Assembly (NCBI GenBank): GCA_964016885.1
Contig: OZ024741.1
Coordinates: forward strand, 45,570,001 to 45,634,000
Length of the DNA: 64,000 nt
Direction of reading: 5' to 3'
Source of the DNA: Eledone cirrhosa
Lineage: Eukaryota
In this document: piece by piece, positions 1 to 64,000 of the stretch
Layout of the letters: each line of letters begins with the position of its first letter
Numbering within the stretch: the stretch's first letter is position 1
Position numbers and translations under genes: made by a program
Notes under the pieces: generated by a model
The model's database searches: none
Told to the model about the DNA's origin: nothing
What the model saw: the letters and a program-made list of their open reading frames with translations, nothing else

Positions 1-362
1 GAATGTCGCAAATTTGGGTGGCAGACGTAACACAGACATTTCATTATTATCTATTTTCGTGTTTCCATAAATGTTGGTATTTTCATTGTTGAACTCTTCA
101 GATAATGAGGTGTCGGCCATGTTGATACCGTCAATTTTGTCGGGATATCTATTGGTATACTCTATAGTATCCCGATGTAGCTTTGCCTGTTTAAGCCACT
201 TTAATTTTCTGTTAAAGTGCTTATTACATTCTTGAGTAATGTACTGTTCTTCGGGGCGTATAAGGCTTATAAATGTTAGTTTTTCTGCTGGTGTGGTGAT
301 TTTAGATATTTCATCTATTAGGTTACGCTTTAGTTTTTCTTGATGACTTAATTCTCTATAAC
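1..362 (-). pseudogene. N-terminal part of a Penelope-like element ORF, inverted relative to the RT-EN fragment; runs off the window edge
   Basis: Manual translation of 360..1 gives 120 codons with no stop (YRELSHQEKL...NNEMSVLRLPPKFATF). The ExSVLxLxPKFA motif resembles the PLE N-terminal domain. It abuts the + strand ORF at 363. Confidence 0.7.
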
Positions 363-1580
363 TTGTTCATGGTATGGTGGGACAGTAGACTTAAACAAAA
401 ACTTAAAGAACAATTAGAAGACAGCTTAACCCTGATAATGTACTCCCGCTACGTAGATGATATAAACATCGTAGTTAAGACACCCCCACTAAAGAACAGT
501 CAGGAACCAGAGAAAAACACAATGGAAAGCATCCAGCAAATAGCAAACTCCATCCACCAGAGCATTAGAGTTACTATAGACTACCCAAGTAGACACCCCA
601 ACCATCGATTACCTGTACTAGACACAGAGCTCTGGTTAGATACTATTAACAACCAAAAACAAATCCTCCATTCCCATTATGCCAAACCCATGACTTCCAA
701 ACATCTGATCCACCGAAACTCGGCCATTTCGGACCATACCAAAATCAACATACTGATTGCGGATTTGATACGGGTGATGAGAAATGTGTCCCGCATGTGC
801 AACCCCGAAGAACTAGAGAGACACATACAACACTTCATCCACCGTATGCAGTTCTCTGGCTACAATCAGAGAGATAGAATCAGAGTGTATAAAGGAGCCA
901 GAACCAAATGGGAAAAAATGGTAAATAATGACATAAATGGGACCTGCCCCTTGTATAGGAGCAAATTTTGGAATAGAATAGAAAGAACTAAGAATAAGGC
1001 CAATAGAATAAACTCATGGTATGATAGCAATAAATACCAGAGTGTAATGTTCATCAATACAACCCCTAGAGGCGAACTAGCCTACAAATTTAGAAGGGCC
1101 CTAAAGAAACATAATCTCAATATTAAGATAGTAGAAAGACCTGGTACCTCCGTAAAAACACTTATTAGCAAGACATACCCGTTCCAAAGACCCTCATGTA
1201 TAGATAAGAAATGTATAACCTGTAAAATAAGCCCCCATATTAACTGTAAAACTAGAAATGTAGTATATAGCATAAGATGTACTGAAGGACAATGTAGAAA
1301 CAAAAATATAGTGTACATAGGTGAGACAGCTCGTAGTATAGGGGAACGAATAAATGAACACTGGCGAGACCTCCAAGATAGTAAAGAATCATCTGTGCTC
1401 TACCAACATGCTAAGATAGAACACAGGGGTAAATTAGAGAGCATAGAAATAAAAATAGAATCCACACACAAGAAAGACGCAATGTTTAGGCAAATTACAG
1501 AGGCAGTAAGCATAAAAGAATTAAAACCAAAATTAAATAGAAAATATGAGTGGAACAGCAACATCACAACTTACAATTAA
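363..1580 (+). CDS. 5'-truncated PLE polyprotein: RT C-terminal half plus GIY-YIG endonuclease
   Basis: RT motifs YSRYVDD and LPVLDTELW; linker CxxxxCxxC; endonuclease NVVYSIRC...C...YIGETARSIGERINEH...H...E...LN. Confidence 0.93.
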   Translation: MFMVWWDSRLKQKLKEQLEDSLTLIMYSRYVDDINIVVKTPPLKNSQEPEKNTMESIQQIANSIHQSIRVTIDYPSRHPNHRLPVLDTELWLDTINNQKQILHSHYAKPMTSKHLIHRNSAISDHTKINILIADLIRVMRNVSRMCNPEELERHIQHFIHRMQFSGYNQRDRIRVYKGARTKWEKMVNNDINGTCPLYRSKFWNRIERTKNKANRINSWYDSNKYQSVMFINTTPRGELAYKFRRALKKHNLNIKIVERPGTSVKTLISKTYPFQRPSCIDKKCITCKISPHINCKTRNVVYSIRCTEGQCRNKNIVYIGETARSIGERINEHWRDLQDSKESSVLYQHAKIEHRGKLESIEIKIESTHKKDAMFRQITEAVSIKELKPKLNRKYEWNSNITTYN

Positions 1581-1877
1581 GGACAAAATGAAAACACACA
1601 CACACATAGAACAAACAACTTACAATTGAAAACACACACAAAATAAAAACACACACAAGACAAAATGAAAACACACACACACATAGAACAAACAACCAAC
1701 CAACAATAAATAAATAAATAAACAAACAAATATAAATAGAAAAATAGAAAAATGAACACAAACACACACAGACACCCGGATGTGGCGCATGCGCAAACTG
1801 AGCACGCAACCCACACACAAACAAAATGGCGTAGGATAGAAGAAAGGAAAGGCACAGAAACGAAGAAAGAAATCCCC

Positions 1878-1922
1878 AGTCACTGAAGAGGTCACAGAGT
1901 GTGTGACGAAAGAACTATGACT
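1878..1922 (+). ncRNA. Type I minimal hammerhead ribozyme in PLE pLTR
   Basis: AGTCA-CTGAAGA-G-GTCACA(GAGTG)TGTGAC-GAAA-GAAC-TA-TGACT; stems I and II pair perfectly. Confidence 0.85.
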
Positions 1923-2167
1923 ATATATATATAAACAACTATCTGGTTGTGGAACCAACCAACCAACCAGAAATTTATAAATTTGTAAATTTATAAATAT
2001 ATATTAAATTAAATTGAAGTGAAAGCAACTGGTGCGTGTGTTTCTTATTGGCAACATGACCCTCCCAAAGTATAACAATATCGGTTTCAACACACGATTT
2101 CAGATAAAGAATCTTGCTAAACAAATTCAGAAACGAAATATATATATATATATATATATATACAGTA

Positions 2168-2335
2168 ATAATGGTTTCTACTTTTGGCACAAGGCCACCA
2201 ATTTTCCCAGTGTATTACTGATACTTTATTTTATCGACCTCGTAAGGATGAAAGACAAAGTTAACCTCGGCGGGATTTGAACTCAGACCATAAAGGGCCG
2301 TAACTCTTTGCTGCAAAGCATGGCGTCGGATAGTA
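2168..2335 (-). mobile_element. tRNA-derived SINE (family 1)
   Basis: Reverse complement of the GAGTTCAAATCCCGCCGAGG...TTTCATCCTTACG.GGTCGATAAAATAAAGTA unit repeated through the window. Confidence 0.8.
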
Positions 2336-2377
2336 ATAAGAATAAATTTGCAGACTTGCTTACACTTTAATCTGTTA

Positions 2378-2484
<107 letters not shown>

Positions 2485-2594
2485 ATAAATATTTAGTATC
2501 TCCAAGGAAATACGGTTTTAGGAAGCCGTAGCTATGTAAACACCGGAGGGCTAACGTCCTCTGGGGTGATGTCCAGCAGAAGTAAGGGCGCCAA

Positions 2595-2636
2595 CTGTCT
2601 ATGCATATCAGGCTTAACTGACCTTTGTCAGGACGG
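2595..2636 (-). ncRNA. Degenerate type I hammerhead (family A)
   Basis: CCGTC-CTGACAA-AGGT(CAGTTAA)GCCT-GATA-TGCA-TA-GACAG. Sister copies supply CTGACGA-AGGC and the GACGG stem I strand. Confidence 0.65.
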
Positions 2637-2805
2637 TCCCTCCCACCGCTTGGGACAGCTAGACTAGAAGACAGCTGAGAATATATACATTTATCGTCTG
2701 TGTAAATGAGGTGATTAATCTCATTTGCATATGAAGCTGCATAAGTTGGCTCAAATTATAATAAAAAGAAATAGGATTTCGCTTCAAGCATAGCTTTATA
2801 ACTGA

Positions 2806-3775
2806 CTAGCATTAAAGCCCGGCGTTGATCGGTGTCAGTAAGTTACCAAATTTAGGTTGCACCATACATTTTATGGCAGCACCTCTTTTGTCTGCCAGGC
2901 ACTGGGTGAATGAATTGCAGACCTGGTCTGCCGAAGTAGGAGCTGCGCCAGCAGTCACAATTGTAGTTTCGCCTATGGATATTATCTCTGTGCAAAGAAG
3001 TGTTGAAATTTATTGTTTCACAGTACTTGCGCAACACGCGCGTAGACGATGCCAGCCGAACAACAGAGCTGCGATGGAGTTGTTCTGCATGATTGTCTAA
3101 TAGTGTCTTCTGAATTTAAGACAGTAGGGAGGGGTGTGATATGGGGGAGAGTTAGCTGCTGTTTCTAGCAGGTTTAGTGACCTCATAGAGGATATTATTG
3201 TGTATAGTAAATAAACTGATACTTCTTTCTTCCACGTTCGTTGAGAGATGTTTTAAAAAAGATTTATCGCTATTTTTTTTTTTGTTGTTGAATAAATTTA
3301 TCTGTTGCTTTTGAATAATTGTTGTTTGGTATGAAATATAATAAGTTCTCTTCGTTGTCATTGAAATAAATAAATGTTTGACCGTTCCACACTCAAAAAC
3401 AAACGTTCTCTCTCTCTCTCCCTCATTTCTTTCTCTCTTCTTTCTTCCGAGTTCCTAAAGGAAGTTTGTAAGTTTAAGCGTATATAAGAGAAAGTTGCAG
3501 CATGTATGTAGTTTTATCAAATTTTAAGGGGAGTAGAAGGAGGATTTCAGATTGTATTAGAGGGGTAAAGCGTCAGGTATTTAGTTTGAACGATTATTTC
3601 CGTAATTGTGGGTGAGTTGGAAAAAAATAAATAGACGTTGATCTATGTTCCACTATTTACAACATTCATACAGACATTGACTCGAATGGGTTTGAAATTG
3701 TGCAAATGTATAAACATGGAACATGCACACACACACACACAACAACAACAACAATCTGCCTTTTATAGATAATGA
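2806..3775 (-). mobile_element. Non-autonomous Helitron
   Basis: Minus strand starts TC and ends with a CCGATCAACGCCGGG hairpin plus CTAG; inserted between A and T; ends shared with 49280-49939. Confidence 0.7.
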
Positions 3776-4457
3776 TGTATAAATATTTCGTATCTCCAAG
3801 GAAATACGGTGTTAGGAAGCCGTAGCTATGCAAACGCCCTCTGGTGATGTCCAGCAGAAGAAAGGGGCTTAACTTGCCTTCGTCAGGACGGTCCCTCCCA
3901 CCGCTTGCGACTTCTGGACTAGAAGACAGGCGAGAATATATAGATTTCTCGTCTGTGTAAATGAGGTGATTAATCTCATTTGCATATGAAGCTGCATAAG
4001 TTGGCTCAGCTTATAATAAAAAGAAATAGGATTTCGCTTCAAGCATAGCAGTTAAGCCTGAGATGCATAGACGGTTGTGCCCCTTGCTTCTGCTGGACAT
4101 CACCAGAGGGCCTTACCCCCCCCCCCCCCCCCGGTGTTTGCATAGCTACGGCTTCCTAAAACCGTATTTCCTTGGAGATACGAAATATTTATACATATCG
4201 TATGAAGCTATTCTTGAAGCAAAATCCTACTTCTCTCTCTCTATATATATATAAATGTACATATATATATATACATATGTATAGAGAGAAAAAAGGCGGG
4301 GGGGGGGAAGAGATAGCGATAGAGAAAGAGAGAGATGCATATATATATGTTTATATAAGTATACACACACACATGTGTTCGTGTGTGTGTAAATATGGAC
4401 GTGTGAGTGTGTGTGTGTCTGCGTGTATTTAAAGGAAAAACCACTATCTTGTTTAGT

Positions 4458-4532
<75 letters not shown>

Positions 4533-5256
4533 TACATTAACGTCAGTATCTGGAACGATTAGATGTTTACAGACAGATGCCCATTACTATCCATTAACAT
4601 ATATATTTCTATAGGGGGGATGAGTGTGAAAGCTTTGGTATATTACAACTGTATTTCCGTTTCAATGTAAGTTATGGTTACAAGTTAATGTCGGTAGATG
4701 ATATTCAAATAGATAGGACTTAAATTCCAGTAAATGCTAACCTTAATTTGATCCGAGATCTTCCTGGGTATTTATCTTATACATTTTTACATCAACAAAT
4801 ATCAGCGGTGTGTAGAATATGCTTTTATTCGAATCATTTACAATTGTTCCTGGGCGTAAGATATCTCTGTACGTATTTTCCTGTTTTGGTGAAAATAATT
4901 GTGTCGAGAAATTTCCTTATGGTTTATCTCTTTTGTTTCTGTTCAAGGGAAAATATCTCAGGTGACTTCATCAGAAATCAAATTTCCGATAACTGTATTT
5001 CTTCCTCGTCTGAATATTGTTAGGATATACATATACACACAGATACACATACACACACATACACACTTCTGTGTACATATAGATGAACACACGCAAATGT
5101 ACACACACACACACAGGTACACACTCACACACATAAGTATATATCTATTCGTATACATATAAATATCATATCTCAATAGCCTGACAACACGTTCTGTTGA
5201 TTCTCTCTCTCTCTCTTTCTTTATCTCTGTCTATATATCTCTCTATATATATATAA

Positions 5257-6215
5257 CGAAAAAAGTGTGGTAAGGAACCAGGTGGACCATAACGCACCAG
5301 AGTACTCAATACCGAGGGTAGTAGAGTGGGTAATAGGAAAATGTTCAAGACCCTAACGGCAGAGCTCAAGCCGTTTCGACGGCTATTTCCTGACAAAACT
5401 AGATTTTTAGCGTGGTAAATAGCCGAACCTTTCAAGGGGTAATTCCTTATATGGGAAGATTGTAGTTGTCAAAAGGATTGGTCAAACTTTCTTGTAAACA
5501 ATTAAATATTTCATGGCGGTGAGTGGGAGGTGGAGGTGGCTGAACTCGCCTGTAGAACAATGTGGCTGGAACCGGTTAAGCATTGAAAGTGAATTCCATA
5601 CAGCAAATTCTAAGGAGTGTGGATGAAATTAGGTTAGTTAGGAAGCAGGTGAAAAACGATACTGAGAGTGAGAAGTTATAAAATTAATAAGTTAATAAAT
5701 TGAAATAAAAAAATTAAAAAATAATAAATAAAAATAATAATAATATAAAAAAATTAAATAATAAAAAATAATATAAAAAACTAGTGTCTAAAACAGCTGC
5801 TATATTTTTAGCTGGTATTGCATTTTCGGTCAGTGCTATATAGAATTTACTGGGGTGGAGCTACTGAGGCTACAAAAGCCCGATGGGCTGCTCACGGTAA
5901 GTGAAAAAGGAAAAAGGAAAAGGAAGAGGAGAGAGAGTGGAAGGAAGTCAGAAGAAGAGTTAAAGGGAAAAAAGAAAAGAAGTTCATCTACCTATGTATG
6001 CTGGGGTTTCCCCTAACTTGTTCGGCAAGTGGGGAAAAGAAAGATGTTACAGCCATTGTCTACCCACCCGGGTCATGAGGGGGTTTGGGGGCGAGGTAAG
6101 TCCTGCGCAATCGGTGTTTACATGCGGTTACAAGTTCGTCTTTTTTGTTTAGGAGTTGGTCCTTCTTTTCTTTTTTCCCTTTATCTCTACTTCACACTTC
6201 CTTCCATTCCCTCTC
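5257..6215 (-). mobile_element. Family B pLTR-like repeat with U3-A8 hammerhead (5350-5440)
   Basis: Homologous to 23940-24080, 28298-30270, 37935-38135 and 10270-10322; flanked by (TA)n on the left. Confidence 0.75.
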
Positions 6216-6216
6216 C

Positions 6217-6445
6217 GCTGCTAGAAAGGGAAGCCCAAAAACCACTCAAAGAAGTGTGCTCAACCAAACAGAGAAAGAGGAAAGACTGTTATAAGGAGCG
6301 AAATATCATGAAAAATTAACGGAGCCATAGACTCTCGTTATTCCTGGTTAATTTATCGTGATATTTCGCTCCTTATAACAATTTTCCTCTCTGTTTGGTT
6401 GAGCACATTTCTTTGGGTGGTTTGGGGGCTACCCTTTCTAGCAGC
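6217..6445. repeat. Inverted repeat (family C)
   Basis: 6217-6320 is the near reverse complement of 6347-6445. Confidence 0.85.
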
Positions 6446-6560
6446 TCGTCTCTCAGATACCACTGGTTCACTGCCCTGCGCACGCTGTCACATCTCACTG
6501 CCGCGTGTTGCTGGACGATCGTCTTAGATTCTCTTAGAATTGTCTGGAATGTATAGTCTG

Positions 6561-6643
6561 GCACGCGCTGATGACCCATAGGCTGTTCCATTTCAGTCAA
6601 CAACTTCCTGGCGAAACAGATCTCTTTGGATTTCTACGCGTGC
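6561..6643 (+). ncRNA. Type I hammerhead with long stem III (family C)
   Basis: GCACGCG-CTGATGA-cCCA...TGGC-GAAA-CAGATCT(CTTT)GGATTTC-TA-CGCGTGC; perfect 7-bp stem I; single mismatches at the bases of stems II and III. Confidence 0.8.
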
Positions 6644-6914
6644 GTTATATAGTTATAGAGGTGCGTATATGCATTTTAATTTATAATTTTAATTATTGTG
6701 TGTCTACCCTGCCTTCCATAGGTTATAGATTCCATACACTGGTGGTTTTCCCTGTTTTATCGATGGCACACTATCTCTCTCTTTCTAGTGTGTTACCCTT
6801 TCAACATATTGTAATTTATATATATTTAGTAATAATAATAAATTTGAAGACTAAAATCCAAAGAGGGCTCGATAAGGATAAATATATATCAAATATATAA
6901 GAACCCTAGAGCAA

Positions 6915-7050
6915 ATATTTATTAAAATAACAGATTAAAATTTAAGCAAAGAATCGCTGCTTGCACCCTTAACGGGATCTTCTGAAGATCCCGTTAAGGG
7001 TGAAAGCAGCGATTCTTTGCTTAAACTTAAATCTGATATTTTAATAAATA
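6915..7050. repeat. Near-perfect palindrome centred on a hammerhead core (family D)
   Basis: CTGAAGA-TCCC(GTTAA)GGGT-GAAA-GCAG...TTGC-TT-AAACTT at 6982-7028; related copy at 26703-26756 (-) supplies the stem I strand GAGTTT. Confidence 0.75.
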
Positions 7051-7055
7051 AATAA

Positions 7056-7097
<42 letters not shown>

Positions 7098-7109
7098 ATA
7101 TATATCATA

Positions 7110-7317
7110 TTTATATTTAGGGAGAGACATATTGTTATAATATTTCCAGAAATAATAATAAAATACACTCACTGTTTGGTTTGAATTGGTTTTCGCTTCT
7201 GTATATTTTATATCCCTATAGTGACTTTAGTTGGCAATCAATGTTTATAATTGATTGACCAACGGTTAAAAATATAGATATAAATATATATATTATATAG
7301 TCTATCAAAGTTCTTTA
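7110..7317 (-). mobile_element. Solo pLTR fragment of the RYVDD-type PLE
   Basis: Reverse complement matches 63173-63385, starting at the HHR stem III. Confidence 0.7.
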
Positions 7318-7370
7318 TATATATATGTATATATACACACACACAGACACACCCCCCACTCACACACAAA

Positions 7371-7423
<53 letters not shown>

Positions 7424-7430
<7 letters not shown>

Positions 7431-8151
7431 TGTATATGTAGTATATTTAGCAATACTATGTATGCTTAATTAAATAACGTGTTGAAGACCTTACGCTATT
7501 GTTTTAAAGTAGTGACTATGTCACTTACTTCTTTTTTCAACAAACAAAGGGAGATAAGCTGACAGATCTCTGTTTCATACTGTTGGTATTCCTCAGAGCC
7601 CTTGTTTGTTGAAAATTATAAATGTTGGATTCTTATAGAACTCCAGTAATAATGAACGGATTATACAGAGCGGTTGCCGGTCCAGCAAACATTGAAAATT
7701 AGAATTCGTGCTCTGAAATAGCGATGTATATATGAATGTATAGTTGAAAAATGAAGTAAGTGACATGGTCACTACTTTAAAACAATAGCGTAAGGTCTTC
7801 AAAATGTTTTTAATACAATGTATATATGAATGTATATATAGCATATTTGGCAATACAGTGTATTGCCAAATATACTATATATACATTCATATATACATCG
7901 CTATTTCAGAGCACCAATTGTAATTTTCAATGTTTGCTGGACCGGCAACCGCTCTGTATAATCAGTTCCTGATTATTACTGGAATTCTATAAGAATCCAA
8001 CATATATAATTGTCAAGTGGAGTGGAGTGCTAGGTTCTGAGGAATACCAACAGTATGAAACAGAGATATGTCAGCTTATCTCCCTTTGTTTGTTGAAAAA
8101 TGAAGTAAGTGACAGTGTCACTACTTTAAAACAATAGCGTAAGGTCTTCAA

Positions 8152-8152
<1 letters not shown>
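7424..8152. mobile_element. Family E: ~310-nt HHR repeat, tandem/inverted and permuted (retrozyme-like)
   Basis: Unit returns to TATATGAATGTATA after ~305 bp; inverted copy ~7860-8152; (TA)n on both sides. Confidence 0.75.
7556..7601 (-). ncRNA. Type I hammerhead, intact core (family E)
   Basis: GGGCT-CTGAGGA-ATAC(CAACA)GTAT-GAAA-CAG(AGAT)CTG-TC-AGCTT; GUC site. Second copy at 8032-8077 (+). Confidence 0.85.
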
Positions 8153-8221
<69 letters not shown>

Positions 8222-8232
8222 ATATATATATG

Positions 8233-9110
8233 CAGTTTGTTCGTAATGTCCCTTCACAATTTAAAAAATATATTAAAAAGGCAATTGATGAGATATCTTA
8301 ATCAGATTTGTTCTATTTTCTCAGTAGTTATCATTGTTTTTAATCTCATTGCATTTGTGTATTTAGGGTATCCTGTTGATGAAAGAGGTACTGTTAAATG
8401 AAGCCCTAAAATGGCTACTCCTCGAGAAAAGGCATAATGTATGTCATCGTTTATTCAAACAAAATCGGATACGCAGAATCAACGAAACTACAGAACTAAG
8501 TATGGAAGAGATCCACCGTCACGTCCGTCAATTCGTGCATGGCACAAGAGAAATTTATCACTGGTTCATTTTTCTTCAACGAGACATCAATTACTGCAAA
8601 TGTTTACTTTGAACGTTTGACTGAGTATGTGGAACCACAACTAGATGACCTTCAATCAACCATAATTTTTCAGCAAGATGGTGCACCACCACATTGAGGA
8701 CTGCTTGTTCATGGGTTCCTAAATACAACATTTCCAGACCGGTGTATTGGAAGGGATGGCCCAATTCCCTGTCCACCTCGTTAACCAGATATCCCTCCCC
8801 TGGACTTCTTTCTATGGGGATATGTTAAAGATATCGTGTATCGAACAAAGATACAGGACATCACTGATCTAAAGCAAAAGATCACTGATGCCATTGTCAC
8901 CACTGATGATGCTATTCTACAGCAAACATGGCAAGAAATCGAGTACCGTCTTGCTTGATGCAACTAATGGTGCCCATATAGAGGTGTATTGAATTAATTT
9001 AAAAACACGTCCATATCTACTCCTCATTTTGTAACAATTTTCACAAACTTGTCTGTTCATTTGCTTTTGTAATGATTTTTTAAAGTTGTAGAGACTTTAT
9101 GGACACGCTG
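8233..9110 (+). mobile_element. Internally deleted, decayed Tc1/mariner DNA transposon
   Basis: Imperfect TIRs (CAGtttGTtCgTAAtGTC / rc of GACTTTATGGACACGCTG) in TA context. Broken transposase remnants MATPREKA..., FQQDGAPPH and PLDFFLWGYVKDIVY. Confidence 0.88.
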
Positions 9111-9119
9111 TATATATAA

Positions 9120-9252
9120 TAGTTTCTACTTTTGGCACAAGGCCAGCAAGTACCCAGTGCATTACTGTTACTTTATTTTATCGACTCCGTAGGGATGAAA
9201 GGCAAAGTTAACCTGGGCGGGATTTGAAATCAGAATAGCAAGGGACGTAATG
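9120..9252 (-). mobile_element. SINE family 1, partial
   Basis: B-box and 3' domain on minus strand. Confidence 0.75.
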
Positions 9253-9751
9253 ACTATATATGTATGGTTCTTTCCAATACTTCAGTATCAGTTTAGTAAT
9301 ACTTGTCACATACACAACAATATCTCTAACAATATAGCTAGAAGCAATATTAATATTTTATTATATGCACAATGTAAGAGTAAGGGATATATGCTAGTAC
9401 ATGATATAATCGTTAATATATTGACTCATGTTATCAAATGAAAGTTATACTACAGAATCATTACATATTATCGTGTCGTGTTGACAATATGTTATCAATA
9501 ATATTACTTCCTGTAGACTTCTCGGGGATTTTGACAGATTATTAAAAGGCTGGGTGGGGGTGGCAGTGCTTGGAACATCTAGCAATTGCAGCATCTGCTT
9601 CATACACAAGATTTAAAAGATGAGGCCATTGACACAAATATAGTGGCGTCCTGGTCGAGGGATGGTCCAAATCATGTGCCGGGTGGCACGTTGTGTTCTT
9701 GAGGAAAACATTTCATTTAAGGTTGCTCCAGTCAACTCAGCTGATATGTAG

Positions 9752-9791
<40 letters not shown>

Positions 9792-9801
9792 CTTTCTCTC
9801 C

Positions 9802-9866
<65 letters not shown>

Positions 9867-10322
9867 AATATTCGAGGTCCGTGGGTAATCCACTGGCTAT
9901 CCTTTGTTATCCTGTCTCTATCTTTATCCCCTACAAAGAGAACTAAAGTCTGCCATGTCGAACTTTCTTTCCCCTTTTCCATATCGTGCGTGAAACTAAT
10001 AAGACATATTGTAAGCCTGTTTTGATGTTTCCTTGAAATATAAATAAATATATATATATATGTTAAGTATTTTCGTGGAAAAGGTAAAGGAAAGAAGAAT
10101 GATCTAGGTATAGTACAGAGCTATTTATTTAATTATGCAAGAATCGCCTGGCTTCGTGAAACCTTTGGTAATGGAATAATTATAATAATTATATTGTGTT
10201 GTTTATTACATATATATATATATATAAATGTGTGTATATATGTTTATGTGTATATGTATATATATATATAGAATTAGCCGTCGAAATGGCTTGAGCTCAG
10301 CTGTCGGGGTCTTACTGGTTCC

Positions 10323-10402
<80 letters not shown>

Positions 10403-10776
10403 TGTGTGTGTGTGTCTGTGTGTGTGCATTATATTCAGACAACGACGGCTTTGTAAGAGTCATAAGAATGGAAAATCTTCTTCATTCTATTATCACATAT
10501 ACTTTCAACACAATTCGAAGTAATAATGAATTTGCCTGGAAGAATGTGAATATATATTTTGTTATCTTTGACATTTCATCTGTATTTTCATCGGGAACTA
10601 TTTATCTTGGACATATATTCACAATATTTTAGTAGTATTTCTTTTTAAATTTTGTGCGACATTTTATTAATGCAACACTAAGCCATTACACTTTCTCCAC
10701 CAGAAACTGTTGTCTAAGTATTTTATCAGATAAAAATCATACGCCTATATGAGTGTTTCGTATAAAGCCTTCACAC

Positions 10777-10815
<39 letters not shown>

Positions 10816-11230
10816 TATAAATTTATATATGCAAAAGTTCTATTTAAATTGTTGGGATACAACAAGTAAATATTTTTATAACTTATATAAAGCACTCGAC
10901 AAGTATTTGGAGTAGATATACGATATTAATAAATGGAAACTATATTTATAAAATCGTATTTATTTCATTATACATATTTCAAGGATACCAAGTTAAATTA
11001 TGGTATGCCTTCATCAGACAAAATAAAATATATATCAGTTTTACAAATAAGCATTGACGTACCCTTTCAAAATGCGACCATTACTTTTGGAGGACATCTT
11101 TTGATATATATTGTATTTTGTGTGATGAAGGCATACCATAATTTAACTTGGTATCCTTGAAATATGTATAATGAAATAAATATGGTTTTATAAATATAGT
11201 TTCCATTTATTAATATCGTATATATTTATA

Positions 11231-11323
<93 letters not shown>

Positions 11324-11437
11324 TATATTTGCATACGAACACACGCAAGCACATACACTCACACACACACACACACATATATATATATTTATATATATAT
11401 ATATACATATATATATATACACACACACACACATATA

Positions 11438-11516
<79 letters not shown>

Positions 11517-11522
<6 letters not shown>

Positions 11523-12786
11523 AAATAACGAAACGAAATTAAATTTCGTTTCGTTTGTAACTCACTTTTGTATGACTGACGCTTAAACAATTAAGTTAAA
11601 AATGTACATCTACATATGCATACTGAAATACTAGTATGCATATGAATACACACACGTATACATATGTAGATGTACCAAGTCTTTCACTGGTTACTTTACT
11701 GTGAGTATCCAGCTATTCTGTATGTAAACACACAGACAAACCGGTTTTTAGAGTCATACTGGTTTTTTAGGAAACACCTTTCCTCTATTCTCCAGAAAGC
11801 CAGACAAGGAATATTGAACTAGTTTCGTTGTTGTTACAACTCATCAGCAATATTTACCTATCTACCAGCCTTTCTGGAGAATCGTAAAAGCACATATCGT
11901 TATATGCTTTTCCTATGAAAATTAGTAGTGGGCAGACCAATTTGCATAGAGTGTGAGTACGTACCGGTTCAACGGAGAAGATAAAAACAAATAACGAAAC
12001 AAAATTAAATTTCGTTTCGTTTGTAACTCACTTTTGTATGACTGACGCTTAAACAATTAAGTTAAAAATGTACGTCTACATATGCATACTGAAATACTAG
12101 TATGCATATGAATACACACACGTATACATATGTAGATGTACCAAGTCTTTCACTGGTTACTTTACTGTGAGTATCCAGCTATTCTGTATGTAAACACACA
12201 GACAAACCGGTTTTTAGAGTCATACTGGTTTTTGAGGAAACACCTTTCCTCTATTCTCCAGAAAGCCAGACAAGGAATATTGAACTAGTTTCGTTGTTGT
12301 TACAACTCATAAGCATTAACTTAATTGTTTAAGCGTCAGTCATACAAAAGTGAGTTACAAACGAAACGAAATTTAATTTCGTTTCGTTATTTGTTTTTAT
12401 CGTCCCCGTTGAACCGGTACGTACTCACACTCTATGCAAATTGGTCTGCCCACTACTAATTTTCATAGAAAAGGCATATAACGATATGTGCTTTTACGAT
12501 TCTCCAGAAAGGCCGGTAGATAGGTAAATATTGCTGATGAGTTGTAACAACAACAAAACTAGTTCAATATTCCTTGTCTGGCTTTCTGGAGAATAGAGGA
12601 AAGGTGTTTCCTCAAAAACCAGTATGACTCTAAAAACCGGTTTGTCTGTGTGTTTACATACAGAATAGCTGGATACTCACAGTAAAGTAACCGGTGAAAG
12701 ACTTGGTACATCTACATATGTATACGTGTGTGTATTCATATGCATACTAGTATTTCAGTATGCATATGTAGATGTACATTTTTAAC

Positions 12787-12792
<6 letters not shown>
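11517..12792. mobile_element. Family G: 466-nt HHR monomer; ~1.7 tandem copies plus one inverted, circularly permuted copy (retrozyme-like)
   Basis: ACAAATAACGAAAC at 11521 and 11987; inverted copy 12316-12792 crosses the monomer junction; near-identical copies; (TA)n flanks. Confidence 0.85.
11810..11854 (-). ncRNA. Type I minimal hammerhead, canonical core (family G)
   Basis: AATATTG-CTGATGA-GTTGT(AACA)ACAAC-GAAA-CTAG-TT-CAATATT; palindromic stem III. Copy at 12527-12571 (+) has G12 changed to A. Confidence 0.92.
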
Positions 12793-12824
<32 letters not shown>

Positions 12825-13203
12825 TTGCAAATGTACCTACGTTTGTTGGGTTTGTGAATTTCTGTTATTGAATGTCTAAACGTGAGAGTTCGAGTTATGG
12901 ATCTGTATGTGTCGAAAGTGTGTATGAATATATGTGTAAATGTTTGTTTGTTCTTGTGCTCCAAACGGAATAATATCTCATAAAATGACAGCAACAATTG
13001 AAATATAAAGCGTTTGGAGAATATATATGAAAATGTCTTTGTTCTGAAATTAAAAAGATTTTGGTACAATAATAATTATAGACCTCTCCTCCTTTTCCCT
13101 TTTTATACAAAGTTAAGCACGCAATGGCACTCGCACCAACACACAAACACTCACACACATACACACGCACGCACATACAAACACACACACACCCACACAA
13201 ACA

Positions 13204-13273
<70 letters not shown>

Positions 13274-13321
13274 AGTAAAATGAGTTTCATGTATATAAAT
13301 ATTGTGTGTGTATTTATGTAT

Positions 13322-13353
<32 letters not shown>

Positions 13354-13536
13354 TTGTATTTGTGTGAGTGTGTGCTTGTGTGTGTTCGTATGCATATATA
13401 TATATATTTAATATATATTGCATATATATTATTGAGTAAAATGAGTTGCATAACGTCGTCTGCTTTTCCTAATATTAAATCATGGTTGGCTATACGGAAT
13501 GACCAGTTCTATCCAGTGGTGAACCACCAAACTTAA

Positions 13537-13591
<55 letters not shown>

Positions 13592-13619
13592 AACAAAAGA
13601 TGGTTAAAAGAGTTCCATG

Positions 13620-13690
13620 TATTTTATTATGCGCATTTCAAAAACAAATATCATCATGCAATAATATTTGTGTTTTCATCAGATAAAACA
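13620..13690 (-). ncRNA. Type I hammerhead in pLTR
   Basis: TGTTTTAT-CTGATGA-AAACACAAATAT...ATATTTGTTTTT-GAAA-TGCGCA-TA-ATAAAATA; palindromic ATGCGCAT. Confidence 0.85.
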
Positions 13691-14049
13691 GGAAGACATG
13701 ATATGAAGGTTACTAAACACTTGTGAATAGTGCAGTTTTAAATCAACATATGAAAAGTAGTTTTAGATTGATGTGTGATATTGGGAAAAATATTTTATTT
13801 TGAGGGGGTGGGGGGGTTGGAAAGGATGAAAAATAGGAGGAGATGAGAGTAAAAGTGGAGAGGGAGGAGTATAATGAGGAAGGATGAGATAGGAGGAGAG
13901 ATGGGTGATAGAGAGAGAGAGATAGCTTTTATAACTGAGAAAGATATATTGTTTTACATAGAGAGGTTGAAAACCGTTGGAAGATAATGTATAAATTAAA
14001 AGAATTTGAAAATTAACGAAGAGAAAAATAATGTAAAGTTAAGGTTTGT

Positions 14050-14223
14050 ATATTAAGGGGTTTAATAATATGTGCGATGAAAAGAAAATGTTAATATGTA
14101 TTAAGAATAATATTTAAGGGTTTAATAACATGTGCGATGGAAAGAGAAAGTTAATATGTATTAAGAATGATATTTAAGGGTTTAATAATATGTGCGATGG
14201 AAAGAAAATGTTGATATGTATTA
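14050..14223. repeat. Three copies of a 60-bp minisatellite in the PLE 3' UTR
   Basis: TTTAATAA.ATGTGCGATG recurs every 60 bp. Confidence 0.85.
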
Positions 14224-14579
14224 TTAAAAAAAACAACAGGTAATTTAAGTAAGGATATATTGTGAGATGAGTATGAATGAGTTAGATGAAAGGGAGAAAA
14301 GAATAATGAATTGAGGATTAATAATCTAACGTCAAAAAGATGTTTATGTTTACGAAGGATTTTTACAAGGTGATATAGAGTAAGAATGTATTGTATTATG
14401 TAATAATTGATTCTATGTTAGGCAACAGTGAGAAAAGATACAGATTAGGGTTAGACATTAAAAGAAAAAGAGAAGAAATGGAAGTGATAAATAGGAGCGA
14501 TATAGAATGAGTAACAAGTATTATAGAATGTATAATAACCTTTGAAATAAGGTAGAAAGATGGGTATATTTTTAAAGAA

Positions 14580-14614
<35 letters not shown>

Positions 14615-14945
14615 CCTTTGAGAAAAATATTCTAAATTGATAAAGATTTGGATATTAGCTGTATACTTTGTGGAATGTTTTGTGGAATTGATGCAAGCAG
14701 ATAGAAAACAAGTCAGTGCGTCTATTTATTATAGAATCTAAATTAGATATAATGGTAAATTTTTCATTTAGACAGAGATTGCAAATTTTGGATAGAGAAC
14801 TGTTCAAGACGCAGAAGAAACCTTCTTCCAAAAGATGCTATATTTAATATTTTTGTCTTTCAAGGACCATATCAGTTCTGAGAGAGCCGTGTTGGTTCTT
14901 TTAAGTTTGTATTTAAAAGACGAATGATGGTTATAAAGACGAGCT

Positions 14946-16226
14946 TTAAAAGAGGTGGAAGTGGAGCCAAAATAGGTGAAGGAATTCGTAAATTAAGTTT
15001 TTATCAAGACAATGGTTGTTGAGAGGACATTTATTTTTAACAGGGCAATTGCAATTGCGATTAAAGAGATTATTAACAAGTGACCTAGTGTTATCTATAG
15101 AAGGAATTGGATTGGAGAAGTTATTTGCAATAGGAATAATAGTTTCTTGATTTAGAATGGGATTAACAACATTTAGCGAAGTTGTGTTTGACGTTGTATT
15201 TGGGTTTGCAGAAATTAGCCTAGGGTTTACAATGACGCCGGGAGTACTATTACTATCATTATGATATTCAGTGTTGGAAGGAAGAGATTTAGTATTTAGT
15301 ATTTTATTGTTGTGTTTAGAGATAATGTTGGAAATGTTGGAGGATGTAGAATAGGAAAATTTTATAGTGTGTTTGTTAAATATTTTACTATAGATATGTG
15401 AGGGAGGGAAGCATTTATTTAAGGCACTAAAGAATAATTTAGGAATATTGTTATTAATAGAGATGGAGAAAGGAGCATTATACCAGATTATGTTTTTGTA
15501 TCTAGGTCTTTTATTAAAGTTATTGGAATGATCATGATTAATTATTCTACTGTAAGTTCTTCTAGAATTTGTTTCTTTACTATATTTGATTTTATTAGGA
15601 TAGCCGGCTTTAGAAAGTGCGTTATTATAGTAATTGGCGTTAGCATCAAAGATGTTTTTATTAGAAGATAGGTTAGATATTCTTTTTCCAATATTACTAA
15701 CTATCGCATTCTTGATATTAGTAGGATGGTTAGATTTAAAGTTAACATAATTTAGGTTCTCATTGTTTTTATGGCCAATGTCAAGATTAAGAGATACATC
15801 CAAGAAATTAGCTAGTTTGATGCTGTTATCAAATTCAATGTTTAGGTTATGTTGGTTAAAGAGATTACGTATATTGTTCTTAATAATATTAAGGTTAACT
15901 ATGTTGCAATTTAAGATTGTAAAGAGTCCATCGTCACGATAAAATCCACCGCGAAGTTGAGGAATTTTCCGACTCAAAGAGTTCAAAATAAAGATACCAA
16001 TTAAATCTGTCAATTGGGATGAATCGGATGCTCCCATTGTGATGTCGAAGTTCTTAGAGGTATCGGCTCTGGTCCAATATTCGTTGTTGAACTCTAGGAT
16101 GGTTTTACGTGCGGTGAGAATGATGTGAATTTCATCTGTGGTGATGTCAGAATATTTAAGTGCGAAAGATAGAGCATTATTGAGAAGTGAAGGCGAAATA
16201 GTAGCTGGCAATATGAAATTGAACAA
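14946..16226 (-). pseudogene. PLE RT fragment (frameshifted before the endonuclease)
   Basis: FDITMGASDSSQLTDLIG, GFYRDDGL, NFLDVSLNL, SNHP, WYNAPFS, CNCPVKNKCPL. Confidence 0.88.
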
Positions 16227-16435
16227 ATTTTAGTTTGTTTTTATTATTCAATTAATAAATGTTCGGTAAACCCATACGTACATATATATATATATATATG
16301 TGCATGTATATATGTATATACATACTACTGTACGTCTGTATACATATGTGTATGTACGTATACATACTTATATTTAAGTATCAGCCGTACTGAGAGTGAG
16401 AAATGAAATTTCATTTTTTCCATTTATATATATAT

Positions 16436-16478
<43 letters not shown>

Positions 16479-16493
16479 AGAGAGTGTGTGTGT

Positions 16494-16568
<75 letters not shown>

Positions 16569-16653
16569 TGATGGTAGCTAAGATGTTTCCATAGGCGGTA
16601 TGGCGGTTGAGCACTCTATGCTCTTACAGAGCAGAGTATGATAGAAAGAATAG

Positions 16654-16853
16654 AAAACGAAAAATCAGTGATGCATCTGAACTCAATTTATTGTGTGTTA
16701 CAGTGAGAGAATATGGTCGGAAATCATTAGACGTGTCTGTCGAACATGCGGGTCCAGAATCAGACAATGGCCACGTCTGGAGCTGTCCGCCGGGGAGACA
16801 ATTGTAACACACAATAAATTGAGTTCAGATGCATCACTGATTTTTCGTTTTTC
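16654..16853. repeat. ~50-bp inverted repeats around a ~100-bp spacer
   Basis: AAAACGAAAAATCAGTGATGCATCTGAACTCAATTTATTGTGTGTTACA and its reverse complement; extra partial copies to 16905. Confidence 0.8.
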
Positions 16854-16938
16854 GATGCATCACTGATGCGTTTTTCTTTTCAGATGCATCACTGATTTTT
16901 CGATTGTTCTATATAAATATATATATATATATATATAT

Positions 16939-17602
16939 AGGAATTTAGGAACAGTTTAGGTATGATACATTTTATTACTAATTATATCTAAATGTTTCTT
17001 CTCTCTTCATAATGTATTTTTAACTCTGATACTGGTTCAGTCTGGTTCAAACTGAATTGGTCTGTCCCAGTCATTCATTGAGCAACATCGGTGAAGTTGG
17101 CACCCTTAACTCACAGTTGGGTGCGGATGCATTCATGTATATATGTGTGTGTCCGCATGTATCAGTGTGTTTCTAAATATATTAATAACTCCCTCTGGTC
17201 GAGCAATCTTTGAAGTGTGGGGACAACTGGAAAGCTTCCATTACTCATACTTCTCGCCTTCTTCACTACCTCTTCTACGGCCTCGATATGAATACCCCCT
17301 CCGCCTCCGTGGTATTTTCTTCGTGGTTATAAGAGGCTTAGCTCTGTTTCTCGACCGTTATATCGCGTGACTGTCTCCCCCTCCGCCTTTTGGGATTCTT
17401 TCTCACGTCGTGTAGACGCGTTCTTGAGACTAGTAAAATGAGGTATCCTCTTGATAAGTCGGCAGACCTCGCAAGGACTCTATATCTTTGATATATTGTT
17501 TTTGTTTATGCCACGAAACTACGTAGTCGAGGAATTTAGGAACAGTTTAGGTATGATACATTTTATTACTAATTATATCTAAATGTTTCTTCTCTCTTCA
17601 TA

Positions 17603-17608
<6 letters not shown>
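16939..17608 (+). mobile_element. Family J: 591-nt non-coding unit with 79-bp terminal direct repeat and U3-A8 HHR
   Basis: Direct repeat 16939-17017 = 17530-17608; (TA)n on both sides. Confidence 0.8.
17446..17533 (+). ncRNA. Type I hammerhead, U3-A8 core variant (family J)
   Basis: TCCTC-TTGATAA-GTcGGCA...TGCCAC-GAAA-CTACGTAG-TC-GAGGA; GUC site; palindromic stem III. Confidence 0.85.
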
Positions 17609-17654
<46 letters not shown>

Positions 17655-17726
17655 AAAAAGGGATGAAATCGAAAATGCAACTGAAGTCTTATTTTTTTAA
17701 AAAATATATATATTTATTTGGTTTAT

Positions 17727-18245
17727 ATAAAGTTAAATAAAAGTCAAATGATTAAAATTTAGTTTCGTTTATTACTGCTATATATATTTCAGTGACAGCC
17801 ATCTTTGGCTGTGACCTCTTCAGGCAGTTTGAATTAGTATGGTATAGACAAGTACATATGTTGTTTAGGTGTATGATATTGTCAATACTCTGATATGGGG
17901 AACTGGAGTCATATGAACTCCAGTCATATGACTCCAGTTCCCCAGTGAATTAACAACCCAACAAGGAACTGGGCATATCAGAGTATTGACAATATCATAC
18001 ACCTAAACAACATATGTACTTGTCTATACCATACTAATTCAAACTGCCTGAAGAGGTCACAGCCAAAGATGGCTGTCACTGAAATATATATAGCAGTAAT
18101 AAACGAAGCTAAATTTTAATCATTTGACTTTTATTTAACTTTATTTTACACTACTCTGGAGTAACCAAACCAACCTGCGCACATCGTCGAGTGCTTCAGA
18201 CTGCATACTGAGGTGTTGGTATACAACCAACATAAACTCAAAATC
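17727..18245. mobile_element. Family K inverted pLTR-like pair with two HHRs (17774-17828 minus, 18043-18097 plus)
   Basis: ACTGC-CTGAAGA-GGTcACAGCCA(AAGA)TGGCTGTcACT-GAAA-TATATA-TA-GCAGT in both arms. Confidence 0.85.
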
Positions 18246-18359
18246 TATATATATATATATATTATTGTTGAAACAGAAAGCGGAAAACAACGAAGCGAAG
18301 TGGCAGTGCAAAGTGTTAATATTAGATGGCGGTGGGGGACGATGAGTGGGAGTGGGGGA

Positions 18360-18391
18360 CGATGTTTCGGGCATAAGCCCTTCATCGGGAG
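18360..18391 (-). ncRNA. Degenerate minimal hammerhead
   Basis: TC-CCGATGA-A-GGGC(TTAT)GCCC-GAAACATC; U4 changed to C, weak stem I. Confidence 0.55.
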
Positions 18392-19308
18392 AAAAGTGGG
18401 CAGAAAAGAGTTCCGGGTGGAAAGACATTAAAAGGGAGGGGAGACATTTTTTTAGAGGGTAAAAAAAATTAAAATGAAACAGGTGGTGAAAGTGTGTGAG
18501 GCGTGTAGGGGTGTTGGTGGGTGGATGGAGAGGAGAGAGGGGAGAGGAAGACAGGGTGTCCGAGCGGGGAGGGCGGAAGATGGTGTGTGTGTATTGTGTG
18601 TAGGTGTATGTCTGTGTGTGTGAGTGTGGATGTGAATGTGAGAGTTTGGGGAAGAACGAGGTTCCATGTTCGGGTAATAGGGAAACCAGTGTGGGGTGTA
18701 AGTCAGTGTGTGTATGCGTGTGGATGGAGAGGGGTCAGGGCGCGTGAGGGAGAGAGGGCGTGTGGAGTCCGAAGGCTGAGTGTGTGTATGTGAGGATACG
18801 CACGTGTGTGTGTATATTTTGTGTGGTGTGGATGCATGGTAGCGTGGTGCGAAAATAGTGTAAGTGTTTGTGTATGTATATATGTATTATTGCCAACAAA
18901 TCTGTTTATTACAAACTCACACACACACACACACACACATATACATGTGTGCGCACACGCACACACATATATATATATATATAAATATATATATATTTAT
19001 TCACGCAGTCACGATTACATCTTTAGTTTATATATCCATATAACCTTATCTTATATTTCAGATACTTACTGCACAACTTAATATATATTTTAATAAACTA
19101 GCAACATGAGTACTAATAATATCTATAAGTAACTGTTTATATAAGAACCATGGTTACGTATTTCTTGTATTATGTGATATACATACCTTCTGATGAGAAG
19201 TGTAATAGGTTCAGAAATTTCATCTTTTCTTCAATTATATATATATATAATTAAAGAAATGATAAATACCTTTATGTAATCGTGACTGCGTGAATATATA
19301 TATATATA

Positions 19309-20497
<1,189 letters not shown>

Positions 20498-20509
20498 GGC
20501 GTATGCATA

Positions 20510-21768
20510 GCTGGTGACGTTGCCAACCTTTTTATGGTATGGTGGGAAAGGAGACTCATCATGTAATCTGGCGACATCAATATAGTAATAAGGACATCCC
20601 CACAAGAGAGTACTAACAAGTTTGATTTAGAATGTAGCACAATGGAAAGCATCCAGCAGATAGCTAATTCCATACACCAGAGTATAATTGTAACTATCGT
20701 CTACCCTTCCAAACGCCCTAACAATAGCCGACCTGTATTAGACACGGCACTCAGGATTACTACTATAGACGAGAGAGCCCAAATTCTCCACTCACACTAC
20801 GCTAAACGCATGGCCTCCAAATACCTGATACTCAAAAACTCAGCAATGTCCAGTAGTGCTAAGTTTAATATTCTGATGGCAGACTTGGTACGTGTGCGAC
20901 CCAACAGAAATGGAAAGACACATCCAACACTTCATCAACCGCATGCAGTTCTCTGGCTATAACCAAAGAGACAGAATCAGAGTATACGAAGGAGCCATTG
21001 AGAAGTATAAGACCCTCATAGAACTGGACGTGAAAGGAATTTGCCCATTATACAGGAGCAAATCATGGAATAGGTTAGATAGGACTAGACATAAGATAGG
21101 GAAATCCACCTCATGGTACAACAACCAGAGATACCAGAGTGTCATGTTCGTGGACGCTACCCCCGGAGGTAAATTAGCTAAACAGAAAAAATGAATGGAA
21201 TAACAACAACACCCAAACAAACAATACTGACCTAAGAGAAGTATAAATAAACAAATAAATAAACAAATAAACAAATACATACACAAGCACAATAACAACA
21301 AACAGATATAAACACACACTAGTAAACTAAGATAGAATACAATAACCAAAACACAGTCACCCAAAAACGAACACACACCAAACACTATACACACACACAA
21401 ACGCATGCGCAGAGAAGAAGACAAAAATAAATAAATAAATAAATAATCAGATTAAATAAAGATGGCGTAGACACACAATACAACAGGAGGAAACATAATA
21501 GCACCAATGACGATGTTGCAGATGTGCAACGAAAGAGCTTTGTTAGACTATATATATATGTGTTCGTGTCTATATTATATCTGTATTTTTGACCGTTGGT
21601 CAGTCAATGGTAACATTGAGGACCGAATAAATTAAATTAACTGATATAAAAGATACAGAAGCGAAAACCAACCAAACAGAGAGTGTGTTCTGTTATTAAT
21701 TCTGGCAATATTATTACACAAATATGACCCTCCCCAAGTATAACAATATATATATATATATATATATA
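20510..21768 (+). mobile_element. Internally deleted RYVDD-type PLE with degenerate HHR (21503-21545)
   Basis: ORF fragments 20642-20962 and 20892-21194 match 61507-62757; GIY-YIG region deleted; core reads ATGACGA. Confidence 0.88.
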
Positions 21769-22043
21769 AAGTCAGTCTTAAGCCAGAAGGCTCATTTGAC
21801 CGGTGCGTATCCCGGTTTCATGGCGTGAAGCGACTGAGAGTACAAGATTCCCACCTGGACAGGACGCCAGTCAATCGCAGGGTTAAACCTCCAGCTATTG
21901 CTGGTACTCATTTTCAGCTGAGTATACTGGAGCAACGTGAAATGAAGTGTTTTGCTCACGAACACAAGACGCAACCTAGGAATCGAACCCACGACATTAT
22001 GATCGTAAGTCCAACACTGTTACCACTAGGCCACATGCCTCCA
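21768..22043 (-). mobile_element. tRNA-derived SINE (family 2, V-SINE-like central domain)
   Basis: A-box TGGCCTAGTGG, B-box GGTTCGATTCC, CCCTGCGAT.GACTGGCGTCCTGTCCAGG; homologous to 57337-57616. Confidence 0.8.
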
Positions 22044-22389
22044 CATATATATATATATATATATAATTGAAGAAAAGATTAATACCTTTATGTAATCGTG
22101 ACTGCGTGAATAAATAAATATATATATGTGTGTGTGTGTGTATGTGTGTGCGTGTGTGTTTGTGTGTGTGTGTGTGTTTGTAATAAACAGATTAGTTGGC
22201 AATAATATTATAACTTTACCTTTCATCCTTAAGGAGTCGATAAAATAAAGTACCAGTAATGAACTGAAATAATTGCTGGCCTTGTGCCAAAAGTAGAAAC
22301 AATCATTATTAGTATAACTACGTGGACTATGTCTCCTGCCGCAGATACACTGTACATCTGTTTCTGTATCTATATGTTTATTTTCTTGC

Positions 22390-22394
<5 letters not shown>

Positions 22395-22444
<50 letters not shown>

Positions 22445-23260
22445 GTGAATATGGGCATTGTTTGGTGTTCCGAACTTGCATGCTACACCGTTCATCCAAT
22501 TTTCATGAAACCTCACACATATATAAGACTCAACTCGTAGAGTGGATAAGGCTACTTGAAATTTTCGAAAAATCGATAATCGGGCCCTATGACAGAATGT
22601 TTTTCGATTCCAATGAAATTTTATGTGAATTCGAACACAAGAAATCTTAGTTTACATCTGGCGCAATAAAAATAAATTTCATATGCCCATATAAGGACGT
22701 GCGTTATTGATTGGATGGCCAGCTGCATGTCTTCCCAGCTGTCTCAGTAAACGACCGACCATTAAAGAGTTTATCTGTTCATATTCAAATCTACTTCAGA
22801 GATCACGCATTGATGTAAAAAATCAATAAAACTAAAGCGGGGCTCGACTTTGCGCAAAAAAAACAAGGCAAAGTTACACATGGGAAAACTTTTTACAGGA
22901 ACGTCCGATATTCTTGAAAACTGTCACAAAAGACTCGCCATTATGCCGTGGTTAAGATAAAGGCCCCTTTAATTATTCTTCTGCACATGTGAGCGCAAAA
23001 ATTGTAAAAAAAACAAAACCCTGCTAAATTAACTGAACATTCAATATCAAGTGATTTTGACTTCCGTCAGTCGTGCAGAGAACAATTTTAACGATACATT
23101 GTGTAACTACAATTAATAAATTACACACCTGCGTCTACTAACCTATTTTCTTTCATTGAAGTTCGAAGTTTTGAACCTGTGATGCGCGGGAAGTAACTTT
23201 CACACATTCTAACAGACCAAAGGTCGACTTACACCCGGGCAGCGCCGGGTACTTCTGCTA

Positions 23261-23261
<1 letters not shown>
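22395..23261 (+). mobile_element. Non-autonomous Helitron
   Basis: 3' hairpin CCCGGGCAGCGCCGGG followed by CTAG and then T; 5' end buried in (TA)n. Confidence 0.7.
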
Positions 23262-23343
<82 letters not shown>

Positions 23344-23344
23344 T

Positions 23345-23867
23345 ATTTTGAGCATATGTTTGTTGTATACCAACACCTCAGTATGCAGGCTGGAGCACTC
23401 GACGAAGTGCGCAGGTTGGTTTGGTTACTCCGGAGTAATGTAAAATAAAGTAAAATAAAAAGTCAAATGTTTAAAATTTAGCTTCGTTTATTACTGCTAT
23501 ATATATTTTGGTGACAGCCATCTTTGGCTGTGACCTCTTCAAGCAGTCCGAATTAGTGTGGTATAGACAAGTACATATGTTGTTGAGGTGTATAATTTTG
23601 TCGATACTCCGTTCCTGGTTGGGTTGTTATTTCACTGAGGAACTGGAATCATATGGTTCCAGTTCCTCAGTGAATTAACAACCCAACCAGGAACTGGGCA
23701 TATCAGAGTATTGACAAAATTATACACCTCAACAACATATGTACTTGTCTATACCATACTAATTCGGACTGCCTGAAGAGGTCACAGCCAAAGATAGCTG
23801 TCACCGAAATATATATAGCAGTAATAAACGAAGCTAAATTTTAAACATTTGACTTTTTTTTTTACTT

Positions 23868-23872
<5 letters not shown>
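23345..23872. mobile_element. Second family K inverted pair; intact HHR 23768-23822 (+), decayed 23493-23547 (-)
   Basis: Homologous to 17727-18245. Confidence 0.85.
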
Positions 23873-23941
<69 letters not shown>

Positions 23942-24144
23942 CAAAGGAATTGTGGTAAGGAACAAGATGGACCCTAACGCACCAGAGTACTCAATACTTA
24001 GGGTAGTAGAGTGGGAAATAGGAAAAAGTATGACCCCGACGGCAGAGCTAAAGCCGTTTCGACGGCTATTTCTGGACTCAGAATATATATAGTGAAATAA
24101 CATAACAAGGACGATTGGTTACTCCTTCATTACGTTTATTGGTC

Positions 24145-24231
24145 GGTGACGCTCGTGTTTCGCTACTGATCAGCTTAAGGTTCGATCTGTATTGATCTGA
24201 CTCGCCTCTGTAATCCGCGGCTCCTCAGACC
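24145..24231 (-). ncRNA. Hammerhead with extended stem II (family P)
   Basis: GGT-CTGAGGA-GC...GC-GAAA-CACGAGCG-TC-ACC; homologous to 58724-58935. Confidence 0.7.
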
Positions 24232-24318
24232 CCTTGTAATGTTAATGGAAATATATATATATATATATTACATATACATATATATACATATATGTGTGTG
24301 TGTGTGTGTGTATAATAT

Positions 24319-24350
<32 letters not shown>

Positions 24351-25882
24351 GTGTGTGTGTGCGTGTGTGTGTGTTTATGTGAGTCTGTTTGTGTGTGGGG
24401 GGGATAGTATCTGTTTGTGTCTTAGTGTATGTTGTGTAGTTTTCTGTTTGTGTACATACATATAAATATGCACATGAAAGTGAAACAAATATCTAGATAG
24501 ATGGATAAATTGCTTTATTTTTACTGACACATAACAGAAAATTATCTGGCACTCAGGGAATATTTGTAAATCGTAGTTTAAAATCAAGATCAAACGTTCC
24601 ATGAGTTTTCTGATTACAATGCCGGTGCAGTCTAAGTCTTAATATTTTATTATATGAAACACGCAATAAAATAGAAATGTTGAGTACAAGTCATATATTC
24701 TAATAGTTGGCTGAAACAGTAATTTCCCTAAGAAAAGCATTGAAAGAATTTGTAGTTTTGCTTTTACATATACACATAAATGAAAGAGAGAAGATTATAG
24801 TTGACTATGTAATGATATATTCAATAATATGATATATTATCAGGTACATACACACGTTAGAGGGCTGTACTGAATCCCACGCATTATTCTTATGTATCCC
24901 TTTGATCTATTGTGGCTGTCAATTTCATCCTAATAATTTTAGAGTCAATTAAACTATATAAATATACTGTTTCTTCAATCTATTATACCTTACCTGATAA
25001 TTTGGAGATCGTGCTTCAATATAAAATCTCAATGGGATAACATTCGTACATCTTTCATATTTATTCTTCGTCATATTCATCAATCCAGTTCGAAATTCCA
25101 CAGTTGTTACTGATTGTTTATATAACACTTGGCTGTATTTACGGTGAACGAGTGCTAATCTACCTACAAACAATGATATCCGCAAAAGCTTGTAAAAGAG
25201 ATTATCTTGGCTTAAATAGCAACGGCCACTTACATCGTCACTTGGATAATGAAAAATCGTGCGAGAGGTTTTCAGTGCGACATATTCATGGTGCAGGTAA
25301 TTTGACCATATAAAGGAACTCACATCAGAGTGATCTGTAAACTTTGAAATTCTACTGAAAAACGTCAGATTACTTTGTGGTTACAAAATAAGCGGTTCTA
25401 TGAAAGGTTACAATAATTATAATAATTTTTCTATGAATTAAATTAAAACAGTGTTAACACGTCAAACCAAGTTTTCGATACCACTGAACACTTTTTAATG
25501 TAGTGACTGCAAGTTGTTTACGGGATATTAGTTGATGAGTGAAATATGCATTGACTATAGAGTTAGAAGTATGTCGCGGAAAATATATTGAAAAGTAAAG
25601 TAAATAAGTTCTCCAATAGTATCTACATAGGGGATTCCATAATACAATCAACCTTACGTTCATAATCAAAGGAAAATACACACATAGATACATACAATGC
25701 AAAGACAAGCACAGATTTGTTTCAGATTTATCATTTCTGTTTACAAATATTTCTACTAACCCTATTAGTCGTTTGAATTGAGTTCGGATCAAATGAATAA
25801 CCTTGGTTAATCCATCACCATGCAAGATCCTTTCGGTTTCGTGAATTGAATAGAATGGTAGTAGCTACGTGGGATTTACTCA

Positions 25883-26077
25883 CGGCGGCAGTATCGGTAG
25901 AGGGTCGGACGCCATGCTTTGCAGCATAGAGCTATGTACCTTTATGTACCTTTAGTTATGTACCTGAGTTTAAATCCCGACGAGGTTAACTATGCCTTTC
26001 ATCCTTACGGGGTCGATAAAATAAAGTACCAGTAATGTACTGGGTAATTGCTGGCCTTGTGTCAAATGTAGAAACAA
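25883..26077 (+). mobile_element. SINE family 1
   Basis: GGCAGTATCGG A-box, B-box-like motif, conserved 3' domain. Confidence 0.8.
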
Positions 26078-26496
26078 GTTTTATCCTTCTATTTCAATGA
26101 AGATTATCAGGAACATTTCAAAACTTTAATGAGATAAAACAAAGGCAGTATATTAAAAAAACTGGCATAAAAGATAAAGTATAGGAAACACATGCTTGAA
26201 AAAAAGTCTCTAAAAACTGCACCCACCGTATGCACCATGGAAATATATTAATATTGCACGTACCTTCCCGAGAATGTTATAGAACGTAGATGCAGTATGG
26301 TCTCCAGAAGCTGACTGTACTGCATCTACATTCGATATCTTTGTTAAGCCGGACATAAATTGCTGATAGACAACTGGCCTGGCAACGTCAGATACAGATC
26401 GAAATTGATGCGCAACAGCAAACGAGGCCATCGAAAATATCACACACACACACACACACACATACATATTTATATATATGTGTATATATATGTATG

Positions 26497-26597
<101 letters not shown>

Positions 26598-26625
26598 ATA
26601 TATATGTGTATATATATGTATGTAT

Positions 26626-26691
<66 letters not shown>

Positions 26692-26809
26692 AATACAGAT
26701 TAAAGATTAAGCAAAGAATTTCTGCTTTCACCTTATTACGGTTTCTTCTGAAACTCAGAAGACATATATATATACATATATATATATGTGTGCATGAGTG
26801 CGTGTGTGC

Positions 26810-26902
<93 letters not shown>

Positions 26903-28256
26903 CACTACTGTCAACTACACAAATGTGACAACTTGAATCATCTTCTCATACATCACACCATTGCAGCTATTAAATGGCAGATCCCTAGTAAAGCTTGACA
27001 ACAATGATGTAATATCTTACCTCACAATTACATAAAGATGACATTAGTAATTTTCTTGGACCATATAATAGTAGAACTAAGAATGTATGGTCCGTGGAAA
27101 ATGTAGGGATAAACCCTGCAGGAAGCACCCAATTCCCAAAGCTATGTTGGAGTGGCATTTATCTAAAGCACTTTAAGTAAATCCGGTATGATATTAACTC
27201 TATGCAATTCATTGCTGTTAAACGTATGTACTTTATGACAATGATGCAAGTCATATCCATTAAATTTCCAGTGATAGGAAACGTTAGTGAAGATTATGAT
27301 TTGAATCGGGCGTTCATTAAAAATGAAAACAAATTTAAATATTCCCACGAAAATGAGAGGAAAGAAAGAGATACCATGGCCACATAAACTACAAAAATAA
27401 TCCGTTTAGATTTCAATAAGTTTGAAAACCTGTTCAGTACACCATAAATTAGAGCTATTTTTCCAAAGACATGGCTCACTGGTCGAAAAGATACGTGAAA
27501 AACTGAGTGAGGAATCCAAGAATGGCCTCACACCTACTTTACGACACATGCAAATACATCTGCTAGATGGGGTCTTTGACATTACAGCTCTGCATAAGGG
27601 AGTAGCATTTATCGATTAGATTAACATGAACGAAGATTTAATATCAGTCATTGATGAAATAACCAAAACCTTATTACTGTCCCCAACGGGTTTCCAGCAA
27701 TACTACTTAAATCAGTAAACGAGACTGACTAGGACTGCAAAAGAACATCTTCCAAAGCTTCCTGACAAATGGTAAATTCATCGGAAAGTTGAAAAAACAG
27801 AGAAATTTACCTTTCCATAATAGAAAAAGCATAGATATCAGCATAGTTATGGGAAAATTTATCAGGGAGGAACTGATTACGTTCCAAGAGCAATGACTTA
27901 CTACCTGACAACGGTCATAGCTTCTGTCCAGGAAGACGCTGACGTAAAGTATTTTGCAGCTTCATATTAAAATAATGAGATGGCAGTTAAAACGATCCAA
28001 AAGGTGAAATATTCCCATTTTGGAAAGGTTTTCCAAAAGATTGATTCGGGAATGTTATAGCACAAAATATAATAGCCATTCTGTTGCATCCAAGAGGTTC
28101 CTTTTGAAGGAAACATTAGTAGTGAGGAATGTAACATTAATAGTGAGTAGGCCAGGCTGGGGAAAACCGAGAAGATAGATAGATAGATTGGTATATATTT
28201 ATATATAGAGAGAGAAATAGAGTGAAAGAGAGAGAGAAAGAACGAGAGATGGATAG

Positions 28257-28301
<45 letters not shown>

Positions 28302-28392
28302 CAAAGGAATTGTGGTAAGGAACCAGATGGACCATACCGCACTAGAGTACTCAATACTTAGGGTAGTAGAGTGGGAAATAGGAAAAAGTATG

Positions 28393-28488
28393 ACCCTGAC
28401 GGTAGAGCTCAAGCCGTTTCGACGGCTATTTCTGGACTAAATTAGAATATTTAGCCTGGTGAATAAATAGCCGAACTTGTCAAGGGGT
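28393..28488 (-). ncRNA. Hammerhead, U3-A8 variant (family B)
   Basis: ACCCC-TTGACAA-GttCGGCTATTT...AAATAGCCGtC-GAAA-CGGC(TTGAGCTCT)ACCG-TC-AGGGT. Confidence 0.75.
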
Positions 28489-28810
28489 ACTTCCTTATAT
28501 CGGAAGATTGTAGTTGTCAAGAATTTGTTGTAAACACAAATAAGTCTATCATGGAATTTGGTGGGGGGTAGGGTGGCTGAACTTGCCTGTAAAACAATAG
28601 GGGAGTGAGTGGAGCCTGTCAAGCGTTGAAAGTGATATGTATACAGCAGATTCTAAGGATAGTGTATGAAATGGAGGAGGAGGGTTATAGAATAGGTAAA
28701 TCAAATGAGAGTAGGAGACAATTGTCTCCTACTCTCACCAAATGCCATGATAAACGTATTTGTGTTTACAACAAATTCTTGACAACTACAATATTCCCAT
28801 ATAAGGAAGT

Positions 28811-28908
28811 ACCCCTTGACAAGTTTGGGTATTTAATCACCAGTCTAAACAAATTCTAATTTAGTCCAGAAATAGCCGTCGAAACGGCTTGAGCTGTGCC
28901 GTCGGGGT
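28811..28908 (+). ncRNA. Hammerhead, U3-A8 variant (family B)
   Basis: ACCCC-TTGACAA-G...C-GAAA-CGGC(TTGAGCTGT)GCCG-TC-GGGGT; perfect stems I and III; GUC site. Confidence 0.8.
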
Positions 28909-30263
28909 CATACTTTTTCCTATATATATATATATATATGTTAAGAGAGAGAGAGAGAGATGGATATTTATATATATATATATATATAGGAAAATGTTTA
29001 ACCCCGACGGCAGAGCTCAAGCCGTTCCGACGGCTATTTCTGGACTAAATTAGAATTTTTAGCATGGTAAATGAATAGCCTAAATTTTCAATGGGTAATT
29101 CTTTATATGGGAAGATTGTAGTTGTCAAGGGGATTGGTCAAAATTTCTTGTAAACACAATTAAATCTTTCATGGCAGTGGGTGGGAGGTGGGCGTGGCTG
29201 AACTCGCCTGTAGAACAATGAGGGAGTGGGTGGAGCCGGTCAAGCGTTGAAATTGAATTCTATACAGCAAATTCTAAGAAGTGTGTATGAAATTAGGCTA
29301 GTAAGGAAGCAGGCGACAAAGGATTCTGGAGGAATTAGAGGGTGGGGCCTTATAGAATAGGTTAATAAATTGAGATTAACAGGTAATAAATAAGCAAAAA
29401 TAATATAAAAATAATAAAATTAAATAGTAAAAAGTAAAACTCACTAGAGTCTAAAGCAGCTGTTATATTTAGTTGGTATTTCGTTTTCGGCTACTGCTAT
29501 ATATATAATTTACTGGTGTGGGGATACTGAGGCTACAAAAGCCCAGTGAGCAGTCTCCGGGTATGTGAAATGGCGAAAAGGAAAAGGAAGAGAAGAGGGA
29601 GTGGAAGGAAGTGATAGGAAGGGATAAAGGGAAGAATAAAAGTAAAAGGAAACGAACAGAAGTACATCTACCTATGTTAGCTGGGGTTTTCCCTATCTTG
29701 TTCGGCAAGTGGGGAAGAGAAGGATGTTGCAGCCATTGTCTTCCCACCAGGGTCATGAGGGGGTTTGAGGGCGAGGTCAGTCCTAAGCAATCGGTGTTTA
29801 CATGCAGTTACAAGTTCGTCTTTTTTGTTTAGGAGTGGTCCTTCGTAAACAGCATTTGTAATGTTTCCTCCAAGCCTTCTTCTTTACTAGCCTAATTTCA
29901 TACACAATCCTTAGAATTTGCTGTATAGAATTCACTTTCAACGCTTGACCGGCTCCACCCACTCCCTCATTGTTCAGACACCCCCAACTCCCACCCACTG
30001 CCATGAAAGATTTAATTGTGTTTACAAGAAATGTTGACCAATCCTTTTGACAACTACAATCTTCCCATATAAGGAATTACCCATTGAAAATTTAGGCTAT
30101 TTATTTACCACGCTAAAAATTCTAATTTAGTCCAGAATTAGCCGTCGGAACGGCTTGAGCTCTGCCGTCGGGGTTAAACCTTTTCCTATTACCCACTCTA
30201 CTACCCTAAGTATTGAGTACTCTGGTGTGTTATGGTACACCTGGTTCCTTACCACACATCCTT

Positions 30264-30325
<62 letters not shown>

Positions 30326-30374
30326 TAATAAAAACAATGAATAAAAACAGACACAGTTCCTTATATTAAAAAAT

Positions 30375-30512
30375 TCATCATTTTACGATCGTTTCTAGGA
30401 TATATATGTGTGTGTTGGTATGTATATCATATAGATCTATGTAAACATTTTACATACTATCAGAGGGAATATACATACTTACACATATATATGCTGTCTT
30501 CAGAAATAATGA
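30375..30512 (-). ncRNA. Hammerhead with ~100-nt stem II (family Q)
   Basis: Reverse-complement counterpart of 34615-34756. Confidence 0.78.
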
Positions 30513-31505
30513 TATTTGTTTATTGAAAAACACCAACAAAGATTTAATATAATAAGTCTGTTTGGGAACAGGTTTTGAATTGACCAATAGAAGAGTAGTA
30601 AATGGTCAAGTTGATAGAATAGTAGTAGTAGAAATTTAATTTAGGGGTACAGGAATGCAGACTTCAGTTTTGAATGGAAATAATACTTTGAATGAAAAGT
30701 TTAATTTGGGGATGAAAAGAGGTCAAGTCGGTGAAAGGTACACGAAAATTTGATGTTATTAAAGAATAATGCTAATGTTAAAGTTGAAGGAGAATAAAAT
30801 TTTAGGATAAATGTGTTAGTGAGAAATACCAATCTTATAAAAATATAAGGAATTTAGATCTATAAAAAGAAATTAAATTAATTTAATTTATAGGTATACT
30901 TATAGGGATAAATTTATATTAATTCATATAGATGTGATAAATAAGAGTTACTTGTTATTAAAGAATGTTGTTAAAAACGAAGGAAAACATTTTGGGGGGA
31001 TAATAAATTTTTGGGATAAATGTATTAGTGAGAAATAACAAACTTTTATAGACTACAAGGAATTTAGATTCATAACAGGAAATTAAAATAGCTTATATGT
31101 ATAGTTATTGGTATTAATTTTAGGAAAAGATAGCAGTAAAAGGGAAATAAAATTATGAAGTTCTCAGTAGTAAAATACTAATTATAGGTTAACTAAATTT
31201 AAAAAAAAACTAATTATAATAATGTGTAAAATAAAAGTGTATATTAATTAGGTTTATAATATTTGAAAGTTCTTCTAATTCTATGATTGCACGATATAAA
31301 TAATTCTTGTCGCTTATTTAATAGGATATCCTTAGATTTCATTATTTTAAAAAGTTCCTATGAACATAATCTATACTCATATCTGTTATTTTGATAAGGG
31401 GTGGCCCATTTGAGCACACTCCAGGTCAGGTTATAATCGATATTCTTTTTTCTATAATTATTAATTATTTCAGCCAAGGATGTTGTATTAGCTAATGCGG
31501 CATTT

Positions 31506-31808
31506 TTAAAACTGTTTGTGGGTATTAAATATTACTTTAAACTGGTTAGAAGTAGCTCCTATATATGAATAAGTTGAGTCCTTAGTGCTAATTTTACATT
31601 TATATACTATGTTATTAATAAGACAATTTCCTTCTAATGGGCAATTTGCTTTGTTTCTACAATTACAACCATTCGTGAATATTATATCAGGGGAGTTAGT
31701 CAAATTAGGTGTGGAATTTACTCGACTTGTTGTATGTGAAGGAGATGGTGGTTTGCTGCGGTTTATTTTAGTATTATGGTTAGTTTGATGTGTTGATGGT
31801 ATATTCAT
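31506..31808 (-). pseudogene. Frameshifted PLE CxC linker and GIY-YIG start
   Basis: CNCRNKANCPLEGNCLINNIVYKC...YIGATSNQFK. Confidence 0.85.
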
Positions 31809-33415
31809 GGTTTCTTTTTACATTTATATGCATTGTAGGCACTTATAGTTTGTTGTATATTTTTGGTAGTGGAGTAGGAAAATTTGACCGCTGATCTATT
31901 TAAAATTTGATGGTATTTATGGTTTTGCGGGAAGTTTTTCTCTAGGATAGTAAAAAAATGTTTAGGGATATTATCTTTAATTTGTAGATTAAATGGAGCA
32001 TTATACCAAGTAACTCGTCTATTACAGTTTCGATGCTGATTTTTATTTTTATACGATGTATCCTGATGTTTACTAAGAGAGTTTGTATTAGTGAATTTAT
32101 TATACATATGTTTAGTTAGATTCACTGATTTAGGTGTTTTAGTCTGATTATTAGGAATTTTGTTAAAAATGTTATTAACATATATTGGAGTATTAGGATG
32201 AATGGTTTTTTGAAAGTTATTATATTGTATGTGAGAAGAGGTAGAGAAATTAAGTTTTAATTTGGTATTTTGGGGTATAGTGTGAGTGGCATTTAAGTGT
32301 GTATTTTTCATTTGGTGTGTGTTGGTAATATTGTGTTGTATGTTTGTAGTATTATTGGTACAAGGTATATAGACTAATTTGTTTTTATGGCCGATTCTAG
32401 TTAAAGCTTCGTTATAAAAGGTCGCATTTTTATCGAATATATCCTGGTTAGATGAAAGGTTAGAAATTCTGAGTGAGATATTATATGCAAGGTTTTTAAG
32501 GATAGATCTAGGGTGATTGGATTGTGAGTGAATGTAATGTAAGTTTTGGTTAGGTTTATGGTAAGGTTGGTAGATACCCGTAGATAAGTCTAAAGTTATA
32601 TCAAGGAAATTAACTACTTTACTGGTGTTTTCAAATGTAATAGTGAGACTATAATAGTCTTTGAGGAAAGTTCTAAGTTTTTTATTTTTTTCAATTTCTG
32701 ATAGGCTAAGGTTAGTGGAAAGAAGAAGACAATCATCACGATACAAACCACCTTTAAGGTGGGGAAAAGAAGCATTTATGTTAAATAGAAGAAAGAGGCC
32801 CACAAGATCGGTAATTTGGGCAGAATCATTAGAGCCCATACTAATGTCGAATAGATTACTATATGTATTTCTGGTCCAGTATTTCTTCTGAAATTCCAGT
32901 AGTGTTTGTCTAGCGTGTGTGATAATATTAATGTCATCCATAGTTAAGTTTGATCTATTTTTGGCAAATATCAAGGCTTTGTTCAGGAGTATGGGTGACA
33001 TAGAGGGATAATAAGCATCTATATAGAATTGTAGAAATGAAGCAGATGATTTATTTCTAATATTAGTAAACCAGTTTATTACCTGGGATGTGTTTTCCCA
33101 GAGTGGTAAATTAACTTGTTTTCTTAATTGTGGGATGACTCTATCTAAAATTGTTTTACTAATGATGCCAATGTCAGATTTGGAAGGGCATATAAGTCTT
33201 ATAGAAGGATTAGAGTTAAAATTAGATTTGTGATCTTTCAGGTTAAAGTGTGGTTTTTTCAGTGCCAAAGGTTCAGTTCTATGTTCAATATTGAGTTCAT
33301 TTACTATGTTGTGTGTTTTGTTGTTGATATTGGTAAGTGCCGCATTATTTGTTTTTTTATAATTTTTCCTGAGTTCTTTATAAATGAAGATTTCCAGTTT
33401 TGTCAGAGTGGACAT
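31805..33415 (-). CDS. PLE reverse transcriptase, 5'-truncated and frameshifted before the endonuclease
   Basis: LKDHK...RLICP, FYIDAYYPS, FDISMGSNDSAQITDLVG, GLYRDDCL, NFLDITLDL, SNHP, WYNAPF. Confidence 0.9.
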   Translation of the reverse strand: MSTLTKLEIFIYKELRKNYKKTNNAALTNINNKTHNIVNELNIEHRTEPLALKKPHFNLKDHKSNFNSNPSIRLICPSKSDIGIISKTILDRVIPQLRKQVNLPLWENTSQVINWFTNIRNKSSASFLQFYIDAYYPSMSPILLNKALIFAKNRSNLTMDDINIITHARQTLLEFQKKYWTRNTYSNLFDISMGSNDSAQITDLVGLFLLFNINASFPHLKGGLYRDDCLLLSTNLSLSEIEKNKKLRTFLKDYYSLTITFENTSKVVNFLDITLDLSTGIYQPYHKPNQNLHYIHSQSNHPRSILKNLAYNISLRISNLSSNQDIFDKNATFYNEALTRIGHKNKLVYIPCTNNTTNIQHNITNTHQMKNTHLNATHTIPQNTKLKLNFSTSSHIQYNNFQKTIHPNTPIYVNNIFNKIPNNQTKTPKSVNLTKHMYNKFTNTNSLSKHQDTSYKNKNQHRNCNRRVTWYNAPFNLQIKDNIPKHFFTILEKNFPQNHKYHQILNRSAVKFSYSTTKNIQQTISAYNAYKCKKKP

Positions 33416-33678
33416 GGATTTTGATAGATTTTTTTTAGATCCAATAGGGTAGAATCAAGATCCTTTTGAAAATTAGATTTATATTTCTAAAATTTGTTTC
33501 TTTGTTTTTATTCATTGTTTATATTAATTTATCTTGACTCTGTTTTCCTGTGATTTTAATCGAAAAAAACTTTTGAATACATCTTTTCTTTTCATGATAT
33601 TTGGATTACATTGAGTTCTTCATACAGATTGGACACTACCGTATATTTTGGTAGATTTATCTACATATATATATATAT

Positions 33679-34195
33679 ATGTGCTACCTGCAGTATTTTT
33701 CTCTATATTTTAATACATATGTTTACCACTGCGATTCTGTGTTTTTTCTCTCTTACTGTTCCCCCATTCTCTCTGTTTCTCCCCCTCTGTCTTGTCCGTT
33801 AACTCTTCCTCACACTTTCACTCACTCACTGTTTTTCTCCATCTTCTCTTCATTTCATCCTGCACTCACGAACGCTATTTTTTTCTCTCTCTGCTCATAG
33901 CCCTCGTTCGTGTAGGTTCTATTCTCTAAGCGCTCATATATTCACCTAGCTTATGCTAAACAGAATAATTTTTGAAGCTTGTTTCTGTCCCCTACGGTAT
34001 GCTATATTTTCTGTTGTTCTCCTGTCTCACTCGCTTTACGCGTTTTAATTGTCCTAATAACTTATTTTGGTTATTATTGCACCGAAGTGAGATATATGAT
34101 TTTTAATGCAATGAAATATCTATGATCTTCGGCAAATCACTGATGAGGGACTTATTTTATTACATGTTATCCATGTGCTACCTGCAGTATTTTTT

Positions 34196-34200
<5 letters not shown>
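33679..34200 (+). repeat. ~494-bp unit with 25-bp direct repeat and a truncated HHR 5' half
   Basis: ATGTGCTACCTGCAGTATTTTT at 33679 and 34173; CTGATGA-GGGA...TCC at 34140 with no GAAA following. Confidence 0.5.
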
Positions 34201-34273
<73 letters not shown>

Positions 34274-34350
34274 TAGATAGATAGAGAGATATAGATATAA
34301 CTATCTATCTCTCCCTCTCTCTCTTTCTCTCTCTCTCTCGAGATGGATAG

Positions 34351-34397
<47 letters not shown>

Positions 34398-34614
34398 TCA
34401 GCATACGACCTATTTTCTTCCCTAAAATAATCCTTCATTCATAATATTCTTTTCCATCCAAAACTGAATTCTACCTTCCTCTACCCATAATTTAAGGTTC
34501 TTCTACTACTATATTACTATCTTGACCCTTACTATCTCTCTATTGGTCAATTCAAAACCTGTTCCCAGACAGACCTATTGTATTGAATATTTGTTTTTGT
34601 TCAATAAACAAATA

Positions 34615-34756
34615 TCATTATTTCTGAAGACAGCATATATATGTGTAGGTATGTATATTCCCTCTGATAGTTTGTATAAATATTGTACATAGATCTATAC
34701 AATATGCATACCAACTCTAACACATATATATCCTAGAAACGATCGTAAAATGATGA
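34615..34756 (+). ncRNA. Hammerhead with 105-nt stem II (family Q)
   Basis: TCATTATTT-CTGAAGA-CAGcATATATATGTGT...ACACATATATATcCTA-GAAA-CGATCG-TA-AAATGATGA. Confidence 0.8.
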
Positions 34757-34806
34757 ATTCTTTTTAATATAAGGAACTGTTTCTTTGTTTATTCATTGTT
34801 TTATTA

Positions 34807-34875
<69 letters not shown>

Positions 34876-34918
34876 ACTATCCATCTCTCTTTTTATCTCT
34901 CTTTCTCTCTCCCTCTCA

Positions 34919-34987
<69 letters not shown>

Positions 34988-35068
34988 TATACACTATCAA
35001 CCTATCTATCTATCTATGTATCTATATATATATATAATTTGAGATCAATATCCCCACAGGTACTATGT

Positions 35069-35663
35069 ACCGTCGGTAAAAGCAATATGGATAGGTAAAT
35101 ATTTAAATTGTATTTTGAATTTATTTTGAAAGATCGTTTAATTTTGCTTGTTCCGCTCATTTCAATATAATACAGTTGTTGTTCAATGGTATTAATTTGA
35201 GATACCAGAACTATAAAATTGAAATGAGCGGAACAAGCAAATTTTAAACAATGTTTCAAAATAAATTCAAAATACAATTTAAAAATGTACCTATCCATAT
35301 TGCTTTCACCGACGGTTTCGCCTCACAAAAAATTGGAAATCCATGTGGCAAACAACACGTCTATAATATTTCCGCTTCTACTAACGACTAGTTCACGTGT
35401 AGGTCATGTTTACGACCTCACTCGATCTTTCACTAGCTGTCTGAAGGCAATGTATTTGCCTGCTATGGGACCATATGTCCTATGTAAGGGAAAACGCTTT
35501 CTGAAGAGCCGATCTTTCCTTTGGAAGTCCCTTGGATTTCCAATCTTGTGTGAGGCGAAACCGTCGGTAAAAGCAATATGGATAGGTAAATATTTAAATT
35601 GTATTTTGAATTTATTTTGAAAGATTGTTTAAATTTTGCTTGTTCCGCTCATTTCAATTTTAT
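35069..35663. mobile_element. Family S direct/inverted repeat; intact HHR 35496-35574 (+)
   Basis: GCTTT-CTGAAGA-GCC...GGC-GAAA-CCGTCGG-TA-AAAGC; direct copies at 35069 and 35560, inverted copy 35205-35345. Confidence 0.85.
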
Positions 35664-35680
35664 CTATATATATATATATA

Positions 35681-35945
35681 TAGTTATGTAATAAACAACA
35701 TAAGATAATTATTTCATTTACCTGTGGTTTCTTGGAGGCAGATGTTTTGTCTGTCTTCAGTCGTCAGAATGAATAAATAACATGGTGTTTTTATTAAATA
35801 TGGTCTTTATTAAATATGGAAATCCATATTTAATAAAAACACGATGTTATTTATTCATTCTGACGACTGAAGACAGACATAACATCTGCCTTCAAGAAAC
35901 CACTGGTAAATGAAATAATTATCTTATGTTGTTTATTACATAACT
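35681..35945. mobile_element. Family T inverted pair; HHRs 35713-35773 (-) and 35854-35914 (+)
   Basis: TTCATT-CTGACGA-CTGAAGaCAGA...TCTGcCTTCAA-GAAA-CCACTGG-TA-AATGAA. Confidence 0.83.
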
Positions 35946-36029
35946 AATAAGCTCTGTAGCCTACATAGAACCCTCTTTTTTCCTGTACCTTTCTGACGGA
36001 AATACTTTATTCACACACGCACATATATA

Positions 36030-36130
36030 TAATTAGAACAGTGACATAAACAGGTACTCAAATTTCAATGGGTTCTGGGGCCCAGAACCCAACGAAACTT
36101 GAGTACCTGTTTATGTCACTGTTGTAATTA
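36030..36130. repeat. Palindrome containing an HHR 3' half
   Basis: Near-perfect inverted repeat; C-GAAA-CTTGAG-TA just right of centre. Confidence 0.6.
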
Positions 36131-37898
36131 TTTATACTAAACTCGTCCTATGGACTGAGTGCTCTTACTCTTGGATATTTCCACTTAACTTTTACTTCAG
36201 TACACTCAAGCCTTAACTTAGTACCAACACTGTTGGTAACTGCTTTCCTTGTTATTGTTTTTGCTTTTTACTTTGCCAATATATATATATATATATAGCC
36301 GTAGTTTTAATCAATTCTTCCGTTAATTTCGTTTCCAAAAATCCAGTTAAGATTCCTCTCTGTTCTTTCCCCATTTGCAGCCATCATTACGTTGAGGAAA
36401 TTGAGTCTCTTTTGTTTACATCGGGGAATATATCTATTGTCAGTTGTGTGTGTGAAACCGGAGAAATGCTGCTGTTATATATTACAAGTAATAAAAGAGT
36501 GTGCAAAGGTTTTGCATCTAATTAATCGCCATTAATATTTTATACTTCCTACAACCGGGATGTGTACTACTTCTCATTATGTCTCGTGGGTTTTTGGCGG
36601 ATAATGGTAGTATTAGTTTGAAGATTTGTGTAGAATATCGAAATATCGGGGGAGAAATGCGTCGACAGCAAATGGTTTTCTTGCACGATATAATTCTACG
36701 AGATTAGGTGAATTGTATCAAACAATGAGAATGTTTGTGGTTCACATACATAAAAATAGCTAAGTCAATCAAAGCTTTCAAGATGTGTATTCTGTGAGAT
36801 TGGATGTTACTAGATAGAATGTTGTATGTTTTAATTTTGATTTGTATTTTTTATGTGCTAGTCACACGAAGTAAGAAAGTTGACCTCTATAAAGCATGCT
36901 GTTTTCTTCTAGTATGATTGATAAGGTCGTTGTTTCTATGAAGCAGTTGGAATGTTTTAATTTTGTTTTGTTTTATGAGCTAGTCACATGAAGTAAAGCG
37001 GTAGCCGTAATATTTCAAAGTTTCCAGGTCTCGTCTTGTATGATGGATAGCTTTGATGTTCAATTTGAGAAGCTACAGATAGACTAATATTTCGTTATAG
37101 ATAAATACCCATATGTATGACAAGGAAATATTTACCCAGACAATAGTATACGGTGGCAGAACAGGGTAAATCAGGGGAAGGAAAAGAAAATCAGAACAGC
37201 CATAGGCCATGGGAAGAATGTCCAATAACATTTTGATAGAATTATCTTCCCTTGTTTCCTCTTTTCTTTTTTGGTTTCCTATGCATAATCTGCCTCCCAT
37301 TGGCCATTCAATATTTGAATTTTTATTTTATTTTATTTTATGTTTTTCTCTTTTTTATTTTTTCATTTTTTGACATTACTTGTCTCCCTAGCTCTTTTTG
37401 GTACTCTTTTTGGTACTGTAATGTACTGTAAGGTACTGTAAGGTACTGTAAGGAGTACTCGACGCTTCTCCTAGTCTGTCATAGCTTACTAGCTCTATAC
37501 AGACGTTTAAATTGAATAAATAATTAAATAGTTGTGGAGAGATAAGACGGAAGACTTGGGGTAGATGGATATTTCAGGAAATGCGAACACAATGTGATGG
37601 TGGGCAGCACATATAACCAGAACAGAGGAAAATAGATGGAAGGAAAGAACGGACTAGTTTCCATGAGAGGTGGGTTGAGAATGAGGGGCAGGGAGAATAG
37701 ATGCAGGTACCAAATAAAAACAAAATAGATACAAAATATTTCATACTTTCGTAGTGGCTATTGGAAGTACAAGCCCAGTGTTAATATATCATTCTCTGTC
37801 AGCATCTGAAATTTTCGCTGGTTCAAGAAAGGTAGAGAGTCAGTGGACCTCTAAGCTTGATCAGGACTGCAAGGGGTTCTAAAATCTTACCTATGGCG

Positions 37899-37930
<32 letters not shown>

Positions 37931-37934
37931 AATA

Positions 37935-38135
37935 TATGAAAAAGTATGACCCCGACGGCAGAGCTCAAGCCGTTTTGACAGCTATTTCTGCACTAAATAG
38001 TCCAGAAATAGCCGTCGAAACGGCTTGAGCTCTGCCGTCGAGGTCATACTTTTTCATATTACCCATTCTACTACCCTAAGTATTGAGTACTCTGGTGCGT
38101 TATGGTCCATCTGGTTCGTTACCACAATTTCTTCG
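37935..38135. repeat. Family B fragment with inverted duplication
   Basis: GACCCCGACGGCAGAGCTCAAGCCG and its reverse complement. Confidence 0.8.
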
Positions 38136-38199
38136 TTATATATATATATATAATTCGATTGGTATCTGCTATACTTCGGTTATATATATACATATATAT

Positions 38200-38387
38200 A
38201 ATTGTTTCTACTTTTGGTACAAGGCCAGCAATTACCCAGTACATTACTGGTACTTTATTTTATCGACCCCGTAAGGATGAAAGGCAAAGTTAACCTCGGC
38301 GGGATTTGAACTCAGAATGGCAAGGAGCGTAACTCTATACGTCAAAGCATTGCGTCCGACTCTCTACCAATACTGCCAATTCACCGT
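38200..38387 (-). mobile_element. SINE family 1
   Basis: Full A-box, B-box and 3' domain on minus strand. Confidence 0.8.
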
Positions 38388-39250
38388 GAGTATAAATTGA
38401 TGTTGTAACCGCAGTATAGCAGATACCACCCGCTAGCGTGAAAGGTTGATACACTTTCATCCAGAGTAAACAAAAGGTTAATAAGTGAGACAAGAATAAA
38501 TATGGCCATATTAATACCACGACAAAGATATATATAAACAGGTCGAATACTATATATGTGTGTGTGCGTGTGTACATATGTGTGCGCGCATGCGTGTGTG
38601 AGTGTGTATGTATGTTTACATATATGAAGGAATATACAATATGATTATGTTAATAAACATATATGAGTTCCGCTTTGAATATTTTATGCTGTGATCATAT
38701 GACATCTATCTAAATAGCTATACGAAAATGTCAGACAAGGGTTTCTAGATTTTCCTTCGTCATCAGTGACATTTCGTCACTCGGTACAGAGACAAGAATA
38801 AACTTAAATAGTTTTATTTTTTGAAATATTGGCTGTTTCATCGTAAGCCAAATATCCCACTCACAAAGTCATGTGCGTTCATATACATACATTGGTGCAT
38901 AGAAACACACATACTTACATATATCTATATACTCACATACATGTCTACATTCATGAATACATACATAAGTGCTTACATACATACATATATACATACATAC
39001 ATACATGCATACATACATGCATACATAGATGTGTGCATACATGCATACACACATACATACATATATACACACATATATAAATACATACATACATGTATGC
39101 ATACATACATAGATAAATACATACATACATACATACATACATACATGCACACATACATGCATACATATATACACATATATAAATACATACATACATACAT
39201 GTATGCATACATACATGTGTACATACATACAAACATTCATGCATGCATAC

Positions 39251-39412
39251 GAGTGTCATCGCCAATGCAACAATATTAATGGAAGACAAAATCAGTGCAA
39301 TGCTGTATCCTGTTAGCAAGGAAGGTGAACAAAACAACACAGGCAGATGAAAAAAGAACAGTTGGTGACCATATTTCTGCAAGGCGCCATTAATGTGAAC
39401 ATAAATGAAGAT
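39251..39412 (-). other. Candidate phase 0-0 coding exon of a membrane protein
   Basis: CTAAT...TTAATCAG acceptor, 54 stop-free mostly hydrophobic codons (IFIYVHING...SINIVALAMTL), GTATGC donor. Confidence 0.3.
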
Positions 39413-39636
39413 CTGATTAAATATTAGTTTCTACAAGCCAGGTTACTAAGCCAACACAACTCACTGAACTTGCGGCAAAATCTAACTTGACAAAAATGTT
39501 TTGAATGTTTAGCCCATGTTGCTTTGGGAGAACGAAACGGAGTGAATTCACGAAAGAGAGTATATACAACTGCTGTTGTTATTGTCGCTGCTACTGCTGT
39601 TGTTGTTGTTGCCTTTGTTGTAATTATTATTATTAT

Positions 39637-40052
39637 TTTGGTGGATTGGCGGTATCGGTAGTGGGTCGGACATCATGACTTGACACAGAGTTACAGCCGT
39701 TGCCATTTTGAGTACAAATAATACCGAGGTTAACTTTGCCTTTCATCCTTACGCGGTCGATAAAATAAAGTACCAGTAATACACTGGGTACTTGCTGGCC
39801 TTGTGCCAAAAGTAGAAACAATTCTTATTATTTTGGCGGTGGATTGTCAGTATCGGTAGAGCGTCGGACACCATGCTTTGTGGCATAGAGTTACGGCAAT
39901 TTATGTTCTGAAATCAAATCCTGCCGAGGGTAGCTTTGCATTTCATCCTTACGGGATCGATGAAATAAAGCAACAGTAATGCATTGGGGTCGATTTAATC
40001 GACTTTGCCCTCCCCTCAAATTGTCGGCTTTGTGGCTAAATCAGAAACTGTT
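39637..40052 (+). mobile_element. Two tandem SINE family 1 copies
   Basis: Copies at ~39637-39823 and ~39835-40052. Confidence 0.8.
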
Positions 40053-40939
40053 ATTAATATCGTTGGTAATGCTGCTGATATTGTTGTAGTTGTTACTGTT
40101 GCTGCGGGTGCTGGTGGTGTTGGTGTTGCTGTTGCCTTTGATGTGGTTATTAATAATATTGTTGGTAATGCTGCTGACTGTTGTAGTTGTTACTGTTGTT
40201 GCGACCTCTGTTGTATTGGTGTTGTGGTTATTATTAGTATTGTTGATGTTGGTGCTGATACAGTTGCAGTTGTTGTTACTGTTGCTGCCGATGCAGTTGT
40301 TGTTTTTATTTCTTTATACGTCGGAAATGACCAGGCATAACTAGTCGTGTGAGATGACGAGCATGACCATGTATTTTTCTTCCATTTGAATTGGTATGAT
40401 GTTTATTTGCCAGGAGATGCATTATATCCAACTTGACTGACATTGAACTCATGAATCTAGAACTGGAGATGTAGGCATGAATAGCTTCACTTTATGTATA
40501 ATTAAATCATTTAAGTGAAAGCTACAACACTAAGAGCAGACAGCGAGTCCTCAGTAAAACATATGCATCATAATGCCTGAATGGTATGGTGACATTTATA
40601 CCAAGATAAATCGTGTTGTAAACTGGACTATAAAACCTGGAAATTCGCTAGCATCATGAAGGCTGATTCGCATCATTGAAGGTAGAGTTACTGTCAAGTG
40701 GAGGTGAATTCATTGAGATCTATTTGACAGCTATGAATGAAATGTCTCTCTGTGCAAGTTGTATGATATACATATATACGTTTATATTATATATATATAT
40801 GTGTGTATGTGTTTTTTTAAATATATACATATTAGAAAAGGGAAGTAAGGATTCTATACAAAACAGTGCATATAGAGAAACGGTGAAGTTGGACGGAAAA
40901 TATATTTAAGGGTCTGTTTTTCTTTTTTGATTCGTCAAA

Positions 40940-41093
40940 GTGACATGCTTTCCAGCATAGTTACGTCCCTTTACGATCTGAGTTCAAATCCCGCCGAGGT
41001 TGACTTTGCCTTTCATCCTTGCGGGGTCGATAAAATAAAGTACCAGTAATGTACTGGGTAATTGCTGGCCTTGTGCCAAAGGTAGAAACAATT
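40940..41093 (+). mobile_element. SINE family 1, 5'-truncated
   Basis: GAGTTCAAATCC B-box and 3' domain. Confidence 0.8.
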
Positions 41094-41183
41094 ATTGAAA
41101 AGGTAACATTAAAAAAATGAGAGGGACAATTCTATATATACACACACTCCCTGAGACCACATTCCAATATATATATATATATA

Positions 41184-41269
<86 letters not shown>

Positions 41270-41409
41270 TGTGTGTGTGTGTGTGTGTGTGCGTGTGTGG
41301 GTGTGTGCGCGTGTGTCTGTGTGTAAAAAGTAAACAGAATTAACTAAACAAACGGTACAGTATACGGAAGGTATATATTAGTTTGACGCTTGAAATAACA
41401 GGAAGATGG

Positions 41410-41458
41410 TCTTATCGGTTCGGAGGGTAATCGTTCATCATAGTCCTTCATCAGAAGA
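41410..41458 (-). ncRNA. Degenerate hammerhead
   Basis: TCTT-CTGATGA-A-GGA...TCC-GAAC-CGAT-AAGA. Confidence 0.45.
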
Positions 41459-41585
41459 AAGAATGAGAAATTAGAAAGTTTGAGGAGACGGGTATGGCGG
41501 AATCGGGGAAAAAATTAGAGAAAAATAACAGGTCCATTACATATATATATATACTTACATATATATATATATATATATACTTACA

Positions 41586-41647
<62 letters not shown>

Positions 41648-42528
41648 TGCGTGTGTGGGTGTATGTGTGTGTCTGTATAAAGCCTTTGCATGTTATATCA
41701 ACACTAAAATCTGGAAACAATATCAATACACCTACCATCTTTGAATTCATAATATTATAGTGGCAATGTATTCAAATTTAATAAATAGTGTAAGCAATGG
41801 AATCTGTCCCATCTGTCCCTTGCATTTGTCACTTCCCCGCCTGTCATATGTGAATTAATAAAAATAAATGTCTATTTGAATTATTTTTGCCAAATATCCA
41901 AGTTTCAAAGTAATGAATTACTAATATTCTTAATTAATTTGGCGTCTGGAGGGTTAAATTCTAAATTCATATTTGTGAAATTTAATTGAAAACGACATCC
42001 AAGAAACACATGAAACTTATATCTCAACATTTTTGATAATAAATATTTTGAAAGTGATATCTAGTCTTTCATAAAACGATAGATTAAATTACTGGTAAAT
42101 TTCTTTTTGGCATCAACTGATTAAATTCTTCACGAATAACTTCAGGTTGTTGAAATGATATTTTGTTTTACATTATGTGTTATATTATTTATTTATTTGA
42201 AGTAATTATATTTTTCTGATGTCATTCAGCAGTAATTAGCTGGAATTACTTGCAATATATTATCTACTTTTAATTGATTAGTTCAAGAAAACCGCATAAA
42301 CATCTCTTCATTCAACTAATACGAGCAATCGATTTGTGAAAATAAAACAAAAGTGATCAAATTAAATCTATTTCTTAAAATATCTTCCTACAAGGAATGA
42401 TTTCAATGAGTTTGCTGGAATCTCTATATTCTTTCCTTTGGGGTGAAATGTTTGGATACATTTATTTGCCTGCTTTACTAATAATAAAAGTCGCACCCTT
42501 CATTAATCATTATTTAATTACCCAAAAG

Positions 42529-42716
42529 GGCGGTGGATTGGCAGTATCGGTAGAGGGTCGGACGCCATGCTTTCCAGCATAGTTACGTCCCTTTACGATC
42601 TGAGTTCAAATCCCGCCGAGGTTGACTTTGCTTTCATCCTTACGGGGTCGATAAAATAAAGTACCAGTAATGCACTGGGTAATTGCTGGCCTTGTGCCTA
42701 AAGTAGAAACAATTAT
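42529..42716 (+). mobile_element. SINE family 1, full length
   Basis: A-box TGGCAGTATCGG, B-box GAGTTCAAATCC. Confidence 0.85.
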
Positions 42717-44984
42717 TTAATTACTCAATAAGTCGTTGACGATGTCTGATCAAAAGGGAACTATTTCCAAGTGTTGCCTTAGCTTTCTTAGTCGAAGAAA
42801 TAAAATGCAAAGTATCTGTTTTATAAAATGCTTCTACATAAATATTGCAAATCCCCTAACATCACAAAATTGTTGTAGCTAGCAGAGAACATATCCACTC
42901 CTAAGATTCACTTGCTTATACAATAGAGACACCCTAGTAACAACGGTGTTTACATCTAAAAGCAAAGGAGTGGTTTATAGTAATATTCATAAATTATATC
43001 GGTTATATTTACCTGCTTATGAGTAAATAGTGTATATTATTTCTTTAACAGTCTGCGGACACCAGTTGAATATAGTTGAACATAGTTGAATGTAGTTTAA
43101 TATAGTTGAATATAGTTGTCCTTTTATAAGTTACGTAAATTGGATAATTGATGCTCCGACGAGAGCCAGTCGCTTGCATCATTATCCATGACCACTGCAA
43201 GGTATTCTAAAATGCTTTGACGAGTCTGTCCATTAACTAACTTTTTAAAAAGAATTCCAATAAATTGTAGTGGAATACAAAATAAATACACTCTTTGGTT
43301 CAGTAGCATAGGATATTATATTTAGATAGTCTAACTTTAAAATATCACACTAAAATTAATATGTTCTTAATATTATCGTTGGCAGAATATATTTTATAAT
43401 CACATTTTTAAAATGTGTTTTATTTTATGTCATATATTTTTTCATCTTTTTCTCACATTTTCTTTATCTCTTCATCCTATTTCTAATTAAAACCTGGATA
43501 AAACCTATTAGTTTAGACACATGCTAAATAAACTAATAACTCACAAACTGGTTATTAATTTCGTTAATTTTAAATGGCAAACTATGCGAGAATTTGTGAT
43601 ATTCTCATCAATCAACTGCTGGGCTGTTAATAGTTCGATCAACTCTGATACGTATTAATAATTGATCATTTATAATAAATATGGTAACATATTATAGGTG
43701 TTTTAATACTACCAGCAGTACTCAAAATAAGTAACAAGCTGAGATTATATCTAAAATGTGTTACATTTTAGCATTGAGATACAGATTGATAGTTTTAAGT
43801 ACTTGTCTCTAATGGAGTTTATCCTTGTAAAGTGTCTATGATTACCAGGATTTTTGACGGTGTTATCTTCGGTTTTGTTCGTCACGTTGTATGTGAAACA
43901 TAGGACGACAAAGTAGCTCACCCCAGCATTATCACAAGTTCTGTCACCAGCCTACACCCAGAACAAGACTATGTCGGTTAGGTCCACCTCCGCCACACAC
44001 ATCAAGCAGGTATTGCCAGTCAAGGGAACAGTAGTAAGGTATGAGTGTCATATCATTTAATATACAAGAGACCAGCCTGAGTGTAACTCTTAGCAAGGTG
44101 GAAAACATTCGTTTAAATACAAATTAAAAGACTGGATTAGAAGATTGTGTTTTTGCGAGTCCATGATTCTTTGGTACTGTATTATATATATTAACCTAAG
44201 TCGGACTTGTTCAGTGGAATATTTATAAGTGAATGGCGGCAAATTGTGTCACATATTAATACATGTTTGCTGTTGTTGCTGCTGTGGTTGTTGTTCCTGC
44301 TGCTGCTACTGTTTCTGCACTTCTTGTCCAAGCTGTTGTTATTATCGCTGCTGTTTTCGTCAAATTCCAAGGTAGATATAAACCTGAGTATTCCTCTTTT
44401 ATTCATTCAGTTACCATGTAACATGCATACCTATTTTATCCAATATATTCTTCCAATTTCTTTAAGATAAACAGCGTCATTTGAAAGGCATTTAACTGCT
44501 ATTTCAAGCCTGTGGAACAAACACATAAAAGATTGCAGGTTAGCTCGAACTGTAGTTTTTATTTAAGTTAGGAAAGGAAATGAGAAATCATAAGACTCAT
44601 ATTTTTAAAGTGCATTAGCAATGTAAATGAATTGAAAGTCTTTGACATGTTGTGACATACTTGGCATGTTATCATTTTGCAATTAATGTGAAAAAAAATT
44701 AAAAATATTTGTATGACAGTAACAATTACCATTCATAAAATATGACCGATTTATTCAGTTACGAGCCCCCATGTTTATAAAGGATGAAAGATGTGATTAA
44801 GTCCCGAACATATTCTTTAAGTGTCTCAGGGGTGTTTGTGAAAATGAATGGCTGTAACTGTGATAAGCAGAATAATGGTGGGGCCATATTTTATTATTCC
44901 TTTTTTTTTTTATTTCGGTAAGGTTCATATACCTAAATATTTCATCTGTTAAATACCAGTTCTCACATACATACATACATGGTG

Positions 44985-45320
44985 GCTGCCAACTCGTTTT
45001 CGAGTACGGCCACTACATTATATCCATGTAGGAGAACCCCTACCGATGCGCTGAACAAGTGTGACTTTTTAGTCCAGCCAGCGACTTGAAAACTCTGGTA
45101 CAAACACTACAACTGTGACAATTATTGACACATAGTGCTGGGCCCATAATAGCATGTGAGGACAAGTGCAGAGATCTCCAGATATAAAGCAATGCCTGTG
45201 CCGTGAATCTTTTATAGTGAGCAAAGGTACTGCACAAAGCCAGTCCCACTCTCTTAACCAAGATGATATTTACCAAAAAGAAGAACATGTCAACATCATT
45301 GGATACCATCAGGGTTGCAC
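44985..45320 (-). mobile_element. RTE-like LINE 3' fragment
   Basis: C-terminal zinc-finger-like CSVCTRVFKSLAGLKSH followed by a short UTR and (TATG)n. Confidence 0.55.
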
Positions 45321-45389
45321 GTGTTATATTAGAGTTTTCCTTCTCCTAGAATTCTGCCTTGACAAAGGCAAAGGGGTAATCTCTCCCGG

Positions 45390-46765
<1,376 letters not shown>

Positions 46766-47496
46766 TCCCTTTTAAATTAAGCTTTCAAAGAAACAATGAA
46801 ATCAGGTGATGAGTTGTATTCTGTTTTAGATAAGGATATGTATTTGTCTATGGAAATGAAGAAACCAATATATTTTTTTTATTGTGATTGCTCTAAGTGT
46901 CCATATGTGTTGATTTAATTTCCTTAGTAAGTGCGCTGTGAATAGTTAGAAGTAAAGATATTTTGTATGAAGACATCTATAGATATGAGTTAGAGTGTTC
47001 AAGCTGATCTGAAGAATTACAGAATAAGAAATTTTTGTTTTCATTTAATAGAATTATATTTATCGTCTTGTGATTTTTTTTATTGGTGGATTATGTAATC
47101 GTAGAAGGATGAGCTTGATTTAGCTTATTGGCGTTGGTGGGGTTTTAGAAAGGTAGACTATATATTCGTTTCGAAACATTGCCTCTTCTAAGAACTACTG
47201 CTCAGAGTTAGTAGTTTAAAGGAGAACAGTAGTCGTTCAGATATGAATAGCGAGAATTATTTAGACATTTCGTTTGAATGGTTGAATAAGACTGTAGTGA
47301 AGATTGTATATAATAAGAGTAGAAATTTTAATTTTGAAATGACTTGGATGCTTTTTACATCCAGTTGTAACCTAAATATGTTAGGCTATATAAGTTTTCG
47401 AGCCAAATAAGACACGGAGTTATTAGCCGTCGGACTTTATGGATATGCAGAGTGCTAAACGGTTCTTAGAACATATGCTATAGAGGGTTATGATTT

Positions 47497-47830
47497 AGAG
47501 ATGGCACGAGACTTACTGGTTAAGATGTTCAGTTTCGATCGTAAGGTCATGTGATTCCTAAACCGGGTGATGTCTGGTGTCGTTTAGCAAAACAATTTAT
47601 TTCACGTTGTTCTAGTCCAAATGCCTGGCATAAATGAGTTGTACCCGTAATTCAATGGGCCAGCTTTGTCACATACTTTATCACGCTGAATCTCCCTGAG
47701 TACTAGGTTAAGGATATGATATACGAGTCTTTGTAATACTCATCCGTTTGCACCCTAATTTGCCGAGCAGGCAGTTTCGTTGAATGAATCATCTGGAGCA
47801 CTCACCGCCGGAAACGACGGAGGTCCAACA
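47497..47830 (+). mobile_element. Old tRNA-derived SINE
   Basis: Degenerate A/B boxes; GCAAAACA.TT.ATTTCACGTTG core shared with family 2; similar copy at ~55450-55720. Confidence 0.55.
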
Positions 47831-49279
47831 CATGATAAGATATTGTTAACTAAACATTTCAATCGTTACTTTGGGATGCAAAAGCAAAAGGAGACTCTGG
47901 TGGTTCTGGGCCATTTCTCGATAGTAGCTAAATGGTGGTGGTGGTGGGGAGAATCGAAAGACTGTTGCAGCGATATGATAGCAGTGGAAAGGATGGAGAA
48001 ATGTGAGTGTTTATTAGTATTTAGTTAATTTAGCTTATAACGAGTGTTTAAATCGTTTAAACTTTTGATGATTCTCCAGCAAAACATCGTTTATGTATTT
48101 TGGTATGAATATCCGTTACTTATTTATTTACAACATATTCACGCGTTTCTGTTGTGTATGTAATGCAAATAGGGACGTATTTGGTTCGCCTGTTTACTTC
48201 ATGAAAGAGTTCATGGGAAAGTTAGTGATTAGAGGAAACGATTAATAAAGCAGGTCTTCGGTTACATCCGATAAACCGGAATGTGTGAGTCTTTGCCTCA
48301 TGATAGTTGGAGAGGATGAACATGTGACACATTAGTGCCTGTTAGCCAGGTGACACGTTGAGGGAGAACGATGAGATGTTCAGGTATTTTGCTATCTTGT
48401 AATTTATTTTAATCGTCACTTGATTGCTTTCAAACTCCTGATTTTAGTATTTATTTATTCGTTTTGTCTCTTTAACTGTCTGTTCGGTTAGATATGGTAT
48501 TGTATCATACTTTTTTCGTTGTTTATTTTATTTCTGTATCGTTTAGTTTGTTTCTTTGATTTTACGTTATTTGGTTTTATGCATAAGATTTTAATATTTA
48601 TCAATTTCTCGTGTGTACGTAATTGTTTCGTTCGTTAGCTAACTTATTGTAATTTACGTTTATTTGAGCAGTTTGGTTTAATTTGGGATTTTTATTTATG
48701 TTTATGTATCAATGTAGCGTACAATCTGTGTTCGAACCCGGGTTTTCGTATTAAGTTAATGATAAAGTTAAGGGTATGTTTAAGATTTTAGTTGGGTTGT
48801 GATTTTATTTCAGTTTTTTCAGGTTTATTTGATAGTTAAGTAAGTTGAAGATTTCGGGAAATGATTTTAATTAAAAGATAATTATGAGGTTTTGATTTCA
48901 GTCGTTCATGAATTTACTCGGTGAGTAGCCAATTTCTGTGAGATTATTTGTAGGTAGATTAGTGGAATTTATTTATTTAAAGGATATCAAGTCAATATAA
49001 TGTCATTTGTTTTCGGTTTATTTATTTGTTAGTTTTATCTAACTGGAATCTGTTAACTGGCGGCTGATATGATTCAGTGTATGTGCACAACACATGGTAA
49101 AGTAGAGTTATATCCATAGTAGATATATAGAAATCATGAAATAAGACGGTAGCAGCTTGATTGCCCCTGTCGCTTCCGATTAAAGTAATTAGTGTATATT
49201 TGCTTATTTTTATACATGGCAGTGTGTATTGGATATGTTACTTGAGTACGTGATTATTATATCTTTACTTTATGTTTAA

Positions 49280-49939
49280 CTAGCAGTAAAGCCCGGCGTT
49301 GCTCGGGGTCGCTCAGTAGCTGTGTTAAAGTTACAATGTTAAGTTTCTTTTTTGGCTTAAAGTCTGTCTGCACGACTGTCTGTCTGCACGCCTAACGAAA
49401 TTTACAGATACATATATTTTAAATAAACTTATATAATTTTTGCTTTTTTTTACGAAATATTTGCTTGTTTTACGTAGTCTTTAAATAGACTTGTTTTCAA
49501 GTAAAAATATTGTTTTAAAAGGCTTTTAAATGAAAATGAAGCAAAACGGAAGATTAGTGTTCGAACTGATGAATTTTGCAGGTCAAAATTTTGCTGGCTC
49601 GACAACTGTTCGTGTATTGTGTTAATGTCATTTTAAACGCTGAGAAAGCCAGCGTAATTTTTTTAATTTTTGCACGCAGAAAATGTAAACAGAACGTAAG
49701 ACGCTCAATGTAAACAGAACAAAGGGAAATAACTCGTCACTTACGCTAAAAAATCGATACATTAGATTCGATTTCGTCACATAGGGTGGGTCAATTTGAA
49801 ATATTTTTTTTCCGATGTCTTCGCTAGGGCTCAATGTACAAGTATAGCAATTTCGGTGCAATTCCGTCAGAGATTCTAAGAGGAGATGTGTGCCAAAAAT
49901 CGATAGACAGACAGACAACCACAGCTTTATATATATAGA
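49280..49939 (-). mobile_element. Non-autonomous Helitron
   Basis: Minus strand A|TCTATATATATAAAGC start; CCCCGAGCAACGCCGGG hairpin plus CTAG|T end. Confidence 0.8.
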
Positions 49940-50336
49940 TGAGACATTTATATGGAAAGACGGATTTAGATAAATGAACGTTACCTGATTACGTCGTAGG
50001 CAGCGTTCGGTGGTTGTCATATTGTTCGTGTTTCTCATTGGGCATATAAAACATGTTCCAATTCAATCGAATTCAGGGCCATTTCACTCCTGTTGGAGTA
50101 ACTGCTCCCTGGTTGACTTCCATCGCCTCCACCACGCTTGGCTAATTGCGGATTGATGAGGCTATTTAACCCATAGTTTGAGTGAATGGCCATTGATTAT
50201 GAGTAGTTCACACACGCTTTTAACAGGTCTCTTTCTGGGGGCTGCTGCGGTTCCACTTACATATCTCACCAGACCAGGATCGGGTGGAGGAGCCGATTTC
50301 GTCACCAACCACTCGCCCATGAAGCAGTTTGTAAGT

Positions 50337-50455
<119 letters not shown>

Positions 50456-50767
50456 TTATGTTCATACACGGAAGAAAAAGCGCAACCTAATTTATCAAGT
50501 TATAATTATGTTCCCCTGCACTTTGGTGCCGAAGGGAGGGGCGATCAAATTTGTGACCTATTCAACAGACACTTGGTCATACACATTTCTATAGAGGGTT
50601 GCAGATTGGTGAAGTCTGACAGCTTGCGTTCTAGTATTCGTTCTGTCGCTGTGCACTCTTATTTCAAGTCCTGAACAGGTCAACTTTACTTTTCATATTT
50701 TCGAGAAATATAGAAATAATTCAGTTCTCTGTCTCTCTATATATATGTCTATATCTAACAATTAAAC

Positions 50768-50803
<36 letters not shown>

Positions 50804-51706
50804 ACTTGAGAAACATTGTGTCCGGAGCTACAAGGGGACAGAATGTGCGGGACTTAACACCTTACGATTCTCCCCCACCAGCAATCAGCAGTTCATGGTT
50901 CAACGAAATATATGAATGTTCTCATGTTCTCATTGACAAATATATATATGTATGTTTATATAGATATATAGACATATTGGTTTGATTTAGTGAACCACTA
51001 AACACACATATATATACATGTGCATGTACGTGTGTATATTTCATTGCCTCCCGATCTTTGATGTGTCGCTTCTGCTTTGCTTAATTGGATTATATTTCAG
51101 ATTTCAGACAGCCTATTATGTTTGTCTCTGTTTGTTTGTAATTGTTGTGTATGACGCGAATGTTATTTCCGTCAGTTATTACTTAGACTGTATCATGTAT
51201 TAGATAGTTTCAATTCTCTATGTCTATATTTCATTCATATCCCCGATTTACTGTTATTTTTAGTACCCAGTTAATATGTCCTCCCTCTCCCATGACTATT
51301 TCATTTCTCACAATTAATTGTACAATGCTTATTTGTTATATTTATGTCTAGTCAGCAATGACATCGTTTTATCTGAATATCTATAATCACTGTTGATTGT
51401 GGTCATTAGTCTACTGCATATAGAGTAATATTAATAATAATAATAATATTAATAATAATAATATTAATAATAATAACAATAATAATACCATGATCATTGT
51501 GGTGTTGGTGGTGGTCATGATGATGATCATTGCTCCTTTTTATTATAAATGTTAACATTATACTATTTGATTGATGCAAGACTTCGTTTTATATCTTGTT
51601 TCAGCTTTCGCAACACGATTTGTAGATGTCGCATTTTTATTTTTATATGACTTTCAAGCTAATTTATTGAATATCACCATACGACTATGTGGCATTTTAT
51701 ATATAT

Positions 51707-51745
<39 letters not shown>

Positions 51746-52092
51746 CTAATTGAAGGGTAAGAGATTGTCTAGACAAACGTATCCACATATGCGTGTTTGT
51801 ACGATTATATAGATGCAATGAGAGGTCTGAGAGTAAAGTTGTTAGAAGATCAAGTCTTACCATCCATATACATACATACATATATATATATATACGTAGA
51901 TGCATTGCCAAAGAAATATCGGATAGCAAGTCAAAGAACTTACATAGTTGGTAAAATTCCAATTATTTAAAAATCGGATAACAAGTTTAAAAAATACTTA
52001 AATATAGTCAAATTCTGAAATTTCAATTTTTCTATAGAGCTGTTTCATGAATGCTAGAAAAATGGTAAATTGAAGGAATCATCGGCACAGAA

Positions 52093-52190
52093 TTGGCTTC
52101 CTGCAGTTGCGAGCCTCGTGAGCTGGAATTGTTCTTCCAACGCGTCTCCCTCACTATCCTTCATGGAAACGCCTTCTCTATTCTGTCCTC
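52093..52190 (+). mobile_element. C-terminal scrap of a CRE-like (restriction-like endonuclease) non-LTR element
   Basis: EPRELELFFQRVSLTILHGNAFSIL resembles the terminal QRxSxxxxxGNA motif. Confidence 0.55.
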
Positions 52191-52879
52191 CGGGGCCGTG
52201 GGTCGACCAGTGGGTGGGTCTCCATTTGCTCACTATAGTGAGAGGTTAGGAAAGCGGGAGAGACGGAGGCAGTAACAGTGGGAGTTTGCTACATTTGTGT
52301 TCGGACCTGGTGTATATGGGGAAGAATGAGTATTCCGTATTATCTTCCTTTTTTGACACATAGTGACGGAACCATAATACGACACACTCACTCATCAGTA
52401 GAAATTCATCTTACTAAACGTATTATAGACGACAAGTCACCGTAGATTCAAACGAGAATCTGAATGCAAATGGTGTGGAACGTAATAAAATGAGGATACA
52501 GGCAGACCAAGAGTAATACTAGATATAGCTGTGTGTTTGGTCAAAAATGAAACAGCTCTATTAATATTTGAGGTGAGGAGCTTAAGTACATATATTAAAA
52601 TATTGATTAATACGTAAAATTATTAATCATTTTCTTTGCAAACATTCTTCATCATAGTATTTTTCCCTTACCATTTTTTAAACTTCTTTAACGTACCATT
52701 ACATATTCACATTTCGATAATAGGCTGCAATCATATGAGTCTAAGTTTTTTATGATACACTCTGTCGGACACTCTCTCATAACATGCGCTGATTATGCTA
52801 GATGCGTTGGGTGAATTCCCCACAACTGTCCCCTGCAACCGGAAGTAGTATGGGAGAATTCCCAGTTTTTAAAGTTGGG

Positions 52880-53330
52880 CATCAGTACCACCTAGAGGAT
52901 AAACGCAAAAAGAGATTCATAATTGATAATTCACTGCCCATAATTTTACTGAACAAAACGTTTAAGATTTTGGTAAAGCTACTAGCAATGAGGTTGGTGC
53001 TTGTCGTCAAGTGTCTATTCGTGGAAACGCAGACGTTCGCTATACCGACCACCTCTAAACACAACAACTTATGTTTTATACAATACATCACAGTGAGAGT
53101 ATGGAGTATACCTGGTTACGGAGGGGGTCTGTTCAATTTTGATCAATTGAATGTTTTACTATATTTGGAGGTTTTACCGCTATTTGGAGGTTGCATCGCT
53201 TCACAGGTTGCTTCGCTTCAATGAAAAGTGGCATCTGCTCCGTGGTCACCTATCGGAATAGCTTTAGATCACACGCTCTGTCTGTCAAGGGTGCCCCCTC
53301 TACTCTCTTCACCATGTCCTGAAACTCCCA
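52880..53330 (+). mobile_element. Decayed Tx1/L1-like RT fragment
   Basis: PIILLNKTFKILVKLLAMRL and SVCQGCPL. Confidence 0.65.
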
Positions 53331-53875
53331 TCATGAAGGGCATACCGCTCTAAACGAGACGTGGAAGGGGTTTATCGGCATATGCCGACAACATCGTGGT
53401 CGACAACTTCTTTAAAAAAGTATGAAACCCAGGGCGGTCCTGATTTGAACATCGACATGAACAGAATAAGCATGTCTATGGAAAACCTTGAACAATCTGA
53501 GGCCTCGCCATCCATTGTTCCTCGCCGACTCAAACTGCAATATCATTTGAATGGACAATACAAAACCCATATATCATTCCTGAAGCATCTTAAACCGTCT
53601 CCTTTAATACCAAGGGTATGAAGAAAATGCAGTATAAATAATTTCGTATCAAATCTTTGTCCACCCAAGTATATTGATAGTCCTCTATCCTTTTCCATAA
53701 TAAAGATTGTCTCACTGAGTATATACATATATATTATATATATTTATACAAACATTCATACATATATCACTGTTATGAATGCAAACATAATTACATAATA
53801 CATATTCATACATATTCATACATATTCATACACACATACAAGCACACACAGCATATAGATATATATATATATATA

Positions 53876-54170
53876 AAGAAAAAAAGATGAAATCGAAAAT
53901 GCAAATGGAGTCTTATTTTTAAAATATATATATATATTTATTTGGTTCCTTTACCGGTTTCGCAATTCTTCTGCTTTTCAAAAGTAGAGTTGAGGTGGAG
54001 GGTCTGTGGTTTTTCTCACATCTCTGAGAAAAACCACAGACCCTCCATCACAACTCTACTTTTGAAAAGCAGAAGAACTGCGAAACCGGTAAAGGAACCA
54101 AATAAATATATATATATTTTTTTTAAATAAGACTCCAGTTGCATTTTCGATTTCATCTTTTTTTCGTTAT
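53876..54170. mobile_element. Family L inverted pair; U3-A8 HHRs at 53947-53986 (-) and 54057-54096 (+)
   Basis: CTT-TTGAAAA-GCAG(AAGAA)CTGC-GAAA-CCGG-TA-AAG; palindromic ACCGGT; end also present at 17652-17725. Confidence 0.78.
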
Positions 54171-54268
54171 ACTTTCACTCGTGTTGGACACCTCAGTTAT
54201 TTTTCATTTTGTAAAGAAACCTCCCTTTCTCATATATATATAGATATAATATATATATATATATATAG

Positions 54269-54440
<172 letters not shown>

Positions 54441-54505
54441 CAAATTATAAACGTAAACATGTAAGTATGTTTTTGAAACGGTGCGCGAGTTTGAAATTAG
54501 AAATT

Positions 54506-54701
54506 AGAAATTATAAGTTTTCACCGTATTTTAGACTAAAGAAATTTCTAGCCTGTATGTGGGGTTTACAACCCTCGGAGAAACGGAAAAAGATGAGTGT
54601 TGCCGTACACTCATCTTTTTCCATTTCTCCGAGGGTTATAAACCCCACATACAGGCTAGAAATTTCTTTAGTCTAAAATACGGTGAAAGCTTATAATTTC
54701 T
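54506..54701. repeat. Palindrome W containing HHR stem II and 3' half
   Basis: GCCGTA (54602) pairs with TACGGT before GAAA-GC-TT; CTGANGA missing at the inversion point. Confidence 0.6.
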
Positions 54702-54783
54702 TAGATATATATATATATATATGCACACATACACACACGTACGTGTATATTTTTATATATAGCAATTTTCGTATAATTTTATG

Positions 54784-54972
54784 CGGTGGATTGGCAGTAT
54801 CAGTAGAGGGTCGGACGCCATTATTTGCAGCATAGAATTACAGCCCTTTATAGTCTGAGTTCAAATCCCGCCGAGGTTAACTTTGCCTTTCATCCTTACG
54901 GGGTCGATAAAATAAAGTACCAGTAATGCACTGGGATAATTGCTGGCCTTGTGCCAACAGTAAAAACAATTA
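54784..54972 (+). mobile_element. SINE family 1
   Basis: Full A-box, B-box and 3' domain. Confidence 0.85.
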
Positions 54973-57336
54973 TAATTACATATCATTCGTATACCAATAG
55001 TAAACCTACAGGAATCTCCTTGTAGCTGTGTGTATTTTTTGACATGCCTAGCTTTATCTATGTATGTATGTACGTATGTGTGTATGTATATATATGTATG
55101 TAAGAATATATGTAAGTGTGTATGTATATATGTATGAATGTATGCACGGACGTGTGTATGTGTGTGTATTTATGTGTATATGCATATGTGCAAATGATGA
55201 TTAAAATTTTAAACAAATACTTATTGTATCTCGTTTTCCATATTGGAATTACGTTTTCATCCAATTTAAACATATCATGTCCCAACACATGAGAGCACTT
55301 CTATAAATTTCAAAATTGATTCAAGTACCTTTTTATCCAATTTTAATACTAGAACATATTCCAGACGTGCTCAAAAAGTAGAAATTCCGAAACAGATATA
55401 TGCACACTTATTATAGAAATGTGCTGAGATTAATTGTGATTGTAACATGATTGAGTGGTTAAGAAGCTTGTTCCAGGAATCATGAGGTTTCAAATTCGGT
55501 CTCACTAGGTGTCATTTTGGGCAAGTGTTATTTTCCATAGACCCAGGGCCATCCATCCAAACGTTGTGATTGTAATTGAGTAAATAGAAATCGTTTGGAA
55601 TCTCGTCGGATAGACTGTACATGTTATTGATTGAAAAAGACAGCGTTGCCACACATTGTATCATGCTGAATCTCACTTTGAATCACATTAAGGCTACGTG
55701 GTTCTACAGAATGCCCAGATCCGTATCCTATAATGGAGCGGGTGCGATTAAATAGACTCCATTACGGTAGGCAAAGCTAACCTCAGCGGAATTTAAATTT
55801 AGAAGGTAAAAGGAGGTAACTCTATACCGTAAAGCCTTTTGTCGCCGCTCTACCGATACTGCCAACCCACCACCCTTACTTATCCTATAATAAAACATTG
55901 ATGATATCTGTAAAATAAACATACAAGATGGGTTGGACAATTATTTCAAGGAATAGGTTTCGTAGCAAACTGTAACTCACTAGATCGTGACTGACACGAT
56001 CTGTTGGCCGAAAAACTGAACACGTATCGAATTATGATATGAACATAAAAGCTGATTTTCAAACAGACATACGTACGTTCATATCCCTACATTTTAAAAT
56101 ATATCCATCCACCGAAATGGCTCCATATAACACTTGGACAGAGAACACCACACACAAACACACGCATACGCATACACGCAAACACACACATACATAGTCA
56201 TACATACAGAGTTGAATGTTTATGAACGTTTGACAGCGTAATTCCGCAATATAGTTTATATGTAAAACAGTATACTCACACAGCCACACATTTAAACACA
56301 TAATACATTTATTAAATAATAAATATTCAATTTACCCAAATTTATTCCAGTCCAACCTCCCTATATATTTACTTCCTATAATGCTTCAGATATCATGAGA
56401 TTATTATGATGTATACTGAGGAACACTTAGAAATAAAAATCTACTTTAATGATGTAAGAGCTACTTCATAAAAGTGCATCAGATTGTAAGTTTTAATTAA
56501 GTGATACACAATTCACACGACAGAAGATTATTTCAAACTAAATGACCAAATTAGTATTGCTTACTACAGCGGCACGCACAACACGTACAGATAGTGTATG
56601 CCTGTATCTAGAATGGATTCTCTATACAATGATATGTATATATCGACATATATAGTAGTGTTGCTTCTATTAAAATTGTGCAAGGCACCTTATTCTGTCG
56701 CAACTCAGATACTATACCTGCCAGTCTCAATTATTTATTTATTCCTAAACATAGCTCTTGAGAATGAAACGTTTCCGTTAAAATCCTTGTCTTATATAAA
56801 AAGATAAACGAAATTGAAATCACAGCTATCATCTTTATTTTGAAATTTTAATTTCCCTTTAATTTTTTAGAAAACGAGTACCAACAATAGCTGGAGGTTT
56901 AAACCAGCGATGGAATAGCGTCCTATCCAGGTGGAAGTTTTCCACTCGCAGTCGCTTCATGCCACCGAAACCGGGATAGGCACTAGTCTGATGAGCCTCA
57001 GGATTGAGGCAGACTGTAGACTTCTATTTTTAGGGTAATGTCTAGAGAGAGGTATTAAAACGGTACCTTAAAAACATTTCGAGTTGTTCACCGCGATTCG
57101 TTGTCAAAAATTTCGTTAAGATTAATTTACCTGTAATTTTATTGGATGAGATAAAACAGATTCTTTCAGGTATTGACTGGCTGTACATCGATTCGATGGT
57201 CACATTGCCTCTTCGTGTGTTAGATCCTACCAAATTAAGGCCATCAGTGTGGACTAGGCGCTTTTACTCACATTGTCACAAAACCATTATAGGATATCTG
57301 CAGGACGTTTTGGGTCCAGCTGGTCACCACTGTAAG

Positions 57337-57616
57337 TAGAGGGACATAGCCTAGTGGCAAGGGTGTTCGACGTACGATCATAATGTCGCGGGTTCGATTC
57401 CTGGACTGGATTTTCGTGTTGTATTCTTGAACAAAATACTTCATTTCACATTGCTCCTGTATATTCAGCTGAAAATGAGTACCAGCAATAGCTGAGGGTT
57501 TAAACCTACGATGGACTGGCGTCCTGTCTAGGGGATATCCTGTAATATCAGTCACTTCATGCTATGAAATCGGGATAAGCCTAATGAACCTTAAATGGCT
57601 TAAGACAGACTTTAGA
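57337..57616 (+). mobile_element. SINE family 2
   Basis: Homologous to 21768-22043; a 3' fragment also at ~56872-57025. Confidence 0.8.
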
Positions 57617-58229
57617 CATTTTTTAGACTGGTCAACACTGTTCACTGCATCCTGGTTTTTCGGCGCCGTAGGTCCACGGCTACTTGTGTCGCAATTATAT
57701 AATACATCTACATGGCATTCACCAATTTTCCATGCATGGGAAGTGTTAGCTAGCAGTGGGAGTCTGGAAATATTGGTACTGAAATATACTGATCAAATGT
57801 GTGCACATCTCTGCTACAAATATGTTACTGTCTACTAATGTTTATATATTACGAAGGACAATTTACTTCATTTATACAAACTGTAACTACTGATGGATTT
57901 TAGCTCTGATGCACAGGTAAATGTAATAACAATAAAATGAATCTCAAATTGATTTGAATATATTATTCAGTAAAGTCACTGAAAATTTCCAAAATCGATA
58001 CTGTTTTGAATAATTTATTTCCAACAAACATTTTCCATGGAATCTTTCGAAACACATTATCTCTGACGTGTCCTTCATTTACGACATCATTTCTACATTT
58101 ATATTTTAAATTAATGGATTGTGGCATGTAATATATGCTCAATGCTCTGAAGGCAATGTGAAATCATTCAGTAGTATTATAGACTACTTATATTGGCACA
58201 GGTCCACGAAGATAACTCTAACTCTAACT

Positions 58230-58308
<79 letters not shown>

Positions 58309-58375
58309 GCTGATTGGGAGTAGAGATGATGTATATATATTATCAAATAATTCTCTGGACATGCTTTACTCTATA

Positions 58376-58547
<172 letters not shown>

Positions 58548-58679
58548 TTATATATACATATTATATATAGGAGTGTAACGTGAGTGTAACGTGAAGATAC
58601 TGTAGGTTCACCCAGGTGAGCACTCAATGCTTAGGTTCACATCAGTAGCGAGGTGTAGAGTTAGACAGAGTGCAATATA

Positions 58680-58980
58680 ATATACAATGGCGATTTGTTA
58701 AGCGTTCATTACGTTTATTGATTGGTGACGCACGTTTCGTTATTGTTCAGCTCAGGGTTCGATCTGTAACGATCTGGCCCGACTCTGGAATCAAAAGCTC
58801 GTCAGACCTCTGTTGTATTAATACCAGAATTCTATCATTACAACAACAGAGGTCCGCCGAGCTTTTGATTCCAGAGTTGGGCCAGGTCGATACAGATCGA
58901 ACCTTAAGCTGATCAATAGCGAAACGTGCGTCACCAATCAATAAACGTAATGAAGGCTTAACAAATTGTCCTTGTATATT
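58680..58980. mobile_element. Family P inverted pair; HHRs 58724-58808 (-) and 58851-58935 (+, decayed core)
   Basis: Composite of the two arms: GGT-CTGACGA-GCTTTTGAT...ATCAATAGC-GAAA-CGTGCG-TC-ACC. Confidence 0.8.
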
Positions 58981-59112
58981 ATATATATATATATGTGTGT
59001 GAGTGTGTGTGTGTGTCAGTGTGTGTGTGTGTGTGTGTGTGCATGTCAGGATCAAACTACTATTCAACAGAATACTCGATACTTGTGAGACTAGAGACTG
59101 ACTATAATAAAA

Positions 59113-59196
59113 AGAGTCGGTGCCCGACGGATGAGCTATTGTCGATTCGAACTAGCTGTCGAAACGGCAACAGCTCAGTCGTCGGACACCGACTCT
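59113..59196. repeat. Imperfect palindrome with a family-B-like HHR 3' half
   Basis: TAGCTGTC-GAAA-CGGC(AACAGCTCA)GTCG-TC. Confidence 0.6.
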
Positions 59197-59244
59197 CTTT
59201 CTATATACACACATACATATATATTTATGTGTGTGTATGTATGC

Positions 59245-59305
<61 letters not shown>

Positions 59306-59319
59306 CATACATACACACA

Positions 59320-59374
<55 letters not shown>

Positions 59375-59680
59375 GGAGGAAATTGTAGCATTGCGTAATG
59401 AGATATAAACGTTTGGAGTTAGAAGGCCAAAACAATGCAAGAATGGATATAGAATATAAATACGAATGCAAAAGATATTGCTGACAATTAGTCTTTACAT
59501 TAAATTTATTTGAATATCCTTAATTTTCGAGATAATATCTCTTCTTCGGAGAGAAGTAAAGGGGTTAATCCAGTGTTCTAATTAGCTTGCCAAGTGTAAG
59601 CAATATCTTTTGCATTTGTATGTATAATCTATATCCATACCTGCATTGTTTTGGTCTTCTGACTCCAAACGTTTATATAT
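59375..59680. repeat. Family X inverted repeat with degenerate HHR (59517-59553, -)
   Basis: CTCT-CCGAAGA-A-GAGAT(ATT)ATCTC-GAAA-AT-TA-AGGA. Confidence 0.6.
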
Positions 59681-59690
59681 ATTTATATAC

Positions 59691-59729
<39 letters not shown>

Positions 59730-59731
<2 letters not shown>

Positions 59732-61000
59732 TTTTGCGAGGTTTTTGATATGAAATCGTCTGTCGAAACAAATATTGTTATACTTGGGGAGGGTCATATT
59801 TGTGTAATAATATTGCCAGAATTAATAACAGAACACACTCACTGTTTCGTTGGTTTTCGCTTCTGTGTCTTTTATATCGGTTAATGTAATTTATTATATA
59901 TAGTCTAACAAAGTTCTTTCGTTGCACATTTGCAACATCGTCAGTGGTACTATTATGTTTCCTCCTGTTGTGTTGTCTGCCTACGCCTTTTTATTTAGTC
60001 TGTTTATTTATTTTTTTTTTGTCTTCTCTGGACATGCGTTTGCGTGTGTGTATAGTGTTTGATATGTGTTCGTGTTTGGGTGACTGTGTATTGGTTATTG
60101 TATTCTATCTTAGTACAGTGGGTTTTCTTAAAAGGGTAGGTTTTGCTGATCAGGGATTTTATGGTGGTTCCTTGCTTTTCTACCATCTTAATCTTTAAGT
60201 GGGTCTTTCTCAGGGCCTTTCTACACTGGTTAGCTAATTTCCCTCCAGGGGTAGCGTCCACAAACATGACACGCTGGTATCTCTGGTTGTCGTACCATGA
60301 GGTGGCTTTCCCTATCTTATGTCTAGTCCTATCTAAGCTATTCCATGATTTGCTCCTGTATAATGGGAAAATTCCTTTCATGTCCAGTTCTATGAGGGTC
60401 TTATACTTCTCCATGGCTCCTTCGTATACTCTGATTCTGTCTCTTTGGTTGTAGCCAGAGAACTGCATGCGTTTGATGAAGTGTTGGATGTGTTTTTCCA
60501 TTTCTGTTGGGTCGCACATGCGCGACACGTTCTTCATCACTTGTACCAAGTCTGCCATCAGAATATTAAACTTAGCACTACTGGACATTGCTGAGTTTTT
60601 GAGTATCAGGTATTTGGAGGCCATGAGTTTAGCATAGTGTGAGTGGAGAATTTGGGCTCTCTCGCCTATAGTGTTAATCCAGAGTTCCGTGTCTAATACA
60701 GGTAGTCTATTGTGAGAGTGTTTGGAAGGGTAGTCGATAGTTACAGTTATACTCTGGTGCATGGAATTAGCTATCTGCTGGATACTTTCCATTGTGCTAC
60801 GTTCTAAATCAAACTTGTTAGTACTCACTTGTGGGGATGTCCTTATTACTATATTGATGTCGTCTACGTAACGAGAGTACGTGATGAGGTCTATGGAGCT
60901 CTCATCAAGGAGATCTTTGAGTCTCCTTTTCCACCATACCATAAAAAGTTTGGCAACGTCACCAGCTATGATGACGCCAATGGCTGCTCCCTCATTTTGT
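59730..61000 (-). mobile_element. RYVDD-type PLE, inverted deleted copy (ORF 60004-60942; HHR 59906-59949)
   Basis: YSRYVDD, LPVLDTELW; GIY-YIG deleted; pLTR with CTGACGA core. Confidence 0.9.
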
Positions 61001-61006
61001 GCGCTG

Positions 61007-63378
61007 TTTGAGGCTAACCAAGCCTTCTACAGTAATAATAATGCTAATGATAGGAACAACAACAACCACCATAATAAAAATAATAACAATAATAGCAACA
61101 CACACAACTATGACGATAGATATAATGACGACCCCTTAGAGAAACTATTCTTCAATCCAGCTGACAAAACATATAAGATGGGTAATATCTATCCTACGAG
61201 GTTACCCTTTAATAAAAGCGTTTGTATACCCCAACAGATAGATGACGAGACAGAGGCACAGTTCACCATAGCTAGAAATAAGATTAGACAAAGAGTAAAT
61301 CGGTATACTAAAGACAGAGCAGACCAGAGGTCCAACAACTTAACAACTTCGGAGGAAACCTGTAGAAGGCTTGGTTAGCCTCAAGCAGCGCACAAGGGAT
61401 GGTGAGGAAGTATGTCTACCCACGGATAAGTCTGGTAGGATGTCAATAGACAACATGCCGAACTACATCAAGGCTATGCAACCCCACATCACCAACACGA
61501 GCGAAATTGCACAGCAAATACATGATGGGAGAGAAAATCCTCAACGTTCACAGGATAATGTGGACCGACACCCTGAAGCCAAGCAGACGCACTGCCAACA
61601 ACTTCCAGGCGTCTAACAATGAGACGATCTACACCAAAAATGAGGGAGCAGCCATTGGCGTCAGCATAGCTGGTGACCTTGCCAAACTTTTTATGGTATG
61701 GAGGGAAAGGAGACTCAAAGATCTCCTTAATGAGAGCTTCATAGACCTCATCATATACTCTCGTTACGTAGACGACATCAATATAGTAATAAGGACATCC
61801 CCACAAGAGAGTACTAACAAGTTTGATTTAGAACGTAGCACAATGGAAAGCATCCAGCAGATAGCTAATTCCATGCACCAGAGTATAACTATAACTATCG
61901 ACTACCCTTCCAAACACCCTAACAATAGACTACCTGTATTAGACACGGAACTCTGTATTAACACTATAGACGAGAGAGCCCAAATTCTCCACTCACACTA
62001 TGCTAAATCCATGGCCTCCAAATACCTGATACTCAAAAACTTAGCAATGTCCAGTAGTGCTAAGTTTAACATTCTGATGGCAGACTTGGTACGAGTGATG
62101 AAGAACGTGTCCCACATGTGCGACCCAACAGAAATGGAAAGACACATCCAACACTTCATCAACCGCATGCAGTTCTCTGGCTACAACCAAAGAGACATAA
62201 TCAGAGTATACGAAGGAGCCATGTAGAAGTATAAGACCCTCATAGAACTGGACATGAAAGGAATTTTCCCATTATACAGGAGCAAATCATGGAATAGCTT
62301 AGATAGGACTAGACATAAGATAGGGAAAGCCACCTCATGGTACGACAACCAGAGATACCAGAGTGTCATGTTTGTGGACGCTACCTCTGGAGGGAAATTA
62401 GCTAACCAGCGTAGAAAGGCCCTGAGAAAGACCCACTTAAAGATTAAGATGGTAGAAAAGCCAGGAACCACCATAAAATCCCTGATCAGCAAAACCTACC
62501 CTTTTAAGAAAACCCACTGTACTAATAGGAAATGTATTATACGTAAAGTAAACCCCCGGATAAACTGTAAAACTAGAAACGTAGTCTATAGCATAAGATG
62601 TACAGAGGGTACTTGCAGAAACATGACAACAACATACATAGGCGAGACACCTCGTAGCATAGGTGAAAGGATAGACCAACACTGGGGGGAACTAAAAGGA
62701 CGAAAAACGGTTCAGTACTATACGAACATGGCAGACAACAATACGACGGTAACATAGACAACATAGAAATTAGAATAATATCTAAACATAGAAATGACAC
62801 AGCAGGTAGGCAAATCAGAGAGGCCAGCGAAATAGAACTTAGAAGGCCAAGGCTAAACAATGAATGGAATAACAACAACACCCAAACAAACAATACTGAC
62901 CTAACAGAAGTATAAATAAATAAATAAATACATACACAAGCACAATAACAACAAACACATATAAACACACACTAGTAAACTAAGATAGAATACAATAACC
63001 AATACACAGTCACCCAAACACGAACACATATCAAACACTATACACACACGCAAACGCATGCCCAGAGAAGACAAAAAAAAATAAATAAACAGACTAAATA
63101 AAAAGGCGTAGGCAGACAATACAACAGGAGGAAACATAATAGTAACACTGACGATGTTGCAGATGTGCAACGAAAGAACTTTGTTAGACTATATATATGT
63201 GTTTGTGTCTATATTATATCTGTATCTTTGACCGTTGGTCGGTCAATGGTAACATTGAAGACCGAATATATTAAATTAACCGATATAAAAAACACAGAAG
63301 CGAAAACCAACCAAACAGGGAGTGTGTTCTGTTATTAATTCTGGCAATATTATTACAAATATGACCCTCCCCAAGTAT

Positions 63379-63385
<7 letters not shown>
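61007..63385 (+). mobile_element. RYVDD-type PLE pseudogene with pLTR
   Basis: PTDKSGR, GAAIGVSIAGDLA, YSRYVDD, stop at 62224, YIGETPRSIGERIDQH, then frameshift. Confidence 0.92.
63143..63186 (+). ncRNA. Type I minimal hammerhead in PLE pLTR
   Basis: TAACA-CTGACGA-T-GTTGCA(GATG)TGCAAC-GAAA-GAAC-TT-TGTTA. Confidence 0.87.
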
Positions 63386-63434
<49 letters not shown>

Positions 63435-64000
63435 CACCCCGTAATCACACACAACCCCCCTCCCCCATTTCTACTAATAGAATCACTTTCCTACACACAT
63501 ATACATACACACAATATATATAGATTCTCTCCATCTTAACATACTCCCACACACACACATAACACCCACATACACACACACACAACTCCCTCCCGCATTT
63601 CTACTAATAGAATCATCTTCCTATACACACACACACAAATAAACATACATAACTTTACTTTCTTTATTTCAATAGAATATCTGAATTCTGACACCCCAGC
63701 GAACCAACCATATTCACTGAACCAGAACAATTCTCCCATCCCATTTCTCTTGATCATTATCTTTTGCTTGTCATAAAATTATCTAAAAGGCTACAAAATA
63801 AATTCCGAAATACGGGCTCGAAATTTAATGAATTTGTTCACGTGACAGTCATAATTTCATTTATAACCAATCAAATTATATTTATCTAAAAAATGCCTTC
63901 GTGAGCCATTTTTTTTTAAGTAAAAAAAAATTCAAACAAAACCGACGCGAAAGCTGATATACTTAGTCACCTGACTACATCAACCAACCAAACTTCACTC

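What the first reader, a model, noticed from the sequence alone, without database searches (positions are those of the whole stretch)
16939..17608. Element 5' boundary falls within 1 nt of its own ribozyme cleavage site
Seen: predicted cleavage is after GUC at 17528, so the product RNA begins GAGGAAUUUAGG. The genomic insertion begins right after (TA)n at 16939 with AGGAATTTAGG and runs 591 nt back to the same site, plus a 79-nt repeat. Inference: the template RNA 5' end was created by self-cleavage, which is indirect in vivo evidence that this U3-A8 ribozyme was active.
Basis: partly seen in the sequence, partly recalled or inferred. Interest (0 to 1): 0.72.

Follow-up and report, generated by a model that had tools for sequence, protein, structure and literature searches.

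The report
Retrozyme ends step at ribozyme cut
This is one of thousands of young copies of a 591-base jumping RNA that carries a predicted self-cutting motif; its copies start all round the unit and usually read straight through the predicted cut, so this copy's boundary proves little alone, but starts become about 2.4 times denser exactly from the cut onward, which likely records real cutting or pausing there in a few percent of copying passes.

Summary
Observation confirmed: 591-nt period, 79-nt repeat, U3-A8 type I hammerhead, start at +2 or +3 after GUC 17528. The element is a young non-LTR retrozyme (at least 2,970 units) with a Penelope-type footprint: (TA)n targets, two fixed 3' ends, head-to-head arms. 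In 47 loci taken in genome order the 74 5' ends lie all round the unit; 1 is at +1..+4 and the cut site is read through 100 times. About 4 ends per position are expected by chance, so this copy alone is weak evidence (about 0.35 for a cleaved end). At family level the idea partly holds: 5' ends are 2.4-fold denser from +1 onward (125 in 13 nt against 64 in 16 nt, two subfamilies, best change-point exactly +1). It is a plateau, not a spike. Better evidence for processing: variants shared by every pass of an array are A>G-skewed, and one double change exists at one locus only, in 7 of 7 hits, as expected from an edited circle read repeatedly. The scan noted two-armed, edited retrozymes before on other DNA; I found no note of this step.

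The parts
16910..16939 (.). Left (TA)n target tract; its last A is shared with the element start
16939..17608 (+). Whole insertion: 1.13 units of the retrozyme, unit positions +2 (or +3) to +591, then +1 to +80 (+1 = base after GUC)
16939..16940 (+). 5' boundary, +2 or +3 relative to the predicted cleavage site
16960..17009 (+). Intron-like signals as in Penelope leaders: AG/GTATGA donor-like site, TACTAAT branch-like site, pyrimidine tract; kept in the sister family
   Evidence: sequence; function inferred, not tested
17178..17182 (+). Second fixed 3' end of the family (+241 to +245), not used by this copy
   Evidence: 27 of 72 3' ends at +241..+247
17164..17164 (+). A at unit +227, where nearly all other loci have T: a change particular to this copy
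17446..17533 (+). Type I hammerhead: stem I 17446-17450 with 17529-17533; core UUGAUAA 17451-17457 (U3, A8); long stem II 17458-17514; GAAA 17515-17518; palindromic stem III 17518-17527; C17 = 17528
   Evidence: constrained fold; core and stems I, III invariant or nearly so in 10 aligned copies of two families
17528..17529 (+). Predicted cleavage and ligation junction; read through intact in this copy
   Evidence: hammerhead consensus (established knowledge)
17530..17608 (+). 79-nt terminal repeat ending at the main fixed 3' end (+76 to +80), likely the priming site
   Evidence: 37 of 72 3' ends at +76..+83
17606..17651 (.). Right (TA)n target tract

Best explanation
This is a 1.13-unit insertion of a young, high-copy non-LTR retrozyme whose copies end at two fixed 3' sites and start all round the unit, likely made by a Penelope-type enzyme copying a mostly circular RNA, with a small share of passes ending just after the predicted ribozyme cut. 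Steps. (1) Inferred: tandem genomic arrays are transcribed; the U3-A8 hammerheads cut after GUC, probably as dimers through the palindromic stem III; monomers are ligated into 591-nt circles and some are A-to-I edited. (2) Shown as footprint, enzyme inferred: a nick in (TA)n primes copying at +80 or +245, in about half of loci at both, giving head-to-head arms. (3) Shown: copying runs through the junction up to 11 times and stops at about 0.15% per base. (4) Shown: stops are 2.4-fold denser from +1 to at least +13. Inferred: some 2-4% of passes meet a free cleaved end or a pause at the junction, and the cDNA end is then joined with loss of 0 to about 40 nt. For this copy: ordinary truncation about 0.45, cleaved end about 0.35, pause at the junction or hairpin about 0.2.
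For: 2,970 exact copies of +4..+27. In 47 loci: 64 of 72 3' ends at two sites, 25 loci two-armed, 20 of 23 simple two-armed loci use one site each, 74 5' ends dispersed, 100 read-throughs. Among sites read at least twice in a locus, 79 variants are in every pass, 2 in some, 69 in one. Every-pass variants: 20 A>G against 7 T>C (p 2e-4; 19 against 7 without the dimorphic site 436); one-pass variants 4 against 9; 1 of 20 has a 5' G against 28 of 133 A's. L048 has 7 A>G changes in all passes of both arms, and its A113G+A114G pair occurs genome-wide only there, 7 of 7 hits. Step: 55 in 13 nt against 38 in 16 nt, 70 against 26 in the second subfamily, pooled p 3e-9, best change-point +1 by 3.6 log units; it holds within both classes of preceding base. 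L123 and L124 have both arms ending at +1/+2. The circle folds at z -5.8 against 40 shuffles. An older sister family, about 78-80% identical, keeps core and both 3' sites.
Against: No RNA was seen and no cleavage was measured. The helper element was not identified: two Penelope-like families with long open frames share no sequence with the unit. L132 shows a variant in some passes only, which needs a multimer template. The step counts were read by eye. +1/+2 is not significantly above +3..+13 (25 of 125, p 0.10). The blunt (TA)n spike at +1 (5 of 7, p 0.005) did not replicate (2 of 10, p 0.62). The hairpin region +151..+250 also shows more ends (18 against 12.7 expected), so structure alone may raise end density. 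Many inversion junctions at +1/+2 can be microhomology with GAGG in the opposite strand.
Confidence: 0.75

Rival explanations
1. One reading: this copy was made from an RNA whose 5' end was freshly cut by the hammerhead (a partly cleaved dimer), and reverse transcription ran off that end.
For: Start within 1-2 nt of the cut; step begins exactly at +1; 44-64% of ends in +1..+13 are excess over the upstream level; both arms end at +1/+2 in L123 and L124; in R2 elements cut at their own 5' end, junctions vary by chance microhomology (PMC3774820, abstract), which would give a plateau.
Confidence: 0.35
2. The boundary is an ordinary 5' truncation that landed near the cut by chance, helped by one base of A microhomology with (TA)n.
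For: Dispersed ends; (TA)n-flanked ends gather at TA dinucleotides such as -9, -5 and +9; A16939 is shared with the tract.
Against: The local rate is about twice the upstream rate, so chance covers only about half of such ends.
Confidence: 0.45
3. The excess comes from the enzyme pausing or letting go at the ligated junction, at stem I, or after copying the +2..+70 hairpin of a circle; no free 5' end is involved.
For: Equal stop rate on first and later passes; L128 ends at +2 on a later pass with A194G in all passes of both arms; +2..+70 is a predicted hairpin; another hairpin region is also enriched.
Against: A structural pause should peak on the 3' side of a stem, yet the edge lies exactly at +1; paired blunt ends at +1/+2 fit a physical end better.
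Confidence: 0.2
4. Arrays come from long uncleaved tandem transcripts or from DNA-level tandem expansion; the ribozyme is idle and there is no circle.
For: In an Anolis Penelope-like element cleavage is not needed for insertion in vitro, and no RNA reads began at the cut (PMC11167929, part 2); 8 of 9 Xenopus retrozyme dimers did not cleave (bioRxiv 2026.07.22.740005, part 3); L132 needs a multimer.
Against: Fresh editing of a linear multimer would give one-unit A>G changes, which are not enriched (4 of 69), while every-pass ones are; a locus-private double change sits in all 7 passes of two opposed arms.
Confidence: 0.1

Closest known systems
Metazoan non-LTR retrozymes (PMC7229834: passages and parts 3-4 of 6 read; bioRxiv 10.64898/2026.07.22.740005: parts 1 and 3 of 5 read)
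   Same: Non-coding tandem unit, one type I hammerhead per unit, GC under 50%, monomers to multimers, no LTR features; proposed circle and Penelope helper.
   Different: 591 nt against the 150-450 bp given there; U3-A8 core and a long stem II; in the parts read, no mapping of insertion ends, of two-armed structure, of shared edits or of 5' ends against the cut.
Penelope-like elements (PMC11167929: parts 1-2 of 4; PMC8557442: passages; PMC4209133: passages)
   Same: AT-rich or (TA)n targets, internal start of reverse transcription at two sites, both strands nicked and extended, inverted 5'-truncated arms, hammerhead with palindromic stem III; U3-A8 was reported in Schistosoma Cercyon elements.
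   Different: No protein is encoded; the two 3' sites are 165 nt apart, not 30-40; up to 11 units per arm.
R2 retrotransposon 5' ribozyme (PMC3774820: abstract only)
   Same: Precedent for a ribozyme cut defining an element's 5' end, with variable junctions when the cut is at the very end.
   Different: HDV-like ribozyme and a linear template in which the cut is the rule; here the cut site is read through in nearly all passes.

Membership tests
Non-LTR retrozyme | Short tandem unit with a type I hammerhead in each unit | tested here: met
Non-LTR retrozyme | No coding capacity, no LTR structure | tested here: met
   no stop-free frame of 120 aa or more overlaps the element; tandem, not LTR-flanked
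Non-LTR retrozyme | GC below 50%, unit of a few hundred nt | tested here: met
   unit about 42% GC (base counts); 591 nt is above the published 150-450 range
Non-LTR retrozyme | Expressed and accumulates as circular RNA | tested here: inconclusive
   indirect support from shared edits; no RNA run was available
Non-LTR retrozyme | Self-cleavage in vitro | not testable with these tools
   fold and conservation only
Type I hammerhead, U3-A8 variant | Core, G10.1-C11.1 pair, GAAA, UH triplet, stems I-III | tested here: met
   kept in sister family; no Rfam model reaches its gathering score
Penelope-mobilised element | Fixed internal 3' ends in microsatellite targets with inverted truncated arms | tested here: met
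Penelope-mobilised element | Sequence shared with the ends of an autonomous element | tested here: inconclusive
   none in 18 loci of two families; other families were not searched
R2-like ribozyme-defined 5' end | Most full-length copies start at or near the cut | tested here: not met
   1 of 74 ends at +1..+4, 100 read-throughs

The most novel reading that the evidence does not exclude
The genome holds a base-exact fossil record of hammerhead activity in the germ line: edited 591-nt circles were copied round and round by a Penelope-type enzyme from both sides of a break, and a minority of templates were cut at GUC, leaving a step in 5'-end density that starts exactly at the cleavage site. 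Such a step would be a sequence-only assay for which genomic ribozymes were active in vivo.
Probability: 0.5. Interest if true: 0.7.

Novelty: new variant of a known kind. Interest (0 to 1): 0.52.

Why it matters
Whether the hammerheads of Penelope-like elements and animal retrozymes cut in vivo, and whether circles are the templates for insertion, is proposed but open: one Penelope-like element did not need cleavage in vitro and most frog retrozymes tested did not cleave. This family gives thousands of near-identical insertions in which the template can be read back. The single boundary is weak, but the family-wide step at +1 and the edits repeated in every pass make both questions testable, and the method carries over to other families.

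Tried and rejected
Rfam: 0 matches. A spike at +1 among blunt (TA)n-flanked ends: 5 of 7 in the first subfamily, not replicated (2 of 10; pooled 7 of 17, p 0.04). AT-richness as cause of the step: end density outside +1..+45 does not rise with AT content, and the step holds in both preceding-base classes. Early-termination gradient from +80: +5..+13 had 27 ends and +14..+39 had 62 among the first 100 of 418 rows (11 dropped as variants or deletions), a plateau (the pattern was offset by one base, so only one anchor acted and subfamilies are mixed). Linear monomers as the main source of +1/+2 ends: not supported (12 of 19 first-pass against 64%). Expression: no RNA holder listed. Closed-loop contigs of the unit in runs X1 and X5 are no evidence of a circle: tandem DNA gives the same loop, and both runs hold a Penelope-like frame at similar depth. 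Helper search: two families, no shared sequence; a short-stem hammerhead pattern found only deletions and the sister family. One search used a mis-registered structure string; its output is disregarded, and no covariation statistic is claimed. PMC3088659 was seen only in a search listing.

Full report
Observation. The sequence is as described. GUC ends at 17528; 16939-17017 equals 17530-17608 (79 nt, period 591). I number the unit from +1 = G17529. The copy runs +2..+591, +1..+80 between two (TA)n tracts. A16939 is shared with the left tract, so the start is +2 or +3. The motif folds as a type I hammerhead with U3 and A8, G10.1-C11.1, GAAA and a palindromic stem III. Rfam has no match at gathering score. 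U3-A8 is a described variant in Schistosoma Penelope-like elements (PMC4209133, passage).

The family. The genome holds 2,970 exact copies of +4..+27; a second subfamily with G at +14 is not in that count, and an older sister family at about 78-80% identity keeps the core, stems I and III and both 3' sites. I fetched all 47 loci behind the first 100 listed matches (one was already held). Selection needed an exact +4..+27 match, so very short arms are under-sampled. Of 72 3' ends, 37 lie at +76..+83 and 27 at +241..+247, at (TA)n. 25 of 47 loci are head-to-head pairs, and 20 of 23 simple pairs use one site each. One arm reaches 6,553 nt (L090). This matches Penelope-like behaviour: internal start sites, both strands extended (PMC11167929, parts 1-2 of 4), inverted truncated copies and microsatellite targets (PMC8557442, passages).

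The 74 5' ends are spread over the unit: 1 at +1..+4 (0.6 expected), 11 at +1..+45 (7.0 expected), with 100 read-throughs of the cut site. The stop rate of 0.00146 per base gives about 4 ends per position in this subfamily, so copies within 1-2 nt of the cut must exist by chance. The usual template is continuous across the site.

A finer count. A pattern that detects ends equally from -16 to +13 gave 96 rows, all read by eye, 3 dropped as indels: 38 ends in the 16 positions upstream and 55 in the 13 downstream (p 0.004, or 0.005 without this copy and two duplicates). I wrote three predictions and ran the same design on the second subfamily: first 100 of 187 rows, 4 dropped as indels, 26 against 70. 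Pooled, 64 against 125, ratio 2.4, p 3e-9, and the best change-point is exactly +1, 3.6 log units above the next. The step holds when positions are matched by preceding base (p 0.005 and 3e-5). Against a sharp end: +1/+2 is not above +3..+13 (25 of 125, p 0.10); +9 is the highest position (22); the blunt (TA)n spike at +1 failed to replicate (5 of 7, then 2 of 10); the raised level runs on to +39 (flawed pattern). Two loci have both arms ending at +1/+2 without microhomology (L123, L124). The excess is 44-64% of ends in this zone and, by rough estimate, 2-4% of passes. For the window copy I give 0.45 to chance truncation, 0.35 to a cleaved end, 0.2 to a pause. A plain monomer cannot be its template, because it first read an intact junction.

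Stronger evidence for processing. Over the 66 loci examined, at sites read at least twice within a locus, 79 variants are in every pass, 2 in some and 69 in one. Every-pass variants are skewed to A>G on the ribozyme strand (20 against 7 T>C, p 2e-4; one of the 20 is the dimorphic site 436), one-pass variants are not (4 against 9), and a 5' G is rare (1 of 20 against 28 of 133). This fits ADAR editing (preference recalled from established knowledge). L048 carries seven A>G changes in all passes of both arms, and its A113G+A114G pair is found only there, 7 of 7 hits. A single edited monomer read at least seven times implies a circle or its equivalent, and an exact 591-nt circle needs cutting at equivalent sites of neighbouring units; the hammerhead is the obvious agent (inference). 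This is the life cycle proposed in PMC7229834 (part 4 of 6). Not all templates were monomers: L132 has a variant in some passes only.

What is missing. No RNA or activity data. The helper is unknown: two Penelope-like families with open frames of 834 and 1,217 codons insert in the same kind of site, but 18 loci share no sequence with the unit. Published tests urge caution: cleavage was dispensable for an Anolis element and no reads began at its cut (PMC11167929); 8 of 9 Xenopus dimers did not cleave (bioRxiv 2026.07.22.740005, part 3 of 5).

Novelty. The class is known. In the paper searches (open-licence library only, supplements unseen) I found no mapping of retrozyme 5' ends against the cut and no report of edits repeated in every unit; one search returned 0 papers. 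Earlier notes of this scan describe the two-armed footprint and fossil editing in other families of this and other genomes, read after my own tests; none matched this sequence and I found none on the step at +1. Those notes call the host an octopus; I did not test that. Verdict: real element, observation right, copy-level inference too strong, family-level version modestly supported. Interest 0.52.

Noticed in passing
window 17727-18144: Inverted pair (171-nt arms, 99% complementary) carrying another minimal hammerhead-like motif with a TA-palindromic stem III; likely a two-armed insertion of a different Penelope-related family.
   Followed up: no
window 19405-20354: Nested inverted repeats (207 and 141 nt arms), probably another two-armed insertion.
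   Followed up: no
window 306-1580, 14946-16229, 31805-33454, 60004-62757: Remnants of two Penelope-like reverse transcriptase/endonuclease families; a weak GIY-YIG match in the first.
   Followed up: partly
L137-L148, e.g. L138:151-7918: Very young Penelope-like family with a 1,217-codon open frame, 4.1-kb tandems, head-to-head arms, (TA)n targets and its own hammerhead-like motif; candidate helper, no sequence shared with the unit.
   Followed up: partly
L097-L116: Older sister retrozyme family, about 78-80% identical, 3,326 search candidates; the long stem II differs in sequence but still folds.
   Followed up: partly
L090 unit +209; L024 unit +449: A variant in 3 of 13 and 2 of 5 non-adjacent passes: repeated misreading of one template base, or a multimer template.
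   Followed up: no
L132: A deletion plus substitution present in some passes of each arm, pointing to a multimeric template.
   Followed up: partly
L091, L094, L096: Copies with most of the stem II extension deleted, in more than one unit or arm, suggesting shortened variants were also copied.
   Followed up: no
L063: Arm ends at +1 and is preceded by a 9-nt repeat of +2..+10, like a template jump at an RNA end.
   Followed up: no
window 17295-17304 and 17377-17386: Two GC-box-like CCCCTCCGCC motifs, largely kept in the sister family; possible internal promoter.
   Followed up: no
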